Assembly: GCA_021613535.1 (NCBI GenBank)
Contig: CP075494.1
Coordinates: 2,728,001-2,792,000 of the forward strand
Source of the DNA: Adineta vaga
Taxonomy: Eukaryota; Animalia; Rotifera
Direction: 5' to 3'
Length of the DNA: 64,000 nt
Shown piece after piece: positions 1 through 64,000 of this stretch. Within the stretch, counting starts at the first letter, position 1. Every line of letters starts with the position of its first letter. The notes beneath the pieces are model-generated. The model was not told the origin of the DNA. It saw only the letters and a program-made list of their open reading frames with translations, and did no database searches. The translations under genes and the position numbers were made by a program.

Positions 1-3000
1 GAGTTGAATGACATTCTGTTGGAGCTAGATTAATATCACATGATGATTGATTCAGAAGTATATCGATTATTTTCATGTCTTTGAAATGAATTGCTTCTAA
101 TAACGGTGTTCGTCGTGTTACTGGATGAATAGCATTGACTTTTTTTGTTTTATCAAGAAATATTTCTAATGGATGTTCGTTTGTTTGTATTTGAGATGAA
201 ACTGAACGTAATAAATAGAAAATATGTGTTTCATCAATATTTGAAGTTTCTTCATCGATCATTTCGAAACAAAATCGAATCATTTTAACAGTCGATTGAT
301 AGGATTGAATTCCATAATATGCGTTACTATATGAATTTTCTCGACAACCTTGATCAAATTTGGAAAGACAATACATTAGCGGTTTTTGACTTTGATTATC
401 GGCAATTTGACACATTTTTTTCATTTCATCAGTGACAGGTAAACTCAAAAATATTTGAATAAGCCGATAATCATCACAATTCATTGCAAAATAATGTAAG
501 AATGTTTTTCCATCATAATCAACATCAGAATTCAATTCAGGTTTAACTTGATTAAGAAAAAAATCGAGAAGAATATAATTTTTCGATTTAACTGCAAGCA
601 TCAATGGTGTTTCAGCTTTATTATCTAATTGAAAAGGATTACATTGATGATCGAGTAATATTTGAGCCATACGACAAAGAATTTTTTTCAACTCTACTTC
701 ATTTTCTCCACTCGATCTTTGTCCAGCTCGATTAACTGCTAAATAATGAAATGCATTTTTACCGTTGATATCAACACAGATACAATCAGCATTATGTTTT
801 TCAACAACATATTCCAATTGTTGAACAGAGAATGATGAAATTTCTAAACCAACTGTAATCATTACTAATGTTAGTCCTTCATCAGTTTTAAAATTCACAT
901 CAGCTTGATGTTCTGTTAGAAGATAATCACAAATGCCAAAATGTCCTTTGAAAAAACCAACTCCAAGACATGTTGTTTGCCAACAATTAATACGATTTAA
1001 ATCAGCTCCAGCTTCCATCAATAATCGAACAGAAAAATACCATCCATAAGCAACAGCATAATGTAAAGCTGCGTTCATTGATGAATCAAATACATTTACA
1101 TTCGCTCCCATACGAAGTAAATGTGAAACAATATGAGCATTGCCATACACACACGCATGAATCAATGGTGTACGTTTGAAACGATCACGTGATTCAACTT
1201 TGCCTCCATTTTCAATTAAATACAGGACAAAATTCAAATATCCCTTTTGACACGCTAACATCAATGGTGTCAATTTCTCAGTCGAGATACTTGTGAATAC
1301 GTCGATTTTTGCACCAAATTTCAACAATATTTTGACACATTCCTAAAACAATAGACACAAATTTAACTTTAATCATTAAGAAAAACTTGACGTACTAAAT
1401 GATTATTCAACACAGCTAAATGAAGAGGAGAATATCGAGATTTATTCAGTTTATCAATCGATGCCAGTCCGAATTGCTCATATACTAACTGTTCATTAGC
1501 ATCATTCGATTCAGCTTTTTCTTTAGCTGTACGTAATAATAATTCGACATTATCAGCACGACCATTGGTTACAGCGATATGCAATGGTGAATTACCATCC
1601 TTATCAACATTGTTTAAATTTGTATTTCTAATAAATAATAGAGTTCAAGAAAAAAAAATCTGCCGTTTTTTCTGTTACTTCGATAAAAGATATTCCAATG
1701 GTTCTGTTCCTTCACACACAGCAGCATAATGAATGGGTCGTCGTTGATATTGATCGGCAATATTATATTCAGCAACGTTTGCCAATAATTGTTTCAAATA
1801 TTTAGTATTCGGATTAATAGCAGCACAATGAATGGGTGTAATCTAAAACAAAATGTGAAAATTTCTTCTAAAAACAAACAGACAAAATCGTACTAGACAA
1901 TTTGCTTTTGTCTTTTCAATAACATCACAAGGACTATTGATAACTAAATCTTCGTGATCAAATAGAAGAATCTACAAGGAATAAAATAATATCATAGAAC
2001 TCTTTCATATCGAACAGTAACGAGAGAAAGAATCTCTGATTTTATACTTCACGATGAAGTCGAGTAAATCCATATTTGATATTGGTTCCCATATCATCGA
2101 TGATACTAGCAGCTAATTTTCGATGACCAGCAACAATGCATTCCACGACATTATCATTAACTATATGACCCTAAAAAGAACGACCAAAATCATCGTTAAG
2201 ATCTATCGGCAAATGATCGTTTTGTTTACGTAAAAATTTTCCGAAAGTAAATTCAAAATTGCTCGTGAACAGTTATTTTTCATAGCATAGTGAAGAACTT
2301 CTTCACCATAACCACGAGAAATAACTTCGATTCTATCCTAAATAGAATTGATTATAACTAAATCAAATGATTTATTTTGTACTTTAATCAATGCATCGTT
2401 GCCTTCACGTGCACCACGACTCGCCATGATCTTCGCTGTTCGAAAACCCAATGTACGAATACTTGCACTAGAGAAAAAGACTTTTTTTTATCTATTGAGG
2501 TTATTTTACTATTTACTGTCCGGTATCCTGTTTTTTCATTGTCACTTGTGGAAAAGGACATCGATCATCTTTAGGTTTAAGTAAATCATCTACTAATATT
2601 TGAAGTAAATCAATATTATTATCTTTAATTGCATAATGAATCGCTGTGAGACTTCCGGGTAAATCCCGGCGGATGTGAACCTAAAGAAAAACGTTCAATG
2701 CTAATGATAAAATTCTTTTCCTTACCGAAGAAACTCGATCAACATCATTAATAAGACTTTTTAATAAAATCGGATCATTTCGAAGTACGGCACGTATAGC
2801 TAATTTACTCTGAACACTTGACGATATAAATGGAACAGGTAAACTAAACAAATCAATGATGATTGATGATTTTCGTTATTTTTTCTTTTTACTTGTCTTC
2901 AAAAAATGGTTCGATTTCATAGTTCGTTAACGTTGGATTTTCTTTGAGGAAACGATTACTTTGCACTTTGAATAATTTTGCTGTTGATATGGTGACAGGT

Positions 3001-3925
3001 TTTGTTGATCCTAAAGAGAGAAAATATTTCAATCTGTTTTTTTTCTTTGATGATTGTTCTTCACGTTGGAAAACTTCATCAATATCTTTGGTACGTCGTC
3101 GTTTTCGTATCGCTATGAACAAAAAATATATAGAATGAAATTAGTCAATTGATGATCATTTACGTGCAGCTTCACCACTGATGACTCGTTTTCGTGTTTT
3201 TTGACCTGCTGAAATTGATTTTCTTAATAAACGTTTTATTTCGATAATATCGTTTTTTCTTAATGAAATTGTTTTATCGGCATAATGAATAACATATTCT
3301 ATTCCAGTAAGAATTGTCTGTGGAACAAGTATATCTTCATAATCAAGTTTGAAACGTGTATTTTCATCAATGTTTTTTTCATCACCATTTTCATCAACAA
3401 ATGAACACCATCGAATACGAATTCGTTTTGTATGATTAAATACATTTTCAAGAACCTGACAAAGATAAAATGAATCTGCAGGACTTCGACATGTTAGAAA
3501 TGTTTTCTTTCGATAAAGAAGTTTTCGAAAATTCGTCGCATGTTCAGATTCCGATGTCGAGCCACTTTCATCATCATCATCGTCATCATCATCTGTAGTT
3601 TGATCGAATTGTTGTTTAGTTACATGACGATCGATCGGAGCAATCTGAACGATAAACAAAAACGAATGGCAGCAGAGTCAAACGAAACTGTTGTCACTTA
3701 CATTCCAATAGCTTCCATTTAGTCCTGTGCCACCAAGTGTTTTTTCAATACTATCGGAGGTTGTTGATCGATTCTGTTTCTGAAATAGAAGATTTTATTC
3801 GTATGCACTGACACGAATATGCTTACTCGTTTTGTAGGAGTCGTTTTCTCCCGTTGAGCCTTTTTCGTCGGAGATACGAGTAATTTTTCGTCTCCTCTCC
3901 TTTTTACTGCACCATGTGTATTCAT
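1..3925 (-). CDS. Multi-exon ankyrin-repeat protein, tankyrase/PME-5-like PARP family; 3' part runs off the window start
   Basis: Short GT-AG introns join exons carrying many ankyrin repeats (SPLHIAV, SPLHLAV, TPLMLAC, TPLIHAC, ALHYAVAYGW). The N-terminal FYLCQVLENVF..IRIRW and SRGAREGNDAL segments resemble invertebrate tankyrase-like PARPs (recalled). The catalytic domain is not in the window. Confidence 0.7.
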
Positions 3926-4273
3926 AGTCAGTCTATTATATGTAGAAAAAATTTGATTATTCATATTTTAGGAGAACACACATCAAGGACGCATCTTACG
4001 TTAAATTTCAATGAATTGTTGCTTTTTCTTTCAGATAAAAATGATTACCAAAATGAATAAAGTACCCGGTAGGCTGCAAATCTCTCTCTATATATACAAG
4101 TAAAGCACAGAATAGAACAATATAAAAACACATTCATTTCACAACTGTGGTGAAATTATTTATCTCTCTCGCTCAAGGTGACGATGCTTTTTGACGGACG
4201 AGGAATGTGAGTGTGGGCCCTTATCAACCGCCTATAAAACACCTGTGACAGGACTTCAATCAATCATTGATAT

Positions 4274-4336
4274 TGGGTGAGAGTGTGAGTGAGGGTGGAT
4301 GTACTGAGGCTATGCTCTTAACCCACACCCTCAAGA
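4274..4336. repeat. Telomere-motif palindromic short element, copy 1
   Basis: TGGGTGAGAGTGTGAGTGAGGGTGG ... ACCCACACCCTCAAGA; right half matches the 15842-15894 copy at 30/33 nt. Confidence 0.7.
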
Positions 4337-5176
4337 TTTATTATTCATATTTTAGATATTAAAGTAAAAACAAACAAACTATATGTTTGCAATTTACATT
4401 TATCTCAAATGGCTGACCAAATCCATGACTCTACTAAAACGCACATCTGATCATCATCTGATGGCGAAGTAGAGAAAGAAAGTCGTTATTGGACGAACAA
4501 ATATCTTATTATCATAAACAAACACAAAGTCTCAAGACTCTTGATTCGAACAGGGTTCCTTATTTCATTCATAATATGTGTTGGGACCCTATCAATCGAG
4601 ATGAACGTCGACAGGCTTATTATTACATAGAAAAATCTCTTTCAATTCGACGTCAAATGGCTAAACACAATCATATTCTACGACCAGTTTACAAAAGCAT
4701 TGACTATCATTTAGATTAAATACAAACTTTTCAAGAGAAAGTATCCCGATTCATGAGTTTTCAAACTCACTTGTTCATATTCGGATGAAAATCAAAATCA
4801 TTTAACTAATATCCTTGAAAGAGTCGAAACAAAATTGAACAATTTATTTCAGTCTAAATCTATTACTGAAACATAATATATGACTATGAACATCAATCAA
4901 TTATCACAACGAACGAATTATTTATATTTTGTGTCCGAAAAGCATAAAGTACGTGTCTTTTTTGTTAATTTAATCCTATTTTTTGTTTTGATATATATAT
5001 ATATATATAGAGAGAGAGAAAAGAATACCACATGGACTAATAATGGATGCACTTGTTTTGCTCGTCGTCTTCTCGGATTAAGTTTTAATAATGCAATTCA
5101 CTGTAAGAAAATCTAACAAACATGTTGGTGCTATATAGGCATAACTTTTCATTATAGTATTTAAGATTGAACTTCA

Positions 5177-5520
5177 TACAGTGTACTACTTTTCAAAATT
5201 TATCTTCATTCGAAACGATCGTCGTAAGTAGCTTGAAATCCACTTATATACTTACCCTCAAGACTTCAATAATTCCACTTTGAAAACTTTTTTCTCAAAA
5301 ACCGTATATCTGTTCGACCGGCTGAAAAAATGGAATAATTGAAGTCTAAACGAATAAGCAACATCACCACCATGATACTCAGCGTAGTCGATTATCTGTA
5401 GGAAACGTCTCTTGATGTCGGCTTTCGATCAGTAAAAGCTACAAGTCTGCAGCTCTTTTCATAAGAAAAACTATTAAAAAGAACTGGAGTATGTTTAATT
5501 TTGAAAAAATGTACTACAGA
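5177..5520. mobile_element. Putative non-autonomous DNA transposon (MITE)
   Basis: Imperfect terminal inverted repeats GTGTACTACTTTTCAAAATTTA / TTAATTTTGAAAAAATGTACTAC around a non-coding interior. Confidence 0.4.
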
Positions 5521-6226
5521 ATTCATTAGAATGTTTAGCAGCCATAAGTTTGGCCCATTATTAGGCTACTTGTGTAATATATGACAAAAACGTGTTTATA
5601 TTTTATGGTATTTGCATTAGTCAACGGAAAGGTAAAAAACCATTTAAATAAGTTTTTAACCCTTTTTTATCTTTTAAAGTGCAGCGAAAGGTAAGTTCAC
5701 AAAAAAGGAAATTACGAAAATCTATTCTCTTCGTCACTTTTTTTTGTGTATGAGTCAGTTGAAAGTGTGTATTGCACAATCATCAAAAGAATTCGGCAAT
5801 TGTGTTCTTTCGAAATTATATTAAAGGCGTTGTAGTATATTTACATCTCACTAATTTTTGAATAACTTCGTTATTTCAAGAGATATAGTCCTGTAGTTTT
5901 TTAATCGAAAGCGAACGCCTACGAGTAACTTTTCGCAAATAGAACTAGGTTTTGGACATGTTTTAATAGTCAGTTTTTCAGCTTTTGATTTAAAAATTGG
6001 TGAGATGTATTTTACAGGATGGCTCAAGAGTTATGCACCAACAAGAAAATTGAATATCTCTACAATGGTCCGAACCAACGAGCTAATTCTTGTTTTATAT
6101 CCTATCTGTGAAAAAGTAAATTTTATCTTGTTGGTGCGAAAATTTTGACCCTCCCTCCTGTATTCCATTGATAAAGCTGAAAACTTCTATGCTTGTTTTA
6201 GAATTGTTGACATCCCTCGCTTGAAA

Positions 6227-8032
6227 ATGGCTGAGAACATCGCAGAATGCGACGTGACACAACAACTTTTGGACATGTTTTACGAGATTAGAACGACACT
6301 GAGAGAGAACGAAATCCAAATTCCCCAAAATTTTCCTATCATCGAAATCGATACCAATCTAAGTTGCGAACTCAATTGTTTGGGGTGCACGCAATTTGAA
6401 GACGGCATGGTTCGTTGCATTCAAATGCTTCTCAAAAAACCCGGAACCGATGTGTTTTACTCCAAAGAAGCTCTGATTGCAACGCTTCTTCACGAATTTG
6501 CACATTGCATTACTCCTCCAACGATCGAAGACCATCATTCGAAACTCTTTTACTCCAACTTCGAGAAAATTCTCAGGTAAGATTTGACAGTATTTTCGGC
6601 CTATTCCACTGAATCTCACAATGGAACTGTACTGTTGAACAAAATGGACAAACATTCACTGAGAAGCTCACGAATTTAAAATATGACGTGCTGATGGAGT
6701 GCCTGGATAGAGATCCTCTTTCATAGGGCTTGAACAACATCGTGTTTTATCCTTATAACAGTGGAGAAAACCTTTCCTAATTCAACTTTATATTTAAATT
6801 TCCTGGATCTTGAAATTCAAGGATCTCTGACCAGGCACTCCATAAAATGTGATATTTTAGATTCATGAGTTTCTCAGTCAATGTGATCATTTGCACTTGA
6901 CCCGGTCGTCCATCTCGCTCAACAGTACAGACCGTTCCATTTCTGGACAAGTTTTTCCTAACAAGCTGATTTAGGATATTCATATGAAAAGTGCTATGGT
7001 GACTGTTTTGTTTAGAAAGGCTTGCTTTTTCAACTCTACTATGATTCGCGTTGATTAATTCCTTACAACCGGTTTAATTTAGCAGAGTGACGAACCACAT
7101 TTTTCGACTTAGATGCATTGTGACTTACGAAGCATCTACAGTTTGTGTCGCTCAAATGAAACATGCATCTCGAAAGACAGCGAGTAACTCACGGTCTTTC
7201 TAATTTATATATATATATATTGTTTGGATTTTTAAGTTATATTCACGAAAAACTGATAGTGACAAACGATAGGGCCTTCACGAATAAAATGTTACGACTA
7301 TTTAGGGTTTTTTCAGCAAAGTGTAAAATCATTTCGCACAATATTTGGAATTAGCTGCCAAAATCTTTCACAATATGGTGTCCCAAAGGTTCTCAATTGT
7401 TTCTGAAAATAATGAGGACGAATACGGAGACATGGAAAAATTTTGAAAACTAGACTAGAAACTATCCTACTACATTTAACTGCAAAACATGCATACCGAA
7501 AACACTACTGTGGGACTCAAGGGGTTGAATAATGGGACAATAAAATTGAAAATGATAGCTTTTTTTTATCGAAAGGAGAGTATTACGTATTGGAAATCTT
7601 ATGGAATAGTTCTATTTTCTCATCTTCGATCATCACGACGATAAATACCTTTCACGTTTGCTTTCTAGAGTCGCCGAGCTGAAAGAAATCTTTATTCTGC
7701 CTACAAAAGCAAACAAATTCACTTATCACAATCTTCGTAGATTCGATGCCGTTGATTTAGGTGTTGCTCCTCCAAGTTCTTGTGGCTATTCACCCCTGTA
7801 TAATCCATCCAAGACGAATTTTGATTCGCTTAGAATTGTCGTCATTGGACCAAATCACAAACAAAAATTAATTACTTTGTCTCATGATGAGAAAACTCTT
7901 CCGAGTCTCTCTGAGTTGATCAAACAGAAATTTCAGCTTAAACCGAAGACAATTATTCTTCCTGGAGGAGAAAAACTCACAAATGAAATTCTTCAAACGC
8001 TACCAATCGAATTAACTCTTCACTTCTCTTAA
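6227..8032 (+). CDS. WLM (Wss1-like)/SprT-like zinc metalloprotease with possible C-terminal ubiquitin-like fold; exons 6227-6576 and 7669-8032
   Basis: HExxH motif ATLLHEFAHC followed by DHHSKLFY (third His ligand). The splice AG|gtaaga...ttctag|A joins ORF 6221 and ORF 7658 in frame (ILR-VAELKE). Confidence 0.7.
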
Positions 8033-8127
8033 CGATTACGAAACAAAAAATAGAGGCATGTGAATAGGAGTGGTTAAGAAAACCTACGATAAAATTGAAT
8101 TTGTAATTTATAACATGTTATATCTAA

Positions 8128-8187
8128 TTGAGAGTTAGGATGTGGGTGAATGTGGGTGAGAAAAGAAAGAACACCCACACTCTCGAA
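8128..8187. repeat. Telomere-motif palindromic short element, copy 2
   Basis: TTGAGAG..TGTGGGTGAATGTGGGTG ... CACCCACACTCTCGAA. Confidence 0.65.
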
Positions 8188-8764
8188 TGAGTTTTATAGA
8201 GAATTAGATTCAGAGCATCATACGACACGCTTCGACAGTCATTGTTACATATCTATACTTATACTTCGATTATTCTTCTATAACTTGTTCGTCCATTCTC
8301 TTTCTATATGTCATTCGTCGAGATTGTCCGTGCTTCATCATGTCACTGATATTCTCAACACCTTGAAGTATACTTTTGTTGTCTTTATATTATATTCATC
8401 CGTTTTGTTTCATGCAGAAGCTCTCCATACAATCGCTTTTTATAGAAATAGAACCGAAAACGAATGGAAAGCAAAACTTATCTTTTATCCTTTTTAGCAC
8501 AAATCTAAACAGAATGAAATATCATCGTTATTTCAAGAATCATGTGAATCGATTGTTTATGTAAAACGAAAAAATGATTTATCAATGCATTCAAGATCTG
8601 CATGTCTATGACGTTCCTATAGGAACAATATGAAAATAGATATTATCGAAAATAAAGTTGATTAAAAGTTTTTGCATAATCAGAATAAGATATAATTGAA
8701 CAGATAGTAAATTTGTATTGAAAATAATCATAATGAAATGAGTTAAATAAAGTTTGTAATTAAC

Positions 8765-11700
8765 CTGACGATAAACAATGTGTTTTATAATGATCTGTTA
8801 ATGGTCCAACCTATTTGAATAAGGAGAAGAAAAAAAAGAGACATTACGACTTAGAAAAATAGTAATTCTTGTTTACAAACCATAAAACCATTTGATATCC
8901 ATTGATTATTTGAATGAAGATAAAAACAAGATGAAAGATATAATCTCAAATAATAATTTGACGTAAATGAAACTGATTCAGTAAATATTGAAATATTTCT
9001 TTTATTTAAACAGAATTCATTCGTTTCTAAAATAGTTAATTGACGAATTCCATAGATAATACTTTGATGAGATGATGATTGTATTTGATTTATCATATGA
9101 AAATATTTGTTATTCGATGAAGAATCTTTAATAGAGAAATACAATAATAATCAGAATAATCTTTCGTTTTACTTGATGAACAAAATAATTTCGATCCATG
9201 AACATTATTGATCGAATTGATTGTTAAAGATATTTGATTCAAACGATAAATCAATAAATATGAAAGATTTTTATCTAAACTTAACATTTCTAAATGAATT
9301 GAATAAGAAATATTTTCATTTAAATTTGTTAAATTCATTAAATGAAAATGAAAAAATTGATTTGTTTGATAACTTCTTTCTTGAACATTTTGTAGAAACA
9401 TCGATGAAATTGGTACATTTGGATCACGAAAAATAAAAAATTCCGTAGAATTATTATTTTCTAAGATTTCTTTTCCATTTTCATCAAAAATCGATAAAGT
9501 ATATAATCGAGAATAATTTGTATTTGAAGATAATGTTTGATCAGTGAAGAAAGCTAGTGGTTGAATTATACGCTATAAAGAATTTATTTCAAGATTTTTT
9601 ATTTATTATTAAAAACAATTAAAGTTTTACTTGACGATAAATTATTTGCGATTCATTTTCAAATGACCAAGATCGAACTTTTTCAAGAATAAAATCAATT
9701 GATGTCGTTTCAAAATGAATTTTTTCGTTAAAAGTAAGATGACGGGATAATAACAATGTTATTAAATCAATAATTTCTTCATTTTCATTCAAAAGAGTTT
9801 TTGCCTAAACATAAAAAAATCGTTTCACAGTAAAATTTCGGTTTAAGGATACTTTCTCATCATGAGCATCTCTCTATACTGAGTAGTGTCCAATAGATAT
9901 TAATCACTTCGTTGAGGGTAATGGACAGTTAGAATACATGAAGAATAGACTCTACATACTGTACTGTAAATCTCTATCGTAATTCCGATATTGACCATAT
10001 TAGAAAGATTTTTCTGTTTTTCTAAAAAGAAATAATTTTCTCACAATTTCTTTTTGATAATTGAAATGTTTTGTTTGTTCATCATCATCATCGTTATTTA
10101 TGATTAATTGAATCCATAAAGAACATTTGTTAAATAATGTACAATGATTTAATATCTTAGAGAATTCAATAAGATCATTTTCGAGAATATTCATACGTTT
10201 TTGTAAAGGTCCATTGATTGCCTAAATGAGATTCTTATCAAACAAAGATTTGAAATAGAAAAAAATTCATTTTTACTGTTAAGACATTACTTGTACATTG
10301 AAGTAAATTCTTTGATATATATTGTATATCTTCATAAGAAACTTGTTGAAATATATTTCTTAAATATTTTGTCGATTGTAAACATCGTTTTGATACGATA
10401 ATCTATTTAAAATTATGATTATTAATAAGCGTCTAATATCACTTACTGATGCTATTCGAGTTAATTGATTTGTTGTTTGAGTAAGTTTTGAAAGAATAGT
10501 TGTTTGAAATTTCAAATCGGTTAATGTTTCAATTGACCAAAGATTGACTAATTTAATCATATACTCACGAAGATTTGCATATCGATTTATATCATTCATT
10601 GATAAAGTATTGCTCGAATTTTTCATCTAAATTTTAATGAAAAGAAATCAATTGAAAATTCTCTTCGGATTCTTTACTGAATTCATTGGATCAGTATTTA
10701 GTGGTGTTACAAACAGGATTTTATCTTTAAAAGAAAACGAATGAAAAGATCAAGATTTTTTTCTTCAATAATTGATCAATTTACTAATAAGTATTGATAA
10801 TTGAATATGTTCATCGAGAATTTCAATAAGAGAAAACATCATTTGTCCTGCTTGATATTTATCTTTATCTTTAAGAATATTATCAAATAGTGTTAAATTC
10901 ATTAATAATGATTGATTTCCATAAATCTTCACTTTAGGTAAGACAAAATCTGTTGAACAATCGAATGTATCACGTATTTGAACCATCAAAGATACAAATA
11001 CATTTGAATGAATACTTGTACCTATTCGAATTTCAATTTGATTGTTTGTTGTTTGACTTAAAATTTGCCATTCGATTGAATTATTTGTTTTAACTATAAA
11101 AGAAAGAAATTATTTGAAATGAAAATTAATAAAAATTCTTTACCATAGACTGAATAATCTTTAATTTGATCTTGATCAAACCAATCATTACAAATAATAG
11201 TAAATAAAGTAAAAATTGTTCCTGATAATGGAGAAATCGAACAATTTCCATTTTGTGGTTGATCATTTATTTGAATAAAAAAATCTTCTTTAAGATTAGA
11301 TGAAGAAATTGATTGAATTTGCCAATATTTTATTTGATTATTCTCACGAAAAAACATTTTACTAATTGTTAAATTCTCTTCTGTTGAACCTAATTAACAG
11401 AAGAAAAAAAGAAATTTGAACTCGACAAATGTTGGATTCTATCATCCATTACTAACAGTCTCTCATTACTGATAACCCTAAGTTTAGAAGACTCTTTGTC
11501 AAGTTTTAATCTACCTATCAGATATGCCCACGGCGCGGCAGTGATACATTCTCAAACACGATGGACATATCTGATCTATGTGAGTTGTAGATTTTAGAAA
11601 CAGAGATATTGCCCTGAAAATATCTTTACCGTTAAACCATAAAGAATTAGAATGGTTAAATAAATTCCACTGAATTGCTGATTGATTATTTGAATATTGA

Positions 11701-14465
11701 ATTCCTTGAAAGATTTTCCAATTAATATGAATATGTAATGAACAATTATTTATACAAGAAGAATAAAGTGTTAATTGTCTTGTTGGATTAATATAATGAA
11801 AGGAATTGACAATTAAACACATTATTAAAACAAGACAACTAAATAAAGTTGTTGAAAAAAAATATTTTTTTCAAATAAATATTTACTTTATTGTTAGTTT
11901 TGGCAGAGGATTTTCGATGATTTGAACATTTAAATAATTAAGATATTGATTTGATTGTGTTTCTCGATCAATTATTTGTAAAAGAAATTCATAAGTTTGA
12001 TTGATTCGAAATGCTCGAGAAGAGATAATTAATGATGATTGAATTGTATCTTCTGATTTTATCAAATCTACGAAAGAAAAAAAAAGTAATAAAAAGAAAG
12101 AAAATCAAAAGAAACCTTTTTCATTTGAAAAACAGTTCGTTTGATCAATTAATTGAAAGATTTCATTTGATTGTTGACTTTTTCGACAATAATAAAGATA
12201 AATCCATCTCTAAATCATAAATATAATGTAATTCAATTGAGTTTCAAGTAAAAAATTTACTTGTCGATCAAAATTTAATCGATTTAAATCAAGAGAATAT
12301 TGACCAGGATTAAAAGAAAGATTTTTATAAAAAGAATGCTGAAGAAATATTTCATTGGATAAAATTAAATAAGGAAGAATTGTTAATGAAAAAATTTCCA
12401 ATTGAATTGATATAGATGTTTTTATATATGGAAATTCAATCATAATAACTGTTAATATGAATTGATATTGACCTTGAGAAAGAATTCCTGATGGAATAAA
12501 TAATTCACTTGATGTTGTATTTATTAGTTGATTTAAAAAGATTTCCTTTGAACAATTGAAATCACAATGAAAAATATTCCATTGAATTTTATATAAAGAT
12601 GATTGATGACAATGTAATTCAATGCTTGATGTTAGAAGAATTGGTTGATGACGATGATATTTCCATAATATTCTTGATGGAGTTAAATAAATCAATGGTG
12701 GTAAACAATCTAAATATTAAATTAAAAAAAACAAAAGAATCTTATCTTTTCATTACCACATCCTGTATTCATCAATTCAAATTTTTGTATTCGATCATTT
12801 CGTTCACCAATAACATATAAATTTCCATATGAATCAAATCGATTTGCATAAACCCATCCTAATTGATTTTCCGATAATTTGCTTTCATTTGTACAACCAA
12901 TAATACAACGATATTGATTATTTTGAATTCGAATAATCCGATGATTTCCATTATCTGTTATATAAATATAATTATTAAAATCAAGTATAACATCTGTTGA
13001 ATAATCTAATTGTAAACCATTTGGAATTCCTTTTCCTGCAATTGTTTCAGCAATAGTTTGATTGTAAGGAAAATATTGAATACGATGATTTCCACCATCA
13101 GCTACGTAAAGATTTCATTGCTTATCAACAAACATTCCACAAGGTTCATATAATTTTTCTGAATCTGATCCTGAAACACCGTTTCCTGCTCTCCAAATTT
13201 CTAATTTAGTATCAAGTGAAATTTTCATCACTCGACGACCAAATAAAACAGAACAATAAAGATTATTGGCCATATCAATAAATATTCCATAACAAGTACC
13301 AATAAATTTCGCTACAAAAGCACTTGTATTTGATTGAATTGACCATTTCTCAATTCGTCCAACTATATCTGCATGTTCATAATAAATATCACCATTGTCA
13401 GTAACAATAATTGATGTATGAGTCGACATTTTAACTTGTAAAATTCGAATTGGATCAATTTGATCTGGATTCCAAATAGTAATTTGTTGATTCGTGTAAT
13501 CACCTATATAGAGATTATTTTTATAATCAATAAATAAACTTCCAGGTCGAACATTAAACATTGTTAGATTTATAGACATTGTATTATGTTGATTCCATGT
13601 AGCATTGTCACAAAGAATAGGTAAATTGTAAATATCTATCAAGAATAATCTTTTTAAATTCAATCTTCAGATCAATCGTTCTATTCCGCATTGCTGAATA
13701 CACTGGAATCAGTTTCAATCGATTTCAGAAGGACGTACTAATTCCGAGAATAGACAGAAGCGGATTTCAGAAAATTCCACATTGCGGAATAGAAAGTATT
13801 GTCTATTCTGACAGTAATTACTAACTTGAATGACAAAATCTTAAATCTGGAGTTGAACACATACGTAATTCAATATCATCAATAGCAAAATCATTTCCAT
13901 TTGCCCCTGAAACAGATGAAATTATCAAAAGAACTACTGAACTAGTTGATGCTTGAAATGAAACAGCATGTTTTGACCAAGTCAATTTATCGTATGTTGG
14001 CAGATCACCTGTACTTGATTTTGCTAACAAATCACTTTCATTTGATAATGTTCGAACCTCGAATCGAATATTTGGTTTAATACCAGCATAATTTCTACTC
14101 AATACATTTGTTAGATATGCTGAAAATTCATAATTAGATTTAATACAAAGATTATTAATGATTATTCTGAAAAGTTGACGATCTGTATTGTGCACATCAT
14201 CGACTAGAAACATATATCCACCGTCATCATTTTCCGTATGATCTAAAGCACCTCTATGCCATGTAAAAGCACTATTGGGAATTACATTTACCAAACGAAA
14301 TGCTAAATTTGTTTCTGATAGTATGGAATATTGAAGATGTGGTATTGTATAATTAATATTGAAAGGAATTTTATTCGAATATGAATCTCGACCAGAACCG
14401 AATGTTATTAATAAGTCTTTGTCGGATATTTGTATCATTATCAAAACATAAACCAATAGATTCAA
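8765..14465 (-). pseudogene. Degenerate multi-exon receptor: N-terminal bacterial-type beta-sandwich/MAM-like domain + NHL repeats + REJ + GPS (polycystin-1/PKDREJ-like)
   Basis: NHL repeats (CYGIFIDMANNLYCS, LYVADGGNHRIQ); REJ motifs (INDQPQNGNCSISPLSG, CNDWFDQDQIKDYS, VQIRDTFDC); GPS-like SSCFYL...W.SNG..VGPLT...THCLSS. In-frame TGA at 13115-13117, broken frames at 9000-9400, and no PLAT or transmembrane exons follow. Confidence 0.7.
13679..13794. mobile_element. Small MITE (CTATTCCG TIR family) inside an intron
   Basis: TTCTATTCCGCA ... TGCGGAATAGAA terminal inverted repeats; same termini as the 50128-50328 element. Confidence 0.6.
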
Positions 14466-15841
14466 TGTCTAAAGAAAAGGAAATTTGTCAGTAAAGAATG
14501 TTTTACATCTTAAATATTAAAATAAATTCTTTAATATATTTACTTAATATTTTATTGATGATGATGAAACATAGAAAAATTGTAGATTTTAATAACATTT
14601 TTCATTGATCATTTTTTAACATTAGAAATTTGGAATTTTTTTCTTTATGACGTTTATTATTTGAAATCCTTTTCTTCTTATTTATCTACAATTCTACGAT
14701 ATAATTCCGTGTAATCTAGTGACGAACATGATCAATTTATTTGTTCACGTATTTTTTTGGATAAAACGTTAAAATAATCGATTCATGTCACAGACTATCA
14801 ATTACAAATAATATTTGAATTTATTATTTATTAAAATATATTTATTTTGTTTTTTTGTCATATTTCTTTTTATCTCTAAACAGGTCATCATTTTTACTTA
14901 CAGTATATAGTAGTCAAAATATCTTGCACAAAATGAAACCTTTTTGCATGATCATTTTCTTTTCTGTACATTTACATTCAATCATGAGGCTAACAATTGA
15001 TTTAAAAGATTATCATATAAAAGTATTATACTACTGTAATCAACAGAGAAACGGCGGATTCCCTGGATCCCCGGATCCCTCGGAGTACGATGAGAATCCG
15101 AAAAATCTCGGGAGTACCATGTCAATCCGAAGAGTACAGTGGAAATCCCGGGAATAGCATAAGAATCCCAAAAATACAAAAAAAATTCTAAGCATTTTTC
15201 AAAACAATTAAGTTAATATAACGAAGATATAAGTCTTCAACATACAAGATAAAAATGCCATACGAAATTTCAATAAAACTTTCACAGTTGCGCATAATTG
15301 CGATTAAAAAATCGCAGTTGCGACGAAATAATCGCATTTTCCCACAATCTTGCTTTCCATTATTCCGCTAATAATTGATGAATAAACCGCCAAAATAAGT
15401 GGAAAGTATGTTACATTCTGTGATATTTATTGAACATTTACAAACAGACAAAAAATTGTGCAACAAAAACAATTATTAGTAAACGGACTAAATGTACAAA
15501 TCCTGTTGAATGACAGGAAGGAAGCGATTTTTAGCGATTGTGACCGCTCTTACTCAGACATAACTAACACTCACCCACCCACCAATCACCAATTGACGGC
15601 AAGCACTTGTCACCCATCGACAACAGTCACGCGTCCATTAACCACCGAAAACACCTACCGATGACTCATCAACACCATTCACCCACTCTTCATCCATCGC
15701 GAATAACCACCAGATACTTATTACTTGACAAAATAGCATCTAGAACGTCATAAATCAGAAAAACGATATTTCAAGGTGGGAACTGATGAATGTCCAATAA
15801 AACACATTTTTACTTTGTTTAAGGGTCTCACCGATTGTATA

Positions 15842-15894
15842 TCTCCTGAGGATGAGGCTATATTCTTAACCCACATCCTCAAGATAGATTTGGT
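15842..15894. repeat. Telomere-motif palindromic short element, copy 3
   Basis: TCTCCTGAGGATGAGG...ACCCACATCCTCAAGAT. Confidence 0.7.
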
Positions 15895-16144
15895 TGCAGG
15901 AAGAATTTTCCTTCGATTTTGATTTGATTCCAGATCTATTTTTGATATATTCGAACGAAGTTTATAGATAGATTCATTTTCAAAACAAGATCTGAATGGA
16001 ATATAGATCTTGGTGATGAAAAATACAATTTCATATCAACGAATAGATTGTGTTTATTTTGTTACAGAATATGTGTCGAAAAACTAATATACAAATTTGT
16101 TTTTTTAAATATAGAATATATATTTTATTCTCTATATATATGGT

Positions 16145-16522
16145 TCAAACTGGAAGAATAACAGTTGCCGTTGTATTTTCATCACCTTTGATTCGAATTG
16201 TTGCACCAGAATAATAATTAGTATTTAATCCAAGTGTTTCAATGCCAAATGACACTCGATGAAGCAAGAGAGCTTCACAAAGATCATCTTCTACTAAATC
16301 AATTAATTTAGCACCACATTGAACTGGAAAACTTTCAAGGCAAGCACCTATTTTAAGTTCAAATTTATGTTCTTTACAACCACCGCCATATTGAATATCA
16401 ATATCGATTGATTTAGTTTGATCGTTGTAATTCGCAGCTCGAATGGAAGGCATCTTTTCTCCATTTATCATTGAAAAACAAACGACAAAAATCATAATAC
16501 ATTTTGGTAGTTGATTAGCCAT
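16145..16522 (-). CDS. Small secreted protein, bacterial-type (NigD C-terminal-like YGGGC..H.F.L motif); HGT candidate
   Basis: Intronless 125 aa with signal peptide and YGGGCKEHKFELKIGACLESFPVQC...DLCEA; paralog at 60361. Confidence 0.75.
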   Translation of the reverse strand: MANQLPKCIMIFVVCFSMINGEKMPSIRAANYNDQTKSIDIDIQYGGGCKEHKFELKIGACLESFPVQCGAKLIDLVEDDLCEALLLHRVSFGIETLGLNTNYYSGATIRIKGDENTTATVILPV

Positions 16523-16863
16523 GAAATCGAGAGTTCTATATGATATATCATCAATCCAAATATGAAAAGGAAAATGTTGTTAAAGGTGCTTACCTTGAAG
16601 TTTTCTTGACGCGAAGAAGAATACTTTCCTTTTGTAAATTTGATTAGTTTATTCACGAGAAAAACGTTGCCTTTTATATCACAATGTCATTCATGACAAC
16701 AAAGGAAAAGAAAACAAAAGATAGGTTACAATCCTATTGGTTAATTCATATTGAATTAAGTCAGTGTGAGAGTAAGGGGTCAATTATACAGAGACAAATA
16801 ATTCAGTTTGAAGTTGAATTAAAACATCTTGAGAATGTGAATGAACATTCTTTTTGAGTGTGT

Positions 16864-17844
16864 TCACACATTAGCTGGACTAATTGTATTCAAAGCAATT
16901 GTTTGTTGTCTATTAACTTTCTTGAATTTTGCTCGAATCTCTGGTAGACCAATTAATGCTAGTAATGGTGATGCAAAAGTAGTGAAATATGGCAAATAAT
17001 GAATAATAACATCAATAAATTGTTGAGCAAATGATGGATCATAAAAATCTTGTCCTAAAATAATAACAACCCATGGTATCCATGTTGCTAAACTCAAAAA
17101 ACTTATAGCTAATAATTGTAAAATCATTCGTCGATTTTTTTTCAATATATTTGGTACTACTACTGTTGGTAAAATATGTTGTTTATGAATAATAACACGA
17201 AAAATAATCAATAAATTAAAAATCAATATAATAAATGGTGGTAACATCACATCAATAATTGTATCATAAATATTTAGAATAAAATTGCTAAAATAACATG
17301 CTCCTCCACAAACGAATACATTTAAATCATATTGATGATTTGTTTGACATGGAATCAATAGAACAAGATATGCATTTATACCTATTGTATATAAACAAAC
17401 AATTGTCATTGGAATATAATGTAACAATTTCTTGTATTTCATCATAAAATGTTTATGAAATACTAATAGATAACGTTCAATTGAAGCATACATTGTTAGA
17501 AATAATGGCAGAGCTTCAGAAGTATAATTCCAAAATATCCAAAATTGACATATATTTGATGTTTGTATATATCCTAATGAAAGAAATTGTAATGTAAATG
17601 GTAATTCAGTTGTAATTATTAGAAAATCACTGATTAAAATGCATAAAATAACATGATGATTAATACGATCAAAAAGCAATGTTTTTCGTAGACGAATAAA
17701 ATAATAAAAGACAATAAGAAAACAGATTAAAGATGGAATAGCAAATGTGCCTAATAATGATAGTGTAATCATGCGCTGTTTTAAACTAATTCTAGACGAC
17801 ATATCGTCCACTATCGATGTTGTGTTGTAAATTTGATTATTCAT
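16864..17844 (-). CDS. Rhodopsin-like (class A) GPCR
   Basis: 326 aa, seven hydrophobic segments, SIERY motif, extracellular Cys, intronless. Confidence 0.85.
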   Translation of the reverse strand: MNNQIYNTTSIVDDMSSRISLKQRMITLSLLGTFAIPSLICFLIVFYYFIRLRKTLLFDRINHHVILCILISDFLIITTELPFTLQFLSLGYIQTSNICQFWIFWNYTSEALPLFLTMYASIERYLLVFHKHFMMKYKKLLHYIPMTIVCLYTIGINAYLVLLIPCQTNHQYDLNVFVCGGACYFSNFILNIYDTIIDVMLPPFIILIFNLLIIFRVIIHKQHILPTVVVPNILKKNRRMILQLLAISFLSLATWIPWVVIILGQDFYDPSFAQQFIDVIIHYLPYFTTFASPLLALIGLPEIRAKFKKVNRQQTIALNTISPANV

Positions 17845-18894
17845 GTTGATCTCAAGAAAATCTTTTCCTTGTTCTTATAATTTAGTATCCTTTAGAAAAT
17901 GAGAACAAAAAAAAGAGAGAAAGTACTATTTCATACGAAACAAAAATGTCAGGACTATCTTGCCTAAGGCGATCTTATTATTATTTCTATTTTTAATCTC
18001 GATTATATTAAGAGGCGAAGTCTTTCTGACAATCCTTATATCTTTTCCTTTTGAATAATAAAAATAATGAAAAAAAGTCATTCTTACCAACGTAAGTGGA
18101 AAAGCTTATTAGAATTCGACCAGAAAACAATTAAATATTTTACAGGTGGTTTTTTTTTAAACGACAACTTGTGACGAAGAAAAAAAGACTTCGTAATACC
18201 TAATATCGTTCAAAAAATAAACATTTTGCCTTTAGCATTCTCAGAAATAACAAGACACAATTTGACCTGTATCAATGATACGACAGAAACGAGTAGAAAT
18301 ATAAAAATCGCTAATAAAAACTTTTTGTTTTAAAGTAATACAAGAATTTAAATATACAACTATCTTAACGATATCACTTCGACTCGTACCTCATCAACCT
18401 ACGGAACATTGAGAATTCTTTACTCCACATCCAGTATCGTTATACATGAAAAAGGGTTAATAGAAAGAAATGCTCGTATTCTTTTATTTCATGTTTTATT
18501 TGTACCACTAGATCATTTTTCCCGCGTCTATTTTGAAATGATCAATCCAGCAAATGTTCTGAAGAGTTCTGAATGTTCCATGAGTTGATGAACAAAGAGT
18601 AGAAGTGGTACTAATAAGATGCCTCTTTCCGAATACATCTTGAAAACTCAATATCTCCGAAATAAAGGCGCAAGGGCATGAATCCTCTTGAGGTTTTTCA
18701 TGCTTCATTTGAGGTCTATCTATCATCAAAAGATGGGATCAGAAGGGCTTGAACAGCTAAATATGTTCCCTCTCGTGAATCGAAAAATTTCAACTTTCCA
18801 AATATCGAGTGATAATGTGATAAAATGGTTATATGAACAACTAGAAACCATTTTGTATAGAGTTTTGTGCTATAGTAACCAATTAAAGAGTATT

Positions 18895-19251
18895 TACACC
18901 CTCTTTATTATAGTATCTCCCGAGTATTCTTTTTTTTTAATCTGAAAAAATGTAAAATTAAAAGTAAGACAAGATATGTTGAATGCAACTACATGACTGA
19001 TGTTGATTATGAAAATATATGAGTATTAAGTGAAGTTTAGACGAATAACTAAGATTTTTCCGTTTTTGCTCAATAAGTATGAAACCATAAGGGTATAAGA
19101 CTTCGTAAATTTGGATTGATTTTTTCAAATGTTTTAAGTAACTAAAACTAAATCAAAAGTAGATGAATCCGTCTCAATAGACACCTTGAAAATATTATAC
19201 TCGATTCAAATTGTGAGAGAATACGATGATCGATTTAATAAATGGTGTGTA
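18895..19251. mobile_element. MITE with TA-flanked TIRs (Tc1/mariner-like non-autonomous)
   Basis: TACACCCTCTTTATTA ... TAATAAATGGTGTGTA inverted termini. Confidence 0.5.
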
Positions 19252-19463
19252 AAAACCACTATATAGAAGGACATCTATTGAAAATTCTATCTATATATAA
19301 CGAATGGAAAGAAAATATGGACGATGAATTCAAATTTGGTTCACTTCTGACGATCAAGAAATATCAAATTGGTATTGAAAAATGAAAGAAATGAAAAGAT
19401 TAGATAATAATAAAAGACAAAAATTATCTTGTAGAATAAGTTTTTTTCTTTTAAAAAAATAAT

Positions 19464-19503
19464 TGGGTGTGGGTGATAGTTGTATGCGACACCCTCATTA
19501 CTC
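19464..19503. repeat. Telomere-motif palindromic short element, degenerate copy
   Basis: TGGGTGTGGGTG...ACACCCTCA. Confidence 0.5.
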
Positions 19504-20517
19504 ATAGAAGAAAGAAAAGAAACTGTGACGATTCTATTTGAATGATTTGCGTATAGTTTAACGATTAATTTAATATAAGGAAGAACGAGATTCCAGTTGC
19601 ACAGTTCTTTTTTTGTAATCATTCAATGGATATTTATAGAAACTATTAATCAGATGATTGCACAGAACATACGAATAAATCTTGAATAACATGAAAGAAA
19701 ATAAATAACATAAATTATGTATTTCTAAGGAAGTAGGATGAGTGAGTAAATTTCATAGGATTAAATACATGACATACACAAGATTTTACTTTACGAAAAG
19801 ATCTTTAGAATAGTTTATCTAAATGAAAAAAAGAAGTAAAACTAAAAATATCCATTTAATTATGGTTTTTGTTTCTCATTACGTATTTATTTTCGTTATT
19901 CTTTATATTAAATCGATTGTTAAATTACGCAATTCGTTTACTTCCTTTTTTTTCTTCTATAAATACTCGGAGAAATGCTGTTCATCTAAAACAACCTTTC
20001 TTATCAATTAATATTTGTTGTTCATGCAATTCTTTCAAATATTATTCAATCAATAACAAAATTCTTAACAATTTCAATCGTTCTCATTTTGATTATTTTT
20101 CAAATGACAATTTATGGTCAAGATTGTATTATTAATTGTAATAATGGTTATTGTTATGGAAAATCAGCGCGATCAACTATCAATGATTTGAAAACAGGCC
20201 CTGTTGATGCTGCTTTTAAAGTCATCTAAACACAAATAACATTTATCTAATCATCATTTTCTGTATTATTCATATATTCTCTTTTCAAATAAAAAAGTAA
20301 TATCAGTGATGACACTATAGATGATGGTTAACCATCCGTTAGTATACTTTACGAATCGAACATTCTAACAACATTTACTTCATTTTGCATAGTCTTCATC
20401 TTTTATATTCATCTTATTGAGATGATTATTGACACCCTCAAGAATAATAATGTCATCTGTTATAGTTTTTTCTCTGTCAATATGTTTGATTAGTTACTTT
20501 TTTCATGAAATCCTTCT

Positions 20518-20746
20518 AAATTATAGATCAAAGATCATGACTGCAATTTGTACTAGTAATACCATTCAAAATCGTATGCTTTGGCGCACTCCCGAAATCT
20601 TATTTCGACTATTCTCTCACGTTGAATATCTTGATATGCCCATCGATCGAACTCGTCAGGTGTTTGTTACAATTAACAGACTTGACTTTCTCAAAAGTGA
20701 CATATTCCATACTCAGAATGATTCATATGAGACTTTTTTCTGGTAA
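20518..20746 (+). pseudogene. Fragment resembling the C-terminus of rotifer F-box/LRR proteins
   Basis: LFRLFSHVEYLDMPI...INRLDFLKS parallels LARLFPNVEVLHVKS...MDRLENLSN in the 21643 ORF. Confidence 0.4.
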
Positions 20747-21219
20747 GTTTTAGATTCGTGTCTATCGTATTTATCGTGATATTATATTTCTTTTAGGTAG
20801 AATATATTCTTCAAAAAAATCATTCCAAGTCGTGACTTTTTAGTTTCTATTGATACGATTTTAATTTAGAAAAAAATAGAGCATTTACAAAATCCATTTC
20901 ATCTTCACGAAATCTAGAAACTAGTTTTTTCCTCCTTGATTAAATAGTTCAAGTAGAATAATTTCTAAATAAACGTTTTATAAAACCCAATAGTGCCTTC
21001 AACTCGATTTTATCATCCATGCAAAAAAAATGAACAATCCACCGGCGAGAACATATGGAAAAATATGGAACACTATGACAGACGAGAATAAATATTTCAA
21101 AATGTCAAAACCATTCACTACTATCCAACTGATAAACATAAATGCAATTATTTCATTCGAAATAGACGAAAGAACTTGATTTCAAAAACATTGATAAATC
21201 CATATAAACACCGGATATA

Positions 21220-23398
21220 TCAATAACATGTAAAAATTAAATAATAGATAATTAGAAGCTCCGTCGAATGTAAATTGCAAAGAATACATAAAAAACAATA
21301 TATATTATAAATATACAGTGAAGTGTAAGCTCCAGTGATCATATGATTGTATATTGTCAATAAACAAATTCTCAAAAGCATGATTACGTTTCTTAACAGT
21401 GGATCGATAGAACTACCGGATGCCATAAACAATAAAAATTCAGCTAAGAATAGAAATAATAGAATGCCCCATTGACCTGCAGGATGTAATAAAGCATATA
21501 TAATAAAGAAAAACATAGTTGCATCAAGTACGACGTATTGAAATAGTTTTGAAAAGATATTGTGTTCAATAAAGTGATTTAGACGATAATACCTATCTCC
21601 TCGTTGTGGAAACCAATATTTCTCGTGAGAGGATTTTCGTTTCTAAATAAAAGAATAGAATATAAATAAGAATATATTGCTGACACAACAAAGACTCACC
21701 TGTTTATCAATCCAAAAATGACAATCTGTAATATGATTCTGAATAGTTGTTGGTAAAGATGTACATCGACAGGAAAATGTTTCATTTTTCAAATATCGTG
21801 TTTCATCAATAATCGTCTTAATCATACTGCTCTCGGTTTCGTTTTCTTGATTCAATACTGACTTTGTTGTCACAAGTTGAAATGTTGCATTGGATAAGTT
21901 CTCTAATCGATCCATCAATCGAGCAATACCTATTTTCCATTGAATAGATTTCACATGTAAAACTTCAACATTTGGAAAAAGTCGAGCAAGGTGTCCGAGA
22001 GTAGAGAAATCGTTGTAGATTAGAGGTTCAGTAATTTCGAGTATTCGAATTTGTCCCAAAGAAATATTTTCAGTTTCGTCGAGAAATTTCGCAAGTTCAC
22101 AGGTAATTGATAGTTGTCGTAGACGCGGTAATAACGTTAACAAAAATAAAACTGTCAAACGATCGATGATTGTTGATAGAATTAAAGTTTCAATTTGATT
22201 TAAATCGATGAATATAGACAAATTCTGATGAGAATTGGACACTTTCAGTTCTAAACTTTTGACATGACGAAAATAACCTTGAAGAGTTCTTGTTGAATTA
22301 GTAATACTGAGCTGATTAATATGATTAAAGAATATATCATCATTAGGTGCTGTAGTATACACTGGTGGCAGAAAAGATGTATCAGTACAAGTGTCGGAGA
22401 AGTATGGAACTGAATATAAACATTCCCATGTACAAGCAACAAACCATTGTTTTTCACGAATCCAGAACGGTGTTCGAAATGAGTGAAGAATATCTTCAAT
22501 CCAGTCAATCTGTACAAAAAATTTGAATTCAAACATGATCAATCGACGAGTTAATCTTTCCCATGCATAACCATTGATAAGATCAATTGATCCACTAGTC
22601 AATAATTCAAGATATTGAAGTCGAGGTAAGTTTACCATTAATTGCTTCATTTGATCCATAGAAACAGGATTATCTAAACAAAATAGCATTTACTTATTCT
22701 TTTTTCAAAGAGAATACCTTTTAGTACTAACCGTTAAAATGCAGGACTAGACGTATCAATCGCTGTGCTGGTAACAACAATTGATGATTTGTATTGAACA
22801 TTACGTTATTAATTTTGAGAGATTGAAGTAATCGTGCGGATGAAGAGATAGCTAAAAGTTCATTGATTGAACTTTGTGTCGCGGTTAAATGACGAAGATA
22901 TGGTAGAGAAGGTGTTTGTAATAGATTAGTACTAGCAATTTGCAATTCACTGGCATGGAATAATATCGGAATATGAGGCAATAGATTGACATTGGTCAAT
23001 TCAATAGAGAGTCGATGAAAATCATTGAGCTTGCGTAAATATGGATAGATATGTAACCATGACTTATGTTCAATGTCAATTGCTTTGAGTAATCGAAGTC
23101 CGGTAAAATCTGTGATTTGATAACGTGAAAAAAATAATTCAGATTGACCGGGTGTATCATTCTGATCAGATAATGTCAATGAAATAACATGATTAGGTGA
23201 AATACGACTACAGACAAGATCGAAATGAGATCTAGGAATTGACTTGAACTCAAATTGATAAGATGGATAAGTTGATGAAATGGTATCAAATGTTGAATTC
23301 AAATTGGAAAAGGTCAGAAGAATATCATGAGCGGATAAATAATCGAAAATAGTGTAGATAATCTCTAAAGGCAAATGATCGAGACGAAGATCATTCAT
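21220..23398 (-). CDS. F-box + leucine-rich-repeat protein (multi-exon)
   Basis: N-terminal LDHLPLEIIYTIFDYL F-box, LRR-like segments, SFRTPFW...WFVAC and LYSVPYF family motifs; the hydrophobic last exon is less certain. Confidence 0.75.
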
Positions 23399-23873
23399 GT
23401 TGCGATGATGTTAACAAATAAAGGACACAACACGTCTTATTCTGTTTGATGAAATCTTCTTAGGAGAATTGTTTCGATAATCTACTGCCAGAAGTATTTA
23501 TCAAATTTTAAAATTTTTCTTTTCTTTATATATTTTCACCTTTTTCGTTCTTCTGTCTATTTTCGCTTGGCAATTTCACATCGATACACCTACTCGCGAA
23601 AAGTGATACAGTATTGACTTAATATCTAATTATCGGTAGTAACACAATCATATGAAAGGAATTGGCTGTTTTAAGAGATTCGGTTACTCTTTCGAGAGCA
23701 AAATCAAATGTTACAATGATATCCAAGAGAAAGAAATATCACAGATTCTTTTGTAAATATGATTAGAAAATGAATCATTTCGTCATGCGTTAATCTCCAC
23801 AGAACTCTTATGAATATGTTGGTAATTTCCATATGATATTGTTTCCTAGTCTTGTTAGCAAATATGTTGATGA

Positions 23874-23936
23874 ATCTTGAGGGGTGGGTGTGGGTGGTTA
23901 TATTATTTCTTACCAACACTGTCACATACTCAAGAT
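23874..23936. repeat. Telomere-motif palindromic short element
   Basis: ATCTTGAGGGGTGGGTGTGGGTGG ... CACATACTCAAGAT. Confidence 0.7.
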
Positions 23937-24193
23937 GGATAAAATCATAAGAAATATATTAGAGTATGAATTTTTCTGATATAACTATATCATTCAGGTC
24001 TATTCTTCTTAGAATCTCGCTTGGTCACGATTAATTCATTTAAGTCATATGATGAGCTGCTAGAAACGCTTTGTCAGTAATTCAGATTTATCTTTGAAAA
24101 TTCACCCATTCACGCTCAAGAGAAGCAGGAAAAAAAATGAAAGCGTCGATATTTTCTTATACAATTTTCTTTAAAAAAAATCATCCTTTTCTA

Positions 24194-25801
24194 TCACCCC
24201 AACCGGTTCGATAGCATATTCTTCATTATAGCTTGTACTTGGTGATAAATATGACGCATGCATTCTGGAATTAATTTATCGGATTTATGGAACAGCAGAC
24301 CTCGCATAGCATCGTCAAAGGGAGCTTGAATGTCTGTTGTATCGACATGATTAAGCAGCAATTGGGAATCTATTTCCGTACAAAATTTATCCACTGTTCG
24401 AGCGCGATCAAGCCAAGTAGACTCTCTAAGCACTTTCTCTTTTGCTCTTTCTGCAAAACGCTCAGCAAGATGTTTGTTTTCTAACAAGCGTTTTACTTGT
24501 TTAGCAATATCTTCTGGCTGAAGTGGATCTGCGTAAAGAACATGCACGTTGTCTTTTAAAATATCGCAAGCTCCTGCTCTCTGCGACATTACAATAGGAA
24601 TATGAGTAGCGGCTGCCTCTTGTATTGCGAGTCCAAATGGTTCAAGATGCGCGGCATGAAGATAAATATCTGAGACATTTAGCCATGCGTTGATCATCTT
24701 CTGGGTACCATGACCTAGAAAAAAGATTCTATCGTCAAACCCATGTTGACGCGCGTAATCAAATGATTGTTGGTAGACTGCTTTTTCTTCAGTTGTTCGA
24801 GGCGGAATATTGCCACCTATATAGACATATATAGCTTGAGGAATGTCTCGAATTAGGTGTCTCATCGACTTAACGGCTTCGATAATGCCCTTGGCAAAGA
24901 CGAAACGGCCAAATCCAAGCACAATTTTCCCATTTTGAATAATCTGTTGATGACGCTTTCCAATGATACCGATATGATCCTGAATGAGGTTTATTCTTTT
25001 CAAGTATTTTTCTTCAACGGTATAATTAAATGAATGAAACCTATTTTGATCGAAGCCACCTGGGATTATCTGAATTCTATCTTTCGCATAATGATATTTA
25101 TCACACAACATGATGGCATGGACATGACTAACTGGTATGATACCGTTGAGTCTCTTCATGGCTGTCAGTTCGCATTGAAAGCGACATGTTAAGTTGGAAG
25201 CTTCAATGGCTTGGCGATATACTTTACTTAGATGTATGTCTTTATTTGTCATATTGCTCAGCCTTTCTTCTGCTTTAATCTTTGTTAGCAGACAATCAGC
25301 TTTCTCCAGGGCAAGCGAATGAGTGATGCCAAACGTCGTACGATAACGACCATCATGTTGTAACATCATTTCCTTCACTACAACCGCCATAAACATGCCA
25401 TCTGCATAATGCCCAATAATATAGTCATAATCATTATCTTTAATTATGTCGAATGCTCGTGCCAAATATTCACAGTAGTAAGGATAGAAATGTTCTTTCT
25501 CGATTTTTCCATCCGCTAATGTTGGCACATGAATAATACGAACACTCGAACAGTCGGACATTATTTCAATCATTATCTGATGAGGCATTTCGAAATCGAT
25601 GTTGTTATAATTTCGTGCATAAATATCGACACGATGACCTAGTTGGCCAAGTGCTCGAGAGATTTCGACTGCATAAATAACTTGACCACCGTTTTCTGCA
25701 GTCGAACCTTGACGACGAACGTACAAGTAGTCCTTAAGAAGAAGTGTTCCTTGTGGGCAGAAAAATGCATAGTTCTTTGATTTAGTGGCATGTTTTTCCA
25801 T
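24194..25801 (-). CDS. GT4 (GT-B) glycosyltransferase, sucrose-phosphate synthase/sucrose synthase-like; HGT candidate
   Basis: Intronless 535 aa; ENGGQVIYAVEISRAL, IIGHYADG, THSLALEK, GRFVFAKG and EPFGLAIQEAAA motifs; visibly more GC-rich than the flanks. Confidence 0.85.
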   Translation of the reverse strand: MEKHATKSKNYAFFCPQGTLLLKDYLYVRRQGSTAENGGQVIYAVEISRALGQLGHRVDIYARNYNNIDFEMPHQIMIEIMSDCSSVRIIHVPTLADGKIEKEHFYPYYCEYLARAFDIIKDNDYDYIIGHYADGMFMAVVVKEMMLQHDGRYRTTFGITHSLALEKADCLLTKIKAEERLSNMTNKDIHLSKVYRQAIEASNLTCRFQCELTAMKRLNGIIPVSHVHAIMLCDKYHYAKDRIQIIPGGFDQNRFHSFNYTVEEKYLKRINLIQDHIGIIGKRHQQIIQNGKIVLGFGRFVFAKGIIEAVKSMRHLIRDIPQAIYVYIGGNIPPRTTEEKAVYQQSFDYARQHGFDDRIFFLGHGTQKMINAWLNVSDIYLHAAHLEPFGLAIQEAAATHIPIVMSQRAGACDILKDNVHVLYADPLQPEDIAKQVKRLLENKHLAERFAERAKEKVLRESTWLDRARTVDKFCTEIDSQLLLNHVDTTDIQAPFDDAMRGLLFHKSDKLIPECMRHIYHQVQAIMKNMLSNRLG

Positions 25802-27457
25802 TATAAATGAACAGGACCGAGCAAGAGTTCAAGTAATTGGATAACAGAGAACAACAACAATCCAGCAAAGATCGAAAAAAAATGAGAAGCTATATACTGT
25901 ATAAAAAAAGGAATATATGAAAATATAACATATACTAAATCAGTTTTTTGTCTACATCAAGCTTTGATAAATCCTTAGATTCTAGAAAGAATTACATTAG
26001 GAGTCTGGGCTGATGAGGGAATATGAAAGAGAAAGATTACAGAGAACGCATATGGCACTATGACCACAGATAGCGTCACAAAATTGCATAAAGACTGATC
26101 CACCTTGAGGGTGGTCGAAGAGTTTAGAAAAATGGAGAATTATAAGTTCCACGGTCGATCCGTGAAAATCTTTGCGACATTTACTGAAATGATCATTTTA
26201 AGATACGTATGAAAAAACTTATATCAGCTACTTGCTTATACCTCACATGTATATTGTATGCAACCGAATGAAGAGAAAAATAAGCACATGTATGCATTAG
26301 ATACAAAAGGGAAAACAGAAGGAGACTGAAACTAGTAGAACGTGAAAGAGAGAATGTACGTATACAATACCAATCATCAATACATAACAGCGTGCTAGCA
26401 AAAGACACTGATTAACATAATTGACAGTTCATCATCATCTCATTTTATCAAACACTTTTTGTACTATATATTCACTTCAAATATCTAACTCTTACTTCAG
26501 AAGAGGTTACACAAAAAGCGCGCAAACTTTAAAAAGATTTCACTCTAATACTCTACTTTTTTCTAGTGACAATCATTTTTCACCTCATTTACTGTTTCCG
26601 TATATGTGTTGAAAATTCGATATTTTGAGAATAAAGACACGAGATGACGAATCCTTTGGAGGTTTTGCATATCTCATCGAAGTCATCTATTGGTAAGAGA
26701 TCTTATGCAAACGACTTTGTACACCTTAATATGCTCCCTCGTCAGCCATCTATGTCGTGAAAGAGACGTTTTTTTACGGAACGTTTACATTGCAGTAAGT
26801 CATAACTCAGTTAATCTATGATAAACTGTTGGGAAACTTTTACTATATAACACAGGTACAGAGTATAATAATATGCGCTGTTCGTGACTTGCTTAGGCTG
26901 TCTTTCGATTTTTCGTATGAGACGTAACTTACTTAAAAGTTGCAACTTACCTAGACATATGATGTTCTTACATACAGAACGAGAAAAAAGTATCGCAATG
27001 GATAGTTACTTTTACTTTTTGTTAGGATAAAAGAATGTGTTTTATGCTTCAATGATCGTGACACTGAAAAGAACAGAAAATGATACACGATTCACGTATT
27101 TATTTTATTTAAACTTGCAAGTCGTTTATATATTCATTTTTGTTGAACTTGAATAACCGTTGGATTATCTTTAAAGGTAAGTGTAATTATACTATTTAAA
27201 TATTGCGCTGTTCAAATGATACATTATCAAAGCAGAGCGTATTATTTCAATGAGATATTAGTTTAAAACTGAATTAAAGTAAGAAAATAGTATTGAATCG
27301 CGATAAAATGGTATCCTTGTTTCATTTCAACTCTCTCATAAACTGCTACTCATATTTATCTATATTTTGATTTGTAAAGAGTAATGAGTATGGTGTGAGA
27401 AAAGAAATATCATTTAAATATAATACATATGAGTACATATGATAGAATATATCAACG

Positions 27458-29988
27458 ATGGATGATGGAAGAGTAGGCAACGATTATTTTGTCAATGGTG
27501 CAGATTCATTGTCTTCGCTCAGTTTTAAACAATTACAATTCAATTATCTTATCGCAAGTATTCTTATAGCTGGTAATTATATGAGATAATATCTTTCAAT
27601 TCGCCCATTTCTATATATATCTCATATTTTTTTTAAATAGTTGCCAACTATTTACCTGGTGCCTATCGGTATGCAATCTACGAGAGTAATGGAATAAGTA
27701 AATCAAGAATTGAATTATTGTATATTTGTTTCTATGGATCATCATTACTCATCGGTACGTTTGTTGCCATTCTTGCTGATAAATGGTGAGTTCCTTTTCA
27801 CAAGTAATAACGGTTATAGTATGTTTCAAACGAATGTCGTCCCATGTATAATCGAGAAGTCCATATTTATACCGTAGAAACGTTTCGTAATTTCATTTCA
27901 GTGGACGCCGACAAGCATGCATTTTGTGTGGTATCTTCTATGCGTTGTATTCCATTTCATTTGTAAGTAAAAACAGTTACTATTAGAACCTGAACTGATA
28001 ATTGAGGTGATCTTTCGAAGCATTTCCATTCCATATGGATTTTTGCCATTGCAACTATTCCTTGGGGTATTGCTGGTACATTGGATCAGATAGCTTTCGA
28101 ATCATGGCTTATCACAGAACATCGAAAAGTAAGCATTTCTTTCTAATACGACAATGACTGAAGTGCCTTTTGAATTATAGCTTTCTTTAAATACACAATC
28201 GCTCAAACATGTACTTCGCAACACATGTAAGCAATGCTTATTTAGATAGATTTGAGTCGTTATTATCAATTTTACAGAAATTCTTGGTAATATCGATATC
28301 ATAAGATAGTGCGATTCTTTGCAGTTGCACATCGAGATCGATGCTAGTAAGCTTATGAGATGAGATATAGATAGGATAAATTATTGAATGGCAAAGTAAA
28401 AGATAAGGTTTCAAGTGGTTGCAATAAATTGAACTTTTATTTCACTTTCATATTCACAGTTGTAGCTAGGATAATGGTATCCACAACAATGGCTTTTCTC
28501 TCCCAGTTTCTAGTTCAGCCATTTGGCTACATGTAAGTACTATTTAACTCGTTATCATATTTCCTTGTTCGAAATAGTGCCTTTAGCGTTTTTTTCAAAT
28601 TTTATATCGAATGTTTAAATCAGGGTGAAATTGACAGAAAAAAAAATGATTCAAATGCCTAAGCTATTATATAATAATCTGAGTTCTGTTATACTTCCTA
28701 TCATATTTCAGTGCTTCATTTGATGTGGCCGTTGTAATTCTCCTCCTGATGATAGTCTTTATACTGTTGAAATGGTCAGAAAACTATGGAAATAAAACAC
28801 TTTCATCTATTGATTCATTCATTTCTGCAACTAAGTCGTGTCTGGATGGTCAGTTCATTCTTATTGTTAGTACAACAAATAAACTCTTCATATTTGTAAG
28901 GTTTTCCAATTGTCTTGATTGGATTAAGCACGTCTTTCTTCGAAACAGTTATTTGTATTTACAGTATTCAATGGACACCAACACTTGAAAGCGCAAAAAG
29001 TATGATTATTCATGCTCCATTGCCTTTAGGTTTTTGTTATGGTGGTCAGATGGTAAGAATAGATCTACATTGGTAATAAACAAATATTTCTATTTATATA
29101 TAGTTATGTCGTTTCATTGGTACACTTGCATTTGGTCCTCTCGTTGCACGATTTCGAGTGCAATCATTTATGATGTAAACCATATTGATACACTGAACTC
29201 TTCTTTTTTCATTTATATCGATTTGATAGAATAATCTTTCTACTAGCTGCGATTGGATTGAGTGTACCACTATTTCTTCCAAATGTAAGTATACTATTCA
29301 ATGAATCACTACTAATATAATTACAACATCTTTAAGTCACAATGGCCGATTCTCATTGGCTTTTTCTTATATGAATTTTGTGTAGGTGTATATCGACCAT
29401 CGTTCGGTTTCCTAAGAAGTCAATACATTCCAAATGAGAGTAAGAATCTCACAATTAACTAACTATTTATTTCATTTTTCTATTTGCATATAGTTCGAGC
29501 AACAGTGATGAGTTATTTACGTGTTCCTCAACTTATTCTCGTAATTGGATTTTTACTCTTCGTAAGTATTTTACTTATGTGTAGACACAAAACAGATGTG
29601 TCCTTGAGATTATAGAGCATACAAGAGTATACATGATTTTATATTTACACGAAATAGAATTTATATATAGGATCACTGATGAGAAAATTATTTGATGAAT
29701 TTTAGCATTTTACCCTATCTATTGTGTTTATTATTTGGTTATTCATGTTAATATTGGCAGCGATTTGTATGATTGTTTTGCGAACGTGAGTACACCATTG
29801 AGCAAGAATTCTCTAACTGCTAGAAATTAAAATTGTTTTTGTTCAGTTTAAAAATGCCTGACGACGAACCGGTGGTTCCTGTTAAACAAGTACTCGCCAT
29901 TAATCTACCACCATTCCAGTTCACAGCTAAACAATATAATACACAATATTATCCAACAAATCCAAGTATTCATCGTATTCTATTATAA
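27458..29988 (+). CDS. MFSD5/MOT2-like major facilitator transporter (multi-exon)
   Basis: Spliced translation gives YLPGAYRYAIY, ILADKCGRRQAC, AFESWLITEH, KWSENYG, QWTPTLE, YEFCVGVYRP, IPNE.RATVMSYLRVP, matching the MFSD5 family. Confidence 0.75.
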
Positions 29989-30095
29989 TTTGAAAATAAA
30001 GAGTTTTCGACATTTACAGAAAAGATTAAATACTTTTTCTTTCTTTTTCTCAATTTTACAATAGTTCGAAAATAAATTTGTGCTCGTCATTAACC

Positions 30096-30156
30096 ATCTT
30101 GAAAGGTTTGAGTAACGATAGTCATCTATCTGATGCTGACACCCACACCTTCAAAG
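30096..30156. repeat. Telomere-motif palindromic short element
   Basis: ATCTTGAAAGGTTTGAGT ... CACCCACACCTTCAAAG. Confidence 0.55.
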
Positions 30157-30408
30157 TCAATATAGAACTATATGATTGATAAACTTTCATATCGCAAAAC
30201 TTTCATATATTACATTCATTTGAAATTCAAATGAATCTTTCATATTTTGATTAAATATGATTTGTAAGATGATCTTATCAAACAGTATAAGTAGACATAT
30301 ACAAAGATTATTTTTTTACACAGGTAATTTTATAAGAATAAAAATATATTCAAAAGAAATCATTCGATAGAAGTAGTCCGTTAGAAAATGTTTTTAGAAT
30401 AATCGAAT

Positions 30409-33400
30409 ATGGAAACTTCAAAAGATGATAATGTTGTTCTTTCAATGTTTGGCTTCATTGAACACTTTCGTGAACTTGATGAACAAACAAAGGAAACAAC
30501 TCATCATAATTTTATAACTGTTCTCAAAGAAGTAAGAGAATATTCAATCATTTAATATAGAATTATTAATATTTAGATTGCATGTAATCCTGTTCCGCAT
30601 GTTTCTTCGCAAATAATTGACATTTACAAAGATCTTCAGGAAAAGAATTACAATAGAAAAGAATTTCTAAATAAACTGAGAGAAAATGGAGCGACTGATG
30701 ACTATGATAGAGAAGAACTTGATGAAATGATTCAAAAACTTGAAGCATCTCGTGGTTATGGTGAAAAAGAAACAAAACGTTTGATTAATTTCATAAGAAA
30801 ATGTCATTCTTACAACAAATCAATGATTACAAAAATGTTAGAGACACTCAACGTACCAGATCAATATACAATCCTACATTATGGTGCTCTTTTCAACAAT
30901 GTTTCGTTCTGTCGATGTCTCATCATTGACTTTGGTTGTAGTAAGATACTTTTATTTTCTCATTAATATTGTAACAAATTCCCAATATCTTCTAATCTTA
31001 TTTTTACTAAAGATGTCAATTTGGTCAGTTCAGATGGCGAAACAGTACTTCATATCGCTGCTCGATTGATAAATACCAAATATCCCGATCGTCCTGTAAG
31101 TATGACGATTTGACTATCGTGAATAAAATTCTTTTTATTTTCTTCATAAGTCTTCTATTTTGGAATATTTGTTAAATCATCCGCAAATTCAAATAAACAT
31201 TCAAGATAATCAAGGACGAACACCGTTACATTTTGCTGTCATCTATAACTGTCCAGGAAATGTTAAATATTTGATAGAACATGGTGCAAATCTTAGCGTA
31301 AGTTCTATATGATGGAATAGATTCTAATCGAAATATTTTCTTTAAGATTTCCGATATTGGCGGTGCCATTCCACTTCACTATGCTTGTCGATTTCTTCAA
31401 AATAACCGTACAATTGAATTATTCTTGAATTTTCCACAATTATTCAATTGTGAAACATACGATAAGAGGAAACCGATTGATATTGCAATTGAATACAATG
31501 ATCCCATTCTTATCAAGCGATTTTTGACTCATTCAAAAGAGAAAATTTTATCGTTATTAAAAGAACAATATGATAGAATAATCAATGCTAATGATAGTTT
31601 ACTTTATTTTGCTTGTCATCAATTACATGGTCACAAAAAGATTTCTCATCTAATCAATTCAAATAGTATTATGTATCGAGATAAAGAAACTGGTCTCAGT
31701 CCATTGATGATTGCTGTTCAATATCGTCAATTTCAATATGTCAAAGAACTTCTCCAAAATAAATCTTTTACACAAGAAGCATTTGAATTGATTAGCCATA
31801 TTTCATTTCGTACTGTATTACATATTTGTACGAAAATTCATAACAAAGATATTACTAAAACATTATTTGATTCTCATTTCATATCGAATACATTAACAAT
31901 TGCTGCTGATGTATTAGGTGACACACCTTTACATATGTGTGCACAGTTTGGTAATGTATACATGGCACAATTGTTATTAAATTATGTCAACAATTATGAT
32001 TCATTTGCAACGACCACCAAAGTCACTCCTCATACGATGTTAATGAAAATGAATAAAAATAAATTAACACCTTTGCATATGGCTATTCAAGCTGGTCATT
32101 TGGATGTTATCAATGAAATGCTTCGATATACTGATCTATCAATTTTAAATATGCGTGATGATCAATTACGTACATGTTTACATATGGCTGCTGCAAAAGG
32201 TGAGAAAGAATTTTATTTTTCATGTTATATCAATGATAATATGTTATCTATAGGACATATTGGTATTGTTAACATACTTCTTCAATATCGAGCTGATTCA
32301 CATTGTTGTGATATAAATGAATGGACACCATTACATCATGCAATGCAAAATGAGAAGAATGTCGATGATGAAGAACGACTTCAATGTATTGAAAGTCTTG
32401 TTATACGTGGTATGAGTAATATCAATGCTTTAAGCATTCGACGAGAGACACCATTACATATTGCATGTAAATTTAGTTCGAGTAAACTTGTTAAACAAAT
32501 GATCAAATTTGATTGTGATCTATTTATAAGAAATGTTGATGATTATAATTGTCTTGAAGTAGCGATCGAAGCAAATAATGAAGAAGTTGTTCAATATTTG
32601 ATTGAAAATGATAATTGTTTTGATTTAATGCGTAATTCACAAATTCGAGAAAAGAAACGAAGTTGCTGTTCTCTTCGTCCTGGACAATACGAAGTTGATA
32701 CACCGATGCGAAAACTTATTCGTAAAATGCCTCGAATGGGTTTGCTTATGCTTAATAAATGTTCAATGATTGTAGGTACTGAAGGAACAGCAATACATCA
32801 GAATATTTTCATGTATGAATTTCTTGAAGATCAATTTACTGTTAACAAATGGAATTCAGATACATCAAAAACTGAAAGACATAGTGAATTGTATACTTCG
32901 AATACAGTCAATCTTGTTATGAATCATCCATTATTTCTAATGGCTCAGTATGAAGCTTATGATCTTATGTCACATTCACTCAGTAATTATCTTGTGAAAT
33001 TAAAATTTAAAAATTTCGGTATTTTTCTATATATATTGCTTCTCTTGCTCTATTCGATTTATCTTGGATTGTTTACTACGATTGTATTACGTGCACATCA
33101 TCCGGGAATCTATTATAATCTTACAAATATTGATTTTCAAGATTCTTTATGTTACAATGTTTCACAAGTACTTCTAACAACATATCCTAATCTTGGTGGT
33201 ATCAAAACAACGATCGATTATTTATTAAAATATTCTATGTATACCGTAATTGGATTACTTATCTCAAAAAATATTTTTAATATCATCGAAATCTGTCAAA
33301 TGGATTTCTCCAAAACATTAAGATATTGGTTAGAAACATTTGCAGTTATGTTAAGCTTTCATCTTTGTGTATGATCAAGATCATCAAACGGATCTTACCT

Positions 33401-34145
33401 TTCGTTGTCCACGTCAATGGGAATATGGTGCATTTGCTTTACTTCTTAGTTGGTTAACTTTACTTGGATATATTCAATTTATTCCTAGCATAGGTCTTTA
33501 TGTTACAATGCTTTTGGTCATTAGTAAGAAATTTATGCGATTTTTGCCCATACTTCTTATTCTTATCACTGGTTTTTCATTTACTTTTTACATGGTTTTT
33601 CAAAATTTCGAACAATTTCAAAATGCAGCTTTCTCTTATATTAGAACAGGTACTTTATTCAAAGAGTATTCTTTCCATACGACTTTTGTTTAACTCAATT
33701 TAGCATTCATGATGTCGGGTGAATTAGGTTTTGATGAACGTATGTACAATGAAAATGTCAAAGCTTATTATAATGTGGCATTTCTTATTTATATTCTGTT
33801 TGTTCTCATCATGACCGTATTTGTCACGAATCTTCTTATTGGTTAACTCCTAACACATATTATTTTCTTTGATAATATATCTCTTTCTCTTTAGGATTAG
33901 CTGTCGGTGAAATTCCACCATTAATGAAACAAGCATCGGATGATCTCAATCGATTATTTTACGAGCTTGTTGCCATATGTGAGATTTTTCGTTATCGTCT
34001 CATTTGGATTTTACGTCGTAGTGACATAAATGATGCTATTGCATTCAGTTATCAAAATTTGGATAAAAAGAAATGGTATAAACGATTCTCTGGTTCGAAC
34101 AATATTGATGATACAAAGGAGATGAAAATAAAAGCATTTGATTAA
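30409..34145 (+). CDS. TRPA-like ankyrin-repeat cation channel (multi-exon; apparent +1 frameshift near 33357)
   Basis: Many ankyrin repeats, then NHPLFLM..HSL, transmembrane segments QWEYGAFALLLSWL, GLYVTML, pore GELGFDE, and TNLLIGLAVGEI. Confidence 0.85.
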
Positions 34146-34164
34146 TTTTTGAAGAGATATCCAA

Positions 34165-36404
34165 TCATTTTGTTAATATTGTATTTATTTCATTTACAAT
34201 TTCTTCCATTTCAATACAAGTTGATTGACATTGAGTATTATTTCGATGTTCAATTAATGTTGGTTTAATTGAAATATCTCGAACAGCACGAAATTGTCCA
34301 CAATTATTTAAATGTTCATTTTCTAAACGAAAATAATTCCAAAGAAATCGTCGAATTAATTCAATAAAAGCAAATATAAATCCAATAAAATCAGAATATT
34401 CAGCAGAAAAAGAATCGAAATGAATAAAAATATTAATTATCCAAATAAAACGAAAAAGAATATTTTCAATAATTGTAAAATAATAAAAAGATTTCGATGA
34501 ATAAATGATTTGTTCACGTAAATATTTATTTTTTCCCATTTTTCTTTGACAAAATCCCCAATCCATTTTAAAATCCCAAATCAATTTATATGTTGAACTA
34601 ATTAATGATGTTAAAATCCATAGATATAGAAAGGGATTTGAATATCTGTTATTTTGATATTTCAAAGCATATCCACGTCGAAATCCATTCATTATAATAA
34701 CAAAGAAACTACTTGCATATTTTCCAGCATTAACAAGATGTGGAAATCGATGTTTTGTATCACGATATCGTCGTAAACATTGTAGAAAACGAAACCATGA
34801 TGGTAATAGAAGAAAAATAACTTGAAAACAAATTTGTGTCCAACCGGAACAAAAAAGAGAACGTTGATTATTTAATTGAGTCCATTTCGTATCATATAAA
34901 TAAAAACAAATAAAATATTCAATATCAAAAAAGATTAATTCAATCGAACATAACTGATCAGCAAGCCAAAAATCAGAAAAATTAACATGAACAAATGGAG
35001 AGCAAAGAATTCGAAGGAATTTTTTTAATAACCAAAAACGACTTTGAAAATAAAATATTCGAATTGGATTAATTAAAAATACGAAAAGAAAAAGAATTAA
35101 AATAAGTGGTTGAATAAATGGTTGAAATTTTAAATAGGATGAAAGAATATATGCATTAACACTTAAACACCAAATAACCAGTAAACAAAAACCAAGTTCA
35201 AGATATTTTTGATATGTTAAATGATTTCGAGGATCTAATTCAAATATAAGAACATGATTTACACCGGATTTTGACCAACCATAAACATTTAGAGCAAAGA
35301 AAATAATATTAAGAATGATTAAAAATGTTGAACGATATAGATGAACAACAGCATGCCAATCAAATATTTCAATTGATTCGTTTTTATGAAGAATAATACC
35401 AACTATAATCATTGATGGAATCAACAAACATAACATTCCTAAAAATCATCGATCGGAACTAAATAAGTTTTATATAACAAAGTTTACCTATCTGTTTTAA
35501 AACTCTTGGCTACGCGCTACTGATTTCTAATGTCTCTTACCAGTAAATATTCCAATTCTAAATGAAACAGTTTTGGATTGTTTTTCTTCTAAAGGTGGTA
35601 CACGAAGACGTTGCATTGCTCGTGTTCGATCACCTGATTCCAGTTCATTTGTAAACAAGATTTCAACGTCATTCATTAATTGTTCAATTCGTTTTGATGT
35701 ATAAAATGGTGCTGAATCAATATGAACGTTTCTATTTGATATTTTTCTTCTTATTAAATATGAAAAAAAGACAATTATCTTCATACCTCCATTGATTACC
35801 ACGTGTTGTTTCAAATAATTTATCATGTTTTTTTAAAATTTTACGAAAACCAGTAAAATTAAGTGTTTGATAATTTTGTAATAGAATAAGCATTAAATAA
35901 AACTCACTAAAAGCTAATTTAAGATCATTAATCTTTCGATGACGTTTACGTTTATCAAAATGATTTCTTTCCACATCATTTCTCGGATATATTTTATTGG
36001 TTATACGATGATTATGTTTTATATAAATTAATTCAGTTTTAAGTGGTTCAAATCGTAATAATGCTCTAGATTAATCAAATCAAATTTTTCATATTAGAAA
36101 AATGAAATATTTCAACTCACTCAGCTAATTTTTCAGCAAAAAACGTATTTATTTTTATTGCTTCTTTTTCACAAACCTACAAATAAAATGGAAGTGCAAA
36201 GAGAAAACAATCAATTAAACTATTTTTTACTTTAAAAAAATCTTGATCAATTTCAATAAAAAATTGTTGACGTAATGAATTTTCATTTAATTGTGATGCT
36301 TTTGAAAATGCATCAATAAGTAATTCTTTCATATAATCATAGGAAATATATTGAGAAGACCATTCAGAAGTTAAATGTTCTCGTAAATATTCACCATATT
36401 TCAT
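34165..36404 (-). CDS. XPR1: Xenotropic and polytropic retrovirus receptor 1 homolog (SPX-EXS phosphate exporter)
   Basis: SPX (MKYGEYL...[23 protein letters not shown]) and EXS ([48 protein letters not shown]). Confidence 0.92.
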
Positions 36405-36691
36405 TTTACAAACTATTATTCCTTATCGCGAAGAAAAATGAATAACTTTGAAGATTTATAATACAACTTTTTCTTCTCCCCTTCTCAAAACAAAGAAGCA
36501 CCCCCTCTCTTGATATTATTTTATCTATTCACTTGACTAAAAGGATACAATCTTGAAAAAGAATATTCATTTCAATTTATGACATTTTTCGCAAGGGTGT
36601 GGATAAGAGTTTTCTATTAATCCACGTATCATCAAAGCAGACATATATAAGAAACGCTAAATAAGAGCAATGTCAAAAATGAGATAATCAT

Positions 36692-37858
36692 TTAACATTC
36701 AAGATTGGCTGGATCAGTATTGAAGTAGATATGCATCGTAGTGAAACCGCCAACATCATCATATCTTTGAAACATGCATTTTGGAACAGGAATTAGAAAT
36801 GACTAAAACACAAAATTCATTGGATTAATATCGTCAAAAAACAAATACGTACCGAAATAATGGATTTTGTTGGAAATTCGACTCGTGGTAATGAGTCCAA
36901 CTTGCCCATAATACTCCATCCGAAAGCACTCAATTGACCTTTATTGTACATGATAAAAGCCGGTAAGAATTCTGAACAATTCAAATTTAAATGATTGTCA
37001 TACCAATAATGTGTACCTATTCGAATATAACAAAAGTAGATCAGATAAACGAAAAAAAAAGATTAATAAACTCGCCCATGGTCTTAAAACAGGCTCCTCG
37101 AACCCATTTTGTTTTGCCAAGATCATTTTGCCATAGTGGTACTTCAACAATATCTTGTAATGGATTCGATCCATTTTGAAAAAAGAGACCAACTCCTGTT
37201 CCTTCATGTTCAAGACGCGATAATGTACGTCCAACACTACATATTGTAGCTAGAATATAGATAAATCAAATAACATGTGATAAGATCAATTCGAAAACGT
37301 TTACCAGGCGGAACGAAATATGCTGTAATAGTATACATATCAATACCATTGATTGTTTCTCGATTGTACATCCTTTGAGTGTCAAATGAATAAAACTTTG
37401 GATTAGTTTTAGATCGTGGAAACTAAACAAAATAATCAAAGTAAAACGGAAAGTAAAAATATGACTTACAGCAATCTGAATGCCAGCAATAGTTCCTTGT
37501 TTGTCATAGATAAGAATAGCTCCCGTATCATTACCTTTCCAATAACGATAACCAACAGTTGTTTTGCCTGTTTTTCAACATAAAGAATGAAAATTTTCTT
37601 TTTGAATTATATTATAAATTGTGATTGATTCTTACTAAGACATTGATCTCCAAGACCGTTTGGAAGCTTTTCGTACTCTTCTTGTAAGGCTTGTTGTACT
37701 GTTCTTGGTTGTCGAATAAACACTTTATCGTTGGATACTAATGGATCGAGTCCATGTATAATTTTAAGTGTGTTCCATTCTACTTTTCGATTGATACGTT
37801 GAGATGACGATAATAAAATTGAAACTATGAATAAAAGAGAAATCCAACATTTATTCAT
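36692..37858 (-). CDS. Uncharacterised secreted cysteine-containing protein (multi-exon)
   Basis: Signal peptide MNKCWISLLFIVSILL; spliced exons read ILIYDKQGTIAGIQIA, ITAYFVPPATICSVGR, GCFKTMGVHYWY, FTTMHIYF...LEC*. Confidence 0.7.
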
Positions 37859-39191
37859 ACAATTCAACTTACTAGAAAAGATAGCTGATAAAATAGTAAT
37901 AACTTTAAAATCAAACATCTTTATTGTTTTTCTTTCCCTTTAAACACTCGAATCGATTAAAATAAATCCTTCTGTATATATATAGTGATTATATTTATCC
38001 ATCTATCATCATTACAATAGTAAAAATAAGCGTGTATTTATTATTACTCATATCTTTCGTAAAGATCATGTTTGAATAAAGATTTATTGTTAAAACTAAG
38101 CTGTATGTCATAACAGCAAACAATGATATATAATTCGGATTAATAAGAACGATAATTCTTCCACGGCAAAATCTACACTCATTGACCGACACTTGGACCC
38201 TCAAAAGTGACAAAAATATCAACAGTATAACGCTATTTGGAACTATTTCAATGATATTAACGAAGCTGATTGTCAAACATCATTATGTCTATGATCTCTT
38301 TTCATTCATCGTATATATCTTTGCTAAATAATTCAATTGAAATGGTAGAAATTATAAATATGTCTCAATAGAAGACAAACAAAGATGACTTAAAATGAAA
38401 CAATGAAATTTATAGCTAAAGAATTACTTTACGGTCTAAATCATCGGTACGCTCAGAACATTTCTTTATGTTTGTTACTAGGATTATTTTCGGTTAACCT
38501 CTAACTCAATACATTTTATTAAGAAAGTAATTGGACAACTTGGCGAGTGTCCGTCATGAACTAATACAATGTCTGAGTACCGTTCTCATCCGCATTCATA
38601 CTTTAGCAAACAATTGAGAATAACAATAAAGTATGAGCAATTTATGATATATATATATGTCCTAGGCAAAGTTGAATCATCTTTTATTCTATGAATAAAT
38701 GCTCATTCTCCTTCTGGTCGGTATATTAATGTCATGCTCATAACAGTTATTCGTAACTTCTAATAATTATTAAATATTCCTAAATCTCACACACTGCGAT
38801 GTCGACTTTAGTTCTTTAATTTGAATTTATTGTAATAAACAACAACTACTATTTTAAAATTTAAAGTTTAATTTAGCCTAAAACAACTAAATTTCTTGAT
38901 AAAGGAAACAACATATCAATGGAAACGACGAAAGCTTTCAGTGTGATTCATACAATGTAAATATTAAATTTGAACGTTACAAAAGCAAAAAACTATCATG
39001 ATAATTATTTGAAAAAAAAGATGAATTGAACGTAAACAACATTGAACTTGTATTTTCAATTAATTGACTTATAAAGATTTGTATATGGCACGTAAAATTG
39101 AAATTTCTATTTTTTCATATTTCCTGATTTTTTTACATTGACGAAAAGTGAATTGAAAGTTTTGCTTTTACTAAATTATGTTCCGTTAGAT

Positions 39192-40147
39192 TTAGTTATG
39201 TTTCTCTTTATTCCGGCATAGTTCTTGGATCTTCAGCAAATAGTTGTCGTTGAATCCTTGAATAATTGCATTTGCAAAACGTTTCTCGAAATTCTCGCGA
39301 AAAGTTTCTGAGACAGCATAGAATATATAAAAAGGTGAGGCATTACTCATATAGAAGAGAATGCGAGCAATAAGCAGAAGTAAGTTTTTAATTTGTAAGC
39401 GTAAGATACTTTTTTCAGCATTCATGTAACTGGTCGCGACTATTTCAATAATAATGATTGGATAAAGAATATTTGTTAAAAAATGTACAAACACTTCGCC
39501 GAGTACCATCTTGAGTAATTCTCGATCTCGACGACGAAGGCCAGTTTGTGTACGACCAACAACAGGAACATTTCCGAGTGGTATGATACGAATACGTGAT
39601 CGTTTGATATTTAAATGAGCCAGTGCTCCAAAAGTAGTGGTCAATAAAAGTGGAATAATACCAATAGTAGATATGGCGTAAGCATTGTACCACGCTAGTT
39701 CAGCACCAAACTGACCACATACTCCATTTTCAACTTTTGAAAAGATTAAACCAGGAGAACCCATTTCGCTAGAAAAGGTCGACCGAGCGCTCGTAAACTA
39801 GCCTTGGTACTTGTTATTGCAAATCGATCTATACTTTGTAAAACGATAAAATATCGACCCATTTGTCCCCACACATGAGGTAAATATACTCTTAGTTTAC
39901 AAAATACTGGAGATTGTGTTGAAGGATCAACAAAGTTATAAGAGTGCACAGAAAAAGAAATGATGAATGTAAGAAAGAAAACGTTCATAACTGATGCAGA
40001 TAAAAGATACATCGAACAAGGATTTTGGTAATGTTTTTTGAAAACGAACACATTGCATATATTACCTATATTACCAAGAATCATACATGTGATCATGACA
40101 TATCGATTAAGTATATCTTCAGTCAATGAAAATGGATTTGATGACAT
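39192..40147 (-). pseudogene. Class A GPCR split by a frameshifting deletion in TM4
   Basis: ORFs 39746-40147 (GNICN, SIDRF) and 39192-39764 (TM5-7) are in different frames, most of TM4 is missing, and no intron is visible. Confidence 0.7.
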
Positions 40148-41540
40148 TATTGTTAATAAATTCTGAAAGATAAGGATAAATTCTCAAATGACATTATGCA
40201 TTTAATGCACTACTTCTCGACACTTCAATTTAATTGTTCGCAAAGGATAAGTATGTAGACGAACATAAATCTCATTAGAATCAGAGTACATCTTATTTTA
40301 TAAATCTGAGACATGTCGATTCTATTGATGATGAATCTATTAATTTACATGAAATCCTCATAATTTATAAAATAAAAAACGTAATATCATTTTTGTTCTA
40401 TATGTACGTGTGTAATTTATTAATAAATATAACTACGTCAATAAAATTTATATTTATACTTTATTTCATAAACTAATGCACAACTTAATTGATATTATGT
40501 CTTCTTTCTACTAAAATATTTTACGAAAGAAAACAAGAACTTTTTTTCTCATTTTATTCAATTCAAAACATTTCTAAAATAAAAAGATTCAAATCAAATC
40601 GAAATTGTAAACTGAATTGAACCTAAGTTATATTTCAAATTAGAAATTATTATTGTGTTATTCTAACGTTGAACTAATTAACAATACGTAAAAAAGAAGT
40701 TTAAAAAAAACATTCGATCAATAATTTGAGACTGACAAACTTCGTTTAAAATAAACTGAAGTTGACGACTTTTATAAATTAAATGAGGAAATAAAAATCT
40801 TATTATAATATTTTTCAAATCTATTCGATTAATAAATGAGAAATAACGGCAGAAAATGAAGAATGAACTATTTTCTCTTTTTATCAAATATGATCATTTG
40901 AATTATTCAGTATTTTTATAGAAGAAAAAAACATATATGAAATATTGTTTACTCTAAACGTGTTTCTGTCACATGCAATTAAATACGCTCGGATACTCCT
41001 GAAATGAACCGTTTGACATGGCAGGATTTTTTTCATTCTTCTATAAAAGTAACGAATTATTATTTCGAATTCATTTCAGTGAATAATATCTATTTCTATA
41101 GAATGGAAAATATCTTCTTACTATCAAAAGTGAAATATTGATCAATAGATTAATTGAATAAATATGTGAAAAAGTTTTTCGTCTAATTTTATTTTATCAA
41201 CATTATTTTAATAATTAAACTTTTTCAAAATATAATTTTCAATTGAAAATTCAGAAATTTGATCTTTTTATAAGATCGAAAGAAAGATACTTGAATTCAC
41301 CGAATCGATGAAATTCGACATTTCTTCGATGTTTCTTTTTGTTCTGCATTTTGTCACTTTCTCATTCATATGTCATCAGATTATACTGTTTTGTGTTGAT
41401 ATTACACAAACATATTTCGATTACTCACAATCATGACTCAATGTCAAATACCTCCTATAAAATAACGTGAAAATGATGTGATGCTTTATAGTAGCAGCTG
41501 AAAAATAATGGTTTTTGGTTGAATCTTCGACAGAACGTTG

Positions 41541-42000
41541 ATGGAACAACAACGTCAATATCATTGTGCACAACCGTATGATTCCTATAGTGCTTCACCA
41601 TTTTTTATCGATTTAAATGCTGCAAATAAATCCGAAAATGAAAGAAGCCAATCCAATGCTGATTCTAATTTTCGGCCAATTTTTATTGATTTGACCGCTG
41701 CACGTAGAAATCAAAAACCTAAACCAAATAAAAAAAGATCAATACTTAGTCAATCTCAACAATCAACAACATTCTACAACATCTAACAAAAATTCTTCTG
41801 ATGGAACAATAAGAAGCAAGGCAAATCGAAGTGTAACAGATGATTATCATCATCGATTAGCAGGGATAAATCCAGTGTCAATCGATTGTTGTTGTGATTG
41901 CTGTTTTCGGCAACTCAAGCGCAATGTAGAGAATTCAGATGATCATGGCTGGTGCTTCTCTTGTGACTGTGATAATTGCTGTGATTGCAGTTTTTTCTGA
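41541..42000 (+). CDS. Small protein with Cys-rich C-terminus ending in CaaX (CSFF); needs one frameshift in the A-run at ~41730
   Basis: ORF 41538 continues in another frame as DQYLVNLNN...IDCCCDCCFRQ...WCFSCDCDNCCDCSFF*. Confidence 0.5.
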
Positions 42001-44250
42001 AATAAATGCGGAAAGTTCGGATTTCATCCGAGCGTTATGTGTACTGCAAAAAGTGTCTTAGAGAGATCGGTCACGTTGGAATGTCTGTGCATTAAAATTT
42101 CATGAAAAATCTTTTTCACGAGCACGATTTTCGATGACTTGTTTTTCAATGAATTTCTATGTTTGTCTCTATCAGGATTATAGTCTTAAGCAACTCTATA
42201 AATCTATAAGAAGTATATGATAAATACAAACATTAGTATTTGCATAATAGCTCAACGATGTTGATAACTATAGAGATTGGGTTTTTATCATTCAATAGTC
42301 CTTTTGACGAGCTACAAAGCCAGACATATAGGAAACCCCAAAACTCCTCGTCAGTTTAGACATTTCTAGGCAACTTAGTTTCTGGATGTAGTTTTTGCAC
42401 ATAGTCTGAGACTTTTTTCAGGTAAAATTTTGGTGGAAAACCAAGGTTTGGTTCAAAATTCATATCAGATTCGTAACCACCGGTAAAAAGTGATTCGATT
42501 TATATATGTTTTCAATAATTTTGAGAAGAAAATATTTTTGTAAAAAATCCATCTCTTCTCCCTCAAGGATAGTCTGCTCAATAATGAGAATTTTTTCGAT
42601 AACTCAGCTATCTTTAGAGGGATCATTCTCATGTTCGAACTCAACCGAGATATTAATGAGACTGAATTATACAGAAAATCTCACAACGATCTGCCTCTTC
42701 CTTCGAAAGTTATCATGTAAACGGCCGGACACACATACCTTTGTTTTATTCTTGCTCCACACAAAATATAGCTCCTCTCTAGTATGCAGTTTTAGTCCTG
42801 AAAAAGTATGAATTTTTTTTCGAACTGTCTAAGGATCTCTAGAAGACCAAAGTCGGTTAGCAAAAACACGTCTTAGCTCTACTCGACAGTTTTGACACTA
42901 AAGTAGGAGAAAGTTCAATCCCAATTCAAAGAAACTCGAACCATTTTTACTCATATATAGGCAATACAGGAAAATTCATCCAAAAATAAGAATTATAGAG
43001 CGAGTTTTTCATAAACAGAAAATATAGGACGACTACCAAGGCTGCTTCTGAAAGGATAAATATCTCGGTCGAGCTTGAAGATGAGAAGAATTCGTCAAAA
43101 GTTATTGAACAAACAGTTTTATAACTATAATCAATGTTAATAATTTAATTTATTCAAGATATAAACGATCACAATATGAAACTTACTTCTTTTTATAGCA
43201 TGACGTTGTATATTTCACCACTTAGAATATGTGAGTGAATCGTAAGTTTTTTTTGTACAATTAACAAAAAAAAGTGAAAGTACTTCCAGAGAAAATTCGA
43301 TTCTTATATTTTGTTCCTTATCATTCAGTGAATTTGGAGTAAAAAAGCTCTGGCGCTTGAAAATTTAAAAAGAAGCCTTACAATTTTGGTATAATGACAA
43401 GAAAGCGTATTAATTAAGACTTTAGCCCTAAAATCTGATGATCTGCCAGAATTAGCTTCCAAATAGCTCAAACAGAAATGAATCAGACTCAGCATGTGTT
43501 CATGAGTCGAAAGGTCTATGATAGTAATGCTTTCCTTCTAAATCAGCTTAAGAATATATGAGCAAAAATTGAGTTCACAAAAAGAAACTGGGTCTATATT
43601 CTGAGGTATATCGTAAAACTCACCCTAAAAGTAAGCGAAACAAAGAACTAGTTGATGATATTTTTGTTCAGTTTATCACACTGCATCTTTCAGTAGTTGA
43701 GGAATAAAAGACAAAACAATTCTGAAAAACTGTGTCGACACTTTGTCTGAAAATCTGTTTTCGTTCAGACACGTGGATTGTTAGAGAATTAAATTCTGTA
43801 CGAAACTTGCTATTCGTCTATTTTATTTTTCTTCTTTTATTGCTTCGGAAAAAAAATGTTTTTTTGGACTTGTATCTCTTATATCTTAGTTGGACGATCA
43901 GTTATGAAGTTGACATTTTTTGTGGTAGTGGGAGATACCTTTAGAAATGTGAGGAATAAAAGATATGAGATCGCACTATGGGAACTGGAATTACAGGGGA
44001 AAAGATTAAAAGAATGAAATTGTACAATAAAATTACGATTCACTCATGTTTCTTCCTCTTATCGCGTCACCAAAGAATCAATGACATTTTCTCAGTCAGA
44101 CAAAGACAATAAAACGCATAAAATGTTTTTTTCCATTATACACATAGCATTGCGTAAGAGGGAATAATCGAAGAGAAAAACAAATCTTTATATGTATTTA
44201 TATATATATATATTTCAATGATTTGGATATTGTTGACAGTAAAAGACAAA

Positions 44251-45993
44251 ATGACAACATTAGAAATGTTACCAAATGAAATATTCGTTCGATGTTTCGA
44301 ATATCTCAATTCAATCGATATTCTTTATTCATTTTCTCAACTAAATGCTCGATTTAACAAACTTATTTTAAGTATTCAATTATCAGTGGATTGCGAAAAC
44401 ATTGAACAACCATTATTTGATCAATTTTGTAAAATATTATCATCAAATGAAGAAATTTGTAAACAAATCTATTCATTACATTTATCCAATGAAAATACCT
44501 ATTGGCAAATTCAACAATTTCTCTCACGTCTCTCACATGATCAATTCATTCATCTTCAATCCTTAACTTTAACTGGAGTTACAGAGAACAATTTCGAATT
44601 AATCAAATCAATTTTATCATATCTCGATCGATTAACTTCATTTCATTACACAGGTTTTGATAAACAAATCGACGCGATCATTTTCCTTTTACCAATAATG
44701 AAATTAAAACTATTAACAATACCAAAATTACCTGACAATACCAATGTCATCAATAAACTTTCGTCTCTTGAAAATCTAACAGTATCATCTTGCAATCAAA
44801 ATCAATTAACTTCAATATGGAAAAATATGTCACAATTGAAATATTTCAAAATAGGTACTTGGGATCATCATAACTTTACAGAAGACATCTTTGCCAAACT
44901 TTCTTATATTAATGATGCAATTCATCTTACACATTTAACGATCGATTATTTTTCCTATGACAATGATAGTCTTAAGATGATCTTAGCAAAAACACCAAAT
45001 TTAACAAATTTAAAGATAAATATATATTACGATGGCAACGCTATTCGTGCTTCTCCATGGGAAAATATAATTCGTTCGTATTTACCTTATTTAATTAATT
45101 TTCAATTCGTATTTTCTTATACTGGTGATACAGAATGTTGCCGTATTAAGATGTGGTTTGCAGAGTTTTACGAGAAATTTTGGATAAAAGAACATCATTG
45201 GTATACTGAATATGTGATATCAAATCGTTCAGCAAGAATTTATACAATTCCATACATTTCAAACACGTATAGAATTGAAAGAGAGACTTATACATATGGT
45301 AATTCATTGATGAATGATGTTGATCGATTCGACAAGATAACTGATTTAGTTATTGATGTTGATGCGTTAGAAGAAGAAATATATCCTTATTACTTTTCTC
45401 ACATCAAGTCACTTTGTTTAACGAAATCACAGGAGACAAGTAGAATTATCAAAAGAACACAATTTGAATTTCTGAAAACGATTGTTAATTTATCAAATGT
45501 AATAAGTTTGAATATAAGATCCGTCAATCGATCAATCAAACCATCAATATTATTGAATATTTTGAAAGAATCACAACATATTTCATCATTGACTATTGAC
45601 AGAATATATTTAAAATACTTGTTTCGTGATAATCAATTATGCGAGTATTTGACAAAAACAATTCGAAAATTAGAAATATTTTCTATGAAAAAGATTCTAT
45701 TCAATAATTTGAATGAATTCAAAGAATTTTGTCAAACATTTTCATCGATTCAACAATTGACATGTATTATTGACAATCAAGAATACATATTTTACTTATT
45801 CAAATATTTATCTCAATTATCAATGCTAAATCTCCAATATTCAAATCAATATGACTACGGCGATGTATATCACTTCAATCCGTTATGGCTAGAAGATAGT
45901 CTGAAAGAACTAGGAGAAATAGAATTTATCAAATCTTCTAAAGGAATTAAGATTTATTTATCGCGAAAATATCAGACATCAATAGGTTCTTAA
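44251..45993 (+). CDS. F-box + LRR protein
   Basis: MTTLEMLPNEIFVRCFEYL F-box, LRR-like repeats, FWIKEHHWY and IYTIPY family motifs. Confidence 0.85.
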   Translation: MTTLEMLPNEIFVRCFEYLNSIDILYSFSQLNARFNKLILSIQLSVDCENIEQPLFDQFCKILSSNEEICKQIYSLHLSNENTYWQIQQFLSRLSHDQFIHLQSLTLTGVTENNFELIKSILSYLDRLTSFHYTGFDKQIDAIIFLLPIMKLKLLTIPKLPDNTNVINKLSSLENLTVSSCNQNQLTSIWKNMSQLKYFKIGTWDHHNFTEDIFAKLSYINDAIHLTHLTIDYFSYDNDSLKMILAKTPNLTNLKINIYYDGNAIRASPWENIIRSYLPYLINFQFVFSYTGDTECCRIKMWFAEFYEKFWIKEHHWYTEYVISNRSARIYTIPYISNTYRIERETYTYGNSLMNDVDRFDKITDLVIDVDALEEEIYPYYFSHIKSLCLTKSQETSRIIKRTQFEFLKTIVNLSNVISLNIRSVNRSIKPSILLNILKESQHISSLTIDRIYLKYLFRDNQLCEYLTKTIRKLEIFSMKKILFNNLNEFKEFCQTFSSIQQLTCIIDNQEYIFYLFKYLSQLSMLNLQYSNQYDYGDVYHFNPLWLEDSLKELGEIEFIKSSKGIKIYLSRKYQTSIGS

Positions 45994-46081
45994 CGCATAG
46001 TTTTTATTCATTCATTCATTGATTTACAATACAACACCGACAACAAAAACAATAAAAGCTGTCCTTTTTTTCAAAAACAAT

Positions 46082-49000
46082 TCAGTGTGAATTCAATGGT
46101 ACAACTTGATTTGTTCTACGACGATAACTAACATATTGACGTACTTTCCAATAAATCTTCAAACCATACCAAACAAATAATTTCAATCCAACAGTTAAAC
46201 CACCATATAAACCAAGAAATATTGTTATCATATATAAGATACTATTTCTTGTTATATAACTATATTCACATGAGACTGGCGAACAAGATAAATAATAATT
46301 CGAATAATTACTCGAATTTTGCCATGTTTCAATGAACAATTCATCAATCAATTCACCAATTGTTACAGATGATATTGGATTAAAACGACTTGATGCAGAT
46401 CGATTAAGAACATTTGGAAAATTAGTTATATAAAAGAAATCAGCTAATTGTGTTAAACATGTCGAATTAAAAAGACATTCAAGTGTTGATTGACGAAGAC
46501 CATCAATAGGTAAACAACCAAAAACGATGCCTACAAATATATAATAACATAAATGTATATAGATCAATTCCATTGGATATTACCTGATATTTGAATTGTT
46601 CGATTATAACTTGTCAATAAAGATCTAAAACATTGTGAGGGAGATGTTGTACAGAAACAAGATTGTCCACTTTCATTAAATATCACAGGAAATGATCTTA
46701 GTACAAAATTCGTTTGTACATCAGATGCAAAAGATTGCCAATTTAAATTAAATCTATGTTGTAGTTGATTTGCATGAAACATATCGATGATATAATGATG
46801 TGTCCATTGAAATTTAGCCAATGTTTGAACAATGAAATTCTCAATAATTGAAGTAACTTGACGTTCAAATGAATCACGTGTCAATGTTTTCAGAGTGATG
46901 AGTTGTTTTGTTGAAAATACTATAATATTTTGTTCAATCATATTCTTTGTAAGTATACAAAATGATGATAATATACGAAATAAACTACTTAAGATTTTTC
47001 TATCATAATTCAAGACATATTCTATTGATTCTTCCATTCCCCAAAGTGATGTAATAAAATCTAATGAAAGAAAATCACTTGAACAAATTTGATGATAAGT
47101 TAATGGTTGAATTGAAACAAATGCTGAATATGAGATGGCAATGTTTGAACATCGACATGTTAATGTTAATGAATATTTCGCTTGTAATTCTTCAAATGTT
47201 GATAAATTTGGTGAAGATATTGTTAGTGAATTGATTCGAGTATTAAGATTAAGAAAAATAAAAAGAATTCCAATTGAAAATAGAAATAAAAGAATATAAA
47301 ATCGAGTTGCAATACGTTGTTGTTTAATTAATAAAATTTCATCATTTGTTTGTATTCGATGATACAAATTCATTTGTTGAAAAGTATTTCGACATTGAAT
47401 GAGAAAAGTTGCCAATCTTCGTCTATTATTTTCACTGTCTTCAATTTGTTCATTTGATGTACAATAATAATGAAAGATTCGTCGAATAGATTTAACAAAA
47501 AGAGGAACTAATATTCGAAGTGCAACAGATAATCCACCAATAATTCCAGCTATGGTTGTAATAATATAAGATATACTAAAACGTTCTTCATGAATATAAA
47601 CACATTCTTTAGGTAAACATTTTTCGAAATAATTTTGAAAATTTATTGAATAAATCCATTCTTCAACAAATAAATGAGAAATGATTTCATCTAATCTTGT
47701 CGATGGTGTAAAACGACTTTTAATCATTGGATTCAAAGATGTTACATTGGCTGCACGTGGATCGATGGTAACCCCAGACATTCCTAATGAAAAACCATCA
47801 ATTAACATTTGAACACAAGATGAATTGTAAAAACATGTTAATGAAGAGACGAAAAGCGCATCGACAGGTGAACAACTTGTAAACCAATCCGGTACAATTG
47901 CTTCATATGTACTTTCATTGCCTGAACAACTTCCTAAGCAAAAAAATCCTATAGTAGTTCTACACAACTCATTGATACCACATGAACAATTATTTTCATA
48001 AATACGTCGTATCGTAAAGAATATTTGTTTGGTAGTATTAGTAGCAAATTGTGTCACAAAATGATCAATATTTGTCGGGTGCGCCAATTGATTTACTCGA
48101 ATTGAAGTTCGAATGATTTGAAATAAATCATAAAAAGAAGCGACTGTCTAAGAAAAAAAATCAAGTACAACTTTCTCCATATCTGCTGTTTAAATTGGTC
48201 AATAATCGACGATATTTGTATAAAAAATGTGTCACTAGATAAAAGACATATTTTATTAAGTATACGAAATAATGCTATACCTGTGATACCAAAATCAATT
48301 AGTAAGAAAGATCCGACAAGATTTGAATTATACAACAACCATGCATCATCTTTAATAAAATCACTTGAACATATTTGATGTAAAGTTGCATTTATATCAA
48401 TAATTGAAGAATATTTTATTGAAATTTGTGAACATGGACAAGTCAATGTTGATGAATATTGTTCAGATAATTGCTTATAAATGTCAAATGTTGGATTGTT
48501 TATGGTTATTGATCGAATTTGTGTTGAAATTGATGAATAAAAGATTAAAAGAATTAAAAATAAAATATAGAAACGTGTTGAATAACGTCCATCTTGAATA
48601 TTACTAAATAGTGGAAACATATTGTATGTTTGTATTTGTTGACGAGTAGTTTTATAAATCGTTTGCATATGATTTTTTACACCTATGAAATTGAAGAAAT
48701 ACTTATGAATAAAATAATGAAATTTTACTTTTATTTCTTTGAATATTATTCATTTGATTTCTATGAAAAATGATTTTATAAATTCGTCGTATTAATTGAA
48801 TGATATATGGTGTTAACATAAATAAAACGATTTTCAATCCACCAAAGAAACTAATCATAGTAACAAGTATGTATACTAAATTAAATGATTGATCATAGAA
48901 ATATGTACACATTTTTGGAGAACATATTTCATTCCATGATTCAATGAATAAATTATTTAAAATATTATTTATAATTGTCTTTGATGAATATTGAGAAGAT

Positions 49001-49551
49001 TTTAATGGTGAAATAAAAGAAAATTCTTGAAGAGAATTAAGACATGATTGATTATAAAAACATTCAAATGTTGAATACATCAATGATTTATATGGAAAAC
49101 AGCCAATTCTTATACCTGGTAACATAAATATCACATTTGAATCATTATCAGTCGTACTAAACAATGTACCACCATTGATTCCTATTCGTCCTGTTTTATT
49201 ATAAATAAAAGCAGGATATGTACATGTATCATCTTTTCTACAATAACAATAACTTGATGCATTTCCATAGAGAGATACGCGAGCTCTCGAAGTACCCGAA
49301 ATTAATTGCATAAATAAATTACAACGTAATCCGGAAAGAATTTCATTATAAAAAATGTTAAACCAAATGAAATCATTGATATGTTTATTATTAATTATTG
49401 TATTTTGTTGAAATTGATTAACAAGTGTTGACATTTGAATTTGAAAATTTTCATAAGATAAAACTTGAGTTGAGATTAAATAATGTGAAGAAAATTCTTG
49501 TACTATATCAATGATTTTTTCTTTCATCATTCGACAAAATATTTGAAGAAG
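46082..49551 (-). pseudogene. Rotifer-expanded multi-repeat membrane protein, frameshifted and 5'-truncated
   Basis: Repeated modules TRFYILL..CPCSQISI..HQICSSDF..GC.P.D.L..S.L.CF.NSSC..LFIE.W..C.P..C.Y..GGL; several frame breaks; coding sequence starts abruptly at a repeat element at 49552. Confidence 0.7.
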
Positions 49552-49614
49552 TTGAGAGCGTGAGTGTGAGTGAGAGTGTGATTCTTATTCTTTTACGCAC
49601 ACCCACACCCTCAA
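49552..49614. repeat. Telomere-motif palindromic short element at a gene-truncation point
   Basis: TTGAGAGCGTGAGTGTGAGTGAGAGTGTG ... CACACCCACACCCTCAA. Confidence 0.75.
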
Positions 49615-50127
49615 AAAAAAGATTCAATTTCTAATACATATTGAACTTATTCTTTTGTTGATATATGACCTGTATTATACAGCTGATTGATAACCATTTA
49701 TTTTATGGAAAAACAATGCCTGTCATTTGAGGAGTTACTGCCTTTCTCATAATAAGTATTTAAAAAAAATTATGAATATGCATCTATAACTTTATAGATA
49801 ATTAAACTATAAAAACACGAAGTCAATATAAGTAACATGTAAAAAAAAAGATGTTACATTTATGATAAGAATAAAGTCATCATTTTGAGAGAGAAAAATA
49901 AATTTCACATTGCCACTACTACATTTACAACGAGCGAAATAGTACTTATCTTTGCTTTATCATAGACTTTTATTCGACTATATATACACGAAATTTTAAT
50001 TGAAACGAGTACACAAGAGAAATGTATCATAAGGTAAATTTTTTTTTGATGCATTAATAATTTTCTAATTATATATTAGCTCTTATTTTCTATTATTCAT
50101 CACAATTACGAATAGCGAGAATACTTT

Positions 50128-50328
50128 CTATTCCGTGATGTTGCACATTCCGGAATCACTTTCGCACTAGGAATCAGTTCCAACCAATTCTCAGAATTCC
50201 CGTGCTGCTAGAATTACGAAATAAACTGGGTACCGACCGAATTCCGCTCATTTTCGGAATTTCGGGAATGGGTGAGAACTGGTTCCGAGGCCGGAACTGA
50301 TTCCGGAATGTGCAACATCGCAGAATAG
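50128..50328. mobile_element. MITE with 31-bp TIRs (CTATTCCG family)
   Basis: CTATTCCGTGATGTTGCACATTCCGGAATCA versus the reverse complement of TGATTCCGGAATGTGCAACATCGCAGAATAG (29/31). Confidence 0.8.
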
Positions 50329-50339
50329 GATGACTGCTC

Positions 50340-50419
50340 GAATTTTGAGTATCTTTATTCTAGTTTCAACAAAAAAGTCAACTCATTTGATGAAACAAGA
50401 ATAGATATACTCAAAATTC
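50340..50419. repeat. 80-bp hairpin / mini-MITE
   Basis: GAATTTTGAGTATCTTTATTCTAGTTTCA ... TGAAACAAGAATAGATATACTCAAAATTC. Confidence 0.65.
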
Positions 50420-50687
50420 TTATCGTAGTGCTACCTATGGGCCATCGTGTATATGAAAATCAATCAGACAAATCGCCTTCTATGTTCTGTTCCTTGTTTT
50501 TATTGTGTTTTGCGTGCATAATCGACAACCTTATTATCGAAAATGGACGATTAAAATCACATCATTTACAATCTTAACTATCCCATATTTATTTAAGACA
50601 TATTGTCTTTTCTATAAACAGTATAATATATGTAGTTTCAGAATTATTACTTCATTACTAATTATATTATATACTGTCAGAAAAATC

Positions 50688-53600
50688 ATGGATAAAGTTA
50701 TCGCACGTGCAACGAACTTAATTAATGATTCCATTAATGAAGTATTGGAATCGCGGTCAACTTCACTTTACCATCATAGATTGGTCAATACTCGTAATCT
50801 TCTTAATCGACTACATCAATCGGATTCCCAAAAAAATGATTGGACTCGGTTATTCTATCGACAACTGAAACGATTGATGGATTACAACAACTCAGTACCC
50901 CTCGATTTTTGGATTGAACTGCACAATGAAATTCTCTATGTATTAAATGAACGAAACAGTGAACAATGTACGGTTAGTACTTGGAGCAGTTTTCTTAAAA
51001 GAATGAATTTCGAAGAAAAACTAGAACAACGTCAATTACAATTTCAGCATATTACACAAGAACGAAAGAGTTTAAGTGAGTTATTTTATGAACATAAAGC
51101 GTTTTTCGAAGAATATCTTCACAAATGTATTTCTCTTCATTCGAAATTGCAAGTGCAAGGTCTCTTTGAAAATAGTGATGATCTTGTCTGTAGAGTTTAC
51201 GGACTAACAGAGATTTCACTCACTTTTGACAATCGAAAGCATCTTAAGAAGAAATTAAACTGTATTGAGATACCAATCGATTGTTCCAATAGATCATTGA
51301 GTAATTTGTATTTTGAGTTTTCCACAAACAATAATTCGTCTATGAGAGACAAAAACAACTCCATCAGCTTTTTACCGTCCAAAAAAATAGATATGAAAAT
51401 GAGTGGTAAATCTGAGATAATTGACAATGTACTGAAATTCAAACGATGGATTGTCGTTCTTGGTGAACCAGGTTGTGGAAAAACTACTCTTGTTCGATGG
51501 ATGACTCGTGTGTTTGCTGAAGCAGCTCATCATAGTCATGAAAAAGTAGATTTAGAAGGTTATTGTCGCCTTCCAGTTCGCATTCCTATTTTGATTCGAA
51601 TCGGCGAACTTGCGGCATGGTTTGCACAACATAAAACAAAATCATTAATGGATTATATTGGCGAGCACACGTGGTTTTCTGAACGCTACTGTCATGATGA
51701 AAGTGGAAATGTATTGAAAGAGTTAATCAATCATGGTCATGCGTTGATCCTTCTTGATGGTCTTGATGAGATTTCTGAATTTGGGCTACGAAGCAAGATT
51801 GTTGAACTTGTTGAAGAATTTATTGAAAAATATGTCTATTCATCTGATTGCATCTCAGCATTCGACGATAAAATGTTCGACACTGATTGCTCGTGGGATG
51901 ATCGAAAAGTTGTTGAAGCGCAGCCACCGAACATATATGGTGGCAATCAGATAGTTGTCACGAGCCGTACTGTTGGTTACCAGTCTCATCCACTCAATGG
52001 TCCGTTTATTGAGCATTATTCATTATTATTGATGAATCATAAAGAGGCAAACGAATTTATAAAAATATGGATGAAACAAGTTGACAAAAGTGTACGTTAT
52101 ATTTTACTTAAAGAAGGAATTAAACTTAACGAAGAAAAGATGAAAACTTCATTGAAGACACAAAACTATGGCGAAGAAACAGTGTTTGAAAACAGTACAG
52201 AATTATTAAAAGCAAATCCTTCTTTGTTATCGTTGATCTGCACATTCATTTTTCAATCATCAGTTGAATTGCATCTAAAATCGCGAGTCGAAATCTACAA
52301 TTATGCTGTTCAATCAGCATTACGCGCTTGGAAAAGTACAGAATCGAGCATCTTAGAAAGTGTTGTGAAGAATTTTCTAATTGATCTTGCCATTTACCTT
52401 CATTTAAATTCGCCCTCTGGACTTATAGATGCATTTGATATGAAACATCTATGCTGTTTAGCATTAAAGTTACAAAAAGTCTCGAATGATCGTACAATAT
52501 TGAATGAATACGCGGAAAAGTTAATATATTTGCTGGAATCCAACGTCGCCATTGTCGCCGAGAGAGGTTTACAAGTATTTGGGTTTTTACATTTATCATT
52601 TCAAGAGTATTTTGTAGCACAGGGTCTTGTTAGAGGTTCTTCTATCAATGAAGTTGCAAAACGCATTCTTTCATTTACTATTAATTCTCGTTTTCGTGAA
52701 TCACTTCTTTTGGCTTTTAGTTGGATTAGTTGGAAATGGCCATTTGATAAGTATAATCGATTTTGCAATTTACTTTTTACTCCTACTGAAAATCATAGTA
52801 TTCCATTTGGAATACTTTTATTCTTTGATGCTATCAATGATATCCACAGATTGCCTGCCAAGTCGGTCATTTTTATCGCACTGAATAATTTACTAAATCA
52901 TCCATCTAATGAAATGAGAGAGACATACTTGATATCGAATTTGTCCAAATTGCCTGAAGATATTATAATAGAATGGATGCATTTACATTTAAAAGATGAG
53001 AAATGTCTTCTCAAATTTTGTCAATCTTTCCCATTACAACTTGAGAGATCCTATGATAAAAATAAAACTGTTCGAAAACCAATACCAACTATTATTTATC
53101 GACAATTGTGGTCATCTCATCATATGAGTTCATCAACTGAGCTCCTTATCGATCAAATCTTGCGAAACCTACTGATTTCAGATGATGTATCTAATCAAAT
53201 TTTTGACAACGATTTTCTGTCACACAACATCTGTGTATGCAACATTAATCCTTTGATACTGTCTATCATTATTGCCGTATGTGGTGGAATATATTTTAAA
53301 TCGGAAAAAAATATGACTAAAATTGACTTTTCACCGAAACATATGCATCGTGAATCTTCTATCTTAGCTCCTATTGTAGAATATTTTGATAATAATGAAG
53401 AATCTCATATAATCAAAGTTCAAAAACTGATAAAAAAATACGAAAGCGTTCTTCGAAACTCTTCACCATCGGATACTTCAGTTGATATCACTGATACATT
53501 TATTGCCTTGATCTGTTTGCAAGGACTTTCGTATCCATTGATTTATCAATATTATGCTGAATATCAAGCACTGCCACTCGCACTCAAAAGATTAAAACGG

Positions 53601-56600
53601 ACATGGTTCTATTTGAAGGAACACTACAAAATCGATCGATATGGGGGCAATGGACTACGCAGATCCTTCATGATATCTGAAATTGAATCAATCAAGAAGA
53701 TTTTCTTTTCACAGTCTGATCAATCTGAAGAACTACACATACCGTTTTTAATAGTATTTGAAGCTGCCTTGAAAAAACTTGGCATGTGGAATGTGGTAAA
53801 CAGCCTAATATATGATTTTTCTTGTAACAACAAAGTCGGTCGATATTTTCAACGCCATCCAGAATTCATCCATTTTATCGCCAACCAAAATTTAGATCAA
53901 ACCAGTCAAGATATCCATTCAATGGAAATGTTACAAAAGGAACCATCCTTCTTGGTATCTTTTCTACCACGATCTCTTCAACAATTATACTACTACACGA
54001 CTATCTCTCCTGTTAATAAAACAGATTCCTTACCATTCGTTGTATTCTTATCACAATATTTAATACACTTGAAAGACATCAATGACTATGATTTGAAGAC
54101 TTGTTTTGTTTTGTCATTATTGCAACCATTGTTCAAAGAATACATGTTGGAAAATTATGCTTTTGTGCTCTTCTGGAAAAAATATTATGATGTCATTGAA
54201 TATTTCGATAAAGATGATAGAACATTTTTTGAAACGATGAAAGATCGTAATTTGTTAGATTCATTTTTTATCAATCAACCAAAAGATTGGAAAGCACTCA
54301 TCAGCGTGGAACGCCAACGTATTTGTGAAGCGATAGCCATAGTGCAAAATCAAAAGAAAGATTTGCAGCTTTTTGCTGCGTCAATTTCTCTCGCTAGACT
54401 TTTTCAAGCTCAATATTCCTGTCAATCAATGAAAAACATTTGTCACAACTCTGCTGAAAGTGAAGAAGTACACTTTGCAGTAACAAATATAGTCAATCCA
54501 GTTTTACGGATCATTGCATTGAGTATAATCTTCGATATGAACGATCCGTTAATCTTTGATGAAGAACAAAGGAATAAGTTACAATGGGAAATGATTAGTT
54601 TATTACAATCCTTGTTACCACGTCTCTCGCTATTAAAAGGAACTCTTTTATTTGTTCGATGTCATACAGTACGGCACGTTTTTCAATTATCATTTCAATA
54701 CATGGCTAAAATAATTGGAGGAAAATTGAATCAAACATTAATAGCCAAACAAAATCAAGGTCAAGAAGCAGCATACATTGCGTTACAAAAGCTGAATAAT
54801 TCAGATCTTTCAGATCATTTATCAAAATTCGCCAAACAAAAAGAGAATTTATCTGATCTCCTTCAATTTAACTCAACAATATTTTATCAATATTTTATCA
54901 GAGCAACGTCATTTAATTCATCAAATCCTATTTTTCTTTCATCTATGTATCTAACGGAATTGATTTTCGATGCTCAGATCCTAAATATGTATACTATTAC
55001 TGCACAGAAGACAAACATTTGGCTGTTGACAGAATTAAGACAGTTGTGGAATGTCTCGCCGAACGATGAAAAGATAATGACTTATAAAGCGGCATTATGG
55101 ATAACGAACTATCTACATATGTCAAACAAACAAAAAATTCATGAGATTATTGAAGATATGTCTTCTTGTTCAATGATTGAAAGAAAAGCTCTCTCAATCA
55201 TTGAGAAATGGCTTGATTATCGAACACACAAAGATTTGAATTTTTTTGCACATTATGCCGCATTACAACTAGTTGCAGAAGGTTCAAATACTCCAGATTT
55301 AATCCGTATTATTGAGGAAATATTTTCTGTTGATAGTACGTCTCGTTTGAGACATGTTGTAAAACGTTTATTCATATCACAATATGCTGATTCAACGGCA
55401 GTTCGTCAAATCTTAATCACATTACATCGAAATGTTCGTTATTCTTTAAATATTTCTGTCCAGATTGATTGCAAAGAAACGTTTAAATTGATTTTGAATT
55501 TGGAACTTGAAAGAATCACATCGAATGTACGTCAAATACCTGTAATCTCAAGTAGACCATTTTTATTAATGATTGATGGTTGCACAGCAGATTTACAACT
55601 CTATCTTGCAGAACATCTTCGTACATTGACCACTAAACGAATTGATATTGAAAATTCTATTAAAGAAGAATATGTTGCTGTTGTTGTCAAATGGTTTATT
55701 CAGAGTTCGATACAGTATGATAGAACAAAAGACTTTTCAATAGAACTATACAAGTATATTTTCGTTTTACTTCATGATCAACGATTTCCTCGAGTTCAAA
55801 AGGCAATTCTCAATGCTTTTAATTCAACCTTCATCAAATGTCAATCGGAAAAGAATGTTTTTATGCAAGATGATATATCTACCAACTTGGAGAAAGTGAT
55901 TTGTTTATGGGATACATATTCAGAAGATATTGTAGCTATTTGTTTAATAGCTTATGGGAATTCTCTACGAATGTTACAACGCTTTGAAATAAATCAAAAT
56001 GTCTCTGATGAGATAAAGAACGTACTTACTAATCTTGCCAAGACATCATGTTCAGAAATTATTTCTATCCAAGCTAATTTATGTTTAATTTTCTCGCAAT
56101 ACCCGAAAGTAAGGTGGCATACAATATCGAACTGGTTCAAAAAAGAGTCAGATATGACATCTGATAAGGAATACAAGACACTGTTACAATTGACGTTATA
56201 CCCTACGAATATTCTCCCACTCTTCACATCGAAAGCTGAAAATGAAATTGTCGAATATATAAAAGTATATTCTGCTAAGTTCATTGACACGTTTGTTACT
56301 GATTTATATCATTATCTATGCAACAAAAATAAGGGAAACTATCTTGCTGTTCCTGCACCTAAATATATCGACATTGCAGCGAATTTAAGTGAAACAAAGT
56401 CCAAGGAATTTTGTTATGCTATTCGGAAAAGTTCTTTTGGTGAAGATAAGTTCAAAAATGAACTCTATATTTATTTTAAGAATAATCCAAACAATGGATA
56501 CCACTTAATTGAGCTTTATATAGTTTTTGGTACGATTACAATCGAACTTCTTGATATGTTGGAATGGGTTGTAGATTATCAGGATAAAACGTTTGTTCTC

Positions 56601-56999
56601 AGTTATCATCACCTCAAACAAGTATCTGATCGAGATGTTATTGACAAGTTGTTCCAACTAATAGATTTGACAACGTCTAATAAATATTTGAAATATTTTC
56701 TAGATGTATTGGAACGTCTCGCTGAGATTGGCGCTGTATCTTTATTAGAACTGCATCAAAGGATCTCACTCAGCAATAATGTATCCTATGGTGATGAGTA
56801 TAACCGGTTTAACGGTAAAGACATTTTCAAAGTATTATTAAATCTTAGTTGCTTTAAAAAAGATTTTTCATGGAAGTTTGAGAAAAACTTTCTCACTGAG
56901 AGTTATATTGACGAAGAATTTGAGAACGAAGTCCATAAACTTGATACAAATTCTTCTCGATTTCTCAGAAGAAATTTTTTTCTCAACAGTTTCAAATAG
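50688..56999 (+). CDS. Large NACHT (STAND) NTPase with helical C-terminal region
   Basis: Uninterrupted 6.3-kb ORF; Walker A GEPGCGKT, Walker B LILLDGLDE, VTSR, NPSLLSLIC, FLHLSFQEYF; start taken at MDKVIAR. Confidence 0.9.
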   Translation: MDKVIARATNLINDSINEVLESRSTSLYHHRLVNTRNLLNRLHQSDSQKNDWTRLFYRQLKRLMDYNNSVPLDFWIELHNEILYVLNERNSEQCTVSTWSSFLKRMNFEEKLEQRQLQFQHITQERKSLSELFYEHKAFFEEYLHKCISLHSKLQVQGLFENSDDLVCRVYGLTEISLTFDNRKHLKKKLNCIEIPIDCSNRSLSNLYFEFSTNNNSSMRDKNNSISFLPSKKIDMKMSGKSEIIDNVLKFKRWIVVLGEPGCGKTTLVRWMTRVFAEAAHHSHEKVDLEGYCRLPVRIPILIRIGELAAWFAQHKTKSLMDYIGEHTWFSERYCHDESGNVLKELINHGHALILLDGLDEISEFGLRSKIVELVEEFIEKYVYSSDCISAFDDKMFDTDCSWDDRKVVEAQPPNIYGGNQIVVTSRTVGYQSHPLNGPFIEHYSLLLMNHKEANEFIKIWMKQVDKSVRYILLKEGIKLNEEKMKTSLKTQNYGEETVFENSTELLKANPSLLSLICTFIFQSSVELHLKSRVEIYNYAVQSALRAWKSTESSILESVVKNFLIDLAIYLHLNSPSGLIDAFDMKHLCCLALKLQKVSNDRTILNEYAEKLIYLLESNVAIVAERGLQVFGFLHLSFQEYFVAQGLVRGSSINEVAKRILSFTINSRFRESLLLAFSWISWKWPFDKYNRFCNLLFTPTENHSIPFGILLFFDAINDIHRLPAKSVIFIALNNLLNHPSNEMRETYLISNLSKLPEDIIIEWMHLHLKDEKCLLKFCQSFPLQLERSYDKNKTVRKPIPTIIYRQLWSSHHMSSSTELLIDQILRNLLISDDVSNQIFDNDFLSHNICVCNINPLILSIIIAVCGGIYFKSEKNMTKIDFSPKHMHRESSILAPIVEYFDNNEESHIIKVQKLIKKYESVLRNSSPSDTSVDITDTFIALICLQGLSYPLIYQYYAEYQALPLALKRLKRTWFYLKEHYKIDRYGGNGLRRSFMISEIESIKKIFFSQSDQSEELHIPFLIVFEAALKKLGMWNVVNSLIYDFSCNNKVGRYFQRHPEFIHFIANQNLDQTSQDIHSMEMLQKEPSFLVSFLPRSLQQLYYYTTISPVNKTDSLPFVVFLSQYLIHLKDINDYDLKTCFVLSLLQPLFKEYMLENYAFVLFWKKYYDVIEYFDKDDRTFFETMKDRNLLDSFFINQPKDWKALISVERQRICEAIAIVQNQKKDLQLFAASISLARLFQAQYSCQSMKNICHNSAESEEVHFAVTNIVNPVLRIIALSIIFDMNDPLIFDEEQRNKLQWEMISLLQSLLPRLSLLKGTLLFVRCHTVRHVFQLSFQYMAKIIGGKLNQTLIAKQNQGQEAAYIALQKLNNSDLSDHLSKFAKQKENLSDLLQFNSTIFYQYFIRATSFNSSNPIFLSSMYLTELIFDAQILNMYTITAQKTNIWLLTELRQLWNVSPNDEKIMTYKAALWITNYLHMSNKQKIHEIIEDMSSCSMIERKALSIIEKWLDYRTHKDLNFFAHYAALQLVAEGSNTPDLIRIIEEIFSVDSTSRLRHVVKRLFISQYADSTAVRQILITLHRNVRYSLNISVQIDCKETFKLILNLELERITSNVRQIPVISSRPFLLMIDGCTADLQLYLAEHLRTLTTKRIDIENSIKEEYVAVVVKWFIQSSIQYDRTKDFSIELYKYIFVLLHDQRFPRVQKAILNAFNSTFIKCQSEKNVFMQDDISTNLEKVICLWDTYSEDIVAICLIAYGNSLRMLQRFEINQNVSDEIKNVLTNLAKTSCSEIISIQANLCLIFSQYPKVRWHTISNWFKKESDMTSDKEYKTLLQLTLYPTNILPLFTSKAENEIVEYIKVYSAKFIDTFVTDLYHYLCNKNKGNYLAVPAPKYIDIAANLSETKSKEFCYAIRKSSFGEDKFKNELYIYFKNNPNNGYHLIELYIVFGTITIELLDMLEWVVDYQDKTFVLSYHHLKQVSDRDVIDKLFQLIDLTTSNKYLKYFLDVLERLAEIGAVSLLELHQRISLSNNVSYGDEYNRFNGKDIFKVLLNLSCFKKDFSWKFEKNFLTESYIDEEFENEVHKLDTNSSRFLRRNFFLNSFK

Positions 57000-57554
57000 T
57001 TTGAGCTAAGCAGATTGTTTTAGTTTTCTATCAGATTCTTGTGCCCATACATATTTTATTTTGACAACGGACGTTATTATGATCAAGTGTAGTTATCATT
57101 TCGAATTTGTTTGTATAGAATATTTTCAAACTATGTTTTTTTGCTTATTTTCTTTTCTGAAAAAAATTTAATATCACTACTGGTAGAAACTATTTCAAAT
57201 ATAATTTAAGATGTGGAGTTTTTGTAAAGATTCTCAATATAGTATGCGCTGGAAAGAGTACTCAGAATGAAAGTATTCTGCATTCCATAAGTAAAAGTTT
57301 AGAATTTTTTAAAATATTCGTTTTTCTACAAAATAGTTACGAAACCCGAATACTCAAAACTGTTATGCAATACATCAAAAGCAAAAAGAGGGAAGTTGAA
57401 ATAAAAGTAAGTAAATGGATTTTATGTGAAATATATCATTATATCCACGCTTACGAACTCTTTTAGTTTAACGTGTTATTATGCATATACCAATAAATAA
57501 GAAAATAATATCAGGTAAACCATGATGAAAAGTATAGTATAGAATAAAGTAGAT

Positions 57555-57578
57555 TTTGAGGGTGTGAGTGTAAGTGTC
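57555..57578 (+). repeat. Degenerate telomeric repeats at the retroelement 3' junction
   Basis: TTTGAGGGTGTGAGTGTAAGTGTC = TGAGGG TGTGAG TGTAAG TGT, with 6-nt periodicity. Confidence 0.65.
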
Positions 57579-58430
57579 TAGCTACCATGACCGGTTTCGT
57601 CTTGCGCTCCGAAAACTCGTCAGATGGCCTATTAATTTGAAATTGATCTAATTCTGATCTCTGTTAAGTTTAAATCTAACTGAATTGAAGTTGATGACGC
57701 AATTTTTTAACATCTTGAAGTTATTGTTCGATTGATTCACTGAATTTAAGATAAAGCGATAGCTGTAGACGATTATTTTTTGATAATTGGTGTAATTTTT
57801 TTTTGAAGTGTTTTTCATCTAATACTATAAGATATTAGAAGAAATTGGATTGATGGAATTCTTGAATAGTTTAATCTAGAATTGAAAAGAATTTTCCATT
57901 GAATATAAAACTTTTCATTATATTTGATTTGAAATGATTTATGTAATATAGCCGGATTTAATCTTACAATAGGAAAGATTCAATATTTTGAGAGGAATAA
58001 TAAGATTATTCGGTTTTGGTGTATGAATTTTAAGCTAATGATCAACAGTTTTTTCTTGGATATCAGAAATAACTATTCAATTTTATTTATGTTTTAATGT
58101 TTCGTTTGGGCCGTTTCTGAATGAGTTTCTTTGAAGCATTTAGCTGGTTACGATTATCAGCAATCAACTTGGCTTTCATGGCTGATGTATTCTGACAGAC
58201 GTTTTCATATATTCGATACATATCACGTTTGAATGAACGAAATCGTCTTTCGTGTTTTTAATGAATAAAGAAACGATCACGGAAACGTATAAGACCAGCT
58301 TGTTTTTGATTCATTAGATTTACTGATGTACGTAGTTGGTTTTGAATCAACTGATTCTGGATTGTGAATATCTGCCAATGCTATGCTTCTAGCTACTTGA
58401 GACTGACGAGTTGTTGGCTGTGATCTGGCC
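57579..58430 (-). mobile_element. 5'-truncated Athena/Terminon-like (endonuclease-deficient Penelope-like) retroelement remnant
   Basis: Decayed ORF end QPTTRQSQVA...FFIH*KHERRFRSFKRDMYRIYENVCQNTSAMKAKLIADNRN...LIQKRPK* (58087-58427) resembles C-termini of bdelloid PLE RTs (recalled); followed by a 3' UTR, hammerhead and reverse telomeric repeats. Confidence 0.7.
57584..57628 (-). ncRNA. Minimal type I hammerhead ribozyme
   Basis: Minus strand GCCAT-CTGACGA-GTTTT(CGGAGCGC)AAGAC-GAAA-CCGG-TC-ATGGT: full catalytic core, stems I and II paired, palindromic ACCGGT stem III, GUC cleavage triplet. Confidence 0.88.
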
Positions 58431-59666
58431 TCGTAGCGGCTGTCTCAGAAAATATGGGAATATGTAGGAAAGTAAAAGTATTATCCATATAGGATTTTCT
58501 TCGCCTATATAGGAAATATATAGGACAAGGGTTTCCAGAATAAATAGCTTTTTAAGCTTAAAATCTGACAATCTACAGCAATATTGAAAATTAGTCTCTT
58601 TTCTGCATATATACGGTTAATTGCATTATTTTTTCATAGTTTTATGTAGTCTGCTGTACACAACTAAAACGTCGAGAATTTGCTATTTCGATACAGTTCC
58701 ATAGAGAGTTGATTATTCTACCAAATCAAACTATTTCGATTTTATTTTCTTCGTTCTGTTGTGAAAAATTCAGAGATGCGCGGATACAAATGCAAAAAGT
58801 TCTCACAAACAAACAATATCTTCCTCTTCTTATGTCTCTTCTAGCGTACATTAACATCGAAAATAAAGCATCACCACAAAAAAAACGCACACGATCAAAT
58901 CTCAGGATGAGGATAAGGGCGGAACATCAGCATACACGAAAACAAAAAAAATTAACCTACCCAAAAAATAGGAGTCAGTGGGGGTTTTCCATCACGACGA
59001 GGTACCTGTGACAATTTCTGATGGAAGAGATATATATCCAGATGGAATCATGTCATTCTTTATTTCTTTCTAACATTAATCGCATCTTTTACATACGAAA
59101 ACACAAGCTTATATATGTGCAACCAAAAGAAAGAGAACGAGGGAGTAAATTCATGAGACATAGATAGATGAGAGAAAGAGAACAGCCAAAGAAAATGGAT
59201 AGAACGATATCACCACAGATATCGTCACAGTACCCATGTACTCAAGCCTATGTCCTGAGATGAAATCATCTACTCTCTCACAATGCTTAGAACTATTAGA
59301 ATTCATACTTGTTATCTCAATAAATATACTCGAGTATATCGATACGAATTTCAACAATTCTAAGGATTTGGGGGGGGGGGGGTATATGAGTTCATCAAAC
59401 TTCAAGATATTGTTACATTCGGAGTACATTTTTTTTTCGTACTCACCTAGCCCTCAACTAAACTAACATCAGAACTGGAAAAGATTTTCTGTTTTTTCTC
59501 AACGACAAAAGCACTCTAGAAATTGTATAGAAGTAAAATAAATATATATCGATTGCATCTTTTCGTCCATATTTGTGAAACAAATAATTAGCTATATCAT
59601 CGAAGAAATTTTTGATAAAAAAATACTGACTGACCGAGTAACTTTGTTATTATAATGATCTAATGT

Positions 59667-59996
59667 CCAGATCGACAAATCCGATAGGATCCAACGTTCC
59701 TACAAAATCCTATCGGATTCCTGGTGACGAATCTGTATTGGATTTTGCCAGTAAAATTTCCGTCGGAAGCTGCAAATTTTATGAGCGTTCTTTTTAGCTA
59801 TATTTTATTGCGGTCTTACGGCCACCTGTCGAATCCGTCAAAATCCGTTTTTTGGAAACTCTAGGATCCTATGTTGGATCCGCAACCGACAGAATCCGAA
59901 GTGATTCCGTCCCCAGGAATACGATAGGATATTGTTCGATCATAGGATTCCGATGGAATCCGGCATGGGATCCGAGTATCAGATTGGTCGACATGA
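59667..59996. mobile_element. MITE rich in GGATCC/AATCCG motifs
   Basis: CAGATCGACAAATCCGATAGGATCC ... GGATCCGAGTATCAGATTGGTCGACATG imperfect TIRs. Confidence 0.6.
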
Positions 59997-60360
59997 GTGA
60001 AGAACGAGCTCGTACATTGTCATCATTATCTGTCTAATACACTTAGCGCTGCTGACAATACATATAACGGATGTTGCCCTTCTCAAAGAATATGTAACTT
60101 TCTTTAAAAACAATAATTTTTTTGAAAAATATAGAAAATACAGTCCCACTACGAGGCCAGGTTAAATTGTCGTTAATTCATTTTTTAGTCTGTTTTCATA
60201 GTCTAATTGAACAGACATCTATTCAAAAAGGTCGGATATATTTCTTTTTCTTTTGATCAGCAATAAAGACAATGATCAGGAAACTCGTTTTTTCCTTGTT
60301 GTCATGGACGACATCGAAATAAAAAAGATCGTATTTGTCGATTTGAAATCATATTCTTTT

Positions 60361-60756
60361 ATGGCTTATCAACCAAAACAAACCATAGTCATTTTATTCT
60401 TTTGCATTGCGACTATAAATGCAGAAAATATGCCTTTTATTCGAGGTGCTTATTACAATAAATTAGCGAAAACAATCGTTTTTGATGTTGACTATAAAGG
60501 TGGTTGCGTCGAACATGATTTTCGATTCAAAATGGGTGGTTGTCGTGACGTTGAGCCTTATCAATGCAGTGCTTCAATAATTGATTTGACTTTGAATGAT
60601 TCTTTTGATTTCATCGTTTCTCGTCAAATATCAATCGTTATCAAAGAAATTATAGTTCAGACTATTATAGATATGTTAGTACAAACAATTACTATCTATG
60701 GCAAGGAGCATACAAATGCAAAATTTATACAAAAGAAAAATGTAAATTTTAAGTGA
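60361..60756 (+). CDS. Paralog of the 16145 bacterial-type secreted protein; C-terminus altered by an insertion
   Basis: MAYQPKQTIVILFFCIATINAENMPFIRGAYYN...YKGGCVEHDFRFKMGGC...PYQC aligns colinearly with the 16145 ORF. Confidence 0.7.
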   Translation: MAYQPKQTIVILFFCIATINAENMPFIRGAYYNKLAKTIVFDVDYKGGCVEHDFRFKMGGCRDVEPYQCSASIIDLTLNDSFDFIVSRQISIVIKEIIVQTIIDMLVQTITIYGKEHTNAKFIQKKNVNFK

Positions 60757-61005
60757 AGAATTGAAAGAAACGAATATTATTATCATTATTTCGGACGTTT
60801 CGTCAACTTAGTTGACATCATCAGCACCATCTCCACGACCAACACGTTTATTGATTGTCATTTTAGTTCACTATGAAAGAATATTAATAAGAAAAATTAA
60901 AATTGTAATATTCATTTCTTTCAATTCTTCACTTAAAATTTATATTTTTCTTTTGTCTAAAATTTGTCATTAATTTTATTTTTCTTATTAATTTGCAAAA
61001 TTTAT
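60729..61005. mobile_element. Fold-back insertion with 12-bp target-site duplication
   Basis: Direct repeat TGCAAAATTTAT at 60717-60728 and 60994-61005; ~55-bp inverted repeat 60721-60778 / 60906-60965. Confidence 0.7.
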
Positions 61006-61621
61006 TCTTACATACTAAATATTCTCTTGACATTCTATTAGAAAAGGTAGAAATTTAGTGAATATCTTGAGTTGTAATCTTGTGTGGTATGCAGAATAAA
61101 ATGTTTATTTTGAATTGCGTACTGATGTGGTTTATCCTAATTGTTCACTGAATTCAAATTCATCTTATTGGATTATTGATTGATCTTGTGATAGTATGGG
61201 TACAGATAACAGAATAATATGAATTCTGAATAAGACTCAAACTCACACCCGTAAAAGTCTTCTTCGTAACTTTTATCATTTAATTTCAATTCGATTCAGT
61301 CGTACTAATTAAAACGACGACTTTATATCGATGTATTTCCATAATGTTTTTGTTTGCGATCTAACCATATATCAACCGAAAGATAAAATACAGCGTTGCA
61401 AAGTTAAGAAATTGTGAAAAAATAGATTGTTTACTTAATATGTTTAATTTTGTTTATAATTCTTATATGTATAAACTATTCTTGATAGAATACTTATATG
61501 AGAAATAATACAAAGTATTCGAAGAAAATTACTATTCGTTAAAATTCATCACTTTTGTTTATGTTGCTGTTGCATCAAACAAGAACTTGTTAGCTACGAA
61601 TCTTTATAGGTTTCACTTTTT

Positions 61622-61760
61622 ACTGGTTCTGGTTCGTCATCATTGTACAAACAAATCTTAACTACGTTTCAATATTATAAAATCGGAATCTTGGAGCTCA
61701 CTGAATATCCAACATCAGGTATCATGATATATCATGCTGTTGTTATCGCTGGCTATGTAA
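61622..61760 (+). pseudogene. Papain-family (C1A) cysteine protease fragment
   Basis: TFQYYKIGI...IYHAVVIAGY matches the FQFYKSGI...HAVLxVGY catalytic-His region; bounded by stops. Confidence 0.5.
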
Positions 61761-62696
61761 TATATGTGGCATCGAATCTAGCGCATTTTATATAAGAAGA
61801 CCAGCTTAAATGCCCATTGATCTATTTATCAAATGACTATAATGCGCGTTCCAATTTTTACTATGCTCTGGAATGAATTTTTCTATTTTTTTTAACATGT
61901 TCTTCTCATTTTAGTTCTGTTTTTAAAATTATGTACGAAATAAAAACAATTACGAGGTTCACATATTTGAAGATGTGAGTATTGGTTATGCTTGCACACT
62001 CTCGCAGTCTGATACAGATTAGAAAAACTCATTCATCATCAACGTTTTATGTATCTTAAAGAAAAAGAGCACAATGCAAAGTTGTTTTCCCTTTACACTA
62101 TTGAAATATTTCATATCAGAAAAGTGTAGATAAGAATAGACGGAAGTATAAGAAGAGAACGGCTCACTCGTTTACGAATAAATTTTTCCTAGTGGTTTTG
62201 TCTTTGTATTGTTTTTTTTCACCTACTATCAATGATAAAATTTCCACTTCTTTTATCATAATAAGTTCTTATTATTATATACACTGACTCAAATAAGAAC
62301 AATGTGACTATATTTCATAACTTTCTTTTAGTTGACCATTTTGTTCTATATAAAATACTTTTAAAACATGGAAATGGATGTGCAGAATGCTGGGGCAAAA
62401 ATTGGCGAATTATTAATACTATGGCTGAAACTCCATTTACGTCCTATTGGGAAGGACAAATAAAATGTGCAAAATGTTCACACGCATATAAATTCCATGA
62501 TTTCAAAAATAATTAAACATTTTTTTCCCTTTTGTCTTCTAACTCATTTCGATGTGACGATTTTTAATATTCAAAATGATTATATATTATATTCAAAACT
62601 ATTTTTATTAATAATAAATATACGTGTTTCAATTAAAAAATTTGAAAAAAAAGAGTTACATGATATTTATGGTTGCAAATAAAATTACATGTTTGT

Positions 62697-63649
62697 TTAA
62701 TGTCGAAAGACTCGATGAATCTTGTCGAATACATAATTTTTCAATTCATGATTGCTGATAAATAAATTCAAAATTATACCTACTATACATAGTTCACTAA
62801 AGACTACCATAGCTGGTCGAATCCATTCATTCAAACTCATAAATTGACTGACAATCACAATTACATAACTCGTACTCCAACCACCCATAAATGTAATAAA
62901 CATGAAAATCATTTGTCGCAATAAAGAAATTTCACGTCGACCTAAATTCATCATTTGATTATTATGAGGTTGAACACGACATGAAGAAGATCGGACATAA
63001 CGAAAGATGAGAACATTGAAAATAATATTCATAATTGATGGTACAACCACAGCTGTTATTAGTGTATAAAATCTTAGCCAGGTAACATAAACACATACCT
63101 AAGTAACAAATTCATTAGTATTTTTATAAGAACATTTGAAAAATACAGAAGCGTAAAATATATTCACTTATTGCAACAAAAGACCTTTTACATCATGTTG
63201 TATTTTCAACTTACATTATGTTTTTGAAAAACAAATGGTAATGAAATAATCAAAACGCCAACCCAATGTGTTGAAATGCATATTCCAACCCACTTTTTTG
63301 TTTTAAATAAAGGTTTATAATGATATACAATAGAACAAAATCGATGGACAGTAAATGTAACAAAAGAAAATGGAATTTCAATGCTCGCGATATTAAATAT
63401 ATAATATAACATAATACATCCATTTGGAGTAAAGATATTACGAGCAGTAAGATAATATGATGTGTAAAAGATGATATAATAAACCGAAGTTATAATCATA
63501 CTGATACACATATTGACAATGAAGACATTGTTTATTGAATGAAAACGACGAATAAGTAAAATGAATAATGAATACATTAAAGACAAAAGTGTGATTAGAG
63601 AAAATAAACTGATTATGAGAGAAGCTTTGATAGATGATTCAATAGTCAT
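62697..63649 (-). CDS. Class A GPCR (multi-exon)
   Basis: TM1-4 in ORF 63206 (FTVHRF), TM5-7 in ORF 62697, short introns between. Confidence 0.8.
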
Positions 63650-64000
63650 GATTAGAAAGAAAATTTTGAGCAAATGAAGATATATTTTGTTAGTAAAGTT
63701 ATAAAGTGACAAAGAAGAATCACCGGAAAAATTTTTGTTCTAAAAAGAATATTTTATCTTTATCGAAGTTCTTACAGCAACCTACTTTCTAAGCAAAAAA
63801 AATATAATGAACAACAAAGAATTTAAAAAGGAACAGAAAAATAATTTATTTCTAACGTGTGGTTCATATTAAACGGAACACAAAGTTTTCCTCTTTTTTC
63901 AGCACTTCTTAACAGATTCGATAGAGATTTTTTCGTTCTACAAAGCTCATAAGTTTGCTTTTCGAATATATTTATTCTATCAGTAAAAAAATCAAAAGAT

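Follow-up and report, generated by a model that had tools for sequence, protein, structure and literature searches.

How does the 3' end of an Athena/Terminon-type retroelement, carrying a predicted hammerhead ribozyme and a tail of telomere-like repeats, come to lie 2.79 Mb inside a chromosome, and is its intact ribozyme unusual there? The window analyzed is the whole 64,000-nt stretch C5:2,728,001-2,792,000, from chromosome 5 of Adineta vaga, in a genome of six contigs and 100.8 Mb that has the TGTGGG repeat. The element lies 2.786 Mb from the start of C5 and in inverted polarity. As a preliminary description of this DNA had noted, the copy is internal, with open reading frames on both sides:

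50505 to 56999, plus strand: flanking open reading frame of 2164 aa with a weak NACHT match, directed towards the 3' end of the element
60253 to 60756, plus strand: flanking open reading frame of 167 aa with a 70% paralog on contig C3

The locus is probably the fossil 3' end of an Athena/Terminon element, lacking a promoter and lying in the rearranged outer part of chromosome 5, where a break would have been healed, extended and rejoined. Only 0.87 kb of the element survives, in the following parts:

58087 to 58423, minus strand: decayed C-terminus of a Penelope-like (Athena-type) reverse transcriptase (RT), 337 nt, recognized by tblastx to RT loci
57629 to 58086, minus strand: AT-rich 3' untranslated stretch, 458 nt
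57584 to 57628, minus strand: predicted type I hammerhead ribozyme, recognized by core motif and covariation
57578 to 57588, minus strand: 3' arm of stem I with a short linker, 11 nt
57556 to 57577, minus strand: reverse-telomeric tail of three ACACCC-type units, then TCAA

The coding remnant ends with a TAA at 58089-58087, followed by non-coding DNA. The one stop and one frameshift that had been described for it were both located on the minus strand, the former as an in-frame TAA at 58260-58258, at the position of a Tyr codon in its relatives, and the latter between about 58334 and 58305. The broken reading frame was searched as two pieces, with an X at the stop and no spliced model joined. 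The similarity search that had been proposed as a check returned PLE-type RT C-termini (tblastx E 7e-25), the targets being the genome's own RT loci. The piece shares 46-51% identity with the C-terminal exon of the RT genes L002-L004 and L049; these genes carry a Penelope-type RT core, which matches the 563-aa RT of L068 (38%, E 7e-49). The named homologs of L068 are all bdelloid. Some of them have PF00078, and none of 120 homologs is listed with a GIY-YIG family. The reading frames of the relatives end 15-25 aa past the same motif, with no endonuclease, and that of the window ends at 58087 with no GIY-YIG after the RT. Along this chain, from the window piece through L002-L004 and L049 to L068, the remnant would belong to the RTs of the bdelloid endonuclease-deficient PLE clade. 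Its assignment to the endonuclease-deficient Athena type is indirect, made through homologies between sequences. Pfam and PDB searches of the RT pieces gave nothing useful beyond a weak RVT_1 match for L067. The element has no close sister copy, the best DNA match being 79% over 102 nt. Because the copy retains nothing of the element beyond its last 112 RT codons on the 5' side, Athena and Terminon are indistinguishable for this copy. In the Athena family of L002 (positions 1-405), L003 and L004, the interval from RT stop to hammerhead contains an antisense proline-rich open reading frame of 135-158 aa.

The untranslated stretch, previously put at ~460 nt, measures 458 nt (58086-57629). Apart from its last ~30 nt it has no relative among the fetched loci, and it places the hammerhead 0.46 kb from the RT, versus 1.8-2.2 kb in the closest RT loci. 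The complete minimal hammerhead with palindromic stem III of the preliminary description is present in the sequence with all its core nucleotides and its three predicted stems. Stem I would consist of 5 bp (57628-57624 with 57588-57584), and stem II of 5 bp including one G-U (57616-57612 with 57603-57599). The core is formed by CUGACGA (57623-57617) and GAAA (57598-57595), stem III is the palindrome ACCGGU (57595-57590), and the cut is predicted after 57589. The element has the 3'-terminal type I hammerhead with a short palindromic helix III. A hammerhead pattern with the ACCGGU palindrome gave 21 matches in the genome against 0 in the reversed control, and 19 of these, of the same type, were aligned. 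Among the 19 copies, 92.5% of cells were paired, with 27 double-sided changes, a level that 0 of 500 shuffles attained, and all 5 pairs of stem II covary, against only 15-50% pairing in slid controls; relatedness among the copies inflates these figures. A hammerhead search had been named as a check: its pattern part was positive, as described, whereas an Rfam search gave no match at gathering score. Since MFE folding alone was not significant either (z -0.7), the call is founded on the core motif and the covariation across the 19 copies. No tandem hammerhead partner was found in the 64-kb window.

Directly past the hammerhead, 11 nt from the cut site as in sister loci, stand the reverse-telomeric repeats. 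Their linker is of a type identical to that of L013 and L021 and one base different from that of L015. The tail comprises one perfect and two degenerate units (57577-57560) and TCAA (57559-57556), and a tail of the ACCC type followed all 23 Terminon-type hammerheads that were read in the fetched loci. The earlier reading, ACACTT-ACACTC-ACACCC-TCA, holds for the three repeats; its TCA is better taken as the TCAA end common to telomere tracts (22 of 68 in a sample made up of the fetched loci and the window). The G-rich strand of this tail would have been the primer. Taken together, the RT homology, the missing endonuclease, the hammerhead and the ACACCC tail support the proposed identity as an Athena/Terminon 3' end.

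The 5' side of the copy has a different makeup, with the following features:

58424 to 58439, plus strand: left arm of a 16-bp inverted pair
59000 to 59232: dispersed MITE-like repeat within the 1.74-kb segment bounded by the pair
59667 to 59998: another dispersed MITE-like repeat within the same segment, of higher copy number and with inverted ends
60146 to 60165, minus strand: right arm of the inverted pair (60146-60161), with TTAA outside
61235 to 61256, plus strand: short C-rich telomere-like tract, 22 nt, 82%, facing the tail from 3.66 kb

A 5' truncation closed by telomere repeats is typical of these elements, though not universal, and sister elements often have a telomere junction at this point. 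In the window, the truncation of the RT piece adjoins an arm of the inverted pair instead. The 1.74 kb that the pair bounds (58424-60165) may be the remnant of a DNA transposon that removed the original cap, and the missing cap is probably due to a later rearrangement. The 12-nt core of the arm occurs only three times in the genome, the third copy being at C2:724554. No significant protein or DNA match that would continue the RT past this segment was found in 60161-61300. The tract at 61235-61256 is a possible, weak candidate for the partner arm of a junction. Two further inverted structures were observed in the window. At 60719-60966, 73-nt arms (88%) surround a second hammerhead-like core (60824-60794 on the minus strand) that has a perfect stem II of 6 bp, an ACGU palindrome and a stem I of only 2 bp; one arm starts 2 nt past the cut site, the genome holds a few related sites, and the structure resembles a solo Penelope pseudo-LTR. 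At 6650-6885, arms of ~65 nt (83%) enclose no hammerhead core, and a related stretch is found at C4:136331.

The position of the copy was compared with that of hammerheads across the genome. A broader pattern gave 54 matches against 1 in the control; 7 lacking stem II were dropped by eye, 2 were added from the ACCGGU pattern and tandem copies were merged, which left 45 sites. Tails were read where sequence had been fetched, including 14 internal sites, the other sites being placed by coordinates and screened by eye. Fifteen of the 45 sites lie no more than 0.2 Mb from a contig end, 12 of them in telomere polarity. The other 30 are internal, at depths of 0.2-4 Mb; 18 of them share the inverted polarity of the window copy and 12 have telomere polarity. 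No site is deeper than 4 Mb (distances on right arms use lower-bound contig ends, with a total slack of 0.56 Mb). On C5, sites are found at 0.08, 0.20, 1.00, 1.85, 2.17, 2.55, 2.79 and 2.85 Mb. The window copy, inverted and 2.79 Mb in, thus falls in the 0-4 Mb zone to which all 45 sites are confined, and an internal position is normal for this genome. The significance first attached to the internal site is not borne out, given that 30 of the 45 sites are internal and that internalization had already been proposed (PMC6431247).

The history that we favor has four steps. A double-strand break near 57556 would have been seeded with a few telomere repeats, starting TTGAGGG. The ACACCC tail of an Athena RNA, beside the hammerhead, would then have paired with the G-rich overhang, and the RT of the element would have copied the RNA from its 3' end with no need of an endonuclease; this step follows a published model, the anatomy of which is found here. 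Since the copy spans the cut site, the RNA template would have been uncut there. Later, the capped end would have been joined to other DNA and so become internal; its polarity would mean either that the distal 2.8-Mb piece was the one capped or that an inversion came later. Because no telomere tract closes the 5' truncation of the window copy itself, this third step is inferred from sister loci. In the fourth, which is in part directly visible, the segment bounded by the inverted repeats would have replaced the 5' side, and the ORF, tail and ribozyme would have decayed neutrally since. Searches for an empty allele in the read contigs, or a paralogous empty site in the genome, found none, so the original break is not reconstructable.

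The joining step is read from back-to-back telomere junctions, in which a G-rich tract, a short spacer and a C-rich tract follow one another, usually with TCAA at the end. Four occur in the window (~4273-4335, 8134-8185, 19462-19500 and 49556-49615), with spacers of 11-25 nt, against 0 in 12 simulations. Genome-wide, a strict pattern gave 2,045 matches against 16 in the reverse order; the first 100 of the 2,045 represent 52 distinct sites, which puts the number of junctions at around 1,000. In six sister loci (L007, L016, L017, L019, L023 and L035) the truncated element is closed by a junction 30-560 nt upstream of the hammerhead, and in none of the five whose far flank was tested does the element resume beyond it. 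The arm in L019 has its start, TT/GAGGG, at the precise point where the match to L018 breaks off, which indicates that arms are built on broken ends, those of retroelements included. These data support the healing of an end followed by its rejoining, and they explain the mixed polarity. The same reading agrees with the deletion breakpoints of A. vaga, which carry telomere repeats and Athena fragments (PMC13564844), and with the internalization proposed in PMC6431247. Single telomere-like arms were also observed near 15564, 15867, 23880, 30136 and 36594. Four adjacent minus-strand open reading frames at 46082-49530 have no Pfam match; the start codon of the first is 26 nt away from a telomere junction, which may have truncated the gene.

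The best surviving alternative, which we consider unlikely though worth weighing, is that a genuine chromosome tip received the end, which subtelomere growth, ectopic recombination or an inversion then carried inward, no break having occurred at this place. It would account for all 45 sites lying within 4 Mb of an end and for the mostly telomere polarity (12 of 15) of those nearest an end. It also draws on the rearrangement-prone subtelomeres reported with the published chromosome-level assembly of Adineta vaga (PMC8494291), and on the chain build-up with internalization proposed for these elements (PMC6431247). Simple outward growth, however, predicts a single polarity, and the internal sites are mixed, 12 versus 18. 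The tail, moreover, has just three repeats and the TCAA signature of short seeded tracts, with no long array.

It is improbable, more so than inward transport, that the junctions are instead landing pads. On this reading the back-to-back tracts would form a very small mobile element, an Athena RNA would have been primed where one of the existing arms was nicked or broken, and the copy would have been internal from the start. The spacers of the junctions do recur: one 16-nt motif occurs 44 times in the genome (window copy at 4309-4324; control 0), almost always no more than about 3.3 Mb from a contig end, which means that a template underlies some linkers at least. The window tail also ends like a junction arm, with the possible partner at 61235-61256. 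Yet the number of irregular repeats per arm ranges from 2 to about 25, no target duplication can be seen, elements cut by a junction do not resume on its far side, and the arm in L019 is built on the truncated end of a retroelement itself.

The spacers do not appear to be copies of the 3' cleavage product of the hammerhead, a match that would have meant cleavage in vivo: they scored no better than shuffles (11.7 versus 12.3-12.7, in a small sample of 11 spacers and 11 tail types). Our guess is that the linkers come from read-through of the telomerase RNA template; linker and TTGAGGG start may both have been copied from a specific RNA such as telomerase RNA. Returning to healing and rejoining, we suggest tentatively, and as a proposal that could well fail, that they form a routine repair route, in which telomerase caps broken ends, Athena sometimes extends them, and the tips are then joined to each other through a templated linker. 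Should this be true, the window locus would be one example of the route and not evidence for it. No description of the wider junction pattern was found in the literature that could be searched.

The preliminary description had also given weight to an intact ribozyme beside a decayed ORF. Of the single substitutions possible in the 3' ORF piece, 5.1% yield a stop, so that one stop per about 110 codons translates into roughly 20 substitutions, or about 6% decay, a very loose estimate from a single event. At 5-7% decay the 15-nt core would be left untouched about 34-46% of the time. An intact core is therefore expected at the inferred decay, with no selection needed, and the implied significance lacks support; in addition, the copy was noticed owing to its intactness. 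That selection kept the ribozyme while the ORF decayed, for instance for cutting read-through transcripts near the NACHT-like gene, is very improbable. The core nucleotides and all three stems are indeed intact, but neutral decay already predicts as much, stem II has a G-U where 11 of the 19 copies have C-G, the tail is degenerate, and ribozyme and NACHT-like gene are on opposite strands. Minimal hammerheads of this kind, furthermore, depend on dimer formation and show poor cleavage in vitro (PMC4209133), and the window offers no tandem partner. Transcripts had been proposed as a further check, and no RNA run holds the stretch; as only contigs were searched, this is weak evidence of silence. 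Most likely the ribozyme is idle at this locus. The in vivo role of minimal hammerheads is still open (PMC7761336), and this single copy, for which no RNA was found, provides no easier test of it than intact elements do.

That telomere-end sequence was misjoined into the contig during assembly is scarcely conceivable and is refuted for 56201-59062, where one unbranched short-read contig runs from the gene end through the tail, ribozyme and RT piece to the upstream flank, with 0 differences, in each of three DNA runs from different studies (two of which may themselves be the source of the assembly), even if the start of C4, with RT loci near-identical to and oriented like those at the end of C3, indicates that the assembly may have such faults elsewhere. 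The depth of the read contigs across the element is similar to that of its neighbors, and no joint skipping the element appeared in the three runs; a misassembled telomere join, named earlier as what would overturn the locus, was thereby given its chance and failed to do so.

Some observations on the surrounding DNA can be added. The RT and hammerhead loci of C4:1-64000 and C3:20,277,000-20,339,000 are nearly identical and in the same orientation, which is the wrong direction for a left telomere; this likeness is due to a recent duplication or an assembly problem. Outside repeats, 56200-62100 shows 0 allelic differences over 5.9 kb in the three DNA runs, and may be hemizygous or have lost heterozygosity. 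At 24194-25801 a single open reading frame encodes a family 4 glycosyltransferase of 535 aa, possibly acquired horizontally.

The locus is no new system but probably an unremarkable fossil left by a break that was healed and rejoined. Its structure has already been published for Adineta vaga, and about 30 other internal sites exist in the genome. It serves as one data point in a genome-wide pattern of internal ends, in both polarities, which often stop at junctions. This pattern favors healing with later rejoining over simple outward growth of tips, and it bears on the reshuffling of subtelomeres in desiccation-tolerant rotifers. The wider junction pattern is of more interest than the locus, which only illustrates it.

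Among known systems, endonuclease-containing Penelope elements (PMC3846280) and metazoan non-LTR retrozymes (PMC7761336) share related minimal hammerheads and internal sites with the window copy. The former can be set aside, since the C-terminal GIY-YIG and the pseudo-LTR pair are both absent here, as is a target duplication. The latter are built of tandem hammerhead units of 150-300 nt, whereas the window has a single hammerhead downstream of RT coding sequence and no tandem array. The minimal type I hammerheads of Penelope-like elements, reported for rotifers (PMC4209133), are closer, with the conserved core, the small palindromic helix III and predicted action as a dimer; the window copy differs from them in being single, in having no pseudo-LTR pair and in the telomere repeats that come next. 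The neotelomeres of A. vaga (PMC13564844) likewise combine telomere repeats with Athena fragments at internal breaks, but they are recent and come from laboratory lines, while the window copy is old and fixed, with DNA on both sides. The nearest match is with Athena/Terminon elements, for which PMC6431247 and PMC8557442 describe a 3'-terminal hammerhead with ACACCC repeats. Internalized islands have been described for them, and fusion and internalization proposed (PMC6431247). The window copy departs from them in its length of just 0.87 kb, its 5' end with no telomere cap, its inverted position 2.79 Mb in and its lack of a close sister, together with an RT-to-hammerhead distance of 0.46 kb against about 2 kb in the closest relatives. 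It shares with them an RT with no C-terminal GIY-YIG, a 3' hammerhead followed by ACACCC repeats, a 5' truncation and adjacent host genes.
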